A stretch of 64,000 nucleotides of DNA from Okamejei kenojei (taxonomy: Eukaryota), in NCBI GenBank assembly GCA_035221665.1, contig CM069138.1, forward strand, positions 15,562,001 to 15,626,000, written 5' to 3'. The translations under genes were made by a program, and so were the position numbers. The notes below the pieces were generated by a model. That model worked only from the letters and a program-made list of their open reading frames with translations. It had not been told where the DNA came from and ran no database searches. How positions within the stretch are numbered: the stretch's first letter is position 1; the number at the start of each line of letters is the position of its first letter. Positions 1-64,000 of the stretch are shown here, piece by piece.

Positions 1-275
1 CAATCATGGCTAATCTATCTCTCCCTCCTCATTCCATTCTGCCATCTACCCATAATCTCTGACACCCATACCAATCAAGAATCCAACTATCTCTGCCTTA
101 AAAATATCCACTGACTTGGCCACCACAGCTTTCTGTGGAAATGAATTCCACAGATTCACTACCCTCTCACTAAAGAAATTCCTCATCATCTCCTTCCTAA
201 AGGAACATCCTTTAATTCCGAGGCTATGATCTCTGGTCCTAGACTCTCCCACTAGTGGAAACATCCTCTCCATAT
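1..275 (-). mobile_element. CR1-clade LINE 3' fragment (HER1-like)
   Basis: Minus ORF 46-273 reads SRTRDHSLGIKG..FFSERVVNLWNS.P, the CR1 ORF2 C-terminus, followed by the 3' UTR recurring throughout the window. Confidence 0.85.
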
Positions 276-375
276 TCTGTTTAGAAAATTCTCAAATTTT
301 AAGCAATACTCCCCTTACCTGTGCCCTCCCTATCCCAATGTGAAGAAGGGTTTTGACTCGAATCATTGCCTCTTG

Positions 376-665
376 GGCGGCAAGGTGGAGCAGCGGTAGA
401 GTTGCTGCCTTACAGCGCCAGAGTTCCGGGTACCATCCTGATTATGGGTGCTGTCTGTACAGAATTTGTATGTTCTCTCCGTGTCCTGCGTGTGTTTTCC
501 CCGGGTGCTCCAATTTCCTCCCACACTCCAAAGACGTACAGGGTTGTATGCTAATTGGCTCGGTAAAATTGCAAATAGTGTTAATGTGCAAGGATCGCTG
601 GTCGGCGTGGACTCGGTGGGCTGAAGGCTCTGTTTCCGTGTAGTACTTCCAAACTAAACTAAACC
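376..665 (+). mobile_element. tRNA-derived V-SINE (HE1-like), inserted in a degraded Penelope terminal repeat
   Basis: tRNA-like head GGTGGAGCAGCGGTAGAG, central TTTCCTCCCACACTCCAAAGAC domain, (AAACT)n tail; ~12 copies in window. Confidence 0.85.
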
Positions 666-765
666 ATCCATTCCCTCCACAGATGCTGCCTGACCCGCTG
701 AGCTCCTCCAGCTCTTTGTGTTTTGCAGCAAAAGTGATAGTTTCTTCTTGTAATGCTCATCGAGT

Positions 766-2085
766 AGATTGCTTGGGTAAGTATACAGATATTGGCCTAC
801 TGGAGGTAATAATATCAGATTATACCATTCAGTGCTTCAAAAGGCTTTTGATGACTGTGCCAAGCCATCAAAAGCCTTCTCAACAACAGGCGCTTCTTGG
901 TTCAACTAAACGACAAGAAGAGCAAATGGGAAGCCCAAAAGAATGGCCTACCACGAGGCAGCGTACTGGCCCCCCTCCTCTTCAACATCTACACCAACGA
1001 CCAACCACTTCCCCCACAATGCCGCCGCTTCATCTATGCTGATGACCTCTGCAACACCACCCAACAGGAGATCGAGTCTGTCCTGGAAACCGCCCTCCAA
1101 GAGATGACAACCTACTACAATAACAACCACCTGAAACCCAACCCATCAAAAACCCAACTATGCAGCTCCCACCTTAAAAATCGAGATGCAGGAAAACAAC
1201 TGAGCGCCTCATGGGATGGCCACAAACTCTCCAACCCCTCCCACCCCGTGTACCTCGGAGCCACACTCGACAGGACACTCTCTTTCAAAACCCACCTTCA
1301 GAACACCAAAGCCAAGGTCAACACTCGCAACAACATCCTGCGCAAACTGGTAAACTCAAAGTGGGGCGCTGATCTACCAACCATCCGTGCAACCCTGTGC
1401 TTCTCCACAGCTGAATACGTGTGCTCAAGCTGGAGCCGCTCCCACCACACCAAACAGGTTGACACAGCCCTTAACGACACCTGCCGCATTATCACGGGAT
1501 GCATAAAAACAACGCAAGTCCCGTGCCTCTACGCCCTAGCTGGTATTGCCCCCCCCCCCCCACATATTAGACGATCCATCGTCGCCCAAGACGAGCAGAG
1601 AGCACAGGAGATCGATACCAGGCACCCCCTGTACGGACACACAGCACCTCCACCCCGACTGAAATCCAGAGCCAGCTTCTTGCAGACAGTCCCACCTCTC
1701 CAGACAACCAAAGAAACAGCAAGGACCAACATCTGGAAAGATGAATGGAACCAGCTCAACACACGAGCCCACGACTGGACGGAGAGAGGAATGAGTCCGA
1801 CTGAATGCCTCGCCAGCGGGCACGACCTCCCATGGCCAACCTGGAAGACCCTCAACAGATTACGAGTGGAGCAGGGGAGGTGCAAAGCACTTATGAAAGC
1901 ATGGAACTACCAGGCAGAAGACACATGCAGCTGTGGAGCAGTACAGACAATGTCCCATCTACTGGAGTGTGACGACGCCCCCCAGTGCAGCCCCCAGGAC
2001 CTGGCTGAACCGACCCGACCAGCTGTGACCTGCGCCAGATACTGGCAGAACGACATCTGAGATTGCAATGGACTCGAAGAAGAAG
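766..2085 (+). mobile_element. Vingi (Ingi-related) non-LTR retrotransposon, 5'-truncated, 13-bp TSD
   Basis: ORF 897-2060 has RT motifs (GLPRGSVLAPLLFNIY, FIYADD, YLGATLDRTLSF), RIITGC..LAGIAPP and a C-terminal CSCG..H..C knuckle; (GAA)n tail; TSD ATGCTCATCGAGT at 753-765 and 2086-2098. Clade call from remembered motifs. Confidence 0.8.
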
Positions 2086-2530
2086 ATGCTCATCGAGTTG
2101 TTTCAGAGGTTACTTTCAGCTCCGTAATTGTGATGGGGCTAAACCAAGTGGAAAATTATTCTCGGAAGGATATTAAAAGGAGAGTGATATATCCCAAAGG
2201 CATAATGTGTTGACCTGTAACTTCGGAAATAAATTCGTCATTCAGAGCTGCCTGCCTCTTGGGAGGTTTCCCAGCACTAATTCAGCTGACTCCCAATGTC
2301 AGGAGCTGGCACCACTTCTCTTTGTTAGGAAATTAATCTTTCCTGTGTTAGGAAATTAATTTTAGCTGATTATCATGGTTCCATTGGTGCCTTTCACGTT
2401 TGCATGTTTTGTCAGCTTGTAATATTTTCAGGGGACGGAGGATTAAACCATTCTAATAATATTTGTCCTTTGCAGAGGATGAGACTCAAGTACACTGAAT
2501 ATTCTCACGCCAAATGAAGCTGCACGTCGA

Positions 2531-2948
2531 TATAACCATATAACCACATAACCATATAACAATTGCAGCACGGAAACAGGCCCTCTCGGCCCTTCCAGTC
2601 CGTGCCGACCATTTGTTTTCCCCTAGTCCCATCTACCTGCACTCAGACCATACCCCTCCATTCCCTTCACGTCCATATACCTATCCACTTTACTTTTAAA
2701 TGTTAAAATCGATCCTGCCTCCACCACTTCTGCTGGAAGCTCATTCCACACAGCCACCACCCTCTGAGTAAAGAGGTTCCCCCTCACGTTACCCCTAAAC
2801 TTCTGTCCCTTAATTCTCATGTCATGCCCTCTTGTTTGAATCTTCCCTACCCTCAATGGGAAAAACGTATCCACGTCAACTCTGTCTATCCCTTTCATCA
2901 CTTTAAAGACCTCAATCAAGTCCCCCCCTTAACCTTCTGCGCTCCACA
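2531..2948 (-). mobile_element. CR1 LINE 3' end, young subfamily with (TTATATGG)n tail
   Basis: ORF 2623-2919 is nearly identical to 61435-61728 and similar to 48643-48894. Confidence 0.9.
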
Positions 2949-3537
2949 AAGTTGGCCTCGGAAGTCTGCAATTGGAACGGATCTGCCGACTCTGGCCGGA
3001 ATTCGACCCACCGATCGCCTCCATACCCGGTCTAGGCGTCACATTTTCGGGGAGACTTCTGGTGGGGATTTTAAATGCGCTCTCGTAAATTGGTCCGGAT
3101 TAAAGGGAGTGCCGGGCCACCAGTTGCCGGAAAATGGGTGGTGGACCCATACCACAATTCAGTTCGGAATATAACCAGCAGATTTTTGATAAGCTCAACT
3201 TTAACAAGAATGGAAGATGATAGAATAGGCAGATTGAAGAGGAGGCGTCGGCGGATGCCTGCCAACTTGTTGACAACGTTTATGAGAAAAGGATTAATGG
3301 GACAGTGGGATTGCGCATATATAATTTTCTAAGAGATAAAAAATCCAAAATTATTGACTGGTAGCATTTGTGGAGTTGACAAAAAGGTCCTCGAATCATT
3401 AACTCTGTTTCTCTCTCCACAGAGGCTGTCTGACTGCTGAGTACTCCAGATTTTCTGATTGTGTTTCAGATTTCCTCCACCTGTGGTTTATTGCTTATTG
3501 TGTATCATTGAATGGTTAAGGTTATGGTTAATAAGCT

Positions 3538-3800
3538 GAAGGTGTAGCCATGGGCACTCGCATGGGCCCTGGCTATGTCTGCCATTTTTGTTGGTTACAT
3601 CAAACAGTCCTTGTTCCACATGCACACTGGCACCATCCCCAACACTTTCTCCGCTACATTACCAACTGCACCAGGGCTGCCTCCTGCACCCGTGAAGAAC
3701 ACACTGATTTCATTAACGTTATCACGAACTTCTGCCCTGCCCTGCCCTCAAATTCACCTGGACTATCTCTGACACCGCTCTCCCCTTTCTTGATCTCTCC
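3538..3800 (+). mobile_element. Penelope-like element RT fragment (degraded)
   Basis: GVAMGTRMGPGY..(frameshift)..FVGYIKQSLF..FLRYI matches the PLE RT G.AMG...P and RY.DD regions. Confidence 0.7.
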
Positions 3801-3804
3801 GTTA

Positions 3805-4460
3805 TACGTCATGTTACAAGACGTTAGTAAGGCCACATTTAGAGTACTGTATACAGTCCAGGTCACCCTACTATAGGAAGGTTGTCATTACTCTGAAACT
3901 CTGCTAAAAAGATTTACGACTTTGTTACCTGGTCTGGAGAGTTTGAGTTATAAGTTGGACAGGCTGGTTATTTTTTAGTGGAACATAGAAGGCTATGAGA
4001 TGACCTTATAAAATCATGAGGTGTATAGGTGTAAGAAGCATTTATATAGGTACATGGATAGGATAGACATAGAAGGATATGGGCCAAGCACAGGCATGTG
4101 GGACTAGTGTGGATGGGGCATATTGGTTGGTGTGGCAATTTAGGCCGAAGGGTCTGTTTCTATGATGTAAGACTCCATGACTCTCTATAACTCTATATAT
4201 AAGGTGAAGAGTTCAATTTTTTCCCAGGATAGGGGAGTCTAAAATTAGAAGGCATAGATCCAAAGTGTTTACACCGAAGGTGATGTCCTCCTGAAACAAG
4301 ATGCCAGAGGAAGAGGTAGAGGTTGGCACAATGGCAACATTTAAAAGACACTGAGAGGGTGCATAGATAGGAAAGGGTTGGTGGGATATGGGCAAGGCAC
4401 AGGCAAGTGGGGCTAGCTCAGTTAAGCAACTTAGTTGGTATGGGACAAATGGAGCCAAAG
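3805..4460 (+). mobile_element. Degraded CR1 3' fragments
   Basis: Decayed GTTAGTAAGGCCACATTTAGAGTACTGT (LVRPHLEYC) and CR1 3' UTR pieces. Confidence 0.6.
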
Positions 4461-4466
4461 TTATAT

Positions 4467-4794
4467 TTAGTTTAGTTTAGTTTCATTTGGTTTAGATATA
4501 CAGCGCGGAAACACGTCCTTCGGCCTACCGAGTCCGTACCAACCAGCGATCCCCGAACATCAACACTATCCTACACACACTAGTAATTGTATAATTTACT
4601 ATTATACCAAGCCAATTAACTTACAAACCTGAACGTCTTTGGAATGTGGGAGGAAACCAGAAATCCCGGAGAAAACCCACGCAGATCACGTGGAGAATGT
4701 ACAAACTCCGTGCAGACAGCACTGTAGCAAAGATCGAACCCGGGTCTCTGGTGCTGTAAGGCATTGACTCTACCGCCAAGCCACTATGCCGCCC
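4467..4794 (-). mobile_element. V-SINE (HE1-like)
   Basis: Reverse complement of the 376-665 family; (TTTAG)n at left, tRNA-like head at right. Confidence 0.85.
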
Positions 4795-5448
4795 CTTTCT
4801 TAACTCTATGGCCCAAAACTTGGAAATGCAGTTAAAAAGTGGTATACTTCAAAGATAGACTACTGGGGGAAAGGGTCAGAGACATATGGCAGACTGAATT
4901 TAAAATAATATGAAATGGTGCATTTTGGAGTGGGGGATGCAGAAACAGTGTGGCAGGAGAGCAGATGGGTGTGACGTTGGAGAATTTGTAGATTCACAAG
5001 GGCAATAGCAGGTTATTTCGCGATGATGAGAAATCAGTGAAGCTGCGAGAGCAATCCTTCAACCAGAGAAACTCACGGTAAACAGTAGAAGTGATCAAAT
5101 TTATCAAGCATTTTGTAAGTAGACAGCTGGAAACTTCCACTAAAGGGCAGCGGGCTGGAAATAAGGCCCAGGTTTAAGAAAATGGGCATAGTAAGGAGTA
5201 AATTGATAAGGAAAAAAAATGTCATTATGGCTTAAAATGCCTTATGACAGCAAATCCACTGCCTGAAACGCAGAGGATACATGCTGACATTTCCAAATCA
5301 AGTTGGAATTGATTGAGGAACGGCTTGAGATGAGGGACTTTGTGTTTTTGTTTTCTGTAGGTTTTGTTTGTATCTATTGAACTTCTGCGGTTTATTATGG
5401 AATCTATTGAATATTATGTTTAAAACACTGTTATGTTGCTGAAAGTAA

Positions 5449-5979
5449 GGCCCTGTCCCACTTACGTGTCCTTGGCATGCAAATTACGCGACCTCGTCGA
5501 TCGCGTTGAGGCGCACGGGCATCGTGTGGCTGCGTGGGGCCGGTCTCACTGAGAAGCGCGGAGGGGTATGCAGTTGTGCGCGATATCGCAAACAAAATCT
5601 TTGCGCGCCAACGGCCCGTTGCGTAACTGACGGCCAAAGTGGGACAGGCCCAAGACTCTGGCGCGACGCAATGTTTCACCTCCAACTGCAGCAGAAGCAG
5701 GCAGACGATCGTCGAACTCAGCCTGGGTCCCAGATCAGTGAAAATAGGCACAAAATGCAAGAGTAACTCAGCGAGACTGAAGAAGGGTCTCAACCCGAAA
5801 CATCACCATTGCTTCTCTCCAGAGATGCTGCCGGTCCCTCTGAGTTTCTCCTGCATTCTTCAAATGACGTCACGCGCTCCAGACGGCTGTGCAGGCGACC
5901 TTCGCGTGACCGACACGCCTCAACGCGACCACGAGGTCGCGTAATTAGCGTGTCAAGGACACAAAGGTGGGACAGGGCT
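5449..5979. mobile_element. PIF/Harbinger-like MITE with ~65-bp imperfect TIRs and TAA TSD; nested Penelope-repeat piece at ~5745-5860
   Basis: TAA|GGCCCTGTCCCAC...GTGGGACAGGGCT|TAA; TIR extends through AATTACGCGACCTCGT..CGCGTTGAGGCG; 3-bp TWA TSD is typical of Harbinger. Confidence 0.75.
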
Positions 5980-6194
5980 TAAGAATTTAATTGTTCCATT
6001 TGTACTGTACATACGGTAATAAACACGTTTGACTCTTCATAAGATCATAAGGTCATAAGTAACAGGAGCAGAAATTGGCCAAGTGATAGGAGCAGAAATA
6101 GTTGGTTTTTGTGATGGGAGCAAAATAGGTTCAGCAACTCAAGCTGAATTTCAATAAGAAAGTCAGGTTGTAAATAATCATGGTCTCTCCCCAG

Positions 6195-6757
6195 ACTTGT
6201 ATACTCTGGAATTTGGAAGGATGAGGGGAGATCTTATTGAAACATATAAGATCAATAATGTTTTATTATTAATGTTTAATGTTTTATGTGTCACTTTTAA
6301 CTGTCACTGTATGTCATGTTGTCACTTGCGGGCGGAGCACCAAGGCAAATTCCTTGTATGTGAATACTTGGCCAATAAACGTATTCATTCATTAAGGGAT
6401 TGGACACGCTAAAGGCAGGAAACATGTTCCCGATGTTGGGGGTGTCCAGAACCAGGGGCCACAGTTTACAATTAAAGGGGGGGCCTTTTAGAACGGAGAT
6501 GAGGAAAAACTTTTTCACCCAGAGAATTGTGAATCTGTGGAATTCTCTGCCTCAGAAGGCAGTGGAGGACAATTATCTGGATGCTTTCAAGAGAGATAAA
6601 GCTCTTAAAGATAGCAGAATCAGGGGATATGGTAAGAAGGCAGGAACGGGGTACTGAATGTGGATGATCAGCCATGATCACATTGATTGGCGGTGCTGAC
6701 TCGAAGGGCCGAATAGCCTACTCCTGCACCTATTATCTATTGTCTATTGTCTATTGA
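6195..6757 (+). mobile_element. CR1 3' fragment interrupted by a Rex1 3'-tail fragment (~6255-6390)
   Basis: LYTLEFGRMRGDLIETYK then SRTRGHSL..LWNSLP; the insert matches the 3' UTR at 14680-14795. Confidence 0.8.
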
Positions 6758-6944
6758 CAGTGAGCCGGGAGGGAAATGGTTGAATGGATTGAATGGATCG
6801 GAGTTGTAGTCCAAATCTTTAAAGTAAGATATCCATGCGGAGTGAGAAAGCAGACAACCCTTCTGATGGGAGAGAGGCAAAGGAGGAGTTGGGAAGGGGG
6901 ATGATTAATACAATTGGAGCACAGAGGCAAGAAGAGAAGTTATT

Positions 6945-7230
6945 CAGAATTAAAGGATATTCGTTTAGGATGGCGATGAGGAGACATTTCTTTAGTCAGA
7001 GGATGGTGAATCTGTGGAATTCATTGTCATAGAAGGCTGTGGAGGCCAAGTCTGCGGATATTTTTAAGGCAGATTGTTAGATTCTTGATTAGTACGGGTG
7101 TCAGAGATTATGGGGAGAAGGCAGGAGAATGGGGTTAGGAGGGAGAGATAGATCAACCATGATTGAATGGTGGAGTAGACTTGATGGGCCGGATGGCCTA
7201 ATTCTACTCCTATTCCTCATGACCTTATGA
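6945..7230 (+). mobile_element. CR1 3' fragment
   Basis: RIKGYSFR..FFSQRMVNLWNSL plus 3' UTR. Confidence 0.8.
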
Positions 7231-7974
7231 TTGCAGGGAATTCTCTACACAGGCTGGAATGGGCCAAATATATAGAAATTAGGTGCAGGGAGGCCATTCT
7301 CTCATTCAATATGATCATGGCTGGCTCCCGGAATGATCCCTTACCACGGCCAATCCAAAATATGGGTTGTGAACCAAGGAGGAAAAGGGAAGAGCTGCTT
7401 TAGGGATGGGGGTGAGAGTGAATAAACTAAGGAAGAGAGTTCATAAACTTTTATAAGAAATATGATTTCTTTAAAAAGGAATGAATACCTATTAAGAGCT
7501 TTATAGAAATGTTTTGCTTTTCTTTGATGAACTTTGATCAATCAAAATGGCACATGTTCCACATTTTAGGCTAAACATCCATTGTTTGTAACATGTAAAC
7601 ATTTATTTTCAATGTTAAATATTCATGATTTTCTGCCTCAAACCCTGAATCGACAAGTTATGTGAGTGCATTTGGAAGAAGTATCTGATATTTGAAATTT
7701 CAAGTAATGGCATTTCAAATTCCAAGTATTGATATGTGTAATTTAATAGTTGGCCTGGTTTTAAAGCGTTTCTTTGGTCAATACAGAAATGTTTTAAAAT
7801 CAGCAATGAGATAAGATTGGAAAATAAGTGTGGATGGTGTAGGAAGAGTCTGAGCTAAAAATAATCCAGATCTGCACACTATCAAATATTTCTTGCGGTT
7901 TTGTTTGCAAAGTAAATGCAAATACCTTGTGATGATTCCTTTCATTCTGCAATTTGCCGGGGAATTGTGAGAAT

Positions 7975-8275
7975 AGGATGGCGCGGGGGTAGAGTTACTG
8001 CCTTACAGTGCCAGAGACCTGAGTTCGATCCTAACTACGGGTGCTGTCAGTATGGAGTTTACACGTTCTCCCTGTGAGCTGCGTTGGTTTTCTCCGAGAT
8101 CTTTGGTTTCCTCCCACACTCCAAAGACGTACAGATTTGTCGGTTAATTGGGTTGGTATATATGTAAATTGTCCCTTGTGTGTGTAGGATAGTGTTGGTG
8201 TGCGGGAATCGCTGGTCGGTGAGGGATGGGCCTGTTTTCACGCTGTATCTCTAAACTAAATTAAACTAAACTAAA
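7975..8275 (+). mobile_element. V-SINE (HE1-like)
   Basis: Same head, core and tail as 376-665. Confidence 0.85.
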
Positions 8276-8811
8276 TGTACAGTATTTGGTTTTATATCAG
8301 CTAAATACTGAGCCTATCGAGTTCACAGAAATCTCCAGTTAAACCTCCATGAACACCTATTTCAATTTAATTTTCCTTTTACTTTGCAGTAATATTCTGA
8401 TTAATATTGTATCAAAATAAAGCTATTTCAAAATGATTTAAAGTAGAAAACCTGAACTGAAAGCGTTAAGGTTTTTCCATCTGGAAGAGTAGGCAAAGTC
8501 GTAGAGTTGGAGGGAAGGGGGAATCACGGAGGTTTGTTTCACAATCCAGCAAATTTCCGCACCCTGTAGAAATAGTTTTCAACTTGTGGCCCTCCATGGT
8601 TAAATGGACAACAATGTGCCGCATGCTTTGACACGATGAAGAGAGAAATATGGAAAACAAGAGGCTGCAAAAATGAACGAATGTATGAATGAATGAATAC
8701 TTTATTGTCACATGTGACAAGTCACAGTGAAATTCTTTGCTTGAATACCCAAGGTATGCAAATAGTGGCTCACAAAGTACCCCCTGTGCCAGGTCCCCCA
8801 TTGTTTCTCCC

Positions 8812-8812
<1 letters not shown>

Positions 8813-8858
<46 letters not shown>
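8813..8858. repeat. Poly-C run (~46 nt)
   Basis: Directly visible homopolymer; exact length unreliable. Confidence 0.9.
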
Positions 8859-9429
8859 AGACCTAATTCCAGGAACTAATTGTCAAACTAATTGCAAGAA
8901 TAGCCTTGCGTTTGCTGGTGGAATTGGCAAAGATTTCTCCAGCCACCTTTAAAATTGAGTTGCGTTGAAAGATACATATCTGCTATGAATTAGCAAGTTT
9001 CCTGTGCTTTGGTAATTGTATCACTGATAGGGACGATGGTGTTGCCTCATAGTTGCTACGTGTGTCACTCTGGAGGATAAACTCAAAAATCAGCTGCGCT
9101 GCTGAGACAGGAAGTCTGCAAACACAATGTCAGATAACTCAGCACTGAGGCACCTTTCAAGTACAGCGTGGAGTCGTTCTGCTCAAAGTTGTTAAAATGC
9201 TGATCTTATCTGAGACATCCAGTCATTCCTGTCCTGAGCAATTTGCAGATGCTTCTTATGATTGATTGGTACAAAGCAGAGACTGTTGCTTCAGTTGCCT
9301 TTGATGTTCCTGTAGGGGTAACCCTTCTTCCTTCCTCAGCTCTGAATGTGTTTGGGAAGCCCAGCTCTTTCATTATTATAGACAACACCCTCTCTCGCTG
9401 CTCCACCTCTGTGATTCCTCCTGCTCACC

Positions 9430-9700
9430 GGCAACGCTTTAACCTGGACTCACTACCACAGCCACGTGTGTTATCCACCGCTTTTCGACCATTGTGGGCT
9501 CCATCTTCTCTGCGCCATCGATGCAGGCTCTGCTTTGTGCTGTACCTTCCCATACCTCTAGTTTCCCCCTCCTTGACTCACATTCTGACAAAGGGTCTCG
9601 ACTCAAAACGTCACCTAATCCTTTTCTCCAGAGATGCTGAGTCACTGCAGCATTTTGTGTTTTTCATCGGTGCAAACCAGTATCTGTAGTTCCTTCTGAC
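9430..9700 (+). mobile_element. Penelope 3' UTR / terminal-repeat fragment with degenerate hammerhead core
   Basis: Similar to the reverse complement of 57525-57780; CTGACAAAGGGTCTCGACTCAAAACGTC. Confidence 0.6.
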
Positions 9701-9965
9701 ACTTCTTTAATTCTGATGGCAGGCAAGAGTGATGCAATTTGTACTTTCTGCAGCATTAGATCAGGCTGGATTTGACGTGGCCTGCAGATGCACAGAGTGG
9801 CAGAGCAGCGGTGGAAGGCATCAACAACAGCGCTAGGCCTATGCTGACCCTTGCAACTCTAATGCACTGCCGCTGCCAGGCCAACAGGCCTTTATGGCCA
9901 AGCTAAAACTCTACATTTTTAACAATTTTAAACTTGAACGGACAAGATGGCGAAAAAAAAATCCA

Positions 9966-10277
9966 GTTTTGTTTAGTTTAGAGATACAGCGTGGAAACTG
10001 GCCCTTCGGCCCACCAAGTCCACATCGACCAACGATCCTCGCACACTAACACTATCTCACACACATTAGGGACAATTTTATTACAATTTTACCAAGCCAA
10101 TTAACCTACAAACCTGTACATCTTAGGAGTGTAGGACGAAACCGGGGCACCCAGTGAAAATACACGCAGGTCATGGGGAGAATGCACACACTCTGCACAG
10201 ACTACACCCATAGTTAGGATCGAACCCGGGTCTCTGGCGCTGTAAGGCAGCAACTCTACTGTTGTGCCATCGTGCCA
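9966..10277 (-). mobile_element. V-SINE (HE1-like)
   Basis: Reverse complement of the SINE consensus. Confidence 0.85.
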
Positions 10278-11754
10278 CTCTCTTGCATACTGCCTCAGTA
10301 TAATCTACTTTTCTTACACTCGTATACTTAAGTATGATTGTGCCTATTTATGGAAAGGTTTTTACTGAATTGTATGCAAGAAAATAATTTCACTATATCT
10401 TGGTATGAAACAATAAAGTCCCATTGAAATATTTCCTTAATGTGGTTTGGGTTTGCTGAAGGATTGCAATGTAGGACATCCCACCCTGCCCGTTGTTGAG
10501 CAGGAGTGTATGAAATTACTGGTACCTTTCAATCTTCTGCCTGTGGAAAGGAAAGGAAGGCTTCCTGCGATGCCTTAATAACCCCTCCTGCTTAAAAGAT
10601 GAGTAATCATACAGAGATAAATTTAGCTTGGCTTTCTCAGTGAATCTCCTTTTAACAACAAAACATCTTTAAAGGTCATAATCCCTTACTGGCAACAATT
10701 TGGCATATCAAATTTCAGAGCTCTGTTTTTCGATTGACACGTATGGTATGCTTTTATGCGTAGCCCAAGCAATCAGATAGAAAATAGGCTTAGTCCTATT
10801 TGCAATTCATCCATACCTGCATGTAGCAAGACAGAAACATTCGTATGTGAGCTTTTAAGTGGCAAAAGCATTTGGGTGATGCAAGTGCTAGACAAAATCC
10901 AACCACTTCCCCTTGACATTGAACAGTGTTAACAAAATTCAACCCTCCTCATCAATATCTGCTGATTACCACTGACTGAATACTTTACTGTAGCAGCTGA
11001 ATAGAAATACCGCAGCTACAAAAACAAACCAGAGACTCTGTGTTTCTGCAGGAATTCAGCTCTTCTCCTGATTCACAAAACCTTTACACTACCTGCCAGG
11101 CCCAAGTCAGGAATGCAAAGGAATACACACTCAGTGAAACTCCAAAATGCTAAAGAAGTTAAAAACAAGGTCCCGACCCGAAACGACACCGATTGCTTTT
11201 CTCAGGAGATAATGTCTGACTGGCTGAGTTACTCCAACTTCTTGTGTCTATCTTAGGACAAAACTACCACTTGTTGAAGAACTTATTCAACACCTCAACC
11301 ATTCACTTCCTCCACTAGCTATGAATCATGCTGTAGTGTGCGCAATCTACTTCATCAGTACCTCCGAGACCTATGATCACCATCAGAAAGGACGTGGCTA
11401 AAAGGACATGGGAACATCGCCATATACAGGTCACACGTCACACACTGCTCTTGCTTGGATATGTATTACTATATCTTCATTGTTGCTGGGCTACATCCTG
11501 TAACTTCATCTTCCTCAAAGCTGTGGTCGTAGCCACACAAGAAGACTAAGGATGAGGAAGCAGATCTTTAAGGTAATTATCTTCTCTTGGAAGCTGCACT
11601 TACCTCCTATGTGAGTCTTTCAGTGCTCAAACAATTCTTTGGGTAATACAAGTAATGAATGTTCTCATAGCCTTGTTTTCATATTGGAAATCAATGTCCA
11701 GAAACATGGCACTGATGAGATGGCATGGCTGCAGGGGCCACGGGTCATTATAGA

Positions 11755-12055
11755 CTTGAGACTTTAGAGATACAGTGCAGAAACAGGCCCTTCGGCCCAC
11801 CGAGTCCATGCCAACCAGCAATCATCCTGCCCACTAGCACTATCCTACACATTAGAGACAATTTACAATTTTACTTAAGCCAATTAACCTACAAACCTGT
11901 TTGTCTTGGGAGTGTCGGGGGAAACCAGAGCACTCGGAGAAATCCACAACGTCACGGGGAGAACGTACAATCTCCGTGCAGACGGCACCCGTAGTCAGGA
12001 TCGAACCCGGGTGCCTGGCGCTGTGTGACAGCATCTCTACCACTGTGCCACCACA
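11755..12055 (-). mobile_element. V-SINE (HE1-like)
   Basis: Reverse complement of the SINE consensus. Confidence 0.85.
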
Positions 12056-13239
12056 CTGTTCCAGTGTCCTTATGTGGAAACAAGGTGGCCACCGGCCTTA
12101 CTTTAGCTGGGCGACTGAGCATGTCAAGTGCAGCCTGCAGCACCCACATGGAGTGGTGGTGGGCATGAAAGGAACTGACAGCATTGCGCTGGGCCAAGCT
12201 AAATTTAGAGTCATAAGAGGTATCGAGCATAAAAACAGGCCTTTCATCCATGAGGACCAAGATGCACCATCTACGTTAGTCACAGTGTTTCCACTGGGAC
12301 CAGAGTTCATAGCCTCAGAATGAAAGGGCATCTTTTAGAAAGGAGGCGAGGAGGAACTTCTTTAGTCAGAGGGAACTGTGGAATCTGTGGAGCTCATTGT
12401 CACAGAGGGCTGTGGAGGCCAATTCAATGGACGTTGACAATGAGTAACATTAGGCACATTGCAAGAGAATGTTTTGAATCTATGGTACAATTAATGTACA
12501 GAAGGACAACTGTACCTACTGTAAATGAAAGACTTCAAACCAGGCAGGTTGGCCATTATTTACATTTATAATGGAATTCCATCAAACAGGAATGACCATT
12601 TATTTCCATAGTGATGGAACTTATGAACGTATTCTGCATTGGAGCAAGAGTTGTGAGATTTCAGGAATGGACAGCATGTGCATTCATTGTCTAATCATGA
12701 CAAAATAAAACATTGTGCTCTCTTTAACTCCGGTATTTACCAAATTATTGCACAAGGTCTTTCTTAAGAACAAAATAGTGCACAATTATATATATTGAAT
12801 TTATTAAGTAGGCTCAGTCCCCCAAAACATGGAGTTTGAAATCTATACCATTAATTTTAGTGAAAACATAGGAAACAAAATGATAAACTTGGAAGAGGCT
12901 TCAATTGATAATTGTTGGTATTTTATTTTGGTTCAAAATATTGATACAATAAAATAAGCAAGAATATGTCGTAAGATTTTTAAAAAAGACTAATGTAATT
13001 TGGTAAAGGAGTTTAATAATGTGTTTGTGCAGGACTTCTCAGATAGAGTCATTTCGAAAGGAAGCCATAACATCCTGCTCTATAATGTCCATTAGTTAGA
13101 TGACAAGGGTCCAAATTTACTTTGAATTTCACTGCAAGATGTGTGTGTAGACATTTATAGCACAATCCAGCCATCTGCATTAAGGAGATGCTAGAGGTAG
13201 ATGGAATACTCAGAAGGAATCCTGTACAGGTCTATGACA

Positions 13240-14820
13240 CTTCACACCCAATCACCCACACCCACAATAGAGGAGGTGGAGAGGCTTTTCAGAGGACAAA
13301 AGAGCTGGAAATCTCCAGGACCTGACAATGTTTCCCCCTCTACTCTTATGCTCTGTGCCAAACAGCTGGCACTGGTCTATACAGACATTTTTAACCAGTC
13401 CCTGCAAACATGTACCGTCCCTGCCTGCTTCAAAGTCTCCAGGATTGTCCCTGTACCCAAAAAGGCAAAGATTACTTGTTTTAATGACTACAGGCCAGTC
13501 GCACTGACCACTGCAGTCATGAAGACACTCGAAAGGCGTGTACTGGCCAAGCTGAAAAATATCACAAATTCCCTGCTGGACCCTCTGCAGTTTGCATATC
13601 AGGCCAATAGATCTGTGGATGATGCAGTCAACCTGGGCCTGCACTTCATCCTACAGCACCTAGGCCTCCAGGGGACCTATGCAAGGATCCTGTTTGTTGA
13701 TTTTAGCTCTGCATTCAACACCATTGTGCCAGAGCTACTACACTCCAAACTTTCCGAGTTGACTGTGCCTGAACCCCTCTGTCAGTGGATCATCAACTTC
13801 CTGACAGACAGGAAGCAGCATGTAAGGCTGGGAAAGCACATCTCGGACCCGCAAACACTCAGCATAGGAGCACCGCAAGGCTGCATACTCTCTCCTCTCC
13901 TCTACTCTCTCTACACGAAGGACTGCACCTCCACAGACACCTCTGTCAAGCTTCTCAAGTTTGGGGACGATGCAACCCTGATTGGACTGATCCAGGATGG
14001 GGAGGAATCTGCCTACAGCTGGCGTACTGGTGCCGTAGCAACAACCTAGAGCTCAATGCTCTTAAGACAGTGGAATTGATTGTAGACTTTAGGAGATCTC
14101 CCCCTCCCCTCACCCCACTCACCATCAACAACACCACAGTCACATCTGTGGAGTCTTTTAAGTGCCTGGGAACCATCATCTCCAAGGACCTTAAGTGGGG
14201 GTCTACCATCGACTCCACAGTCAAAAAGGCACAACAGAGGATGTACTTCCTGCGGCAGCTGAGGAAGCACAATCTGCCACAGGCAATGATGGTCCAATTC
14301 TACACGGCCATCGTAGAGTCTGGTCTCACCTTGTCCATCATGGTCTGGTTTGGCTCAGCCACCAAGCATGACACCTGGAGGCTGCAGCGAATCGTCCGTG
14401 CAGCAGAGAAGGTTACTGGCTGCAACCTTCCCTCCATTGATGAACTGTACACTGCAAGGGCCAGGAAGCGAGTGGGCAAGATCATCTCTGACCCCTCTCA
14501 CCCTTAGGCCACAAACTCTTTGAATCACTTCCCTCTGGATTGTCAAAGCTGCCATAGCCAGACATAAAAACAATTTTTATCTACGAGTAGTTGCTCTACT
14601 CATCAGCCAAAAATCTGTAGCCTCCCTTTGATCTGGTATTTTGTTGGTTCACATGCTTGATCAATGGTGTTTTATCATTAATGTTTTATTATTATTAATC
14701 TTTAGTGTTTTCTGAGTTATTCGTAACTGTCACTGTATGTCATGTTGTTACTTATGGGCAGAGCACCAAGGCAAATTCCTTGTATGTGAATACTTACTTA
14801 CTTAACTTACTTACTTACTT
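13240..14820 (+). mobile_element. Rex1/Babar LINE, 5'-truncated, disrupted RT
   Basis: ORFs 13201-14049 and 13785-14507: [44 protein letters not shown]; (ACTT)n tail. Confidence 0.9.
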
Positions 14821-15367
14821 AAGGCAATCGCTGTTCTGACACCAGCATTGCCAAACTGAATATGACAGATAATGTCACATCAAAACACAAAATGCACACA
14901 AAAGCACAGGCAAATCTGTGAAAGTACAGGATCAATGTTTCAGGTCTTTCAGAACTTTAAATATTTTCTCCAGCTAATGCCATGTGCTAAAATCAAATGG
15001 ATAATTGTTTTTTTGCGGATGCAGATTAATTGATATTGCTATCTTTGTGGAAGTGTTGAGTATGTAGAAGTATTCCATGGCCCTCATAGGCCCTCATAGT
15101 TACTGATATGCAGATGTAATATTTGCATCCTTGTTTTCTGGGCTTGAGTCGTATCTCGTTACTCGATTCACGGAGATATTGGTGAACGTTCCTCTTATTC
15201 TTCTACATGAAAGAGTTCTCATTCTCTGCTGTTTGTAATATATAGAGTCATAGAGTGATACCGTGTGGAAACAGATCCTTTGGCCCAACTTTCCCACACC
15301 GGCACCTGCCCCGGTATAAGAAGCAACCTTCCACTATCACCCTCTGCTTCCGTCCATGAAGCCGGTT

Positions 15368-17032
15368 TAATAATAATAATAATAATAATGTAATTTATTG
15401 TCATTGCCCAGAGGTGCAACGAGATTTGGTATGCAGCTTCCATCCGATGTCATAACTCAATCAACTAAAAATTTAGATACCCAGAGAAACATGATTTATT
15501 AAAAAAAAGTAATTGTTAAAGTGCAAATAGGTCTGTGCCAGGTCGATGTGCGACGTGACCATCCGAGGGAGACAGTCCATGGGGGTGGGGGAACTCAGCA
15601 GGGCCGGTTCAGAGCAGCTATAGCTCTGGGTATGAAGCTGTTCCTGAGTCTGGAGGTGCGGGCGTAGAAGGCCTTGTAACGTCTGCCGGAAGGTAGAAGT
15701 TCGAGCAGACTATTGCATGGGTGTGAGGAGTCTTTGTGAATGCTGACGGCCTTCCTGAGGCACCGTGTATAGTAGATGCCCTCCAAGGCTGGTAGCTGTG
15801 TCCCAATTATCTTCTGCGCTCTGTGGACGACGCGCTGAAGAGCTCTCGTCTCCGCCTCCGTGCAGCTGAGATACCACACAGAGATGCCATATGCTGGTAT
15901 GCTCTCTGTGGTGCAGCGGTAGAAGGTTGTCAGCAGCTGTTGGGGCAGACTCAGTGTTCTCAGGAAGAACAGTCGTTGCTGTGCCTTCTTGACCAGCGCA
16001 GCGGTATTTGTGGACCATGTGAGGAAATGTGTGTTCCCAGAAACCTAAAGCTGGACACTCTCTCCACACTGTCCCTGTTGATAGAGATTGGAGCATATTC
16101 CCCATTATGTGACCTTCTGAAGTTGATAATCAGCTCCTTGGGCTTAGAGGTGTTTAGGGACAGGTTGTTATCTGAGCACCAGTCCGCCAGGTTCTGCACC
16201 TCCGCTCTGTAGTGTGTTTCATCGCCGTTGGTGATCAGCCCGATCACCGTTGTGTTGTCTGCAAACTTGACGATGGTGTTGGTGTCGAATCCAGGAACAC
16301 AGTCGTGTGTGAAGAGGGAGTAGAGAATGGGGCTCAGTACACAGCCCTGTGGTGTGCCAGTGCTCAGGGTGATAGTGGAGGACAGGTGCGGACCCAGTCT
16401 CACTGCCTGCGGTCGCTCCATCAGGAAATTCAGGATCCAGTCGCATATCGACGAGCTGAGGCCTAGCTGGTGGAGTTTGGTGGTGAGCTTGGTGGGGATG
16501 ACTGTGTTGAAGGCAGAGCTGTAGTCTATGAAAAGCATCCTCATGTACGTGCCCTGTCTTTCCAGGTGAGTCAGGACAGTGTGAAGAGCCAGAGAGATGG
16601 CATCCTCTGTGGATCTATTTGCCCTGTATGCAAATTGATGTGAGTCCAGTGCGGCAGGGATACTGGATTTGATGTATGAGAGGACCAGCCTTTCAAAGCA
16701 CTTCATGGATATTGGTGTTAAGGCGTTAAGGGTAGTCATTCAGGTTGGTGTTTTTTACTTTTTCGGCACCAGCACTGGCACTATGGTAGCTGACTTCAGG
16801 CACTTGGGGACCGTTGCCAGAGATAGAGACAGGTTAAAGATCCTTGTGAATACCTCAGCCAGCTGTACAGCACAGTCCTTTAGTACCCTTCCTTGGATTC
16901 CATCCGGGCCTGCAGTCTTGCGTGAATTGACCCTTCGCAGAGCGCACTGTACATCCTGTGTGCTCAATGTTAAGACCTGTCCCTCCGCCATGGCCAAGGT
17001 TATTCCACTTCTGGTGGTGTTGCCAGTTTCGA
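15368..17032 (-). mobile_element. Rex1/Babar LINE, 5'-truncated, second subfamily
   Basis: ORF 15960-16739: [40 protein letters not shown]; (ATT)n tail at ~15368-15390. Confidence 0.9.
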
Positions 17033-17426
17033 ATCCATTCTATCCATTCAGATATCTTTCTTGGATCCCATGCGATCTAACCTACCAGAGCAGCCTACCA
17101 TGCAGAACCTTGTTGATATTAATATGTAAAGCTAAGTGGGACCCGTTGGGTCCCAATATCACATGGGAGGGCTGGTCCCCCAATGCAATATTCCACCTCT
17201 CCACCAATTCCAATATTGGTGGCCAGTGGGCGGAGGGGTGGAGGTTCTGGAGAGCTAGTATGGGTGCTGTGGGCTGAAGGGACTGGTTTCCAGGGGGCTA
17301 GTATGGACATTGTGGGCCGAATGGATTATTGGGCTGGCAGCTCAGTCACTCAAGCCTGTTGTGCTGGCAGCTCACTCACTCATGGCTGGTGGGCTGGCAG
17401 TTGACTCACGGCTATTCCTTGAAATT

Positions 17427-17594
17427 CCATTTCAAGCAGGGTGCAAGGACACCAAATTCAAGTGCAGTTTCTTACCACTTCAAGCAGGGTGCAAGGTCAC
17501 CAAATTCAAGTGCAGTTTCATACCACTTCAAGCAGGGTGCAAGGCCACCAAATTCAAGTGCAGTTTCATACCATTTCACGCAGGGTGCAAGGTC
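17427..17594. repeat. 48-bp tandem repeat, ~3.5 copies
   Basis: CCAYTTCAAGCAGGGTGCAAGG... units start at 17427, 17475, 17523, 17571. Confidence 0.95.
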
Positions 17595-17908
17595 AAAAAG
17601 ACAGTGAGTCGTGAACTCTCCCTCCTCCATCTTGCAGAGACTGACCCATTCCCACATTTCTAGGTTTCATATTCCCTCCCCCCTCCCACTTCATAACGTG
17701 ATTCACAGGAGAGAGAATCTAAACATTTTTTAAACACTAATAATTCTTTTATTTTTCATCGATGGGAAAAATCCTCGGCACCTGATTAGCAGAGGAGGAT
17801 TCTGAGTAAGATGTCCAAAAATAACAGCCGTACGTGGTAGCGTTTTTCCTAAAATCAATATAAAGCACAAACAGGAAGAGGTCAAGATTAGACTTTTAAT
17901 TATATAGA

Positions 17909-18321
17909 AGGCAAGGCAACTATAATTAGGCAAGGCAACTTTAATTAGGCAAGGCAACTATAATTAGGCAAGGCAACTTTAATTAGGCAACACAGCTTTA
18001 GCATTTCTAAACCAAAGGCAACACAGCTTTAGCATTTCTAAACCAAAGGCAACACAGCTTTAGCATTTCTAAACCAAAGGCAACACAGCTTTAGCATTTC
18101 CAAACCAAAGGCAATACAGCTTCAGCATTTCCAAACCAAAGGCAACACAGCTTCAACATTTCCAAACGAAAGCCAACACAGCTTCAGCATTTCCAAACGA
18201 AAGCCAACACAGCTTCAGCATTTCCAAACCAAATGCAACACAGCTTTAGCATTTCCAAACCAAAGGCAACACAGCTTAAGCATTTCCAAACCAAAGGCAA
18301 CACAGCTTTAGCATTTCCAAA
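17909..18321. repeat. Compound minisatellite: 4x19 bp then ~11x31 bp
   Basis: AGGCAAGGCAACTWTAATT x4 (17909-17984), then AGGCAACACAGCTTYAGCATTTCYAAACCAA x~11. Confidence 0.95.
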
Positions 18322-18535
18322 CTATATTTTCAAACCACATTAAAGGCACTGAAAGGTCAGTAAAACCACTCACAGTTTAGTTGACATGTGTTCAGTGTTA
18401 TTCACAGCTCAGACTGAGAGACTCTCGCTCCCCCATCTTGCAGAGACTGACACACTTTTTATCTCTCACGCACCGTGAGAAGTTATGGGGAGAAGGCAGG
18501 AGAATGGGGTTAAGTGGAGAGATAGACCAGCCATT

Positions 18536-19305
18536 TATTTTTAGTCTGTTTAAAAAGTATGTTTTGGAGGTTTCTTAGTCTTTTTATGTGGGGGACGTGG
18601 GCAGGGTAAGGGGGAAACCGTTTCTCAGACACTTCCTGGCGATTATTCTCTGAGTCACATCTTCGCCCCCCTCATGGCCTACCAACTGGATTGGCACAGC
18701 CTTTCCTGCCGGAGAACGACCAGAGCTTCAGCGGCAGCGCAGCACTGGATTCATCGCAGAGCGGGCGATGCCTTATGGGGAGATCACCGTTTGAAGCTCC
18801 GGAGTGTTGGGCCTGCTGCTTCAACATCGTGGAGCTGTGGTTTGCGGAGCTCCCAGCCGAGGGCAGTGCTGATTTCAACCTCGTGGAGTCCTGTTGATCC
18901 CTTTGCCGAGGGCCGCCAGTGTGAATCTCCGCCCAGCTCGGCCTGCGGACTTCGGGAGCTGCGGTCTCCGATAAGAAGTGGCCGATTCGGAAGTCCAAGC
19001 CGCTGAGAATGTTCTTCCATTCCGACGTTAGTGTTCCATCATCCCGGCGAGAGGGCCTGAACATCGTGCCGCTCGTAGCGGCGACTGCGGAGGGGCTTGG
19101 GAGGCCCCGACTGTAGATGAACAACAGAGAGGAGGATGACTGAACTTTGGTGCCTTCCCTCACAGTGGGAAACTTTGATGCCGCTGTGTGGGGATGTTTA
19201 TGTTCAAGTCTATGATGTGTGATGTGTTCTTTTTTATTCATATGGCTGTATGGTGACCCCAAATTTCACTGCACCAATTGGTGCATGTGACAATAAATGT
19301 CTCTT
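18536..19305 (+). mobile_element. Unclassified GC-rich interspersed repeat with LINE-like 3' end
   Basis: Start resembles the reverse complement of 56790-56880; ends GTGACAATAAA; splits a CR1 3' UTR (18480-18535 / 19306-19360). Confidence 0.45.
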
Positions 19306-19407
19306 GAATGGCGGGGTGATGGGCCAAATGGCCTAAATACACTCCTATTCCTTATGATCCTCACTCACACACACTCACTCTCTATCTCTCTCACTCATAC
19401 TCTCTCA

Positions 19408-19549
19408 CTTCTTCTTTTTCTTTCGTGTGGCGTGCACAACCTAAAGTTGTTGGACAACTTGTTCTATTTGCTCTTCTGTTTGTGCATGTCGAGTTGATTG
19501 CATTAGTCAAAACAGGGCGGACCACGTGAAGGTTGCAATCTTCCACCCC
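19408..19549 (-). mobile_element. ~140-bp non-autonomous Vingi/Ingi-type short retroelement (ribozyme head plus GAA-rich tail)
   Basis: Minus-strand 3' end CGCCACACGAAAGAAAAAGAAGAAG resembles the Vingi end at ~57400 (AAACGCAAGAAGAAGAAG); 5' end is an HDV-like fold. Confidence 0.7.
19496..19549 (-). ncRNA. Minimal HDV-like self-cleaving ribozyme (predicted)
   Basis: GGGGUGG-AA-GAUUGCA-ACC-UUCACGU-GGU-CCGCCCU-GUUUUGA-CUAA-UGCAAUC: P1 7 bp with G1-U wobble, P2 7 bp perfect, P3 3 bp, L3 UUCACGU, J4/2 CUAA with putative catalytic C. Confidence 0.75.
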
Positions 19550-19742
19550 ACACGCTAACTCACACTCACACACACTCTGTCACACACTGTCTCTCTCTCA
19601 CTCATTCTCTCTCACTCTCACACACTCGCTCTCGCACTGCACTGTCTCACTCACACTTTCACTCACGCAGGTGTGTATACCAAAGATACTAGAGGAGTGG
19701 TGTATACATTGTATACAATCTCTCTCTCACACACACACACAC
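19550..19742. repeat. (CA/CT)-rich low-complexity tract upstream of promoter
   Basis: Interspersed CACA/CTCT runs; tract also extends to 19360-19407. Confidence 0.85.
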
Positions 19743-20134
19743 GCAGGGCGGAGCACGCCGATCCGTGCCCCGCCCACTCCGCCCGGCGCCTGACGTCAGC
19801 GCGCAGGTGTGGGTGCGGGGGGAGGGGCAGCGGCAGCGGCAGCGGGCGGGCCTGATGGCGGCGGCGAGTTCCGTGTTTACACCCGAGAGGAGGACGCCGA
19901 GCAGAGCGCGGTGTCACTGAGCGAGAGGGCAACGTCGACAGAAGCGGGGCGGGGGGTGGGAGGCAGACAGACGGAGAGAAGAAGAGGAGGAAAGGAAGAG
20001 TGAGAGAGAGAGAGAGATGCATTTGGCGGCTTGAGAACGGCTTCCTCCCAGAATTAAACCAAGGAAGGCGCAAGGGGCGGCAGGCAGGCGGCGAAGACGA
20101 CGGGCGCTTGTGTGTTGGTCGCCCGCGGAACGGG
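19743..20134 (+). promoter_or_regulatory. CpG-island promoter / 5' UTR of RALGAPA2
   Basis: CpG-dense; GC boxes (GGGCGG 19746, CCCCGCCC ~19768), full CRE TGACGTCA 19791-19798, YY1-like ATGGCGGC 19855; immediately upstream of the start codon; TSS unknown. Confidence 0.8.
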
Positions 20135-20240
20135 ATGTTTTCCAGAAAGCCTCATGGAGACGTCAAGAAATCTACACAGAAAGTTCTGGACCCAAAGAAG
20201 GACGTGCTGACCCGCCTCAAGCACCTGAGAGCTCTGCTAG
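20135..20240 (+). CDS. RALGAPA2: Ral GTPase-activating protein catalytic subunit alpha-2, first coding exon (106 nt, phase-1 intron follows)
   Basis: [35 protein letters not shown] matches the remembered human RALGAPA2 N-terminus ([36 protein letters not shown]); consensus donor AG|GTGAGT at 20240/20241; DPKKDV and RALL favour A2 over A1. Confidence 0.93.
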
Positions 20241-20336
20241 GTGAGTGAGTGGGGCACACCTGCAGTTGCCATGGATGCCCCTGGGTGGGACTGATAACCA
20301 TGGTGATTTCACTGCAGCCTTCACTCCATGCTTTGC

Positions 20337-20968
20337 CCCCTCCCTCCCCCCCCTCCTCCCCCCCTCCTCCCCCCCCCCTCCCCCCCTCCTCCCCCCCCCT
20401 CCTCCTCCCCCCCCTCCTCCCCCCCCCTCCTCCCCCCCCCTCCTCTCCCCCCTCCCCCCTCCTCCCCCCCTCCCCCCCTCTCCTCCCCCCCCTCCTCCCT
20501 CTCCCTCCCCCCCCCTCCCCCCCCTCCCTCCCCCCCTCCTCCTCTCCCCCCTCCCTCCTCACCTCCTACCNNNNNNNNNNNNNNNNNNNNNNNNNNNNNN
20601 NNNNNNNNNNNNNNNNNNNNNNNNNNNNNNNNNNNNNNNNNNNNNNNNNNNNNNNNNNNNNNNNNNNNNNNNNNNNNNNNNNNNNNNNNNNNNNNNNNNN
20701 NNNNNNNNNNNNNNNNNNNNNNNNNNNNNNNNNNNNNNNNNNNNNNNNNNNNNNNNNNNNNNNNNNNNNNNNNNNNNNNNNNNNNNNNNNNNNNNNNNNN
20801 NNNNNNNNNNNNNNNNNNNNNNNTCCCCCCCCTCTCTTCCTCCCCCCTGCTCTTCCCTCCCCCCCTCTCCTCTCCCCCCCCCTCTCCTCCCCGCCCCCTC
20901 CTCTCCTCTTCCCTCCCCCCCCCTCCTCTCCTCCCCTCTCCTCCCCCCTCCTCCTCTCCTCTCCCCCT
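20337..20968. repeat. Polypyrimidine (C-rich) tract spanning an assembly gap (N 20571-20823)
   Basis: Almost pure C/T on both sides of 253 Ns. Confidence 0.9.
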
Positions 20969-20977
20969 CAAAATCCT

Positions 20978-21137
20978 CACGTGCTACCTGCGTGACGTAT
21001 CCCTTGCGCACGCTGACGTACTGATGGCGTACGATGAAGTACTGGCGGTGTACGTTTAGCACGTGGTGATGCACGAACGTTGCACGTCAGTCACTACCGG
21101 CCTGTCGCGTAAATGACGCCCTAGTGGGACAGGTCCT
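20978..21137. mobile_element. Right end of a Harbinger-like MITE
   Basis: Ends AGTGGGACAGGTCCT|TTA, the same TIR class as 5449-5979 and 51685-52710; left end not seen. Confidence 0.5.
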
Positions 21138-21509
21138 TTACTGAAACTCACTTGAAACTTACCGTGTTTTGAAACATGAATTTGTTGTCTGATTGATTTA
21201 TGCAGTTGTGAAGCTCACTACTGCAATGGAAAACTAAACAAGTTTTTGAATATTTTGTGCAGTTCGTTTTGGTTTTCTTACAATATGTAGGAAATTAATT
21301 GAGAAAGAAACTGCTGATGCTCGAATCTTGGGCAAAACATAAAGTGCTGGAGGAACTCAGCGGGTCAGGCAGCATCTGGGGAGGAAATAGACAGTCTATG
21401 TTTTTGGTCTGAGGAGGTTCCTGACCGAAAATATCATCTATCCATTCCCTCCCCAGATGCTGCCTGACCCAGAGTTCTTCCAACACTTTGTGTTTGTGGG
21501 AGATTCATG

Positions 21510-21930
21510 TCTGATGAAAGAATGGGTCGATTGGGCTTATATTCACTGGAATTTCGAAGGATGAGAGGGAAACATATAAGATTCTCAAAGGATTGGACAG
21601 GCTAGATGCAGGTAAAATGTTCCTGATGTTGGGGGAATCCAGAACCAGGGGTCACAGTTTAAGAATAAGGGGTAGGTCATTTAGGACTGAGATGAGGAAA
21701 AACGTTTTCAACCAGAGAGTTGCGAATCTGTGGAATTATCTGCCAGTGGAGGCCAATTCACTGGATGTTTTCAAGAGATTTAGCTCTTGGGACTAAAGGA
21801 ATCAAGGGATATGGGGGGAAAAAAGCAGGAACGGGGTACTGATTTTAGATGATCAGCCGTGATATTATTGAATGGCGGTGCTGGCACGAAGGCAGAATGG
21901 CCTACTGCACCTATTTTTCTATGTTTCTAA
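21510..21930 (+). mobile_element. CR1 3' fragment (preceded by Penelope palindrome ~21300-21495, followed by minus-strand Rex1 tail ~21935-22175)
   Basis: ORF 21593-21796 SRTRGHSLRIRG..LWN; the Rex tail matches the reverse complement of 14560-14800. Confidence 0.8.
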
Positions 21931-22889
21931 AGGATCTAAGTAAGTTTATTGGCCAAGTATTCACATACAAGGAATTTGCCTTGGTGCTCCGCCCAGGTAA
22001 CAACATGACATACTGTGACAGTTATGAATGACTCAGAAAACACTAAATATCAATAACATTAAAACATTAATGATAAAACACCATTGATCAAGCATGTGAA
22101 CCAACAAAATACCAGATCAAAGGGAGGCCACAGATTTTTGGCTGTTGAGCAACTACTCGTGGATAAAAACTGTTTTGTCATAGAGTATATATTCGATTAT
22201 TGAACACAATGCATAGCCTTGAGACTTGAAATAAACTTTGTTAGTTTTCGGTCTTAACTATCTGATGAAGTCTGTTTTCTACATCGTTCCCTCGTTCTAC
22301 ATTCTAACCATGAAGAATCTGCAGTCAGCTTGAAATTGCACAAACCATGCTCAGAAAGTGTGCTATTTTCTTTGTTAGGTGCCCTAAACAAAGTTGGCGT
22401 GTGAGTAGGCCACTCAGCCAAAGAAGTCTGCTTTGCTATTTAATGATCGTGGCTGATCTGATTGCTGCCTACCTATGGTATTCCTTTCTACCTATGGTGA
22501 TGTTTCCTCACCTCGCTTATCAAACATTTACCTACATTTGCCTTGAACAGATTAAAAAGCTTTGTTTGAACACTCAGCCCATTATGAAAACCTTCTACCT
22601 TATCATCTTGAATTGGAGGCCACTTATTTGTAAACAGTTTTCTCTCCTTCTTGATTCTTGCTCATGAAAAATCATCCTCTCTACAACAATCTTCTCAACA
22701 CCTTTGAAGTTCAGTAGAACCCTCTTCAACTCGATATCCAACCTTTTTTCCATAAACCAAATTTCTTATTGCAGATATCAGTCTCCGAAACCTTCTCTGA
22801 TTTATTTCCAATGCATTAATGTCTGTAAAAGGACACCAGAACTGCTCACAGTTCTTGCCATTCTCCTAACTAACTCAAGTATAACCTTG

Positions 22890-23624
22890 GGTACACAAAA
22901 AGCTGGAGAAACTCAGCGGGTGCAGCAGCATCTAAGGAGCGAAGGTGATAGGCGACGTTTCGGGTCGAGACCCTTATTCAGACTGGTCAGGGATCAGGGA
23001 AACAAGAGATATAGACGGTGATGTGGAGAGATAAGGAACAATGAATGAAAGATATGCAAAAAAGTATCGATGATAAAGGGAACAAGCCATTGTAAGCTGT
23101 TTGTGGTGTGAAAATGAGAAGCTGGTGCGACTGGGGTGGGGGAGGGAGATAGAGATAGAGGGAATGCCAGGGCCCGAGGGCTGAGGGAGAGGTGGGAAGG
23201 GGAGGAGACAGCAAGGATTAACAGAATTGAGAAAATTCAATGTTCAAGCCCAAAGGATGCAGACTCCCCAAGCGGATTATGAGGTGCTGTTCCTCCAGCT
23301 TGCGGTGTTGCTCACTCTGGCCGTGGAGGAGGCCCAGGACCGAGAGGTCGGATGCGGAATGGGAGGGGGAGTTGAAGTGCTGAGCCACCGGGAGGTCGGG
23401 TTGGTTATTGCGGTCCGAGCGGAGGTGTTCGGCGAAGCAATCGCCAAGCCTCCACTTGGTCTCACCGATCTCTCGTTTCCCTGATCCCTGACCAGTCTGA
23501 AGAAGGGTCTCGACCCGAAACGTCGCCTATCTCCTTCGCTCCTTAGATGCTGCTGCACCCGCTGAGTTTCTCCAGCTTTTTGTGTACCCTCGATTCTCCA
23601 GCATCTGCAGTTCTTTCTTTAACA
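22890..23624 (-). mobile_element. Penelope-like element: GIY-YIG C-terminus plus 3' UTR flanked by inverted terminal repeats, 15-bp TSD
   Basis: Minus strand 23220-23470 encodes IGETKWRLGDCFAEHLRS..VAQHFNSPSH..GLNIEF; ~120-bp inverted arms 22890-23010 / 23470-23588; direct repeat TCAAGTATAACCTTG at 22875-22889 and 23625-23639. Confidence 0.85.
23497..23524 (+). ncRNA. Minimal type-I hammerhead ribozyme core in Penelope terminal repeat (predicted)
   Basis: CUGAAGA-A-GGGUC(UC)GACCC-GAAA-CG-UC; palindromic ACGU stem III; stem I only ~2 bp. Confidence 0.55.
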
Positions 23625-23899
23625 TCAAGTATAACCTTGCTGCATTTTATATTTATATCTCCTAACAATGAATGAAATTCTGTGAGAATTCTTAATCACA
23701 TGCTTATGTGAATCATGCAATTGGATATCCAGATCCCTCTGCAAGGCTCGCTCACCATTTAGATAATAGGCTTTTCTATTTTTCCCACCATAGCGACAAT
23801 TTCACCTTTTGCATGTTATACTTCATTGTCCACTCGCTCAGAGATTCTAGAACATTTCATCTTTCCTTTTGTATCACCAGCAAACTAAGCAGCCATATC

Positions 23900-24002
23900 T
23901 TTTCTGAAGTCTGAAGAAGGGTCTCGACCCGAAAAGTCGCCTATCTCCTTCGCTCCTTAGATGCTGCTGCACCCGCTGAGTTTCTCCAGCTTTTTGTGTA
24001 AC
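23900..24002 (+). mobile_element. Solo Penelope terminal repeat with 10-bp TSD
   Basis: Near-identical to 23495-23586; CAGCCATATC at 23890-23899 and 24003-24012. Confidence 0.75.
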
Positions 24003-25062
24003 CAGCCATATCATTTGGTGCCTTTGACCAAATCATTTCTAAATTGTGAATATTTGAGGCCCTGACACTGATCTCTTGGAACATTGCTCGTTACATTCTG
24101 CCAATTGAGAAAAGACTCGTATACCTACTCGCTGTTTCTCGAGCGTGTAGCCTGCCAATTATTAAGAAAGCCATATCATTTAAGAAAATTGGCCTTACCA
24201 CTGATCTATTTCTGCACTAACCTTTATTGCCCAACTTATCATTTGGTTTATTTCTGAGAAAAGAAATCTATGAAGTACATCTATGGATAAGTTCTAGGAG
24301 CTGAATAGGACATTCGGCCCAGCAGGCACCTGCCATTCAGCTTGAATGGATACTATCAACCCTCAAACCCCAAAAAACCTTTTGACATAAACCCTAACTA
24401 ATCAAGAATCTCTGTCAATCCTCTCTCTTGCCTCAATTTTTAATAATTTTATTTAATCACAAATACTTTGATTTTATCCACAAAAAAAGTCAACTCGCTG
24501 ATAATGGGCAAATGACTGATTTTCATCTGAATGAAGTAAAGGGATCTAATGAATGATGAATTACTATGCCATTTCAGCTTGAATGCTGCTACTTGACCTC
24601 TCTGCAAAATGGTCAGGAGTGAGACAAACATATACATAGAATTAAAAATCGAGTTTAAGATTATTCAGACTCATACACTGGACTTCTGGCAGCACCTCTG
24701 CAGTGGTCAAATGCTTACAATCAAAGATTACAAAGCATGCAGCAAAAGAATATTTGTTTTAATGAAGCATATTAATTTTCATAGACTTGGGCAAGAATGT
24801 GGCAGGAAGGTAATGAAATTCTTGTGAGTTTAGTACAATTTCCTGCAGCATGAACTAGAACTAACAAGAAAACATGATAGTAGCTATACTGTTGTGTAAT
24901 GAGCCTGATTTCAGCCGGCTGTCCGTGTTTTGTGAGCAATGGCCAAATAATGATCATTGTATAATTTAATCTGGCCTTGAACAGAAGAAATGGGGAAACT
25001 CAAAGATACCAATGTTGAACGAAATGGGCAATCACTAGATTAATGGAAGCAGAGGAAAATAA

Positions 25063-25216
25063 TAACCATATAACCATATAACAATTTACAGCACGGAAAC
25101 AGGCCCTCTCGGCCCTTCCAGTCCGTGCCGACCACTTGTTTTCCCCTAGTCCCATCTACCTGCACTCAGACCATACCCCTCCATTCCCTTCACGTCCATA
25201 TACCTATCCACTTTAC
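25063..25216 (-). mobile_element. CR1 young-subfamily 3' tail
   Basis: Near-identical to 2540-2695. Confidence 0.85.
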
Positions 25217-25424
25217 TGAAGAAATTTGCAGAAGAATAATGAAGAAATTAACGGAACCGAATTGGCAAATCTGAAGTGGCTAGAATATTGGATTTCCCAT
25301 AGTCTCCCGCAATCTGTAACATCTGGAGCTGAGGCTTTGAGCGCCCTAAAATTATCATTAAACCTGGGTACTAAACCTGATGTAAAAAAAAGCAAACCAT
25401 ATGCATCACCAGATGCACCTTATT

Positions 25425-26030
25425 GGCCTGTCCCACTTAGGCGAATGCAGGATACTGCGCTCACCACATGGTCGTCACATGTTTGCTGGTGGTCTCTGGT
25501 GAGTCTCCTTCATGGTCGCGAGGAGTTCCTGCATTCTGAGAACTAATCACGGCCTCAGTATGGTCGCCGCAAATTTTTCAACATGTTAATCCTGATAATC
25601 GATAATCCTGTAGTCGTAGGTGCAGTTGTAGTGGGGTCGCCATGTAGTTGTAGGTAGTCGAAGGTAGTTTTAGTTAAACGCATTTGCTGACCGGTCATTT
25701 TCATTGCCTCATTGGTACAAAAAAACGCAAGCAAGTGTTTTCAGAACCAAGGATAACCGACCGGTAATGTTAAATGTCCGCCGAACTTCACAGCTGTGTT
25801 TCTCTGGCTTACTAAAAAAGTTGTCTCCACCCCTTCACTTCTCCCCCCCCCTTTTTAAAGGATTTACCGTACACTGTGCTAGCCATTTTAATTACAGCCC
25901 CAAACTTCCTGTTCATCGCGGTGTAAGGTTGTATCACCTTGGCTTTGCACCGTGTGAATTTCAGAGAGCGCTCCCTCCACTTACACTGGTGCCCGTCTTT
26001 GCTGTGTGTGTGTGTCGCGCAGCCGCTTAA
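25425..26030. mobile_element. Harbinger-like non-autonomous element, left part
   Basis: GGCCTGTCCCACTTAGGC TIR and TTTGCTGACCGGTCATTTTCATTG shared with 51685-52710; right TIR not found. Confidence 0.6.
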
Positions 26031-26454
26031 TAGAGGTAGTGTGCAACGAACAAGATAAAATGATCCCGTTACAAATTGATCAAGTCCACAACTTTCACAA
26101 TCTTGCTGTATCTGCTAGTAAAAGATGTCGATTGCTTAGTTTTTGTTTTGAATTGGACTCTTTCACAATAACCCAAACTTGGATAAAGGAGCTGAAATAT
26201 AGGCATGAGATTAGACTTTATCATAGATCTTTTTTTCCAAGTGTGTTTTAGTAATATTATGCAAATAAAGGTCACCTCATCCAGATGGACTGTGATGCAC
26301 CTTCCTCATGAGCAGGTCCTCTGTTGTAAGACTTATATGTGCATGGATGGTCCTAGCCAAGCCATTGGATGCCACTTGCTCAAAATTATTTTGTGCACTT
26401 GAACCCATGAACAATGTGGTTGTCTCATCAACACAAGCCTATATGGTGTGTTCA

Positions 26455-26830
26455 GATAGAAACATAGAAAATAGGTGCAGGAGTAGGCCATTTGGCCCCG
26501 AGCCAGCACTGCCGTTCAATATGATCATGGCTAGACAAAAATGCTGGAGAAACTCAGCGGGTGAGGCAGCATCAATGGAGTGAAGGAATAGGTGACGTTT
26601 TGGGTCGAGACCCTTCTTCAGTCACCCATTCCTTCGCTCCATAGATGCTACCTCACCCGCTGAGTTTCTCCAGCATTTTTGTCTACCTTCGATTTTTCCA
26701 GCATCTGCAGTTCTTTCTTAAACAATTTAATCTGGCTGATCATCCAAAATCAGTACCCTGTTCCTGCTTTCTCCACATATCCCTTGATTCAGTTAGCCCT
26801 AAGAGCCCTAACTTTCTCTTGAATACATCA
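26455..26830 (-). mobile_element. CR1 3' tail with nested palindromic Penelope mini-element (~26532-26722)
   Basis: CR1 ATGATCATGGCTGATCATCC is split by inverted AGACAAAAATGCTGGAGAAACTCAGCGGGTGAGG arms. Confidence 0.75.
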
Positions 26831-29215
26831 TCTTTAGGATTAGATATGCAGGACCAAATTTATATTCTGGTACTCCAGAGTCTTTTGTCATACAAATAGT
26901 TCCCCCTTTATGTGTGTAATATTCACTTAAAGCAGCTTGCTCCTTCTCCTCTTGCTGATGTTCCATTGTCATTAGAACCCTGAATTTAGTGTCCTTTTAA
27001 CTTGCCAACATGTTCCAACAATTGTTGTTTTGACTCTGGGGCCATTTGTACACCCCATCGTTTCAATACCTGATTCTTCGCCAACCTAATTCAGCCATTG
27101 TGTTTGCCTATGTAAGGCGGTTCTGATCTTTTTTTTTTGCAATGTAGATGTAGCTGTCAAGTCCCGCATTTATTGGTCATCCCTGAAAGTCCTCTGCACA
27201 GAATAGCTTGGTTGGCCATTTCAGTGTCAACCGCATTGTTGTAGAATGGAATTGCATGGGCTAGATCTGATAATAGCATATCTCCTTTCTGAAGAAGAGG
27301 AGTGAAGCACATTGATATTTATACGTATCAGGTCATTTTATTATCGTCGTAACTAAGACAATGTCTGATCATTTAACAAAATTTTAAAAATCCATAATTA
27401 ACATGGCTCTATTTTGTTAAACCACGATTATTAGTTCAATGTTTTAACCAGAGCACTTTCATAAATAATCCCTTTGCACAATGGTTTGGTCTCTTAAATG
27501 TGTAGGAAGGAGCTGCAGATGCTGGTTTACGCCGAAGATAGAAACAAAATGCTGGAGTAACTCAGCAGGACAGGCAGCGTCTCTGGAGAGAAAGGATGAT
27601 GTTTCGGGTCGATACCCTTCTTCAGCCTTTTAAATGGTTGTGCTTGTCCATCTTGCACAGAGCTGAAGTGCAGTGTCATGTTAATATTCCTCTTTGGGTA
27701 TAGAATAAGATTAATCTGTGGAATGCTTTCTACATTCTGCCTTTTCCTTTGGATTGTTGATTATTGGAAATTCAGACAATCGCTGGGAATGTGTCAATAT
27801 TTGCATTGTTTTTAAAGTCAACTTTGAAATCTACTGAAAGTAAATAACATTGACAAAAGTATATTTTGTATTTGGAGTGTTCAGAAAACCAAATATAGGT
27901 GACTCCTGTGTTTTGGGTATATCGAGTTACAGAAATTCATCCTTGTTGAATTCACAAATCAATACAAAAAAATGCGAGCCAAGGAACAGAATTTGCTCTC
28001 ATGGAAATGAAGTAGAAAGATAAATGAATAAAGTCCCTATCTCTCCCCCCCACCCCCCCCCCCCCCCCCCCCCCCCCTCCCCCCCTCCTCCCCCTCGGTA
28101 ATGCAGGTCTCACCTGCAATCTTTTTATATACTGAATTGTTAGAAATATGGAATGGTTACTTTGAGTTACAAAGTGGCAGCGCGTTTGCAGAAATGTCAA
28201 TTACTTCGAATATTTGACTTTTTAATAGTCTATTTCTTTGATATTGGAGGGACAGATGTGTCGTACAGTGAATATTTGCCAGTCTTTTTGAAAATTTTCA
28301 GTTAAATTAATCTTATTAAGTGGCAGCTGCCACATAAAATGCACCAGTGAATGGAGACCTTGATCATGTACTTCCATGTTTATTGCCCATGTAATAAATT
28401 ATGGAAACTAATGTGCTTACTTCTGGTTCTGTCAAAGAGCCTAAACATCTAATCGGTACTGTTTGAAGAATAAGCTGTCGCTGTTTTCTCAGATTTTTCC
28501 TTTTTGAAGAATATGTTAAGCATTTTGCCAATATATTTTCTCAATGGACATTTTGCTGAAGTGACTATCTAACTGACTAGGTTTAATAATGCTATATAAA
28601 TGAGTGGTTTGTGTGTTTATTTCATGCAACATTTAAAAAAAACAATGGTTAACAACCTGCATATTTTTGGAGTAAATTATGTCACCGCTTTGCAAGAAAT
28701 GGAACAATCCATTTAGAGCAACGACAGGTAGTTCTGCAAAACGACACATTGGATATAATACAATTGTTGAATTGGGAAATGCTCTTTGTATTACATAGGC
28801 TGAATGAGTTAATCAGCAAATTTAAAAGGGAACTAGTGAATTAGTTAAAAGTAACTTTGAAAATTGACGAGCAGAAACAAAAGCGGGGGTGGGAGGGAAC
28901 CACTATAGAAAAAAAAGGCGGTTTCCATGTGAACCCCCCTGCAGTAATTGGACACCATTGTCTCTTTGAGTAGGAAGGAACTGCAGATGCCTGTTTATAC
29001 CAAAGATAGACACAATATGCTGGAGGTACACAGGGGGACAGGCAAAATCTCTGGAGAGAAGAAATGGGTGATTATTTGGGTGTAGACCCTTGTTCAGACT
29101 ATCTTCTCCAATCTGAAGAAGGGTCTCAGCCCAAAATGTCATCCATTCCTTGGGTGCTGCCTATCCCGCTGAGTTACTCCCGCATTTTGTGCCTTTTATT
29201 GACACTTCCGCAAAG

Positions 29216-29460
29216 ACATAAAAACATAGAAAATAGGTGCAGGAGGAGGCCATTCGGCCCTTCGAGCCAGCACCACCATTCATTATGATCATTCATGGCT
29301 GATCGTCCGCTATCAATAACCCGTGCCTGCCATCTCCCCATATCCCTTGACTCCACTAGCCCCTAGAGCTCTATCCAACTCTCTCTAAAATCCATCCAGT
29401 GATCTGGCCTCCACTGCCCTCTGTGGCAGGGAATTCCATAAATTCACAACTCTCTGGGTA
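29216..29460 (-). mobile_element. CR1 3' tail (adjacent Penelope palindrome ~28970-29200)
   Basis: Reverse complement of the 49950-50180 type sequence. Confidence 0.8.
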
Positions 29461-31121
29461 AGACACACTATGAAACAATGTGACATACAACCTTCAGTAA
29501 TTTCAGCAGTAACATAAAAATCTTGTAGCTATTACAAATACCTTTTTTTGTTTTTGAAAATCTTGGCAGAGAAATAACTTTATTGTGAGTCTGAAACCCT
29601 TTGGAATCAACCCCTTCCCCCCCCCCCCCCCCCCCCCCCCTCCCATTGACAATTATTTTTAGAATGTGTTTTCCAATAACACAAGGTTTCTTAGGAATGC
29701 AGCAACAGTATCACACCACAGCAGAGTTACCTGTCTTGATAGTTTTAAACATTCCTGGGTGAGCTTATCATAGATGCAATACCAAACTCTATTCTGGTCA
29801 ATCAACGTGGCTCATTTCCAAATGTAATGGTATCTAAGTTGAAGCTTTTAAGGCCTGCTAATGCAGTCGTCTTTTTGTACCCGTTTGAGATGAATAGAAG
29901 TAAAACTCCGTGGTATTTTGGTATACTCAGGATCTGTCTTCACTAAGGAAGACACAAACAATATCCCAGATGTACTAGAGGACAGAGGATCTAAGGGGGG
30001 TAGAGGAACTGAAATAATTTTTCATTAGGCGAGCAATAGTATTGGGTAGGCTAATGGGACTGAAGGATGATAAATCCCATGGGCCTGATGGTCTGCATCC
30101 CAGGGTCCTCAGGGAGGTGGCTCTAGAAATAGCGGATGCATTGGTGATCATTTTACAATGTTCAATAGATTCAGGATCAGTTCTTGTGGATTGGAGGAGA
30201 ACTAATGTTATCCCACTTTTCAAGAAAGGAGAGAGAGAGAAAACGGGGAATTACAGACCAGTTAGCCTGACTTTGGTGGTGGGAAAGATGCTGGAGTCAA
30301 TTATTAAAGAGGTAATAATGGGGCATTTGGATAGCAGTAAAAGGATTAGTCCAAGACAACATGGATTTATGAAAGAGAAATCATGCTTGACTAATCTTCT
30401 GGAAATTTTTGAGGTTGTGACAAGTAAAATGGATGAAGGGGTTCCAGCAAAGTCTGGACTTCCCACAAGGGAGACTGGTGACTAAAATTAGAGCACATGG
30501 TATTGGGGTTAGGGAGTTGACATGGATAGAAAACACTAGCAAGTTTGCGGATGACACAAAGCTGGGTGGCAGTGTGAACTGTGAAGAGGATGTTAAGAGG
30601 TTGCAGGGTGACCTGGACAGGTGAGTGAGTGGGCAGATGCGTGGCAGATGCAGTATAATATAGATAAATGTGAGGTTATCCACTTTGGCGGCAAAAACAA
30701 GGGGCCAGATTATTATCTCTATGGGGTTAGGTTAGGTAAGGGGGAGGTGCAGCGAGACCTGGGCGTCCTTGTACACCAGTCACTGAAAGTTGACGTGCAG
30801 GTACAGCAGGCAGTGAAGAAAGCTAAAGGAATGTTGGCCTTCATAACAAGAGGATTTTAGTATAGGAGTAAAGAGGTTCTTCTGCAGTTGTTTAGGGCTC
30901 TGGTGAGACCACATCTGGAGTATTGTGTACAGTTTTGGTCTCCTAATTTGAGGAAGGACATCCGTGTGATTGAGGCAGTGCAGCGTAGGTTCACGAGATC
31001 GATCTCTGGGATGGCGGGACTGTCATACGAGGAAAGATTTAAAAGACTAGGCTTGTATTCACTGGAGTTTAGAAGGATGAGGGGGATCTTATAGAAACAT
31101 ATAAGATTATTAAGGGATTGG

Positions 31122-31552
31122 CATACCTGCCAACCATTCCGATTTGGGCGGAATTCTTCCGATTTTTCCATCCCAATTCCGAATTCCGATTTTTTTCCTC
31201 AATATTCCGAAAAAAATTGGAATTCGGAATTGGGATGGAAGCGTGCATGCGACCCATGGCGGCGGCGGCGGCGAGGAGACAGCGAGAGAGCGCACCGCGC
31301 CTGCGCCGCTTATGGGGGCACGCACGGGTGTACGCCAGCACGCAGCCGCATGACCCCGCCCCGCCACGGTGGCGTTCGGCGTCACTTGCCCCCCCCCGCA
31401 CTGAGGTCACTTTCCCGCCCTCACTGACGTCACGTGCCCCGCCCCTTACTGACGTCACGTGTCCCGCCCCTTACTGACGTCACGTGCCCCGCCCTCACTG
31501 ACGTCAGACTAATAAGATTCCGATTTTTCATTCTCACAAGTTGGCAGGTATG
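31122..31552. mobile_element. 431-bp MITE with 13-bp perfect TIRs and 6-bp TSD, GC/CpG-rich
   Basis: GATTGG|CATACCTGCCAAC...GTTGGCAGGTATG|GATTGG; removal restores the CR1 sequence ATTAAGGGATTGGACAC seen at 6391-6407. Confidence 0.9.
31414..31506. promoter_or_regulatory. 24-25-bp tandem array of GC box + CRE + E-box motifs
   Basis: TGACGTCA at 31425, 31450, 31475, 31499; the first three overlap CACGTG; each preceded by CCCGCCC; function not shown. Confidence 0.6.
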
Positions 31553-33124
31553 GATTGGACACACTAGAGGCAGGAAACATGTTCCCAATGTTGGGGGAGT
31601 CCAGAACCAGGGGCCACAGTTTAAGAATAAGGGGTAGGCCATTTAGAACGGAGACGAGGAAAAACCTTTTCACCCAGAGTTGTGAATCTGTGGAATTCTC
31701 TGCCTGAGAAGGCAGTGGAGGCCAATTCTTTGGATGCTTTCAAGAGAGACTTCGATAGAGCTCTTAAAGATATGGGGAGAAGGGAGGAACGGGGTACTGA
31801 TTGTGGATGATGAACCATGATCACAATGAATGGCGGTGCTGGCTCGAAGGGCCGAATGGCCTACCCCTGCACCTAATGTCTATTGAAAGAAGGCTGGACT
31901 GGTGTTGAAGTGTTAGTCGGGCAGCACTTTGAGACTAGTAACCAGGTGGATGGCAGAGAACAGGACAATCGATAATATTATACTTTTTTTTAATGGACAA
32001 GGCTAATCTCAACCACTACAGGCTAGTCAGTTTTTACTTGGTGGGAAACATTTTGTGGCAATGTTTAGGAATAAAGAGGAACAATTTGGACAAACGTAGA
32101 TGGATTAGGAAAAGTAATTAAGTGTTCGAAAAAGTAATTTTTAACTACCTTGAATAATTTGATCAGGGGATCAATGGAGGACATGCAGCTGATGTGGTGT
32201 ACATGGACTTTTAAAAGAGTTTTGATAAAGTGTTGCATAATGGGCATATCAAGAAGGAAGCTAATGGAATAAGGCAACATCGAACTGAAAAATAAATAGA
32301 CTTAGTGACATGCAATGTAGTACATGAAGCTCTTCTTAATCACTGATTTACAATCTGCAGTTCTATGTACTTGCAAGCCTGGCCATTTATTATTTGGAGT
32401 GTTGATAAATATAGCCTCCCCTGTGGTATTTGGTGAATGTTGTTTGAGGTGGATTGTATTTATTTATTATCTTGTGCTTGAAACCAATAAAATATCAACA
32501 ACCAGTATGTGGTAAGGATTGGTGTTGCAAATACTTGGGGTGTGGGGTGGATTTGTAACCAGAGCCAGTGTTCCCGTTAGGAGTACCGGAGGCCAGTAAT
32601 GTCGGTAGGTTTGCAGCCAGTCGGGATCTGGAGTGTTTACATGCATCATCTTCTTTTGATAAACTGAAATCTACAAGCTGAAACTTGTGTGGAAGTTGTT
32701 ATATCCATAACAGAGGTTCTACATAATCGTGGCTGATCTACCCCAGGCCTCCACTCATTCTCTGTGCCAGTTCCCAATGGCACTGAATTGATAGATCTTT
32801 CAAAGATTTATCTGTCCCATTTATAAATATATCTCTAGGGATCCAACCTCCACAACTTTCCAGAATTCCTGCGATTCATCATTTCCTGTAAGAAGAAATT
32901 CCTCAGCACCTCTTTTAAAACAAATGCTCCTTATCTTGTAGCTATGCCCCTCGTTTTCACATCTCACTTTACTCGACTTTATCTTGCACTAATCGTTATT
33001 CCCTTTATCCTGCATCTGTACAATGTAAATGGCATGATTGTAAACATAGTCTTTCCGCTGACTGGATAGCATGCAACAAAAGACCTTGGTTCACATGACA
33101 ATAATAAACTAAACCAAAGAAACA

Positions 33125-34500
33125 TTTCAACAAGTCAAAGCTGTTCCCGAGGTGAACCCTCGGAAAAACGTCTGGTCTAAATGGTGTATCTGGTCGCATT
33201 CTCAAAACCTGTGGAGATTTTTGTGGACATCTTCAACCATCCACTTCTGTGGCCGTAGGTCCCCACCTACCTTAAAAATACGTCCATAGTATCCTCGCTC
33301 AAGAATGCTTCAATGAGGACAGATTGGTGGCATTCTTGTTCATTGCGATGAAGTGCTTCAAGAGTTTAGTATTGTTGCAAATTAACCCCTGTATCAGTTA
33401 TGACCAGAGCCCACTTCAGTTCACATACAGCAACAACAGATCGACAGCGGATGTGAGCTCAATGGGTTTCCACTCTGTTGTGGACCACTTGGACAACAGG
33501 AACTCGGACACAGCTTGGCATTCAGTGTGATCATTCCTGTCATCTCGGGGTACTGGGTCTCTACGGAGTATGGATTGGTGGCAGCACTTACTCCTCAATG
33601 ACCATCAACATAGGGGCTCCTCAGGTCTACATATTTAGACCCCTGACTACTCTACCCAAGATTGTGTAGCCAGAGTCCAACACTATCTTTGAATTTGCCG
33701 ACGATGCCACTGTCAAGGGCCAAATAATTGGTAACAGTGAGACATGATATATGGAAGGGAGATCGATAATGTGGTTGAGTGGTGCCAAAATAACAATCTT
33801 GCTTTCAGCGTTAGCAAAACCAAATAGCTGATTGTTGATTTCATAAAGGGAAAGTCAAGGGACTATGCACTTTTCTTCAAAGGTAGGCTGGTGGTGGAGA
33901 GAGTTAACAGCTTTGAGTTCCTGTGTGTACACATCTCTTATGATTCTTCCTGTGCTCAGGGCAAGGCATTGACGAAGAACTCTCACCAATGCTTCGGCTT
34001 CCTCCGACGTCTGAGTAAATTCGGCCTGTTGCCAATTACTCTGATGAAATTTCTTTAGGTTTATGGTGGAGAGTGTACTGACTGGTTGCACTATGGTCTG
34101 CTTTAGTAATTCGAATGCTCAAGAATGAAGGAGGCTGTAGAACATGGAAGGAATTGCCCAATCCACCATGGGTATTAATGTCCCTCCCATTGAAGGGATC
34201 CAGAGGTAGTGCTGCCTCAAGAAGGCAGTTAATAACGCCAGAAAACCACTCCACCCAAGGCATGCTCTCTTTTCACTGCTACCATCCGGAGAGAGAAACC
34301 GGAGCCTGAGAACCATTACCTCTTAGTTCAAGAACAGCTGCTTCCCATGCACCATGAAATTCTTGAACCCCCGTGCACAATCCTACCCAGAGTCTTACCT
34401 CAGCACTGAACCACTAAGCACTTCACACTACTCTGGTTGCTCTGTGTACTTTTGCTTTTGCACTATCATAGCCTGGATCCATTGGAATAATTAATGATTT
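33125..34500 (+). mobile_element. Old, degraded Rex1/Babar LINE
   Basis: MKCFKSLVL, PLQFTYSNNRSTAD, NIGAPQ, EFADD remnants. Confidence 0.75.
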
Positions 34501-34516
34501 ATTGTTGTTGCATCTC

Positions 34517-34766
34517 ATAGAAACATAGAAACATAGAAATTAGGTGCAGGAGTAGGCCATTCAGCCCTTCGAGCCTGCACCGCCATTCAATATGATCATG
34601 GCTGATCATCCAACTCAGTATCCCGTACCTGCCTTCTCTCCATACCCTCTGATCCCCTTAGCCACAAGGGCCACATCCAACTCACTCTTAAATATAGCCA
34701 ATGAACTGGCCTCAACTACCCTCTGTGGCAAAGAGTTCCAGAGACTCACCACTCTCTGTGTGAAAA
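34517..34766 (-). mobile_element. CR1 3' end with (TTTCTATG)n tail
   Basis: ORF 34615-34836 FTQRVVSLWNSLPQ; a same-subfamily piece lies at 59270-59366. Confidence 0.85.
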
Positions 34767-37581
34767 TCTCATGTGCCTGTAATGTACTGCAAGTAAAAAT
34801 GTCATTTTCCTGGTTCATATATGATGTATATGACAAACAAACACTTAAACACCTACACTGACATTCTTCCTTAGAATCTTAAATTTTCAATGTGATTATC
34901 CCTTATTCTTCTAAACTCCAAGAAATGAAGATTTGACTACTTTAGTCACAAATACCAGGAATGTTTCTAAAATGGTGAAGAATCAGCAATTGGGATAGTT
35001 GTGCAAAAGCCACCACTTGTGATTATGATCAGTTTTAAAAGATTTACTTTAATTCCTTTAACTTTAGAAATGGTACAATAAGAAGATTAATTACATAAAA
35101 TACCAATTGGCCCATATGTGGAATGTTATGTTCAATATTTCTCATCACATTTAATGAAAGGAAGGCCTTATCTCACAGAAGGGATGTATTCATTCCAGGG
35201 TTGAAGCAAAGACTGGAGAAACTTGGATAATTCGCCCTGAAAAATAGGACTTTGAGAACATATTTGAAAGAGATATTTAAATATTGAAGTGTTCAGGCAG
35301 AGTGGATGTTCCGAATACATTAGTAGGGAGGATGCTCCTACTGATGGAAGGTCAGAAACCAGAAGACATAGTAAAGAGTGATGAGAGAGGAAAAAAACTG
35401 CAGCGAATACTAAGGATCTGGATTGCACTTCTAGCAAAGTGTGGAGGCAGATTCAAAGAAGCACTGTATTAATACTTGAAGAATTTTGTAGGGAAGAAGA
35501 TGGGGAATGAGATTAACTGAAGTGTTTTGCATAATGGTTGCACAGTTTATGTAAACGACATTCTTATACAGAGTCGTCTTCTGTAACCTTTCACTGATAC
35601 TTGGCATTGGATCATGTGATAGAAGCAGAATTAGGCCATTCGGCCCATTAAGTCTACTCCGCCAATCAATCATGGCTGATCTATCTCTTCCTCCTAACAC
35701 CATTCTCCTGCCTTCTCCCCGTAACCTCTGACACCATTAACTTTGGGTTATAAACGGACAGCTGTACTGGATGACACTCCCTGGGATAATTATTGTTCAA
35801 ACTACTGGTCTCTTTCTTGCAGGGTATTTATTACATTTGCCCTTTTATGCTGCCATCAGTAAAAATAATGTACAAATATCTGCGTAATTGTGTGTTTTAA
35901 ATGTGCATTAGTTTAGGTCCAAAGATATTGTGCACATTTTATATCTTGGTATATTTTGCAGAGTTTTCTTTTGCTTAATTTGAGTTTTGCTCGGACGGTA
36001 CACTGTTATCTAGAATAGGCTGGTACCTGCAGGGTATGTGCACATTTCAGATTAAAAGTGATATCGGCAAAGAGCACCTGCAGTTGCTTGTGTTCACTAA
36101 AAATACAGAGGGCTAGCTTAAGCTAGCAATGACCTTGATTAGAGATTGACTAGAAATATTTAACTGGTGGCATGTATTTTTGAAAGTTGCATTGTGGGAA
36201 CAAGGAAATAGTATTATCTTTTGACTGGCGAACTTACAAAATTACACATTTTCATATTGAGTTGGAAATGCAAAGAAGCATGTACATTAAGCTGTCATTA
36301 TTTATGTTAATGTAAATAGAACTCGGGTTGTAATTTGTAATTTGCAACCTGCAACACCCCTGCCCCCCATGTTTTCGTACTATAAATCTAAATGTTGTAA
36401 TGTAACAACTTTGTCATGAATATGATATGTTAAAAGTTGTGTTGTCTTAACTGTTTCAGTGCAATATTTGACAATGCATCTGATTAAATTGTTCTTTTGC
36501 TGAGTTATTGGGTAGTTGATGAGGAAGGGGAAAGGTTGTAAAACTGTTTAACTAATATTTATGATTGCAGTTGTCTGGTGTATTCTACATAAACTTTTAA
36601 TTTGTAGGTCAGTCCAGTGAGTTGATTTTATTTCTACTGCAGGTTAAACATGGTCATATGGAAGCAGGGCCATCAGCCCAATACGCCGATGCCGACCATC
36701 TAAGTGCCGACCTAAGCTAGTTTATATCAATTGGTTTAATCCATTTGCCTGCACTTGGCCCGAACATGATGCGAAAAATTGCTAGATGCCAATGGCTCAC
36801 ATGTTTAATGAAAGGAAGAAAAGTTATGTCATTGATGGAATTTTTTAGTACAACTTAAACCAAATTTGACAATTGATTTAGGATCTATTCATAAATGATG
36901 TAAGTCATCAATGGCATAACATTTTTACTTATAAGATTTTGCTCTGAGCACTTAAAGCACAATTTTGAATCTTTTAATAGTAATTTATTTATATCTTTAG
37001 AATGACATGAACTATAAAGTTGAACTATATTCAATCTTGTCCGCTCTGAAGAATAATAGTTCACCAGCATTTAATTTTTTTTGTTATGACACTTTTGGTC
37101 GTTGAGGGGGAATGTGTGGGGGGGGGGGGGGGAAGGAGGAAACATAATCTTTAGAACTAGGAAAAACTAGGAAATCTATTCTCGTAACGAGACTTGCTTG
37201 GGATTGACTTAATACATTTTGCATTTCTATTACATTAGTTTGTAGGTTGTAATATTAACTGTTAAGAAAACTGCCATGCATTTTCAGTTTTGGCATATGA
37301 ACTGAGCATGTGGTTATTGGGTAAGATGCAAAGAATCCAAAAGCATTTGAAAATGGAATCTTTGGAGTTCCCCCATGGTTTGTTCCTTGCAACCACTCCC
37401 TTCCTCATCTGGATGTTGGTCCTATGAAGTCATAGAAATGAGGTCCATTATATTGAGAGAATAAAAAATAAAAAATAAAATAATAGAATATTGAACTGGA
37501 GAAAGTTTACAGAAAATCATTCGATAGAACATCCTGTTGAAACCCAGAATATGTGTAATAAGATGGCAGGAACAGCACATT

Positions 37582-38187
37582 GGGGCAGCACAGTGGCGTA
37601 GCAGTAGAGCGACTGCCTCACAGCGCCAGAGACCCATGTTCGATCCTGGCTACAGGTGCTGTCTGCACGGAGTTTGTACGTTCTCCCTGTGAACGTGTGG
37701 GTTTGCTCCAGTTTCTACAGGTTTGTAGGTCAATTGGCTTCGGTAAAATTGTAAGTTGTCCCTAATGTGTACGATAATGCTAGTGTACGGGGTGATTGCT
37801 GGTCGGCTTAGGCTCGTTGGGCCGTAGGACCTGTTTCAACGCTGTATCTCTAAAGTCTAATGAGTAATGGAGAATAATCTTGGAGAAGACCTGTGACAAC
37901 TGCATAGGGTGTTTAGTTCAGTTTTAGTTTAGAGATACACCACCGAGTCTGCGCTGACCTGCACACTAACACTATCCTACACGCACTTGGGACAATTTAC
38001 AATTTTACCAGGCCCACTAACCTACAACCCTGTACATCTTTGGAATGTGGGAGGAAACCGGAGCACCATGAGAAAACCAACACAGATCATTGGGAGAATG
38101 TACACGCTCCCTATAGACAGCACCCGTAGTCAGGATCAAATCCGAGTCCCTGTTGCTACATGGCAGCAACTCTACTGCTGCGCCACT
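37582..38187. mobile_element. Two V-SINEs tail-to-tail (37582-37860 +, ~37910-38187 -)
   Basis: Both match the SINE consensus in opposite orientations. Confidence 0.8.
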
Positions 38188-39259
38188 TGTGTTGATGAGA
38201 CCATATCTTGGTTGCTGCTTCCAGTTTTAGTCATCTTATTTCTGTGGGGAATGTGCTTGCATTGAAGATTAATTATGTTGGGCACATCAATATGTTAAGA
38301 CGAATAAGAGGTGATCTTATTGAAACCAATGATTCAAAGAAGTCACGAGAAGAAAGCTTCCTCTTATTGGGGAATTTAGAACCATTGTGGGAGTAGGGGA
38401 TAGATTTCAGAAAATAGCGTCGCCTATTTGCCATCCCTGAGAATTGTGCAGATTAAATCATCGGTTTCAAGACGCGATTTTTGAGTGAGAATGGAGTTCC
38501 GAGTTATGAGATGGGGAAGGATATGAGGGGAGAAGGTAGGGAAGTATCTAGATTGGAGTCGGGTCAAGATTGGGTAAGCCATGATCTTATTGATTAGTGC
38601 AGAAGGGCAAAGGGGCAATATCGCCTGCTGCTCTCCAATTCTTAACATTTATTTCTACCACTTTATAACCTTGATTATCAGGCTTCTTGTAGCTGATCCT
38701 GGACAGTTGTTGTACAATTTCCTTCAGCCAAATGTTGTGAACTCTGATGCCATTGCCTTTGACCATTGTATTTGTAATGAATTCAATATTGACAAAACAA
38801 GAAGAGCAATGATAATCAAATGAAGTATTCCTGATCTGAAATACAATCACAAATTAAATATAAACGGTTCCTTATTTATTTGCAGGATCCAATAAAATGT
38901 AATTCTAAAGATGACAAAAAAACATCTGATAGATGTTGATAGAAAACATTTAACATGTAATGGTGCCATGAGTTATTAATTGAAGAATGACTGACTGAGA
39001 AATAACCAGCATGTTCATGCGCTGGTTGGGCAGGTTACAATGCCTGTCGGTGTAATATAGTCTCCAGATTTTTGGAGAAAAAACTATGACAGATACAAAA
39101 AATACATTGATTCTCATTCCTCTTTCCCCAGTCTGAAGAAGGGTCTCCTATTCGTCACCTATTCTTTTTTCCCAGAGATGATGCCTGACCAGCTGAGTTA
39201 CTCCAGTCTTCTGTCTGTCTTGATTCTAATGGACTTCTGCTAACCAATACAAATATACG

Positions 39260-39520
39260 TCATAAGGAATAGGAGTAAAATTAAGCTATTTGGTTCATCA
39301 AGTCTACTCCGCCATTCAATCATGGATGATCTATCTCTCCCTCCTAACCCCATTCTCCTGCATTCTCCCCATAACCTTTGACACTTTTTCTAATCAAGAA
39401 TCTATCTATCTCTGCCTTAGAAATGTCCACTGACGGCCTCTACTGACTTTTGTGGCAAAGAATTCCACAGATTCACCAGCCTCTGACTAAAGAAATTTCT
39501 GCTCATCTCCTTCCTAAAAG
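39260..39520 (-). mobile_element. CR1 3' tail
   Basis: Similar to 1-200. Confidence 0.8.
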
Positions 39521-40134
39521 AATATATATATTTTTTTGCTTACTACCTGTACCAAGATGGATCATGTGTTCCATTCATTAAAAGCCTTCCACATATTTGT
39601 CAATGTATTTGATAATTGCTTACCATTCTGGCAACGGGAGACATTATTTTCTTTTTAAAGCTATAGAGATGTTACGTTTTAAGCATTTGGCATGTAAATT
39701 TCATAAGTAATAGATTGTATTTATGCAACTCTCAAGACATATCCCCTATAGTCTGTCATTAGGATAGGAAAAAGATAAAAGCTTGAAAAAAGATTGAAAT
39801 ACGATAATGGATTATTTGGGAATGTTTTAAAGAAGTATTTTGGGATGACACAGTTTAATATTCAGGAATCAAAGTTAAAAAAAAAAGTCCTGTAGTTTCC
39901 AATATTATTGAATGTAAGCCTACCCAGTAAAGTGTAAAGCATGTATATTAGAGTGAATAGACAGGTGGCATTTTGGGTCAGGACCTTTCTACAGACAAAT
40001 GGAATAGAGGGTAGAGAGCTGCAAGAAATGTGGGCATGGGGCAAAGCTTGGCAAGTGCTTAGTGGATGCAGATGAGGGGGTGACTGGTAGATGGGTGGAG
40101 TAAATGACAAAGGGGCTGCAGGGCAAGGAAGACC

Positions 40135-41222
40135 TCCACAGCTGTTGACAGAAGAATTCTCTCTATAATAAGGAAAAACACCTGTCCGACGGATCAGAAA
40201 CATTCTTCAGGAATCGGATGTGGATTTGTCAATGACCACTGTCTGCAGAAGATTTCATGACAGAAATATAGAGGCTACATTGCACGATGCAAATCACTGG
40301 TTAGCCGCAAAAATAGGATGGCCAGGTTACAATTTGCCAAGAAGTACTTAAAAGAGCAACCACAGTTCCGGAAAAAGGTCTTCTGGACAGATGAGACAAA
40401 GATTAACATATCAGAGTGATGGCAAGAGCAAAGTACGGAGTAGAGAAGGAACTGCCCAAGATCGAAAGCATACCACCTCATCTGTGAACCACAGTGGTGG
40501 GGGTGTTGTGGCCTGGGCATGTATGGCTGCCGAAGGTACTGACACACCTATCTTCATTGATGATACAACTGCTGATGATAGTAGCACAATGAATTCTGAA
40601 GTGTATAGATACATCCTATCTGCTCAAGTTCAAACAAATGCCTCAAAACTCATTGGCCGGCGGTTCATTCTACAGCAAGACAATGATCCCAAACAAACTG
40701 CTAAAGCAACAAAGGAGTTTTTCAATGCTACAAAATTGTAAATTGTTGAGTGGCGAAGTCAATAACCCGATCTGAACCCAATTGAGCATGCCTTTAATAT
40801 GCTGAAGAGAAAACTGTAGGGGACTAGCCCCCAAAACAAGCATAAACTAAAGATGGCTGCATTACAGGCCTGGCAAAGCATCACCAGAGAAGACACCTAG
40901 CAACTGGTGATGTCCATGAATCGCAGACTTCAAGCAGTCATTGCATGCAAAGAATATGCAACAAAATACTAAACATGACTACTTTCATTTACATGACATT
41001 GCTGTGTCCCAAACATTATGGTGCCCTAAAATGGGAGCATGTATAAACACTGCTGTAATTTCTACATGGTGAAACCAAAATGTATAAGAATTGCCTTTAT
41101 TAAAATCTGACAATGTGCACTTTACCCACATGTGAGTTTTTTTTCTATTACAAATCTCAAATTGTGGAGATTTGTGGAGAAAAAATGATGGGTCTTAGTC
41201 CCAAACATTATGGAGGGCACTG
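40135..41222 (+). mobile_element. Tc1 (DD34E) transposon, 5'-truncated, inactivated transposase, IR/DR-type right end
   Basis: KVFWTDETKIN; FILQQDNDPK..(34 residues, two stops)..PDLNPIE; terminal GGAGGGCACTG|TA; direct repeat GTCCCAAACATTATGG at 41006 and 41198. Confidence 0.9.
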
Positions 41223-42029
41223 TATGTGTTTTCAATTTTCTGTGCCTCTTGCCTGATGAGGAAGTTTTTACCAGATTGCATGTAGCCTCATTTTGAAAAT
41301 GGAGGAGGCAAAATGATATTTTGTTGGGATGATTCTTAAAAATGATTTACATTTGGTATGATGGGAAGATTTGATTTCTATTTTCGTGTGTCTTTGATTG
41401 TGTACAGGCAGAAGCTATTGCATTCAAACCAGCTAAATATTGTAATTGTCTTGTGGAGCTGTTTGCACAAGGGAAAATATTTAGTTGTTTTACTCCATCA
41501 GGTGATTTAAAAAAATATATTTTTTTACATTTCTATTTTAACCATCTTTAAGCCTGATAATTTCTTTTGAAATATTCTAATTACAATCTCAGCAACCAGC
41601 TGAACTTGAGTCGCTGATAGTGTTCAATTGTTTAAAACATAATGACATGATAAATGTTATAAATACATCGTTTCATCTCAGACTGCGTGAAACCTTGTTA
41701 TTTAGGAGATATATATATTCATGTGTTTTGGGAACACGGCCTTGTAATGTCATTGGTAATTACAGTATGTACGATTACACAGATTTGTATTCTTCCCCAA
41801 GTAAGTCACTTGTCTGCAAATGGTCTGATTATAGGTTTGGGGTGCCTGGGAGAATATAGAGGAGAGATTTTTCCCCTTGCAAAAGTGGATGTTAATGCAC
41901 GTAATTTTATGTTGCGTTTACTTGGAAGTGGTAGAGAATTAAAAAAAACATTGAGATAACTTAAAATTATTCCAGAGACTTTCTTTATAATTCAGAAAAA
42001 TCAGCACATGGAGCGTGCAGTATATAAAT

Positions 42030-42475
42030 GTATCTATAATCTGTAACTGATACTCTCATCTTGTAGTATGTTTGTTTGTTCCCGAAATACAGGCAAAACA
42101 GTACACGATAGCCCACTTTACTCACCATTACCCTGCGGTTAGCAAGTTTTGTTCGATTTGATAAAAGTATTTCCCTTAGTAAACTTTAAAAATAGAGCAA
42201 AAAAGTGACATTTTTTCTGCATGCCTCTATATGCCCGAAATACACCCATAATGGTACACGGTAGCGCTACAATTGTAGGGATGCCTTACTCACCATTCGC
42301 CTGGGGTGTGCAGTGGCAAGTGTACGTTCGATTTGACAAAGTAATTCCCTTTAAAAACTTTAATTTACTTTATACTCTACTTTATACTTCGTGAATCAGC
42401 GCGGCCGTCGAGCCTGCGCAGTGCACTCCCACTGGCCGGGCCCGTCAACCGCGAGACAATTGCAAATGTCGCCAG
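42030..42475 (+). mobile_element. Unclassified repeat, possibly Helitron 5' end, with internal diverged duplication
   Basis: CCCGAAATACA..GTACACG.TAGC..TTACTCACCATT..GTTCGATTTGA occurs at ~42080 and ~42234. Confidence 0.35.
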
Positions 42476-42564
42476 TGACGAGTTACTCCAGCATTTTGTG
42501 TCTACATTTGGACATGATGGAAAACTGTCTGGCATCTTTTATGGACATCGGGAATGTATGAGCA

Positions 42565-42866
42565 GTTTAGTTTAGAGATACAGCGCAAAAGCAGGCCCAC
42601 CGAGACCACACCGACCAATGATCCTCACACATTAACACAACACTAAGGACAATGTACACATATCAAGCCAATTAATCTGCAAACCTGGACATCTTTGAAA
42701 TGTGGGAGGAAACCAAAGGTGTCTGAGAAAACCCAAGACCTTGGAGAAAACCCACGCGGTCACAGGGAGAACGTAAAACTCCGTACAGACAGCACTCGTA
42801 GTTGGGATCGAACACAGCCCTCCGGCGCTGTAAGGCAGCAACTATCACTGTGCCACCGTGCCGCCC
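42565..42866 (-). mobile_element. V-SINE (HE1-like)
   Basis: Reverse complement of the SINE consensus. Confidence 0.85.
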
Positions 42867-44224
42867 TCAGTTGGCTTTTTATAACATTTTTGTTTGTGCT
42901 TATGTATTTCTCTGATTAATCTTGAGTGGCCTTCAGAAGTAGCATAGTTTGTATAACTGTCTGTATTATTGTACTTATTCTCTCAGTGAAGCCCTGGGCT
43001 GGCCTTTCATTCTCTTCCTGCAGCTTTGCATTGTTTCTCATCACACACGATTTTCAGACCACGTAATCATCAGCACTCTCATCTTTGTAACACTGTCCAA
43101 TGCTTAGCAAGCAGGACAAAAATAGAAATAAGTTGTTGTCCAGGGCAATCTAGTTTTTGCAAGATGTTTCAGCAGGATAAGGGCGAGACTGAATGGGCTG
43201 TTCCCACCAGATATGAGCTGTTGTTTACAAATACAAACGCAGGGATTTTACTGAGGTGGTCTATTGTCCTTTAAGCAGAGGAAATGCTTGAATAGTTTCC
43301 ATTAGATTAATGATGGATGAAACGTTGCTAATAGTCTTGTTGAAAATTGCCACTAATTTTTTGCATTGCATAACAGGAAACCATGGAATGATGAGATAAG
43401 ATGGTCTGCCAGATGTTGTTAAAATGGCAGTTTTTCCAGACCTCTTCTGTCAGTAAATGAACTTTGTTATGTGTTTCACTGTATAATCCCCATCCATTGT
43501 GAAATCACCGACGCCACTAGAGGAAGTAAATTTTGTTCAACTTTTTATCTGCACCTTTACATTTCACGTGGCACCCTGCTCATAGAACATCACATTTTCG
43601 AATGACTTCCAATTTATGGCCCTTTATTAGATTTCCATTATCCTTATTCAGCCATGGATATTTCAGCACCAATCCTGGAGAAACCATATCTCCCTTAAGT
43701 CACTTATAAGTGCACTTTTATGCCCCAGCCTATTTTGTGTTTTCCATTTGTCATTGTTCTTGTATGGTTGGCGACCTGTTCAAGCACTCAGTTTGTGTAT
43801 ATTTGCTGCCATGCATCAGTGCAGCTTTTATTGTATTGCATCTGGTCATTACTTCTAGTATAGCTTACTATTCTCTAAGGCTTGCAGGCATAAATGCATT
43901 TGGTATGGCCAGCCGTCATGTGACCTGACGGGAACACATCAAGCAGTAATATCCTTGCTTATTTCAGCTAAAAGCTCACCTGATCTTTAGTATCATGCTG
44001 GAAAACAAAGGCGTTTTACCCTCTTTTTTCTGCACTGCCAGCCCCAGCTATCGGGCAATAGTGTATTTTTTATAAGATTCTGGTGAAAGGAAGCAGGCCC
44101 TTATTTCACAATGTTATTTCAATGCAAAAACTCTTCATTATTATAAACTGCAGCAAGCAAAGAAACATTCTCTAATTTGTCAGAATTATGTTCTAATCCC
44201 AGGAATCGGTTTAGTGGATAGTTT

Positions 44225-45410
44225 ACCAATCGAAGACTGGAGGGTGGCAAATGTTGTGCCTCTATTCAAGGAGGGCTGCTGGGCAAATACTGGGGGCTAT
44301 AGGCCTGTGAGCTTAACATCTGTAGTTGGGAAGTTACTAGAGAGTATTCTAAGGGATAGGTTATACAGGCATTTGGATGGGCAAGGTCTGATTGGGGATA
44401 GTGAGCATGCCTCACAAATCTGAGTTTTTTGAAGACGTGACCAAAATGATCTATGAGGGCAGAGCTGTAAATGTTATATACATGGATTTCAGTAAGGCAT
44501 TTGACAAGATTCCACATGGTAGGCTGCTCTGGAAGGTTAAATCGCATGGGATCTAAGGGGTGATAGCTGAATCGATAGCAAATTGGCTTCATGGAAGGAA
44601 GCAGAGAGTGATGATGGAAGGTTTCTTCATGGACTGGAGACCTGTGACTAGTGTTGTGCCTCAGGGTTCGCTACTGGGTCCGTTACTGTTTGTCATTTAC
44701 ATCAGTGATTTGGATGAGACCATGCAGGGCGAGATTAGCAAGTTTGCTGATGATACAAAAGTGGGTGTCTTTGTGGGTTGTGGAAGATTGCAATATGATC
44801 TTGATCCATTTTGTGGGTTGAGGAATGGTTGATGGAATTTAATACAGAGAAATATGAGGTTTTGTATTTTGGGACGTCTAACAAGGGCAGAACCTACACA
44901 GTGAATGGTAGGTCTCTGGGGAGTGTTGTAGAATAGAGGGATCTAGGCGTGCAGGTGCATGGTTCCTTGAAAGTGGACTCATAGGTAGATAAGGTGGTCA
45001 AAAAGGCTTCTGGCACTTTGGCCTTCATCAGTCAGCGTATTTGGTATAGAAGTTGGGAGGTCGTGTTGCAGTTGTAAAAGACATTGGCATTTAGAGTATT
45101 GTGTTCAGTTCTCAGCACCATGTTATAGGAAAAATATTGTCATGCTTGAAAGGGTTCAGAGAAGATTTACGAGGATGTTGCCGGAATTAGAGAGTGGTGG
45201 GTGTATGGAACAAGCTGCCAGAGGAGGTAGTTGAGGCTGGGACTATCCCAAAGTTTAAGAAACTGTTAGACAGGTACATGGGTAGGACAGGTTTGGAGGG
45301 ATATGGACCAGGCACAGGCAGGTGGGACTTGTGTCGCTGGGACATGTTGGCCGGTGTGGGCAAGGTGGGCCGAAGGGCCTGTTTCCCCGCTGTATCACTC
45401 TATGACTATG
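44225..45410 (+). mobile_element. CR1 LINE ORF2 remnant
   Basis: DWRVANVVPLFK..YRPVSLTSVVGK; VPQGSLLGPLLF; KFADDTK; 3' UTR. Confidence 0.9.
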
Positions 45411-46019
45411 TCTCCACCAACCCGCAAGGTATTTCTTTTCATGGGTGCGGAAACCTACATTACACATGGTACTACACGTGTGATTTCACAGCCGGTCTTT
45501 AGTACTCCAACACCAATCTCTGCTCTCCACCCTGCAATAAATGCCAATGTGCAATGTGCCTTCCAAACTGTTTATTGTATCTGCATTTTTCTACCTGCGA
45601 GCCTGAGTTGCGCACTAGTTTTACTGGTCTCTCATTCAAAAATACGAAATGTAACTAATTTTTCTTGGTCAAAGTAAACAACACATTTCCTGAATTATAT
45701 TCCTGCTGTCACTTTTTTGTCGGCCAATTGCAAATATTTGGCCCTTGCATCGATGATGTATTGTACACTCATTGCTGAAGACAGTGTAAGTAATGGATAT
45801 TTTCATTATTGCCACACCCAGGTTACTAGGCATGCTCAGAACTATAAAACAACCTTAAGCGAGCTAGTACATAGTGTTCTTAAAAAGGAAATTTAGAAAT
45901 AAAGCATGAGAGCAATAAAATAATCACTTCATCTTTGGTTTATTGAAATAAATGTTCTGATTGTCTTTCAGAAACCTGCGAAGTCCCTGACTGCTATATG
46001 TATTGATATTATTTGCTAA

Positions 46020-47705
46020 TTTTTAACGAGTTCTACGCACGGTTTGAGGTTAAAAACAGCACCCAGACACGTGCACTACTGCCATCTCCCAGTGACCAGT
46101 CGCTTAGACTGTCCGCAGCCGGAGTAAAAAAGGCCTTTGCCAGCATCAACCCACGCAAAGCCACAGGGCCGGACAACATTCCTGGGTGCGTGCGCCGAGC
46201 AACTGAAAGATGACTTCACAGATATTTTTATCACCTCGCTCAGCCAGGCAGTAGTGCCCAACTGTCTTAAGAGTGCCACCATCATTCCTGTCCCGAAGAA
46301 ACCAAACCCAGCCTGCCATAATGACTTTCGACCAGTGGCTCCAACACCCATAGTAATGAAGTGTTTTGAGCGACTGGTTATGCAGCATATCAAAAATAGC
46401 CTACCTGCCGACCTAGACCCACTGCAGTTCGCCTACAGAGCCAACCGATCCACAGAGGATGCAGTCTCAACAACACTGAACCTCGTACTGCCACACCTTG
46501 ATCGGAAAAATACTTGTGCCAGGATCCTCTTCATGGACTTCAGCTCTGCTTTTAACACAATCATTCCACAGCAGCTGGTGGAGATGTTGGAGTTATTGGG
46601 GGTTGATGCTGGCACATGTAACTGGGTCCTGAACTTTCTATCACAACGGCAGCAGACAGTCAGGGTGGGCAGTAGGACATCAAAAACCATAGCCGTGAGC
46701 ACTGGCACGCCCCAAGGCTGTGTCCTAAGCCCCCTGCTGTTTAGCCTGCTTACACACGACTGTACTGCTAGACTCAACAACAACTTCATCAACAAGTTCG
46801 CTGACGACACAACAGTGGTGGGTCTCATCAGTGACAATGATAAGTCAGCGTACAGGATGGAGGTGGAGCTGCTCACAGGATGGTGCAAATCCCACAACCT
46901 CATTCTCAATGTGGGAAAAACGAAGGAGATGGTGGTTGACTTCAGGAGGGCGGGAAAACAACGCCATACACCTCTGCACATCGATGGAGCTGATGTGGAA
47001 AGGGTCAGCAGTGTGAAGTTCCTAGGACTCCACCTGTCAGATGACCTGACGTCCACGACCAACACCACAGCACTGGTCAAGAGAGCCCAGCAGCGACTAC
47101 ACCCTCTCCGAAGACTACGGAAAGCAGGTCTCCCCACTGCACACCTACGAACTTTTTTATAGGGGGACAATCGAGAGCACATTAACCTACGGCATCACCT
47201 CCTGGTTCGGGAGCTGCAAGGCGTATGAACGGCACCAACTGGACAGGATTGTGAAGACCGCCAGCAGGATTATTGGTGCTCCACTCCCTTTATTGCTGGA
47301 GATATACAGGAAGAGATGTATTAGCAGAGCCATCTCCATCATCAAAGACCCATACCACCCATCGCATTACATATTCTCCATCCTGCCATCTGGGAAGAGA
47401 TACAGGAGCATCAGCTGCAAAACCAGCAGGATGCTCCTCAGCTTCTTCCCGCAGGCAATTAGACTGATAAACGGACTTTGCCCCCTGCCAAAGTATTGCG
47501 CACCAACCACCAACCTGGACACACTGAAACAGAGCCATTGTCATGCCACTGCCGATCGGAACTTGTGATATATGTACTTTTATTCTCTATTTCTATTTAT
47601 TTTTTACCGCACACTGAATGGACACTGGTTGAGAAACGCTTTTTCGTTTTCCTCTGGGTATGCAAACACTCAGAAAAATGATAATAAAGATATATAATAC
47701 AATAA
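46020..47705 (+). mobile_element. Rex1/Babar LINE, 5'-truncated, largely open RT
   Basis: ORF 46137-47162: [36 protein letters not shown]; C-terminus 47251-47568; AATAAA near end. Confidence 0.92.
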
Positions 47706-48560
47706 TTCTTAGTGGTGTTTTGGATACGAGTAGAGTTTGTTGTCGGGATGGCAAAGGTGGTCAGCAACATTAAACTTCTGGGATTCCTCCATTTAAGTTT
47801 TAAGCTTATCCATTTCACTTCTCCCAGTGGATGGTGTTTTGAGCCATTTTGAGGGTTAACATGTTTCATGTCATGCTTTGCAAACCATGCCATTCTGTGA
47901 TCATGGATCCTTTAGTGGCAGTCACTGCAAATAGCTGCACATCGTATAGGTTTGCTTTCACATCTGTATAGTTATTGCTTTCTGAAAATTATCCCGCTCT
48001 AACAGAGTAATTCCGAATTTCAAATGTTTCCTGCATTTGCGTTCATGCTGTCTGTCTTGATTTTGCCCGGCTTCTGTTGATGGGTGTCAATTACATACAT
48101 TGCTTAAAAGTGAATGTTATATTTGCATTGTGCAAGGTGGTGATGCTCTCTAGTTTTGCTACAAACAATAGACCTATTTCCATGATTTCTATTTGGCATT
48201 GAAAGTGTGGATGCCTTTCTGCAGCATTGGCGTAAATCTCTCAATCATAGTAAATTTACTATGGGCAGTGCAAGGGAGGATGACTTTTTTTTTGTGCGTC
48301 GTGTATAAAGTATGTTTAGTTTAGTTTGTTATTGTCGTGTGTATCGAGGTACAGAGAAAAGCTTTGTTGCATGCTATCCAGTCCAGAAAAGATTCTACAT
48401 GATTACAGTCAAGTCGCCAACAGTAAACAGATACAGAATGAAGGGTATAATGTTTGGTGCAAGATAAGCTACTGAGGTTATGACTGCATTATTCAATCCT
48501 TATTTTCTCACATTGTTTATGAAACATCAAACAGCGCAAGGACATCACGTTTAGGGATGG

Positions 48561-49495
48561 TAACCATATAACCATATAACAATTACAGCATGGAAACAAG
48601 CCCTCTCGGCCCTTCCAGTCCGTGCCGACCATTTGTTTTCCCCTAGTCCCATCTACCTGCACTCAGACCATACCCCTCCATTCCCTTCCCGTCCATATAC
48701 CTATCCACTTTACTTTTAATTGTTAGAATCGATCCTGCCTCCACCACTTCTGCTGGATGCTCATTCCACACAGCCACCACCCTCTGAGTAAAGAAGTTCC
48801 CCCTCACATTACACCTAAACTTCCGTCCCTCAATTCGCATGTCATGCCCTCTTGTTTGAATCTTCCCTACCCTTAATGGGAAAAGCTTATCCACGTCAAC
48901 TCTGTCTATCCCTTTGGGGGTTACACTAAAAGCTGGAGAAACTCAGCGCTATATCGGTGAGACCAAGCGGAGGCTTGGCGATCGTTTCGCCGAACACCTC
49001 CGCTCGGTCCGCAAAAACCAACCCGACCTCCCGGTGGCTCAGCACTTCAACTCCCCCTCCCATTCCGTATCCGACCTCTTGGTCCTGGGCCTCCTCCATG
49101 GCCAGAGTGAGCAACACCGCAAGTTGGAGGAACAGCATCTCATATTCCGCTTGGGGAGTCTGCATCCTTTGGGCTTGAACATTGAATTTTCTCAATTCTG
49201 TTAACCCTTGCTGTCTCCTCCCCTTCCCATCTCTCCCTCAGCCCTCGGGCCCTGGCATTCCCTCCATCTCTATCTCCCTCCCCCACCCTAGTCGCACTAG
49301 CTTCTCATTTTCACACCACAAACAGCTTACAATGGCTTGTTCCCTTTATCATCGATACTTTTTTGCATATCTTTCATTCATTGTTCTTTATCCCTCCACA
49401 TCACCATCTATATCTCTCGTTTCCCTGATCCCTGACCACCCAGACTGTCTATCCCTTTCATCATTTTAAAGACCTCAATCAAGTCCCCCCTTAAC
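48561..49495 (-). mobile_element. Young CR1 3' end interrupted by a Penelope insertion
   Basis: 48561-48915 and 49445-49495 are colinear with 2540-2935. Confidence 0.85.
48916..49444 (+). mobile_element. Penelope GIY-YIG / 3' UTR fragment with short inverted terminal piece and 14-bp TSD
   Basis: YIGETKRRLGDRFAEHLRS..VAQHFNSPSH..; TSD CTGTCTATCCCTTT at 48902-48915 and 49445-49458; highly similar to the reverse complement of 22985-23470. Confidence 0.9.
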
Positions 49496-49649
49496 GTTCA
49501 AGGAAATAGATCCAATGATTCCTGCAATGGGAAATCTTTTAATAATTTGCAGCAATTAAAAGGCATGTTAACCAGCATTATGATTTGCAAGATCAATCCT
49601 GTCAGTAGCGCATGGTCTTTTGGGGAACTCCACACTTTATCCAGTTTAG

Positions 49650-50446
49650 AGAGACTAATTTGAGGAAGGAGATCCTTGTGATCGAGGCAGTGCAGCGTAG
49701 ATTCACTAGATTGATCCCTGGGATGGCGGGACTGTCAAATGAGGAAAGATCTAAAAGACTAGGCTTGTATTCACTGGAGTTTAGAAGGCTGAGGGGGATC
49801 TTATAAAAACATATAAAATTATAAAAGGACTGGACAAGCTAGATGCAGGCAAAATGTTCCCAATGTGGGGCAAGTCCAGAACCAGGGGCCACAGTCTTAG
49901 AATAAAGGGGAGGTCATTTAAGACTGAGGTGAGAAAAATCTTTTTCACCCAGAGTTGTGAATTTATGGAATTCCCTGCCACAGAGGGCAGTGGAGGCCAA
50001 GTCACTGGATGGATTTTAGAGAGAGTTAGATGGAGCTCTAGGGGCTAGTGGAGAATGGATATGGGGAGAAGGCAGGCACGGGTTATTGATAGGGGACGAT
50101 CAGCCATGATCACAATGAATGGTGGTGCTGGCTCGAAGGGCCGAATGGCCTCCTCCTGCACCTATTTTCTATGTTTCTATGAGACAGCATGTAAGCAGGC
50201 CCTTTGGCACACGGTGTCCACGCCGACCATCGATCACCCATACACTAGTTCTATCCAACACATCAGAGACAGTTTACAGAAGCTAATTAACCTACAATCC
50301 TCCACGTCTTTGGAGTGTTGGAGGAAACCGAAGCACCTGGAGAAAATCCATGCAGACTCCATATAGACAGCACCCGTAGTCAAGATCGTACCCGGGTGTC
50401 TGGTGCTGTGAGGCAGCAACTCTACCGCTGCACCACTGTATCGCCC
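49650..50446. mobile_element. CR1 3' fragment (+, 49650-50180) abutting a V-SINE (-, 50181-50446)
   Basis: NLRKEILVIEAVQRRFTRLIPG; SINE reverse complement. Confidence 0.85.
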
Positions 50447-51116
50447 TTGTATAAGTTCTTGAAGATTTCACATTATGGTTGCTTGTGTGCTTATTTGTGC
50501 ATGTTTATTAATTTTTGTGTTCGGCCAAATGTTCTGTTTCAAAGAACAGCACCTTTTCCCTAACTATTACGTAGTTTTCAAGATTTTGTGATGGGCTTCA
50601 TGAACAATGTCTGCAATGTTTTCCATCAACGACTGTGGGATGCAATGTGATTCCTTCACAGCACAAGATCAGGGATAAATATAATTATGAGTTAATTATA
50701 AACGTCATGCAAATCGCATAGTCTTTGTGCAATGGTATGAGAGAACTGTTTCTCTGCTTCAATTTTTTGTTACTGAATTTCTGTTTGTTTACAATGGAGC
50801 ATTATTTTGTTTTGTGGTTTTGATTTCACTCTGTCAATGTTTTGGTTACTTGCATTCATACTCACGTAAATGATGTACATTTTGCAACCTTTCATTCTGA
50901 CCAGCGAAGTTTAAGGGATGGGATGACAAGAAAGGTAATCAGGCAGATTGAAATTCTCTGGTTGAAATGAAACATTATGATTGTACTCTACGATGTTAAG
51001 CTTCGAGCTTTCATAGCCATATAAGGAATGATTTGTTAACAATGAGTGTGAATGAGCCCAAGCAACTGCAAACTTTATACACACGCAGGTAGGGTTTGGA
51101 ACATTAACAATCTGTA

Positions 51117-51382
51117 GACTTGAGAGACACAGCGTGAAAACAGACTCTTCAGTCTACCGAGTCCGCGCCGATCAGCGATCATCTGACACTAGCACAGTAC
51201 TAGGGACAATTTACAATTTTACCGAAGTCAATTGACCTATAAACCTGTACGACTTTCGAATGTGGGAGGATACCGGAGCACCAAGAGAAAACCTATGCAG
51301 TCACAGGGAGAGTGTACAAACTCCATACAGACACAGTCTCTGGTGCTGTAAGGCAGTAACTCTACCCCTGCACCACTGCCGC
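51117..51382 (-). mobile_element. V-SINE (HE1-like)
   Basis: Reverse complement of the SINE consensus with internal deletion. Confidence 0.8.
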
Positions 51383-51684
51383 TCAAAATAGTTTGGACTT
51401 TCTTTGCACCTTGTACTGACCAAAGAATTTGACACTGCTCATTTAAGCAAGTGCTTACCTTTGCAACATGAGATTGTAGTTTGAATTTGACATATATTTG
51501 CCTCATTACATCTCATTTTCTGCACAGTATCTATCTCATTTTCTGCACAGGCCTCTGTTGTATGTCATGGCTGATGTTCAGTGTGCTTTCAAATCCTTGG
51601 AGATTCTGAATCAACAGAGCGGTGCTCACTTTGAAGTTGAGGTTCTTGAATCAGAAAAGTCTGTCTTGATCAGAGAAACAGTTA

Positions 51685-52710
51685 AGGGCCTGTCCCACTT
51701 AGGCAGCGAGTTTAGGAGACTCTGCGCTGACCACAAGGTCGCCACATGGTTGCAGGTTTTCTGCGACCAAGAATTGGTTGCTATGGAGAAAATCGATACT
51801 TTTGTAGTCGTAGTGGGTCGCCACGTTATCGTAGATAGTCGCGATGGTCGTAGGTAGTCTTAGTTAATCGCCTTTGCTGACCGGTCATTTTCATTGGCTC
51901 ATTGCGGGGAAAAAAAGGTATGTAAACAGCAGCACGTGATGCGCTGTCATTCCAGTGCGCGGTCATTGCGCAATTTTTGTTTTTTCAGTGGATCAGACGG
52001 TATGAGACGTGGCTCCGAGGAGAAGGCTTCGGCACAGGGGCACGGCACAACCCTCAACACCATCCACCAGGCTGTTATCAACATTTGTTTGCTTATAAGA
52101 CTTTTGTATGTTTAATTACCAATAACGGAAATCCCTGACTTTTTAACCTCAAATTGATGTATGAATATCATTCTTTTCATAGTAGTCCCTCATGTCATCA
52201 CTTATATCTCATATTTAATTTCTCATATTTAGATCATTGAAACACACACAAATGCAAGGAATGGAATGGACTGTATTTAAAATTTGACTTTTCACATTTA
52301 TTTTGATGAAGAAAACAGACACATGCACTTCAAATGCACTGCATTTAAAAGCATTTTATTTTTATACATCTCGAACAATTAATACTGAATTTAAAAGAAC
52401 AAAAGAAAATCTAATGTCATTTTTTTAGGTGATATTACAACTATAGAGTCGTAGCTTGCTTTCTGTGATCATGGCTGTAGTTGTCTGGAAGTCGAATGTG
52501 GTCGTCTTCAGTCCCCACTATTGGGTCGCCAATTGTCACAAGTGAATCGGCGATTAAGTTGTAGATAGTCGGAGCTTGTCCTACATAGTTGTAGGATGTC
52601 TTCTACACAGTCGTAGGATGAGTTTGATACATTCACTTTTTCAGTGATTCAACAAGACTATGACAGTCGCCTGCACTCGCAAAAGAAGTCGCCTAAGTGG
52701 GACAGGCCCT
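51685..52710. mobile_element. PIF/Harbinger-like non-autonomous DNA transposon, 1026 bp
   Basis: TTA|AGGGCCTGTCCCACTTAGGC...GCCTAAGTGGGACAGGCCCT|TTA: perfect 20-bp TIR, 3-bp TTA TSD. Confidence 0.88.
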
Positions 52711-52984
52711 TTAGATAGCGAGATTCTTCTGCAAGCTCAATCTGTTCCCCAGGATTTAGTTTTGGAACTATTGAGTAATAATTTCATTATTTGCTGGTGT
52801 TGTATTGCCACCTTTGATTGTTTGATTGGTTGTACGCATCAATACAGATGTAAACCTGGATTTGATCTTTTCTGTTTATTGCCACCCGACAGATGCAACC
52901 CATGTCATTAATTTTTCAACTCTCACTAATATGAGTGAACAAGTGTTGACGTTTTTTTTTGTGAACAAAGTAATCCTGTGGTAT

Positions 52985-53182
52985 GACAAAAGTGCTGGAG
53001 AAACTCAGCCGGTGCGGCAGCATCTATGGAGCGAAGGAAATGGACACCGTTTCGGGCCGAATCTATCGAGCGAAGGAAATAGGCAACGTTTCGGACCGAA
53101 ACATAGATGCTGCCGCACCCGCTGAGTTTCTCCAGCACTTTTGTCTACCTTCGATTTTCCAGCATCTGCAGTTCCTTCTTCA
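52985..53182. mobile_element. Palindromic Penelope-derived mini-element
   Basis: ~43-bp inverted arms GACAAAAGTGCTGGAGAAACTCAGC..ATCTATG / CATAGAT..CTTTTGTC. Confidence 0.75.
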
Positions 53183-53192
53183 ACAAAATGAT

Positions 53193-55370
53193 TCCTGGGC
53201 TTGTACTCGATAGACTTGGCTTGTACTCGCTAGAATTTTGAAGGTTGAGGGGAGATGTTATAGAAACGTACAAAATTCTTAAGGGGTTGGACAGGCTAGA
53301 TGCAGGAAGATTGTTCCCGATGTTGGGGAAGTCCAGGTCAAAGGGTCACAGTTTAAGGATAAGGGGGAAGTCTTTTAGGACCGAGATGAGAAAATGTTTT
53401 TTCACACAGAGAGTGGTGAATCTGTGGAATTCTCTGCCACAAAGTAGTTGCCAGTTCCTAAGAAAGTTTATAGTGAAAATCCGATAATAGAAAATGGAAT
53501 CCGCATATGGAAACAAATAAAGAAAGCATTAAAACTAAAATCTATACCAATAAGTCTTAAGATTGTTAATAATTTTATGTTTAAACCTTCAATTTTGGAT
53601 AAGGCTTTTTTACAATGGAAAAATAAAGGAATTTCTAAGATGGGTGATCTTTATAAGGAAAATACTTTTCTTTCATTTCAAGAGTTGCAACAAATTTATG
53701 GGCTACATAATAAAGAATATTTCAGATATTACAAATTAGAAACTATGCCTCTGTAAAATATATATGAATTTAGAAATAGAAAAATAGAAATTTTAGATGA
53801 ATGTTTGAATAAACATCCAAATATGGAAAAAATGATATCATATATATATAATATTTTACTGGAAAAACGATACCCCATCAACAGAAATATACAGAGAATT
53901 TTGGGAAAAGGAATTAGGCCAAATAATAAGACCAGAAATATGGGATGAAAGTTTACAACATATACATTATTGTTCATTAAACGCTAAACATTCTCTTATA
54001 CAGTTTAAAATATTACATAGATTTACATTACTCTAAATCTAAATTACATAATATTTTTCCAAAAATATCTCCAATATGTGACAATGTCAAATTTCAGAAG
54101 CAAATTTGACACATTCATTTACTAACTGCATAAAATTTGTAGAATTACTGGAAGGAAATATATTTAAAATAATCTCGACTGTTATTAATATAAATATAAT
54201 CCCTGACCCAAAGCTGATTATACTTGGAATAATTGAAACTGACCCAATTAATTAACAACGAATCAAAGAACTTTTATTGATTATGGTTTAATAATTGGGA
54301 AAAAATTAATATTAAAATTTTGGAAAGGCCCTGCATTCCCAACAATCAAAATGTGGAATATAGAAATGTCGGAGACACTTCATATTGGAGAGATTGAGGC
54401 TTGTCCTTATGGATAGGTTAGATCTCTTCAGATGTATTTGGTCTCCATATATTAAATATTTACAGGGTCATAATGGTTCGGCGCGGGAACCTGACTGAGG
54501 CCTGGACATTTGAGTGGATGATGAAGAGATATAATAAATCATGAATAATATCTATAAGGACGGATTATTGACGAATATTTTATTCTCCATCAAACCTCTT
54601 CTTATTCTTTATTCTATTTCCTAATTTTTCTATTTTCTTATATCTAAATAAAAAAATAAAAAAATAATATAGAAACACACTAGCTTAATATTAGAATGAA
54701 TATAAATATCATTAGTTTTATAAGAACATTGTTAGTATTATTAGCATTTTCTAGTATTTTATATTATAATTATATAAAATTATATGCTTTTAATGGTACA
54801 ATAATTTTAAAATTTAGCGATAAAATAAATATTGTTAACATTAGGAAGAAATAATAAGAATTATATAAGATTTACTAACTTTTTGTATCAATAATATCAA
54901 AAATTTGGTCTTATACTTAATAAAATTAGAAATAAAATGATAATTACTAATAGTACGAGTATAATGCTAATATTGTGAATGTATTAGTAGTTATTATGTA
55001 TTTTTAATTATATAAAATACATAACTCTGAAATCTATAACTAAGGATAATACAGTATAAATAATATTATTAGTATGAATCAGTTATTAGGACTATGTATT
55101 TTTACTACTGAAATATAATGTAACTGGTTGTTATTTTGTTTCTATAATAAATAAATTAAAAAAAAAAAAAAAACAAAGTAGTTGCCAGTTCATTGGCTAT
55201 ATTTAAGAGGGAGTTAGATGTGGTCCTTGTGGCTAAAGGGATCAGGGGGTAAATGGAGAGAAGGCAGGTACAGGATACTGAGTTGGATGATCAGCCATGT
55301 TCATATTGAATGGCGGTGCAGGCTCGAAGGGCCGAATGACGTACTCCTGCATCTATTTTCTATGTTTCTA
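53193..55370 (+). mobile_element. CR1 3' end split by an L1 insertion
   Basis: RGDVIETYKILKG..LWNSLP at 53245-53440 resumes at 55174. Confidence 0.85.
53458..55172 (+). mobile_element. L1-clade LINE 3' fragment with AT-rich 3' UTR, poly(A) and 18-19-bp TSD
   Basis: W..KGI....DLY....LSFQEL...YGL...YFRY, QFKILHR, SPICD.C..LTH.F..C; AATAAA + A-tail ~55146-55173; TSD (A)CAAAGTAGTTGCCAGTTC at 53439-53457 and 55173-55191. Confidence 0.88.
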
Positions 55371-56064
55371 AAATCCTGTGGTATGGTTGTGGAATTGACT
55401 GAACAAAGGTCAAAACATGTAGCTTGTGCTTGATACCTTTCTAATGGCAATAACCCCATTTGTCAATCTTGTGTAGATGCCATTGAATGCAAGCAGTGCA
55501 TATGCGATCTCTACAATGGATAGAGCTGACGGTGTGTTGAAACTCCAATATCAAATTCATCTGATATCACATCACATAGAACATTGTACTAATGTTGTTG
55601 TTTGGTTTGAATGTCATTTGCAATGAAAATGTTCCAAGAACTATCAAAGATCCTTACTCAGGCTTTCCTATGGTTAGAATAGGGTGTCAGTTCAATGATA
55701 GTTCAATCAATGTTACCTCCACTGATGTAGTGAACAGTGATAAACAGTGAATATCATTTGAGGTTTGTTCACTCGTCATTTAGACAGATGAGGCTTTATC
55801 AAGTATGTTGATTTATGAGTTGCAAATGTACACTTTCCCACAGCTGAGCGTTCTGCCAAATGACAGATGCCTGCTCCACAGAATCAGAAAATTATTTTAT
55901 CACAAAAGGCAGCTATTTAGCACTCAGTCTATGCTCTATCTGTGTCAATGCAATTCAGTTAGCCCTGTCACCCTGCTCTTTTTTTCCAACCCTACATTTT
56001 TTTCTCCTTTTCAGATATTTATTCCATGTCCATTTCAATGTTTCAATTGAATCTGTTCACTACT

Positions 56065-57417
56065 ATCCGCACCATGCGGATCATCACCGGCTGCCTACGT
56101 CCTACTCCAACCGATCCTCTGCCGGTGCTCGCAGGTATCGCACCTGCCAAGCTTCGCAGAGAGTACTTCACTCATAGGCTGATGCCAAACATCCTCAGAA
56201 TCAGAATCACACTTTATTCGTCAAGTATGTTTTGCAACATACGAAGAATTTCATTGGCCAGGTCAGTCATACAATTAAAACCAACAAATCACTCAAAAAC
56301 ACATTTAAACATGAACATCCACCACAGTGACTCCTACACATTCCTCACTGTGATGGAAGGCGAAATAAAGTTAAAGTTCTTCCTTTTGTTCTTCCTTGGT
56401 CGGGGGCCTCGAGCCCTCCGTTGACGGGAGGGTCTTGACACCTGCAGCCGGGGGCGTATGGGCCCTCCGCATCGAGTTGTTCAGCTCCTCGGGGGTTTGC
56501 CAGCACCCCACGCCGGGCGATCAAACCTCGCGTCGTGGCTGGTTGAACCTTATGCGACGTTGGAGCTCCCGGCTAGCCTTCACCGAGACTGCGAGCCCTT
56601 GATGGTAAGTCCACAGTGGTCGCGGTGGGAGCGATCACAGGCAAGGGATCCGCTCCGATGTTAAGTCTGCTCCCTGCGGTGGGGCTCACGACAGTCCGAG
56701 GAGGCTTCCAGCTCCAGCGAAGTTAGGCCATAGAGCATTGAGAATGTGATCCGAAAATTGATCACATCTCCGGGAAGGTGGGAACTTGAAAAAAAAGTTT
56801 CCCCTGATCCCCTCCCCCCTCCCCCCCACATAAAACAAACCGAAGAACATTAAAACCAACTTTTAACAAACTAAAAAATAACGAAAGGAAAGAAAAAACG
56901 AACAGACTGCCGGCAGGGCTGCCATCTCCTCTGCGCCCCTGGTGTTTGTCCTTTGCACCACCTTGCCCAGCACTCGCAGCAACTGGGACCTCAACACCTG
57001 TCATGTCTTTACTCGGCCCTTTTTCCGTCACGCAGCGACCCTCTGTGGCTCCAGTTTCAACACACTAGGTACATGGAGAACCAGCTGGTAACAGACTTTG
57101 AGACCTCCGCAATTCACTGTCAGACCGAACACCACAGCCCCACCCGTCTCCGATCTGCCCCGCAAAGAGTGGGTCGCCTTGAACCGGCTCCGTACAGGGG
57201 TTGGCCGGTTCAACGCCAACATGCACTGCTGAGGGCTGCGTTCTTCAGCAGCCTGCGTGTGTGGAGCAGACCAACAAACGTCATTTTCGACTGCGCTGTC
57301 CTCTGCCACGCTGGTGGAGGTGTAGACCTCATGGCCCTTGACATCAGCACATTGAACTGGCTACAGGGCCTGGTGGGCGTTACATGACATCTGCTGCCTC
57401 AAACGCAAGAAGAAGAA
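56065..57417 (+). mobile_element. Second Vingi-family 3' fragment, interrupted by a minus-strand repeat (~56194-56942)
   Basis: MRIITGCLRPTP..LAGIAPAKLRR; later [18 protein letters not shown]; ACGCAAGAAGAAGAAG tail. Confidence 0.75.
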
Positions 57418-57524
57418 GCAGCAGCAGACCATTCCAGATCAGTTATTTCTGATCCATGCATCAGCTACAGCACCTTGAGTTCTACTGCACAACGTTGGCA
57501 GAATAGATAACTTCTTCAATACAG

Positions 57525-58060
57525 TTAGACACAAGGTTGAAGTAACTAAGTGGGTCGGGCAGCAACTCTGGAGAAAATGGATGGGTGACATTTCAGGTCG
57601 GGACCCTTCTTCAGACTGAAAGTAGAGGGGAGGGAACTGGAGGTATGAAAAGGCCAGAACAAAGCGGGGCCGGCAACAGATGACCAAGGAAGGGTGGAGC
57701 CCATAATGATCCATTGTTGGCTGTGAAAGAGGTGATAATGGAGGGATACAAGGATGCAAACAGTGGAACTAGTAAGACGACTAGGGTGGGGAAGGGGGGG
57801 AGAGAGGGAATGCGGTTACTTGAAATTGGCGATATTAACTTTCATGTCGTTGGATTGTAAGAAATAATTGCAGATGCTGGTACAATCGAAGGTAGACACT
57901 AAAAGCTGGAGTACCTCAGCGGGTGAGGCAGCATCTATGGAGAGAGGGAATGGGCGATGTTTCGGGTCGAGACCCTTCTTCTGTCTGAAGAAGGGCTCGA
58001 CCCGAAATGTCACCCATTCCTTTTCTCCATAGATATAGCCTTACCTGCTGAGTTACTACT
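57525..58060. mobile_element. Penelope 3' UTR (-) with nested palindromic terminal-repeat element
   Basis: Hammerhead-like cores on both strands (57587-57614 -, 57956-57982 -, 57985-58011 +). Confidence 0.7.
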
Positions 58061-58144
58061 TTCGTTGGATTGTAAATTACTTTATTTCTTGGCGTGCAGG
58101 AGGCTGAGGAGTGATCTTATAGAGATGTATAAAATCATGAGGTG

Positions 58145-59085
58145 AGGGCGGCACAGTGGTGCAGTGGTAGATGGTGCAGTTGCTGCCTTGTAGCGTTTGC
58201 AGCACCAGAGACCCGGATTCAATCCCAACTACGGGTACTGTCTGTACGAAGTTTGTACGTTCTCCCCGTGACCTGCGTTGGTTTTCTCCGAGATAATAAG
58301 GATAAGGGGGATGTCTTTTAGGACTGAGATGAGAATTTTTTTTTCACACAGAGAGTGGTGAATCTGTTGAATTCTCTGCCACAGAAAGTAGTTGAGGCCA
58401 GTTCATTGGCTATATTTAAGTTAGATGTGGCTAAAGGGATCATGGGGTATGGAGAGAAGGCAGGTACGGGATACTGAGTTGGATGATGAGCCGTGATCAT
58501 ATTGAATGGCGGTGCAGGCTCGAAGGGCTGAACGGCCTACTCCTGCATCTATTTTCTGTGTTTCTATAAAAGACAATAGGTGCAGGAGTAGGCCATTTGG
58601 CCCTTCGAGCCAGCACTGCCATTCAATATGATTATGGCTGATCATCCCCAATCAGTACTCCGTTCCTGCCTTCTCCCCATATCCCCTGACTCTGCTATTT
58701 TTAAGAGCCCTACCTAGCTCTCTCTTGAAAACATCCAGAGAACCTGCCTCCACCGCCCTCTGAGGCAGAGAATTCCACACTCACCATTCTCTGTGAGAAA
58801 AAGTGTTTCCTTGTCTCCGTTCTAAATGGCTTACTCCTTATTCTTAAACTGTGGCCCCTGGTTCTGGACAACCCCAACATCGGGAACATGTTTCCTGCCT
58901 GAGATCTTCGATTTCCTCCCACACTCCAAAGACGTACAGGTATGTAGGTTAATTGACTTGGTGTATGCGTAAATTGTCCCTAGTGTGTGTAGGATAGTCT
59001 TAGTGTGCGGGGATCACTGGTCGGTTTGGACTCGGTGGGCCGAAGGCCCTGTTTCCGCGCTGTATCTCTAAACCTAACTAAATTA
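58145..59085 (+). mobile_element. V-SINE split by a tail-to-tail pair of CR1 3' ends (~58295-58900)
   Basis: SINE 5' half ends CCGAGAT (58293) and resumes GAGATCTTCG (58901). Confidence 0.8.
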
Positions 59086-59972
59086 ATAGAGCATTTGAAT
59101 GCGCCATCTTTTTCTCAGTGTGGGGGAAATTAAGAGCTAGAGGGCTTAGATTTAAGATGAGAGGATAAAGTGTCACATGAAACACGTGCGCACACACATG
59201 CACACGCACACACGCACAAGTGGTTGATGTAGGTAGAAATGACAACACTTAAAAGGCATTTGGACAGGTAAACATAGAAATTAGGTGCAGGAGTAGGCCA
59301 TTCAGCCCTTCGAGCCTGCACCGCCATTCAATATGATCATGGCTGATCATCCAACTCAGTATCCCTACAGGTACATGGATAGGAATGCTTTAGAGGGACA
59401 CAAACCAAATGCTGGTAAATGTGACTAGCTTAGATGAGGCATCTTGGTTGGCGTGGATGAGTTGGACCAAAGGGCCTCTTTCCATGCTGTATAACACTGA
59501 ACCCATTTACAGCATTGAGTTCTGCATGCCTTGATAATGCTGGCAATGGGCCTCAGTTTGATGAAGAGGTCTGACTTGGCATTTCTTTTGTCCTGTCAAT
59601 CTACTGAGAGATGTATCAAGTGGTATTTCCGCACAAACTGCTCTGTTCTCTGAAAGATCTTGTTAACTGGAGGAGCTCGAGCAGTTTAATGTTTATTATT
59701 CCCCAAATATTTTCTGTCAGAATTGTTATGATACGCACCATTCATTGATCTGCACTTTCATCTACTCAAAATCATAAAATTCTCATACGTCTGCAATAAT
59801 AAAGATTTTTCTTTCGCTTTGTGCCTCATTTATGGAAGATAATTGTCTTATAGTGCAATCTGATTTTGCGGTGAAACATATAGCCAGTGCAGTTTTTGTT
59901 TCAATTTAGACTTGGTGATAGATAATATCTTGTAAATATTCTGCAGTAACTGGAGTTTAAACTGGCAGCGTA

Positions 59973-60285
59973 GGGAGCCATGGTGGAGCAGTAGAGTTGC
60001 TGCCCTACAGCGCCAGAGACCCGGGTTCAATCCTGACTATGGGTGCTGTCTGTATGGAGTGTGTATGTTCTCCATGTGACTGTGTGGGTTTTCTCCGGGT
60101 GCTCCAGTTTTCTCCCACATTCCAAAGATGTACAGGTTTGTAAGTTAATTGGCTTTGGTAAAGATTGTAACTTGTCCCCAGTGTGTAGGATAGTGCTGGT
60201 GTACGGGGTGATTGCTGATTGGCACAGACTCGGTGGGCCGGAGGGTCTGCTTCTGCACTGTATCTCTAAACTAATTAAACTAAGC
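59973..60285 (+). mobile_element. V-SINE (HE1-like)
   Basis: Full head-core-tail match. Confidence 0.85.
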
Positions 60286-60421
60286 TGAGATTCCAAATCC
60301 TCTCATTGCCGTCAAATCTGCAAAGTCACATTTCCTTGCAAGATGTACTGGTCAATACTCAGACAGCGCCAGCGCATCAATAGCTATGAGATTTGGTGCA
60401 GCCCATGCCTTTATAAATGTA

Positions 60422-62314
60422 GAGGTAGTTCTGCTATAACACTTTAGTTCCATTCCTAAGAAACCTTGTGCAATAGAAAATCACGTTATAAAATCACGTT
60501 ATAAGCATCGGGAACAGTCAACATGGATTTGTGCCTGGAAGGTCATGTTTGACAAACCTTCTTGAATTTTTTGAAGCGGTAACTAGGGAAATTGATGAGG
60601 GTAAAGCAGTGGATGTTGTCTATATGGATTTCAGTAAGGCCTTTGACAAGGTTCCCCATGGAAGGTTGGTTAAGAAGGTTCAATCTTTGGGTGTTAATGG
60701 CGGAGTAGCAAGATGGATTCAACAGTGGCTGAATGGGAGATGTCAGAGAGTAATGGTGGATGGCTGTTTGTCAGGTTGGAAGCCGGTGACCAGTCGGGGG
60801 TGCCTCAGGGATCTGTGTTGGGTCCACTGTTGTTTGTCATGTACATCAATGATCTGGATGATGGGTGGAAATTGGATAAGTAAGTATGCAGATGATACTA
60901 AGATAGGTGGTTTTGTGGATAATGAAGTAGATTTTCAAAGTCTACAGAGAGATTTGGGCCATTTGGAAAAGTGGGCTGAAAGATGGCAGATGGAGTTTTA
61001 ATGCTGTTAAGTGTGAAGTGCTACATCTTGGCAGGACAAATCAAAATAGGACGTACATGGTAAAATGGTAGGGAATTGAGGAATGCTGTGGAACAGAGGG
61101 ATCTAGGAATAACTGTGCAGAGTTCCCTGAAGGTGGAATCACATGTAGATAGGGTGGTAAAGTAAGCCTTTGGTGTGCTGGCCTTTATAAATCAGAGCAT
61201 TGAATATAGGAGTAGGGAAGTAATGTTAAAATTGTAGAAGGCATTGGTAAGACCAATTCTGGAGTATGGTGTACAATTTTGGTCGCCTAATTATAGGAAG
61301 GATGCAACAAAAAAAGAGAGAGTACAGAGGAGATTTACTAGAATGTTGCCAGGGTTCCAGCAACTATTACAGAGAAAGGTTGAACAAGTTAGGTCTTTAT
61401 TCTTTGGAGCGCAGAAGGTTAAGGGGGGACTTGATTGAGGTCTTTTAAAATGATGAAAGGGATAGACAGAGTTGACGTGGATACGTTTTTCCCATTGAGG
61501 GTAGGGAAGATTCAAACAAGAGGGCATGACATGAGAATTAAGGGACAGAAGTTTAGGGGTAACGTGAGGGGGAACTTCTTTACTCAGAGGGTGGTGGCTG
61601 TGTGGAATCAGCTTCCAGCAGAAGTGGTGGAGGCAGGATCGATTTTAACATTTAAGAGTAAAGTGGATAGGTATATGGACGTGAAGGGAATGGAGGGGTA
61701 TGGTCTGAGTGCAGGTAGATGGGACTAGGGGAAAACAAATGGTCGGCACGGACTGTAAGGGCCGAGAGGGCCTGTTTCCGTGCTGTAATTGTTATATGGT
61801 TTTATGGTTATATGGTTAAAATCATTTGTGTCAACGGCGGAAAGTGTATTAGGGGCTAGAGTTTCAGATTCGTCATAAGAAATGTATTTGCTCGGCAGAA
61901 TTTTCAAAAGTGAGTCTTTTTAATAGCAATAAGTTTATTTGTTATGGCAAGCTAAAAATACTAATGGCTGTATGTTACGTTGTTTAATAGAGTATCGATG
62001 CACAAGTGTCAACAGAAGCGATTGCATGTCAGTTTCAATGGTCACCCGCGGTTAATGTAGCAGCTTATGAGACAATGGTGCCTGATTACTGCCAAGGTCA
62101 CATGGAAACCTTTTTTTCCCTTTATGCTGGGAACATCTTTCTGGGGACATCTGCCTGTCAATTCCCAACATAACATTTACGTGGTTCTCTAATTCTCAAT
62201 CAGAATCAAGTTATAATCAATTCAACCTGGAAAATACAAATAATGCTCCCCAATTCATCATTTGTGTTATATCCAATTCTGTTATGGAAACTTGCATTAC
62301 AGCATAATTACCTG
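60422..62314. mobile_element. Putative old Tigger/pogo-like MITE interrupted by CR1
   Basis: TA|GAGGTAGTTCTGCTATAA ... TTACAGCATAATTACCTG|TA; 14/18 inverted match. Confidence 0.4.
60507..61817 (+). mobile_element. Young-subfamily CR1 LINE, 1.3-kb 3' portion
   Basis: GRSCLTNLLEFFE..DFSKAFDKVPH, KYADDTK, RPILEYGVQFW; (TTATATGG)n tail. Confidence 0.92.
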
Positions 62315-64000
62315 TAGTAAATTTAGTTTGCATGGCCTGAACATGTCGATCATGACCGTTATAGTTTATGTGGGTTCACGTGAATAGAATCATGAAAATG
62401 TATGGCATGGGGAAGCCGTTCAATCAGGCATTGCAAGATGCTACCCAAGCTAATCCTTCCATCCAGTTCTAGGTTCATAGTCTTGCGGTTCATGGCTCTT
62501 TAGCTATGCATTAAATAACTTTTTAACTGTGATGATGAGGCTTTCTGCCTCTACCTATCCTGGCAGTGAGTCTCATTTTTCTGGTAATTCTGGGTGGAGG
62601 GGGGGGGACATCCTCTTTCTCTCCTTCATTTCTGGTTTTGACCTTGTCTGGAGAAGTGTATTTTTTTATTTATTTGCCAATTACAGATTTATTGACAGCC
62701 CGTTTAAAACAGTTTTGTGAAAGAAAGCTATAAATATAAAGGCATTACATTACCAGATTAGAAATATGGAGTGTTTAAGTGAACACTGAAGCAGATCACC
62801 ATCACAGTACACTCAAGAATTACCTGCAGCATGTCAGTATCAGTCTAATTACACTGTTAATGCATACACACAGTGGCATTTTTAAGAAATGTGAAACACA
62901 GACCAAGTAGTAAGAACAAGGGTATTTGCAATATATGCAATATTTGTGGGGGGAACAGATCTTTTCTTCTATGTAGACTTTGCATACATCATTTTAATCT
63001 CTCTTTGCCTCTGTGGCAAAGAAAATAACCCAGCTCATCTATTCTATTGTTATAACTATAATTTTTCAGTCTTGGAAACATCTTGCAAAATCTTATCTAC
63101 TCCTTCCACAATGCCATCAATTTCTCATAAGGTGGTGACCAGAACTGCATGTGTCACGCGCTCTGCAGCTAATGGATGTCATAGTTCTGGCATAACCTAA
63201 ACTGTCTCATGTTCTGAACCTCAGCGAATAAATTAAACAATTTTAACTATCTTTAGGTGTAGTCTCTGTTCCCTTTGTTCTTCCACATTACACATTTTCT
63301 TTCAATTTATTGTTTCTCCCCTTGCTCATTGCACCTCACACTTTTCTAATCATTTCTCATGTGCTACCTTTCTCTCCCGCAACCGGACCATTTAAAGTAT
63401 ACTTTCCTCCTTGCCTGCAATTTCAATTTTTGTATTATTACATCTACTACATCTAGGTTTCATCAAAATGCTTGGCTCTGTGTAGAGAATACTGTGAACC
63501 CCCCTGATTGGTAATGGCCTTTCAAACCAAAACATCCTTCATCCATCTGTCTATATCTATTGTTCCCCTTTCCCCTGACTTTCAGTCCGAAGAAAGACCT
63601 TGACCCAAGACGTCACCTATTCATTTTTGCCAGAGATGCTGCCTGACCCACTGAGTTATTCCAGCTTTTTGTGCCTGTCTTCTGTTCCTCCCAGCATATG
63701 TAATCCATTGACATTTGCATTCTACCATTGAGGTTGTTTTGAATCTAACTTTCAATTTTTCCATGAATCCCAATGGCTTTTACGTTTTTAAGCAACCTGC
63801 CACAAAGAATATTCTTAATACCATTGCTGAAATCCAAGTAGACTACATCAAATCACAGGATTCCATGAATCCTCTTGTTGCCTCAAAAATAATGTTGTCA
63901 AATTAGTCACCTTTCTTTAACAAATCCATGCTGAAGCTACCTAATTAATCTGCTTGAGATTAATTGTATTGGGATTGAGAATCTAATGCCTAATTGGCAA

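Follow-up and report, generated by a model that had tools for sequence, protein, structure and literature searches.

A probable minimal HDV-like ribozyme at the 5′ end of a short, Vingi-derived retroelement in the skate Okamejei kenojei

The window analysed here, a 64,000-nt stretch of the genome of the skate Okamejei kenojei, contains on its minus strand a short repeat whose first 54 nucleotides (19496..19549) read like a self-cleaving RNA, which raises the question of what this sequence is and whether it sets the 5′ end of the element that follows it. Judging from sequence, we consider it probable that these 54 bases form the 5′ part of a non-autonomous element of 142 nt, an internal deletion of a Vingi-like LINE, and that they are likely an HDV-type ribozyme without P4 which would cut before G19549.

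The candidate ribozyme, which was assigned from the reading of the letters, a descriptor match, the register of the Rfam alignments and core matches in phages, can form the nested double pseudoknot of the HDV type in the order P1-P2-P3-L3-P3-P1-P1.1-(P4)-J4/2-P2, as seen in the letters and with the descriptor. P1 (19549-19543 with 19520-19514) consists of seven pairs, including the wobbles G1·U36 and U5·G32, and is connected by J1/2 (19542-19541) to P2 (19540-19534 with 19502-19496), which contains seven Watson-Crick pairs. P3 (19533-19531 with 19523-19521) has three pairs and closes the 7-nt loop L3 (19530-19524), in which U20 and G25 are located. P1.1 is formed by the one pair C22-G37 (19528 and 19513) beside a U21·U38 mismatch. 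A linker of 5 nt (19511-19507) stands in P4's place and is followed by the 4-nt J4/2, whose first base, at 19506, is the predicted catalytic C44 and aligns to J4/2 of the Rfam HDV model. The predicted cut site lies directly 5′ of G19549, which is G1. The key bases of the HDV class, namely J4/2 as C-N-R-A, U20 and G25 in L3, and the G1·U wobble, are all present, and 80 copies of the family retained C44 in 75/80, U20 in 79/80, G25 in 75/80 and G1 in 69/80 cases. The original prediction had given this minus-strand reading from 19549 to 19496 with every letter exact, and its P1, P2, P3, L3 and single-pair P1.1 are all formable; its placing of a putative catalytic C at 19506, opening J4/2, was borne out by the copies. 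Its description of P4 as reduced to a stub did not hold: P4 is wholly absent and replaced by the 5-nt linker, i.e., the layout is the minimal (theta-type) one. Absence of P4 is the defining property of minimal HDV-like ribozymes (PMC10879173), and the 54-mer shares it through its linker, but it does not match the two-pair P1.1 of the catalogued theta ribozymes, having one pair and U·U. By its predicted layout, the 54-mer is a minimal HDV-like ribozyme and not a theta ribozyme as catalogued. Linker base 19509 was C in 68/80 copies, which gives a UUCG linker, and the window copy differs there, so that its linker carries a CpG-type change. The double-pseudoknot fold is almost certainly real.

The structural descriptor matched the real window once and had no match in two sets of 300 and 150 locally shuffled windows, a significance that is somewhat overstated because the descriptor was written after the motif had been seen. 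It failed to parse 14 of 23 hand-picked loci, many of them decayed, including both copies of the parent LINE that were tried. With a 171-nt stretch, Rfam gave HDV_ribozyme at 21.2 bits (gathering score 50, E 0.3) and HDV-F-prausnitzii at 16.2 bits (gathering score 44), both below threshold and both in the expected register; the HDV-type models of Rfam include P4, and they do not define the HDV-like class. The CPEB3 model did not match the 171-nt stretch, and the Rfam scan of 4 kb returned no ribozyme match. Nested folding gave a stability that was not unusual (z −0.18), and the program is blind to pseudoknots and hence uninformative for this fold.

The whole short retroelement occupies 142 nt (19408..19549, minus strand) and ends in (GAA)n. 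The section 19472..19549, which comprises the ribozyme and about 24 nt of 5′ UTR, is homologous to the 5′ end of the parent LINE (BLAST of positions 1-73 to the full-length copy L300, and alignment), and the section 19408..19457, including the (GAA)n tail, is homologous to its 3′ end. A 7-bp hairpin in the 3′ half (19443..19460, minus strand), found in both the MFE and the centroid structures, spans the deletion junction, and in most copies an 8-nt complement (19488-19481 with 19438-19431) joins the 5′-derived and the 3′-derived halves. The complement may be a deletion guide or a recognition aid. The element is flanked by a decayed target-site duplication (TSD), with the upstream copy at 19550..19560, in the flank predicted to pair with J4/2, and the downstream copy at 19399..19409 (both minus strand); the upstream copy is identical to 19409-19399 at 8/11 positions, and the duplication sits in a GA/GT-rich tract.

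In the 2.76-Gb genome, a 29-nt pattern from the 5′ end had 7,485 exact matches and a 23-nt pattern from the 3′ end had 7,085, with 0 matches for each reversed control. The family contains at least 7,485 copies, and about 22,000 by a rough estimate from the overlap among the places listed (33 common to sets of 98 and 100). As a sample we used 90 of 100 listed 3′-pattern places (10 omitted), all within the initial 22.5 Mb of a single contig; these copies were selected by their 3′ end alone and blind to the ribozyme. The 5′ end was reached by 80/90 of them, and all pairs and key bases were intact in 36/90. A TSD of 7-15 nt was present in 62/80 copies reaching the 5′ end, and the 5′ end deduced from it was exactly G1 in 22/62, within 1 nt of it in 43/62 and between −4 and +3 in 60/62. 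The base at −1 among the 80 copies was T in 39, A in 16, C in 14 and G in 11. These data agree with the earlier claim that G1 of the ribozyme is the 5′ end of the element: the family boundary lies at G1, the TSDs place it at or near G1, and the family does not run beyond 19549 (80 of 90 copies, 62 TSDs). The window copy departs from the commonest letter at 19509, 19487, 19471 and 19439. Both ends are homologous to one LINE and the ORF is deleted, which is the composition of a bipartite non-autonomous LINE (SIDE), and the TSDs together with the simple-repeat (GAA)n tail are the insertion marks of this type. A simple pattern search found no polymerase III A or B box in the element, whose LINE-derived head is unlike those of tRNA-, 7SL- or 5S-headed SINEs. 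Sequencing runs of six organisms contained at least half of the sampled element words, so the family is common to several species. Four copies of the first 100 listed (L144, L163, L164, L165) contained a precise inversion between the P2 arms, which suggests template switching on the 7-bp inverted repeat.

A search with the endonuclease family and a follow-up protein search revealed several LINE families of about 3 kb with a single APE-RT ORF and (GAA)n tails, one of which has both ends in common with the 142-nt element; the element is therefore an internally deleted derivative of this LINE. The full-length parent copy L300 (3,043 nt, with a TSD) opens at this G1 with a version of the 54-mer that has decayed a little. 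Its matches to the short element cover positions 1-73 and about 98-137, and further copies carry the 3′ match to position 93. Pfam found only endonuclease (PF03372) and RT (PF00078) in the parent and no RNase H, and PF00075 (RNase H) was carried by 0/120 of the parent homologues listed, which were mostly about 1,000 aa long, the named ones being largely arthropod proteins of about 40-54% identity. A single APE-RT ORF without RNase H is also the architecture of RTE. The parent has the architecture by which Vingi is defined, one compact ORF that encodes APE and RT but lacks RNase H (PMC13708176), although this architecture alone is not sufficient to separate it from RTE. A 14-row RT tree joined the parent to its sister families in a single clade (100/99), with an RNase-H-bearing LINE as neighbour and separate from the CR1/L2-like rows; the tree was rooted at its midpoint, had a long neighbour branch and consisted of rows without a named Vingi, Ingi or RTE reference. 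The original prediction had guessed the Ingi clade, which is probably right for the Ingi/Vingi branch but not for L1Tc/ingi proper, the parent having a single ORF and no RNase H, so that it is Vingi-like.

Reading frames were broken in the parent copies examined (L285, L298 and L300), and the longer parent matches were 81-90% identical to L285 among the 40 of 2,316 candidates scored. No driver of the youngest wave was found among these parent copies and the 40 candidates scored, and an intact driver copy may exist among the remaining ones. Some parent copies (L285/L297, L299 and L306) had an inverted 5′ end, as twin priming would give. Three other candidates for the parent were rejected. A pattern for the ribozyme with foreign sequence behind it had 374 matches, and the 30 + 12 examined were indel variants, interrupted copies or inversions; the top endonuclease matches belonged to an RNase-H-bearing LINE, whose 3′ end differs although it too has a (GAA)n tail; and a family of about 430 nt with a related core differed at both ends. 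The genome also contains many copies of a two-ORF LINE with a (GAA)n tail (L212, C2:28223000-28232000), which we take to be Nimb/I-like and which has an unbroken APE-RT-RNase H frame of 1,276 aa.

How the exact 5′ end would be made can be modelled on the roles shown for the R2 and L1Tc ribozymes (PMC6765202; PMC3185411; PMC4035085). Host polymerase II would read through a copy from an outside promoter, the nested pseudoknot would form co-transcriptionally, and C44 would act as the general acid, with Mg2+, in a cut 5′ of G1, leaving an uncapped RNA with its exact 5′ end at G1. The compact fold would then shield the released RNA against 5′ exonucleases, and the LINE protein, acting in trans, would bind the LINE-derived 3′ end and insert another copy through target-primed reverse transcription. 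The short element would owe its ribozyme to the LINE, whose lineage would already have lost P4 when the deletion took place.

Capped RNAs leave an extra G. G at −1 was not enriched (11/80 copies), which fits an uncapped RNA. The strongest competing reading is that the 5′ end is set by an internal polymerase II promoter in the first 54 bases, comparable to Pr77, with the ribozyme serving as a back-up or for read-through only. CGTG lies at +24 to +27 here and at +25 to +28 in Pr77, where it is the DPE needed for promoter activity (PMC4748587), and L1Tc uses both promoter and ribozyme (PMC4035085). However, the CGTG bases double as L3 and P3 of the ribozyme and are CGCG in one sister family, and a promoter accounts neither for the covariation of the helices nor for the invariant catalytic C; with the missing extra G at −1, these observations make the promoter an unlikely maker of the 5′ end.

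The predicted cleavage at G1 gains from the same core in phages. Viral contigs were scanned with a pattern that fixed the core of the element only and left P1, P2 and tRNA free, and P1 and P2 were then scored with at most one mismatch per helix in the best of several registers. Among the 40 core matches, 34 form P1 and P2, 27 begin no more than 1 nt from the 3′ end of a tRNA, and 26 combine the two properties; removal of duplicates leaves 36 distinct sequences, for which these counts become 32, 26 (tRNA-adjacent) and 25. The window copy's exact linker occurred in six matches. In a control with a base other than C at the catalytic position, 0/25 matches form both helices in register and 4/25 were tRNA-adjacent, two of which also matched the C pattern. 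Since matches to the core alone form P1 and P2 and adjoin tRNA 3′ ends, and none of the control forms both helices in register, the P4-less single-pair build is under selection in phages at a known cleavage site. The tRNA-adjacent minimal HDV-like motifs of phages observed here (L445-L483, L430) have a single-pair P1.1 with U·U. Test strings from them had no match in the searchable supplements of the theta study (PMC10879173), in whose delimited tables undelimited strings cannot match. Files 5 and 6 of these supplements contain rows with the same segment lengths, some with the same P3, L3, J4/2 or 5-nt linker, and P1.1 always has two pairs in the first part of file 6 and in 22 rows with 5-nt linkers (PMC10879173). 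We do not favour capture of the ribozyme from a phage, given that it is present in the parent LINE and, in longer versions, in the sister LINEs.

Four tRNA-associated theta ribozymes assayed in the theta study cleave (PMC10879173), and CPEB3 is functional with one G-C pair and U-U in P1.1 (PMC4836649). By likeness to the phage motifs, the theta ribozymes and CPEB3, a single-pair P1.1 and an absent P4 are likely compatible with cleavage when combined, and typical intact copies very probably cleave. The fold could also be real but slow or dead after the loss of P4, and be kept as a protective 5′ structure or as a binding site of the LINE protein. A stable HDV-like fold improves the template function of R2, apparently by limiting 5′ degradation (PMC11331408), the single-pair P1.1 without P4 differs from the two-pair build of the catalogued theta ribozymes, and a weak G37-C44/U38-A43 hairpin, as read in the sequence, could compete with the fold. 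Against this stand the same core exactly at the 3′ ends of phage tRNAs, where only cleavage makes sense, and the exact end at G1, which would still need a maker, so that a slow or dead fold is quite improbable.

Variation within the family spares the structure in its common forms, which among the 80 copies were A or G in J1/2, U5·G32 or U5-A32, and U, G or A as the second base of J4/2. Helix changes within the family were one-sided only, and covariation was weak. The variant U29C, which breaks P3, had 312 exact matches against 7,485 and occurred on many backgrounds; an inherited sub-lineage was rejected on this ground, and U29C looks recurrent instead. The sister families in the genome open with the same fold at their 5′ ends, with different P1 and P2 sequences, a first P3 pair of A-U or G-C, and a P1.1 of C-G, U-A or G-C. 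Their P4 region is 16-93 nt long, and only in the present lineage is it 5 nt. A second short family (about 210 nt; 1,286 candidates, L104-L132) has an HDV-like fold with a real P4 hairpin and is derived from another Vingi-like LINE with the same 5′ fold (L282, L287, L292). In a third short family (about 430 nt; 2,827 candidates, L509-L538, L061, L063 and L064), which is presumably RTE-like, the fold opens at a C1-G pair, P1.1 is swapped to G-C and the P4 region is 90 nt. At least five further Vingi-like LINE families (L229-L295) were observed, each with its own 5′ HDV-like fold. The covariation expected of a real fold was therefore found in part: pairing is kept in lineage-level changes, and P1, P2, P3 and P1.1 covary across the sister families and phage motifs, but within the family the changes are one-sided. 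That the pairing is a neutral passenger from the LINE, or chance, without a role in the spread of the short element is scarcely credible, for although covariation within the family is weak and its young age would allow passive retention of the fold, the common changes between the parent and the youngest short copies fall within the 54-mer at J1/2 and a wobble site, with more sites changed in the rest (small numbers), the deletion spared the entire ribozyme, and two other short families in the genome kept theirs.

A RALGAPA2-like gene has its start codon 586 nt from the window copy, which lies upstream of it in the opposite orientation. The first coding exon of this gene (20135..20239, plus strand; E 3e-15 to RalGAP alpha-2) points away from the element, and a CpG island (19720..20250; GC 0.64, CpG observed/expected 0.93), from which read-through RNA might come, begins about 170 nt away. 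Because the island is adjacent and the element is oriented away from it, divergent transcription would cross the element in sense, and the read-through RNA of the window copy would plausibly come from there. A scan for bacterial promoters returned nothing, and bacterial models are irrelevant to vertebrate DNA. In a folding model without pseudoknots, the pairing of C44 with the upstream flank reaches 0.91-0.99 in the window copy, whereas 23 other copies have a median of 0.38; U-1 of the window copy is also able to pair with G37. By this model, the window copy's own upstream flank may inhibit its cleavage; inhibition of the flank type has been reported for L1Tc and CPEB3 (PMC3185411). We give efficient cleavage of the window copy in place slightly better than an even chance. 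Other repeats were also observed in this neighbourhood. Minisatellites with periods of 19, 31 and 48 nt are located upstream of the RALGAPA2-like gene at 17900-18390 and 17424-17595, and another short repeat is present in several copies (21337-21470, 22889-23010, 23468-23589 and 23908-24003), two of them in inverted orientation. A 48-bp inverted repeat at 21362-21470 yields spurious miRNA matches.

Among known systems, the minimal HDV-like (theta) ribozymes of gut phages (PMC10879173; bioRxiv 10.1101/2023.06.13.544163) are like the 54-mer in the absent P4 and in segment lengths, some having the same P3, L3, J4/2 and a 5-6 nt linker. They differ in that the skate 54-mer heads a vertebrate retroelement, whereas theta ribozymes belong to phages and often stand directly after a tRNA, and in that the theta rows have two pairs in P1.1 and the 54-mer one pair and U·U. 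L1TcRz/Pr77 of L1Tc, NARTc, ingi, RIME and SIDER (PMC3185411, PMC4035085) is likewise an HDV-like ribozyme that sits at +1 both in a LINE of the Ingi branch and in its internally deleted derivatives, with a single-pair P1.1 and CGTG near +25; in contrast to the present case, its 77 nt include a P4 helix, L1Tc has an RNase H, and the hosts are trypanosomes, not animals. Two short strings of the Pr77 core that the original prediction gave for comparison had no match in the text of PMC3185411. The CPEB3 ribozyme (PMC4836649) is similar in the G-C and U-U of P1.1, in U20 and G25 of L3 and in a 4-nt J4/2 with the catalytic C, but it has a P4 hairpin and is a single intronic locus outside any mobile element. 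The R2 SIDEs and the bipartite non-autonomous LINEs of RTE, Ingi, Vingi and R2 (PMC5786205, PMC6765202) resemble the 142-nt element in that nothing but the two LINE termini is retained, and the 5′ ribozyme of SIDEs is thought to release the RNA from a co-transcript (PMC5786205, PMC6765202). In its proposed mechanism, the 142-nt element would work like L1TcRz in NARTc and RIME and like the R2 SIDEs.

That LINEs and their deleted derivatives can carry HDV-like ribozymes is already known (PMC5786205, PMC6765202). New, as far as our literature search reaches, are the P4-less build in a eukaryote, its placement on a Vingi-like LINE and the subclass with a single-pair P1.1; any of them may have been described before, and the family may have an entry in a repeat database. 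Minimal HDV-like ribozymes have so far been reported from metagenomes and gut phages, and the theta study reports no theta match in the eukaryote genomes screened there (human, mouse and protists) (PMC10879173). No minimal theta-type ribozyme of a vertebrate was found in our literature search. We lean, by a small degree, towards the full picture, in which a minimal (theta-type) HDV ribozyme is active in a eukaryote and represents a subclass missed by the published descriptors (no P4, single-pair P1.1 with U·U). In this picture, it spread to about 20,000 copies in a vertebrate by means of a 142-nt Vingi-derived element, its core is used independently by phages for trimming of tRNA 3′ ends, and thousands of its intact copies would cut the host transcripts that cross them in sense.

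If this is true, minimal HDV-like ribozymes extend to animals, and Vingi joins the LINE clades that bear ribozymes. The phage scan exposed a single-pair-P1.1 class of tRNA-linked ribozyme motifs that was not found in the accessible published theta tables. The family, with its thousands of copies, together with the sister families that have P4 and the phage motifs, is a natural mutational scan through which the minimal structure can be tested. The Vingi clade is now used in gene-insertion tools (PMC13708176), and a ribozyme-headed unit of 142 nt that is mobilised by a Vingi protein would show the minimal cis sequences for that LINE clade. About 40% of the sampled copies (36/90) retain all pairs, so those lying in sense orientation within introns or UTRs could cleave the RNAs of the host.

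Follow-up and report, generated by a model that had tools for sequence, protein, structure and literature searches.

MITEs have amplified binding sites in plants, namely those of E2F and bZIP60 and the PIF3/G-box sites (PMC5950925, citing Henaff 2014). In the frog, a hAT MITE has 7,230 copies, of which 47 lie in open chromatin specific to the liver (PMC12676858). IAP repeats with a CRE stay silent as long as they are methylated (PMC9729108). Transposons of the hAT superfamily with a 6-bp target-site duplication (TSD) are known as hAT6 (Kapitonov and Jurka 2007, via PMC12730594); IS3EU elements also have a 6-bp TSD, with TIRs of over 30 bp and ends TAYGG..CCRTA (PMC12730594).

Here we describe a 431-bp element in a window of 64,000 nucleotides, the whole stretch of DNA that was analyzed. 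In the reading that we favor, with a probability of roughly 0.55, it would be a young, abundant hAT6-like non-autonomous transposon that carries a captured housekeeping 5' passenger and whose copies are latent and mostly silent. No account of the family was found in the literature on hAT6, on the TIR words, on MITEs with captured promoters, or on skate and chondrichthyan MITEs; Repbase Reports and most subscription journals were outside this search, and the silence of the literature does not show that the family is undescribed.

Structure and family assignment of the element

The element is a MITE inserted in a LINE remnant (Table 1), about 11 kb downstream of RALGAPA2 exon 1. The first-pass annotation had placed it inside intron 1, which fits the upstream position of exon 1 and the failure of a search with short motifs to find exon 2 in the window, but falls short of proof. 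The interrupted LINE, which we take to be of the CR1 type, matches RVT_1 at E 3e-6, under the Pfam cut-off, and has R2/L1 ORF2 matches. This LINE copy has CpGs at 30964, 31000, 31028, and 31655, where most contigs aligned there have none, and it lacks one CpG; the extra CpGs are unexpected for an old methylated copy and may be a subfamily mark.

The perfect 13-bp TIRs reported earlier were borne out, and the TSD is the 6-bp word GATTGG on both sides, which occurs once only in four other LINE copies of the window. In runs X1, X13, and X6, LINE contigs skip 437 bases, that is, the 431-bp element and one 6-bp duplication. A 7-bp TSD was ruled out, because the joints skip 437 bases and the symmetry of the TIRs would be lost. 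The 64-kb window holds no second copy. The TSD, the host LINE, the hairpin, and the Kozak ATG on the minus strand were absent from the first-pass annotation. The size, TIRs, and TSD are those of a MITE, and so is the lack of transposase coding, as far as the two core ORFs searched of the five listed (80 and 62 aa) go: neither gave a Pfam match.

The hairpin near the left end belongs to part of the family only: an X13 contig shares its junction, while the main X6 contig departs left of 31240. All 23 Rfam hits on the element fall on this hairpin and under the gathering score, and a miRNA identity is not claimed. The hairpin is of pre-miRNA size (75 nt) and could give small RNAs if transcribed.

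A left-end pattern search of metagenome contigs yielded at least 119 loci, many of them chance matches; 25 of these loci contain both TIRs and were considered complete relatives (L087 and L108 represent one insertion listed twice). Their TSDs are exactly 6 bp in nine cases, match at five of six positions in four, have 7 bp and 8 bp in one case each, and are not evident in 10. The first 45-50 bases of the relatives are similar to the element from 31122 onward. One relative, L077 (L077:442-2529), is a deleted hAT element that spans 2,088 bp, has a 6-bp TSD, and shares the TIR of our element, to which it is 76% identical over 51 nt. It encodes the hAT dimerization domain PF05699 (E 4.4e-8), and it is the only relative in which hAT transposase was found. 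Shorter derivatives of the L077 family (L073, L003, L011, and others) are also present in metagenome contigs. Because the relatives with the same ends mostly have 6-bp TSDs, as this copy does, and one of them holds a hAT transposase fragment, we classify the element as a hAT6-like MITE, an assignment set by ends, TSD, and the domain of one relative. A hAT transposase supplied in trans would bind the TIRs and the subterminal repeats and move the element.

IS3EU was ruled out, since the TIR has 13 bp and starts with CATAC. The TIR words led to no paper on transposons and matched nothing in the one supplement of PMC12730594 that was searched. Two other regions of the window deserve mention. Just upstream of the RALGAPA2 promoter, positions 17125-18440 look like an element in which tandem arrays of 30, 48, 19, and 31 bp are stacked. 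By eye, 40100-41230 resembles a decayed transposase remnant of the Tc1/mariner type; the one translated frame was uninformative.

Table 1. Positions of features in the 64,000-nucleotide window
Feature	Position	Strand	Remark
RALGAPA2 CpG-island promoter	about 19600-20200		
RALGAPA2 coding exon 1	20135..20240	+	match E 3e-15
Host broken non-LTR retrotransposon, interrupted by MITE	30018..31885	+	left edge approximate; 3' end near 31883-31885
Left target-site duplication GATTGG	31116..31121	+	single-copy site in 4 other window LINE copies
Whole non-autonomous element	31122..31552	.	431 bp; TIRs and joints skipping 437 in LINE empty sites
Left TIR, 13 bp	31122..31134	+	homologous to transposase-5' end of relative L077
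Subterminal ATTCCGATTT repeats	31136..31192 (starts 31136, 31156, 31183)	+	likely transposase sites; similar motif in relatives
Hairpin, 32-nt arms, 97% complementary, 11-nt loop	31166..31240 (75 bp)	.	
Perfect Kozak start (ATG 31257-31255): ATG G after five GCC triplets	31254..31272	-	
Pyrimidine tract, 16/18	31273..31290	-	possible start region; no canonical TCT word
NRF1-like site	31297..31306	-	one mismatch vs palindrome core
GC box outside array	31354..31361	-	
Tandem array, 5.2 units x 25 bp	31380..31506	.	carries four perfect CREs, three E-boxes, and four GC boxes; two of the units are degenerate
Right subterminal ATTCCGATTT	31517..31526	+	
Right TIR, 13 bp	31540..31552	-	
Right target-site duplication GATTGG	31553..31558	+	

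Abundance, age, and variation of the family

Twenty of the 24 listed sequencing runs contain part of the stretch; runs with shares of 0.2 or less were left out, and four (X1, X6, X13, and X21) were aligned to it. The flank in X1 shows 99.5% identity (three substitutions and one gap in 844 nt) at a depth of 11.6. Six bins inside the element sum to depths of 33,273-213,264 in this run, or 2,868-18,385 times the single-copy flank, values that are inflated by overlapping contigs and are not copy numbers. A fair reading is a family of roughly thousands of copies, a rough estimate from depth and not an assembly count. A single X6 contig with a depth of 2,603 covers 31240-31397 with one difference, and 12 of the 13 flank bins in X6 are empty. 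Across 31166-31397, this copy and the family contigs of X13 and X6 differ at one of 232 nt. High copy number and homogeneity, as in a MITE, are thus observed, if roughly, and it is supported that the MITE is mobile, young, and abundant. None of the X1 contigs listed bridges this insertion. Among the joints listed, which left out 312, no variation in array length was visible.

The first-pass annotation attributed the intact CpGs to youth or hypomethylation. All 28 CpGs of 31166-31397 are intact because the copy is too young for decay, so that youth alone is sufficient; for hypomethylation there is a weak hint. None of three private transitions lies at a CpG (among the 40 variants listed out of 67), an outcome with a chance of 0.08 or 0.02 if CpGs change 5 or 10 times faster than other sites and of 0.50 if they change equally. 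With n=3 and possible assembly errors, this hints weakly at low germline methylation.

The element has at least five variants among those 40, and three of them are private to this copy. G31436A accounts for 76% of the X1 depth and alters E-box 1, and G31459C (9% in X1, 37% in X6) alters E-box 2; two E-boxes thus vary in the family, and fixed E-boxes are not supported. The CREs are unaltered in the five variants listed, which is not significant, as CREs make up a quarter of the array.

In 1,523 million letters of run X21 (organism F), not one read falls on the element. Coverage of the element came from contigs only, the one raw-read run having none on it. In X13 (organism B), the element is present at a depth of 7-26 without unique flank, and the LINE-to-element ratio is 131, compared with 160 in X6. 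Presence in a second species was not accepted on this basis, since a trace of organism A DNA would give the same pattern.

Organization and possible origin of the core

The element has a GC content of 0.59, 44 CpGs, and a CpG o/e of 1.19 (0.47 in the window, 0.44 and 0.36 in the flanks). It thus passes the thresholds for CpG islands, which are a length over 200 bp, GC over 0.5, and CpG o/e over 0.6. Such look-alikes are not rare in the window, because a second TIR element at 5450-5978 (48-nt arms, 88%) is equally CpG-island-like (o/e about 1.0-1.1) and holds a CRE at 5865 along with a nested short repeat. A relative of this second element, with the same terminal word and perfect 21-nt arms, lies at 51684-52711. 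In RALGAPA2 intron 1, a C-rich run and an assembly gap are followed directly by a short CpG-rich region (20973-21115) that has E-boxes and several TGACG half-sites.

Every motif reported for the element was found in its place: the CRE TGACGTCA at 31425, 31450, 31475, and 31499 with spacing 25/25/24, the E-box CACGTG at 31431, 31456, and 31481, the GC box CCGCCC at 31356, 31415, 31439, 31464, and 31489, the NRF1-like word GCGCCTGCGC at 31297, and the YY1-like ATGGCGG at 31256. Their weight is another matter, since the four CREs, treated earlier as separate evidence, are tandem copies of one 25-bp unit and represent a single event, although four CREs were reached in none of 5,000 shuffles. When the array was collapsed to one full unit, the CRE remained significant in shuffles (P 0.002), and the exact NRF1-like word had P 0.012 (0.09 for any NRF1 core with one mismatch); the E-box (0.17), GC boxes (0.16), and YY1-like word (0.06) were within chance. 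The array unit had no match in viral contigs.

The first-pass annotation also pointed to the same motifs at the real promoter upstream. They are present there, with a CRE at 19791, GC boxes at 19768-19779, and ATGGCGG at 19855, but a link between the two is not supported, as the matches are of motif length only (longest common exact stretch at most 12 nt). The RALGAPA2 promoter was ruled out as a homolog or donor of the core on the same ground.

Read on the minus strand from the right TIR, the core consists of 46 bp, the array of CREs, E-boxes, and GC boxes, a further GC box, the NRF1-like site, the pyrimidine tract, and finally ATG G preceded by five GCC triplets. The YY1-like word is the Kozak start read from the other strand, and such overlap of the Kozak consensus with YY1 words is frequent (PMC3429435). 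The Kozak match is the only perfect one on either strand of the window. Judged from motif order, the layout looks like a housekeeping promoter followed by its leader and start codon. The description of the element as a mobile, CpG-island promoter-like cassette thus agrees with how the core is built and with the youth and abundance of the MITE.

A core without promoter ancestry would have arisen within the MITE as a GC-rich minisatellite and a GCC run, or its 25-bp units would be additional transposase-binding repeats, with incidental motifs in either case. Most motifs are indeed within chance after collapse, the array begins 46 bp inside the right end, and MITEs commonly contain internal direct repeats (PMC12676858). 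Nevertheless, even a single CRE is improbable at P 0.002, the window has no other perfect Kozak match and this one stands in the right order, and the conserved subterminal motif of the relatives is a different word. We regard this origin as improbable.

For a core with promoter ancestry, the first-pass annotation left two sources, a captured promoter or the parent's own. A deletion derivative keeps the promoter and a Kozak ATG near one end, and the core could be a remnant of the parent transposon itself, whose promoter, leader, and start codon survived when the transposase gene was deleted internally. The main X6 contig is consistent with this, since 54 nt of it immediately beyond the ATG region, to the left of 31240, do not resemble the window. 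On the other hand, the transposase fragment of L077 leaves the 31122-type end and the cassette faces that end, against the transposase direction inferred from this single remnant; TGACGTCA occurs in 0 of the 25 complete relatives; and the two core ORFs do not resemble known Pfam domains. The parent's own promoter is consequently an improbable source.

Capture is favored because the cassette opposes the transposase direction of L077 and the relatives lack the CRE. The promoter-like order, together with an X6 contig that joins exactly at 31255, after the ATG, is the reason why a captured 5' end of a housekeeping gene appears likelier than the parent's own promoter; we consider it moderately likely, though unproven. 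The contig has a loose end of 255 letters. On the assumption that it alone accounts for the leftover bin depth of X6, its match would span about 30-75 nt, which is longer than the GCC run of 19 nt. Thirty letters of the loose end, read by hand as 10 codons, have Trp at residue 3 and Tyr at residue 6 and presumably resemble profilin starts overall. Trp3 and Tyr6 of profilin have the same spacing (PMC2694148). A profilin gene as donor is a lead and not a result, since it comes from a single contig that was possibly matched through the GCC run alone.

Under the capture reading, the 270-bp core would be a passenger, made up of promoter, short leader, and Kozak ATG, that a host housekeeping gene (possibly profilin) contributed with its 5' end. 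Tandem duplication would then have multiplied the CRE/GC-box unit, hitch-hiking would have spread it, and the core would remain CpG-island-like for lack of time to decay.

Expected activity and comparison with known systems

The cassette had been described as cAMP-responsive. No TATA(A/T)(A/T) occurs within 300 bp on either strand, the only candidate being CATAAG at 31314 on the minus strand, and the CRE/TATA arrangement of cAMP-inducible promoters (PMC5740062) is thus lacking. In the same study, TATA-less CRE promoters were not induced in mouse neurons (PMC5740062). The absence of a TATA box makes cAMP induction doubtful. The copies are more plausibly latent promoters of the CREB/Sp1 type that would work only when unmethylated, with basal rather than cAMP-induced activity, and most of them would be silent; the evidence on silencing and on TATA comes from mouse cells.

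In a stronger version, the element would be a working portable promoter or enhancer: many copies would stay unmethylated, bind CREB/ATF, Sp1, and NRF1, and start or strengthen transcription in their vicinity, here of RALGAPA2 or antisense towards its exon 1. The motif order on the minus strand, the four perfect CREs unaltered in the five variants listed (not significant), the lack of CpG loss among the three private changes and the 28 CpGs, and the in vivo binding of MITE-borne sites in plants (PMC5950925, citing Henaff 2014) are all consistent with it. The lack of a TATA box, the variable E-boxes, and the explanation of the CpGs by youth argue against it, as do the small share of open copies in the frog (PMC12676858) and, crudely, the lower element-to-LINE depth in X6, which may be RNA, than in the DNA run X1 (1:160 vs 1:39). 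We consider widespread activity of this kind unlikely. Because of the frog share, the prior for an action of this copy on RALGAPA2 is low, and the copy probably does nothing for that gene.

The most far-reaching possibility, which we hold to be distinctly unlikely, is that the MITE took over from a housekeeping gene (profilin) everything from the promoter through the leader to the start codon, amplified the CRE/GC unit, and scattered thousands of CpG-island promoters over a vertebrate genome, recently enough for some copies to be methylation-resistant and active. Such a family would be a natural, still-segregating test of how a CpG island forms and is kept unmethylated at a new site. If only the captured-promoter reading is true, the effects of sequence and position on methylation and activity could be measured with thousands of near-identical promoter copies that lie at different sites and vary naturally in their E-boxes and array units. 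If most copies are silent, this is another young MITE family, which aids repeat annotation and cautions that young elements mimic CpG islands.

One close parallel is the Xenopus tropicalis element hAT-N16_XT with related MITEs (PMC12676858), likewise a vertebrate hAT MITE with thousands of copies, internal direct repeats, and ATF-type sites. In the frog, however, accessibility was measured and the elements are enhancer-like, whereas here a promoter-leader-ATG layout was read from sequence. Plant MITEs (PMC5950925) also carry binding motifs, including the bZIP and CACGTG types, as passengers; they differ in their hosts and in that E2F binding was proven in vivo. The mouse IAPLTR1/1a (PMC9729108) shares a perfect CRE in a young repeat, with CREB1 binding expected to be gated by methylation. 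An LTR retroelement nevertheless requires its promoter, whereas a MITE does not. With hAT6 the element shares a short TIR, a 6-bp TSD, and a same-TIR relative that has similar ends over 45-50 bp and a hAT dimerization domain; it differs in being non-autonomous and in its CRE array, which the 25 complete relatives lack. Pack-type elements carry host gene fragments, and a host 5' gene piece between TIRs would be the same arrangement if the donor, as yet unproven, is confirmed, although the passenger here comprises a promoter and a leader and extends no further than 15 bp beyond the ATG. The spread of factor-binding sites by MITEs is already known from plants and the frog, and this family is one more such element.
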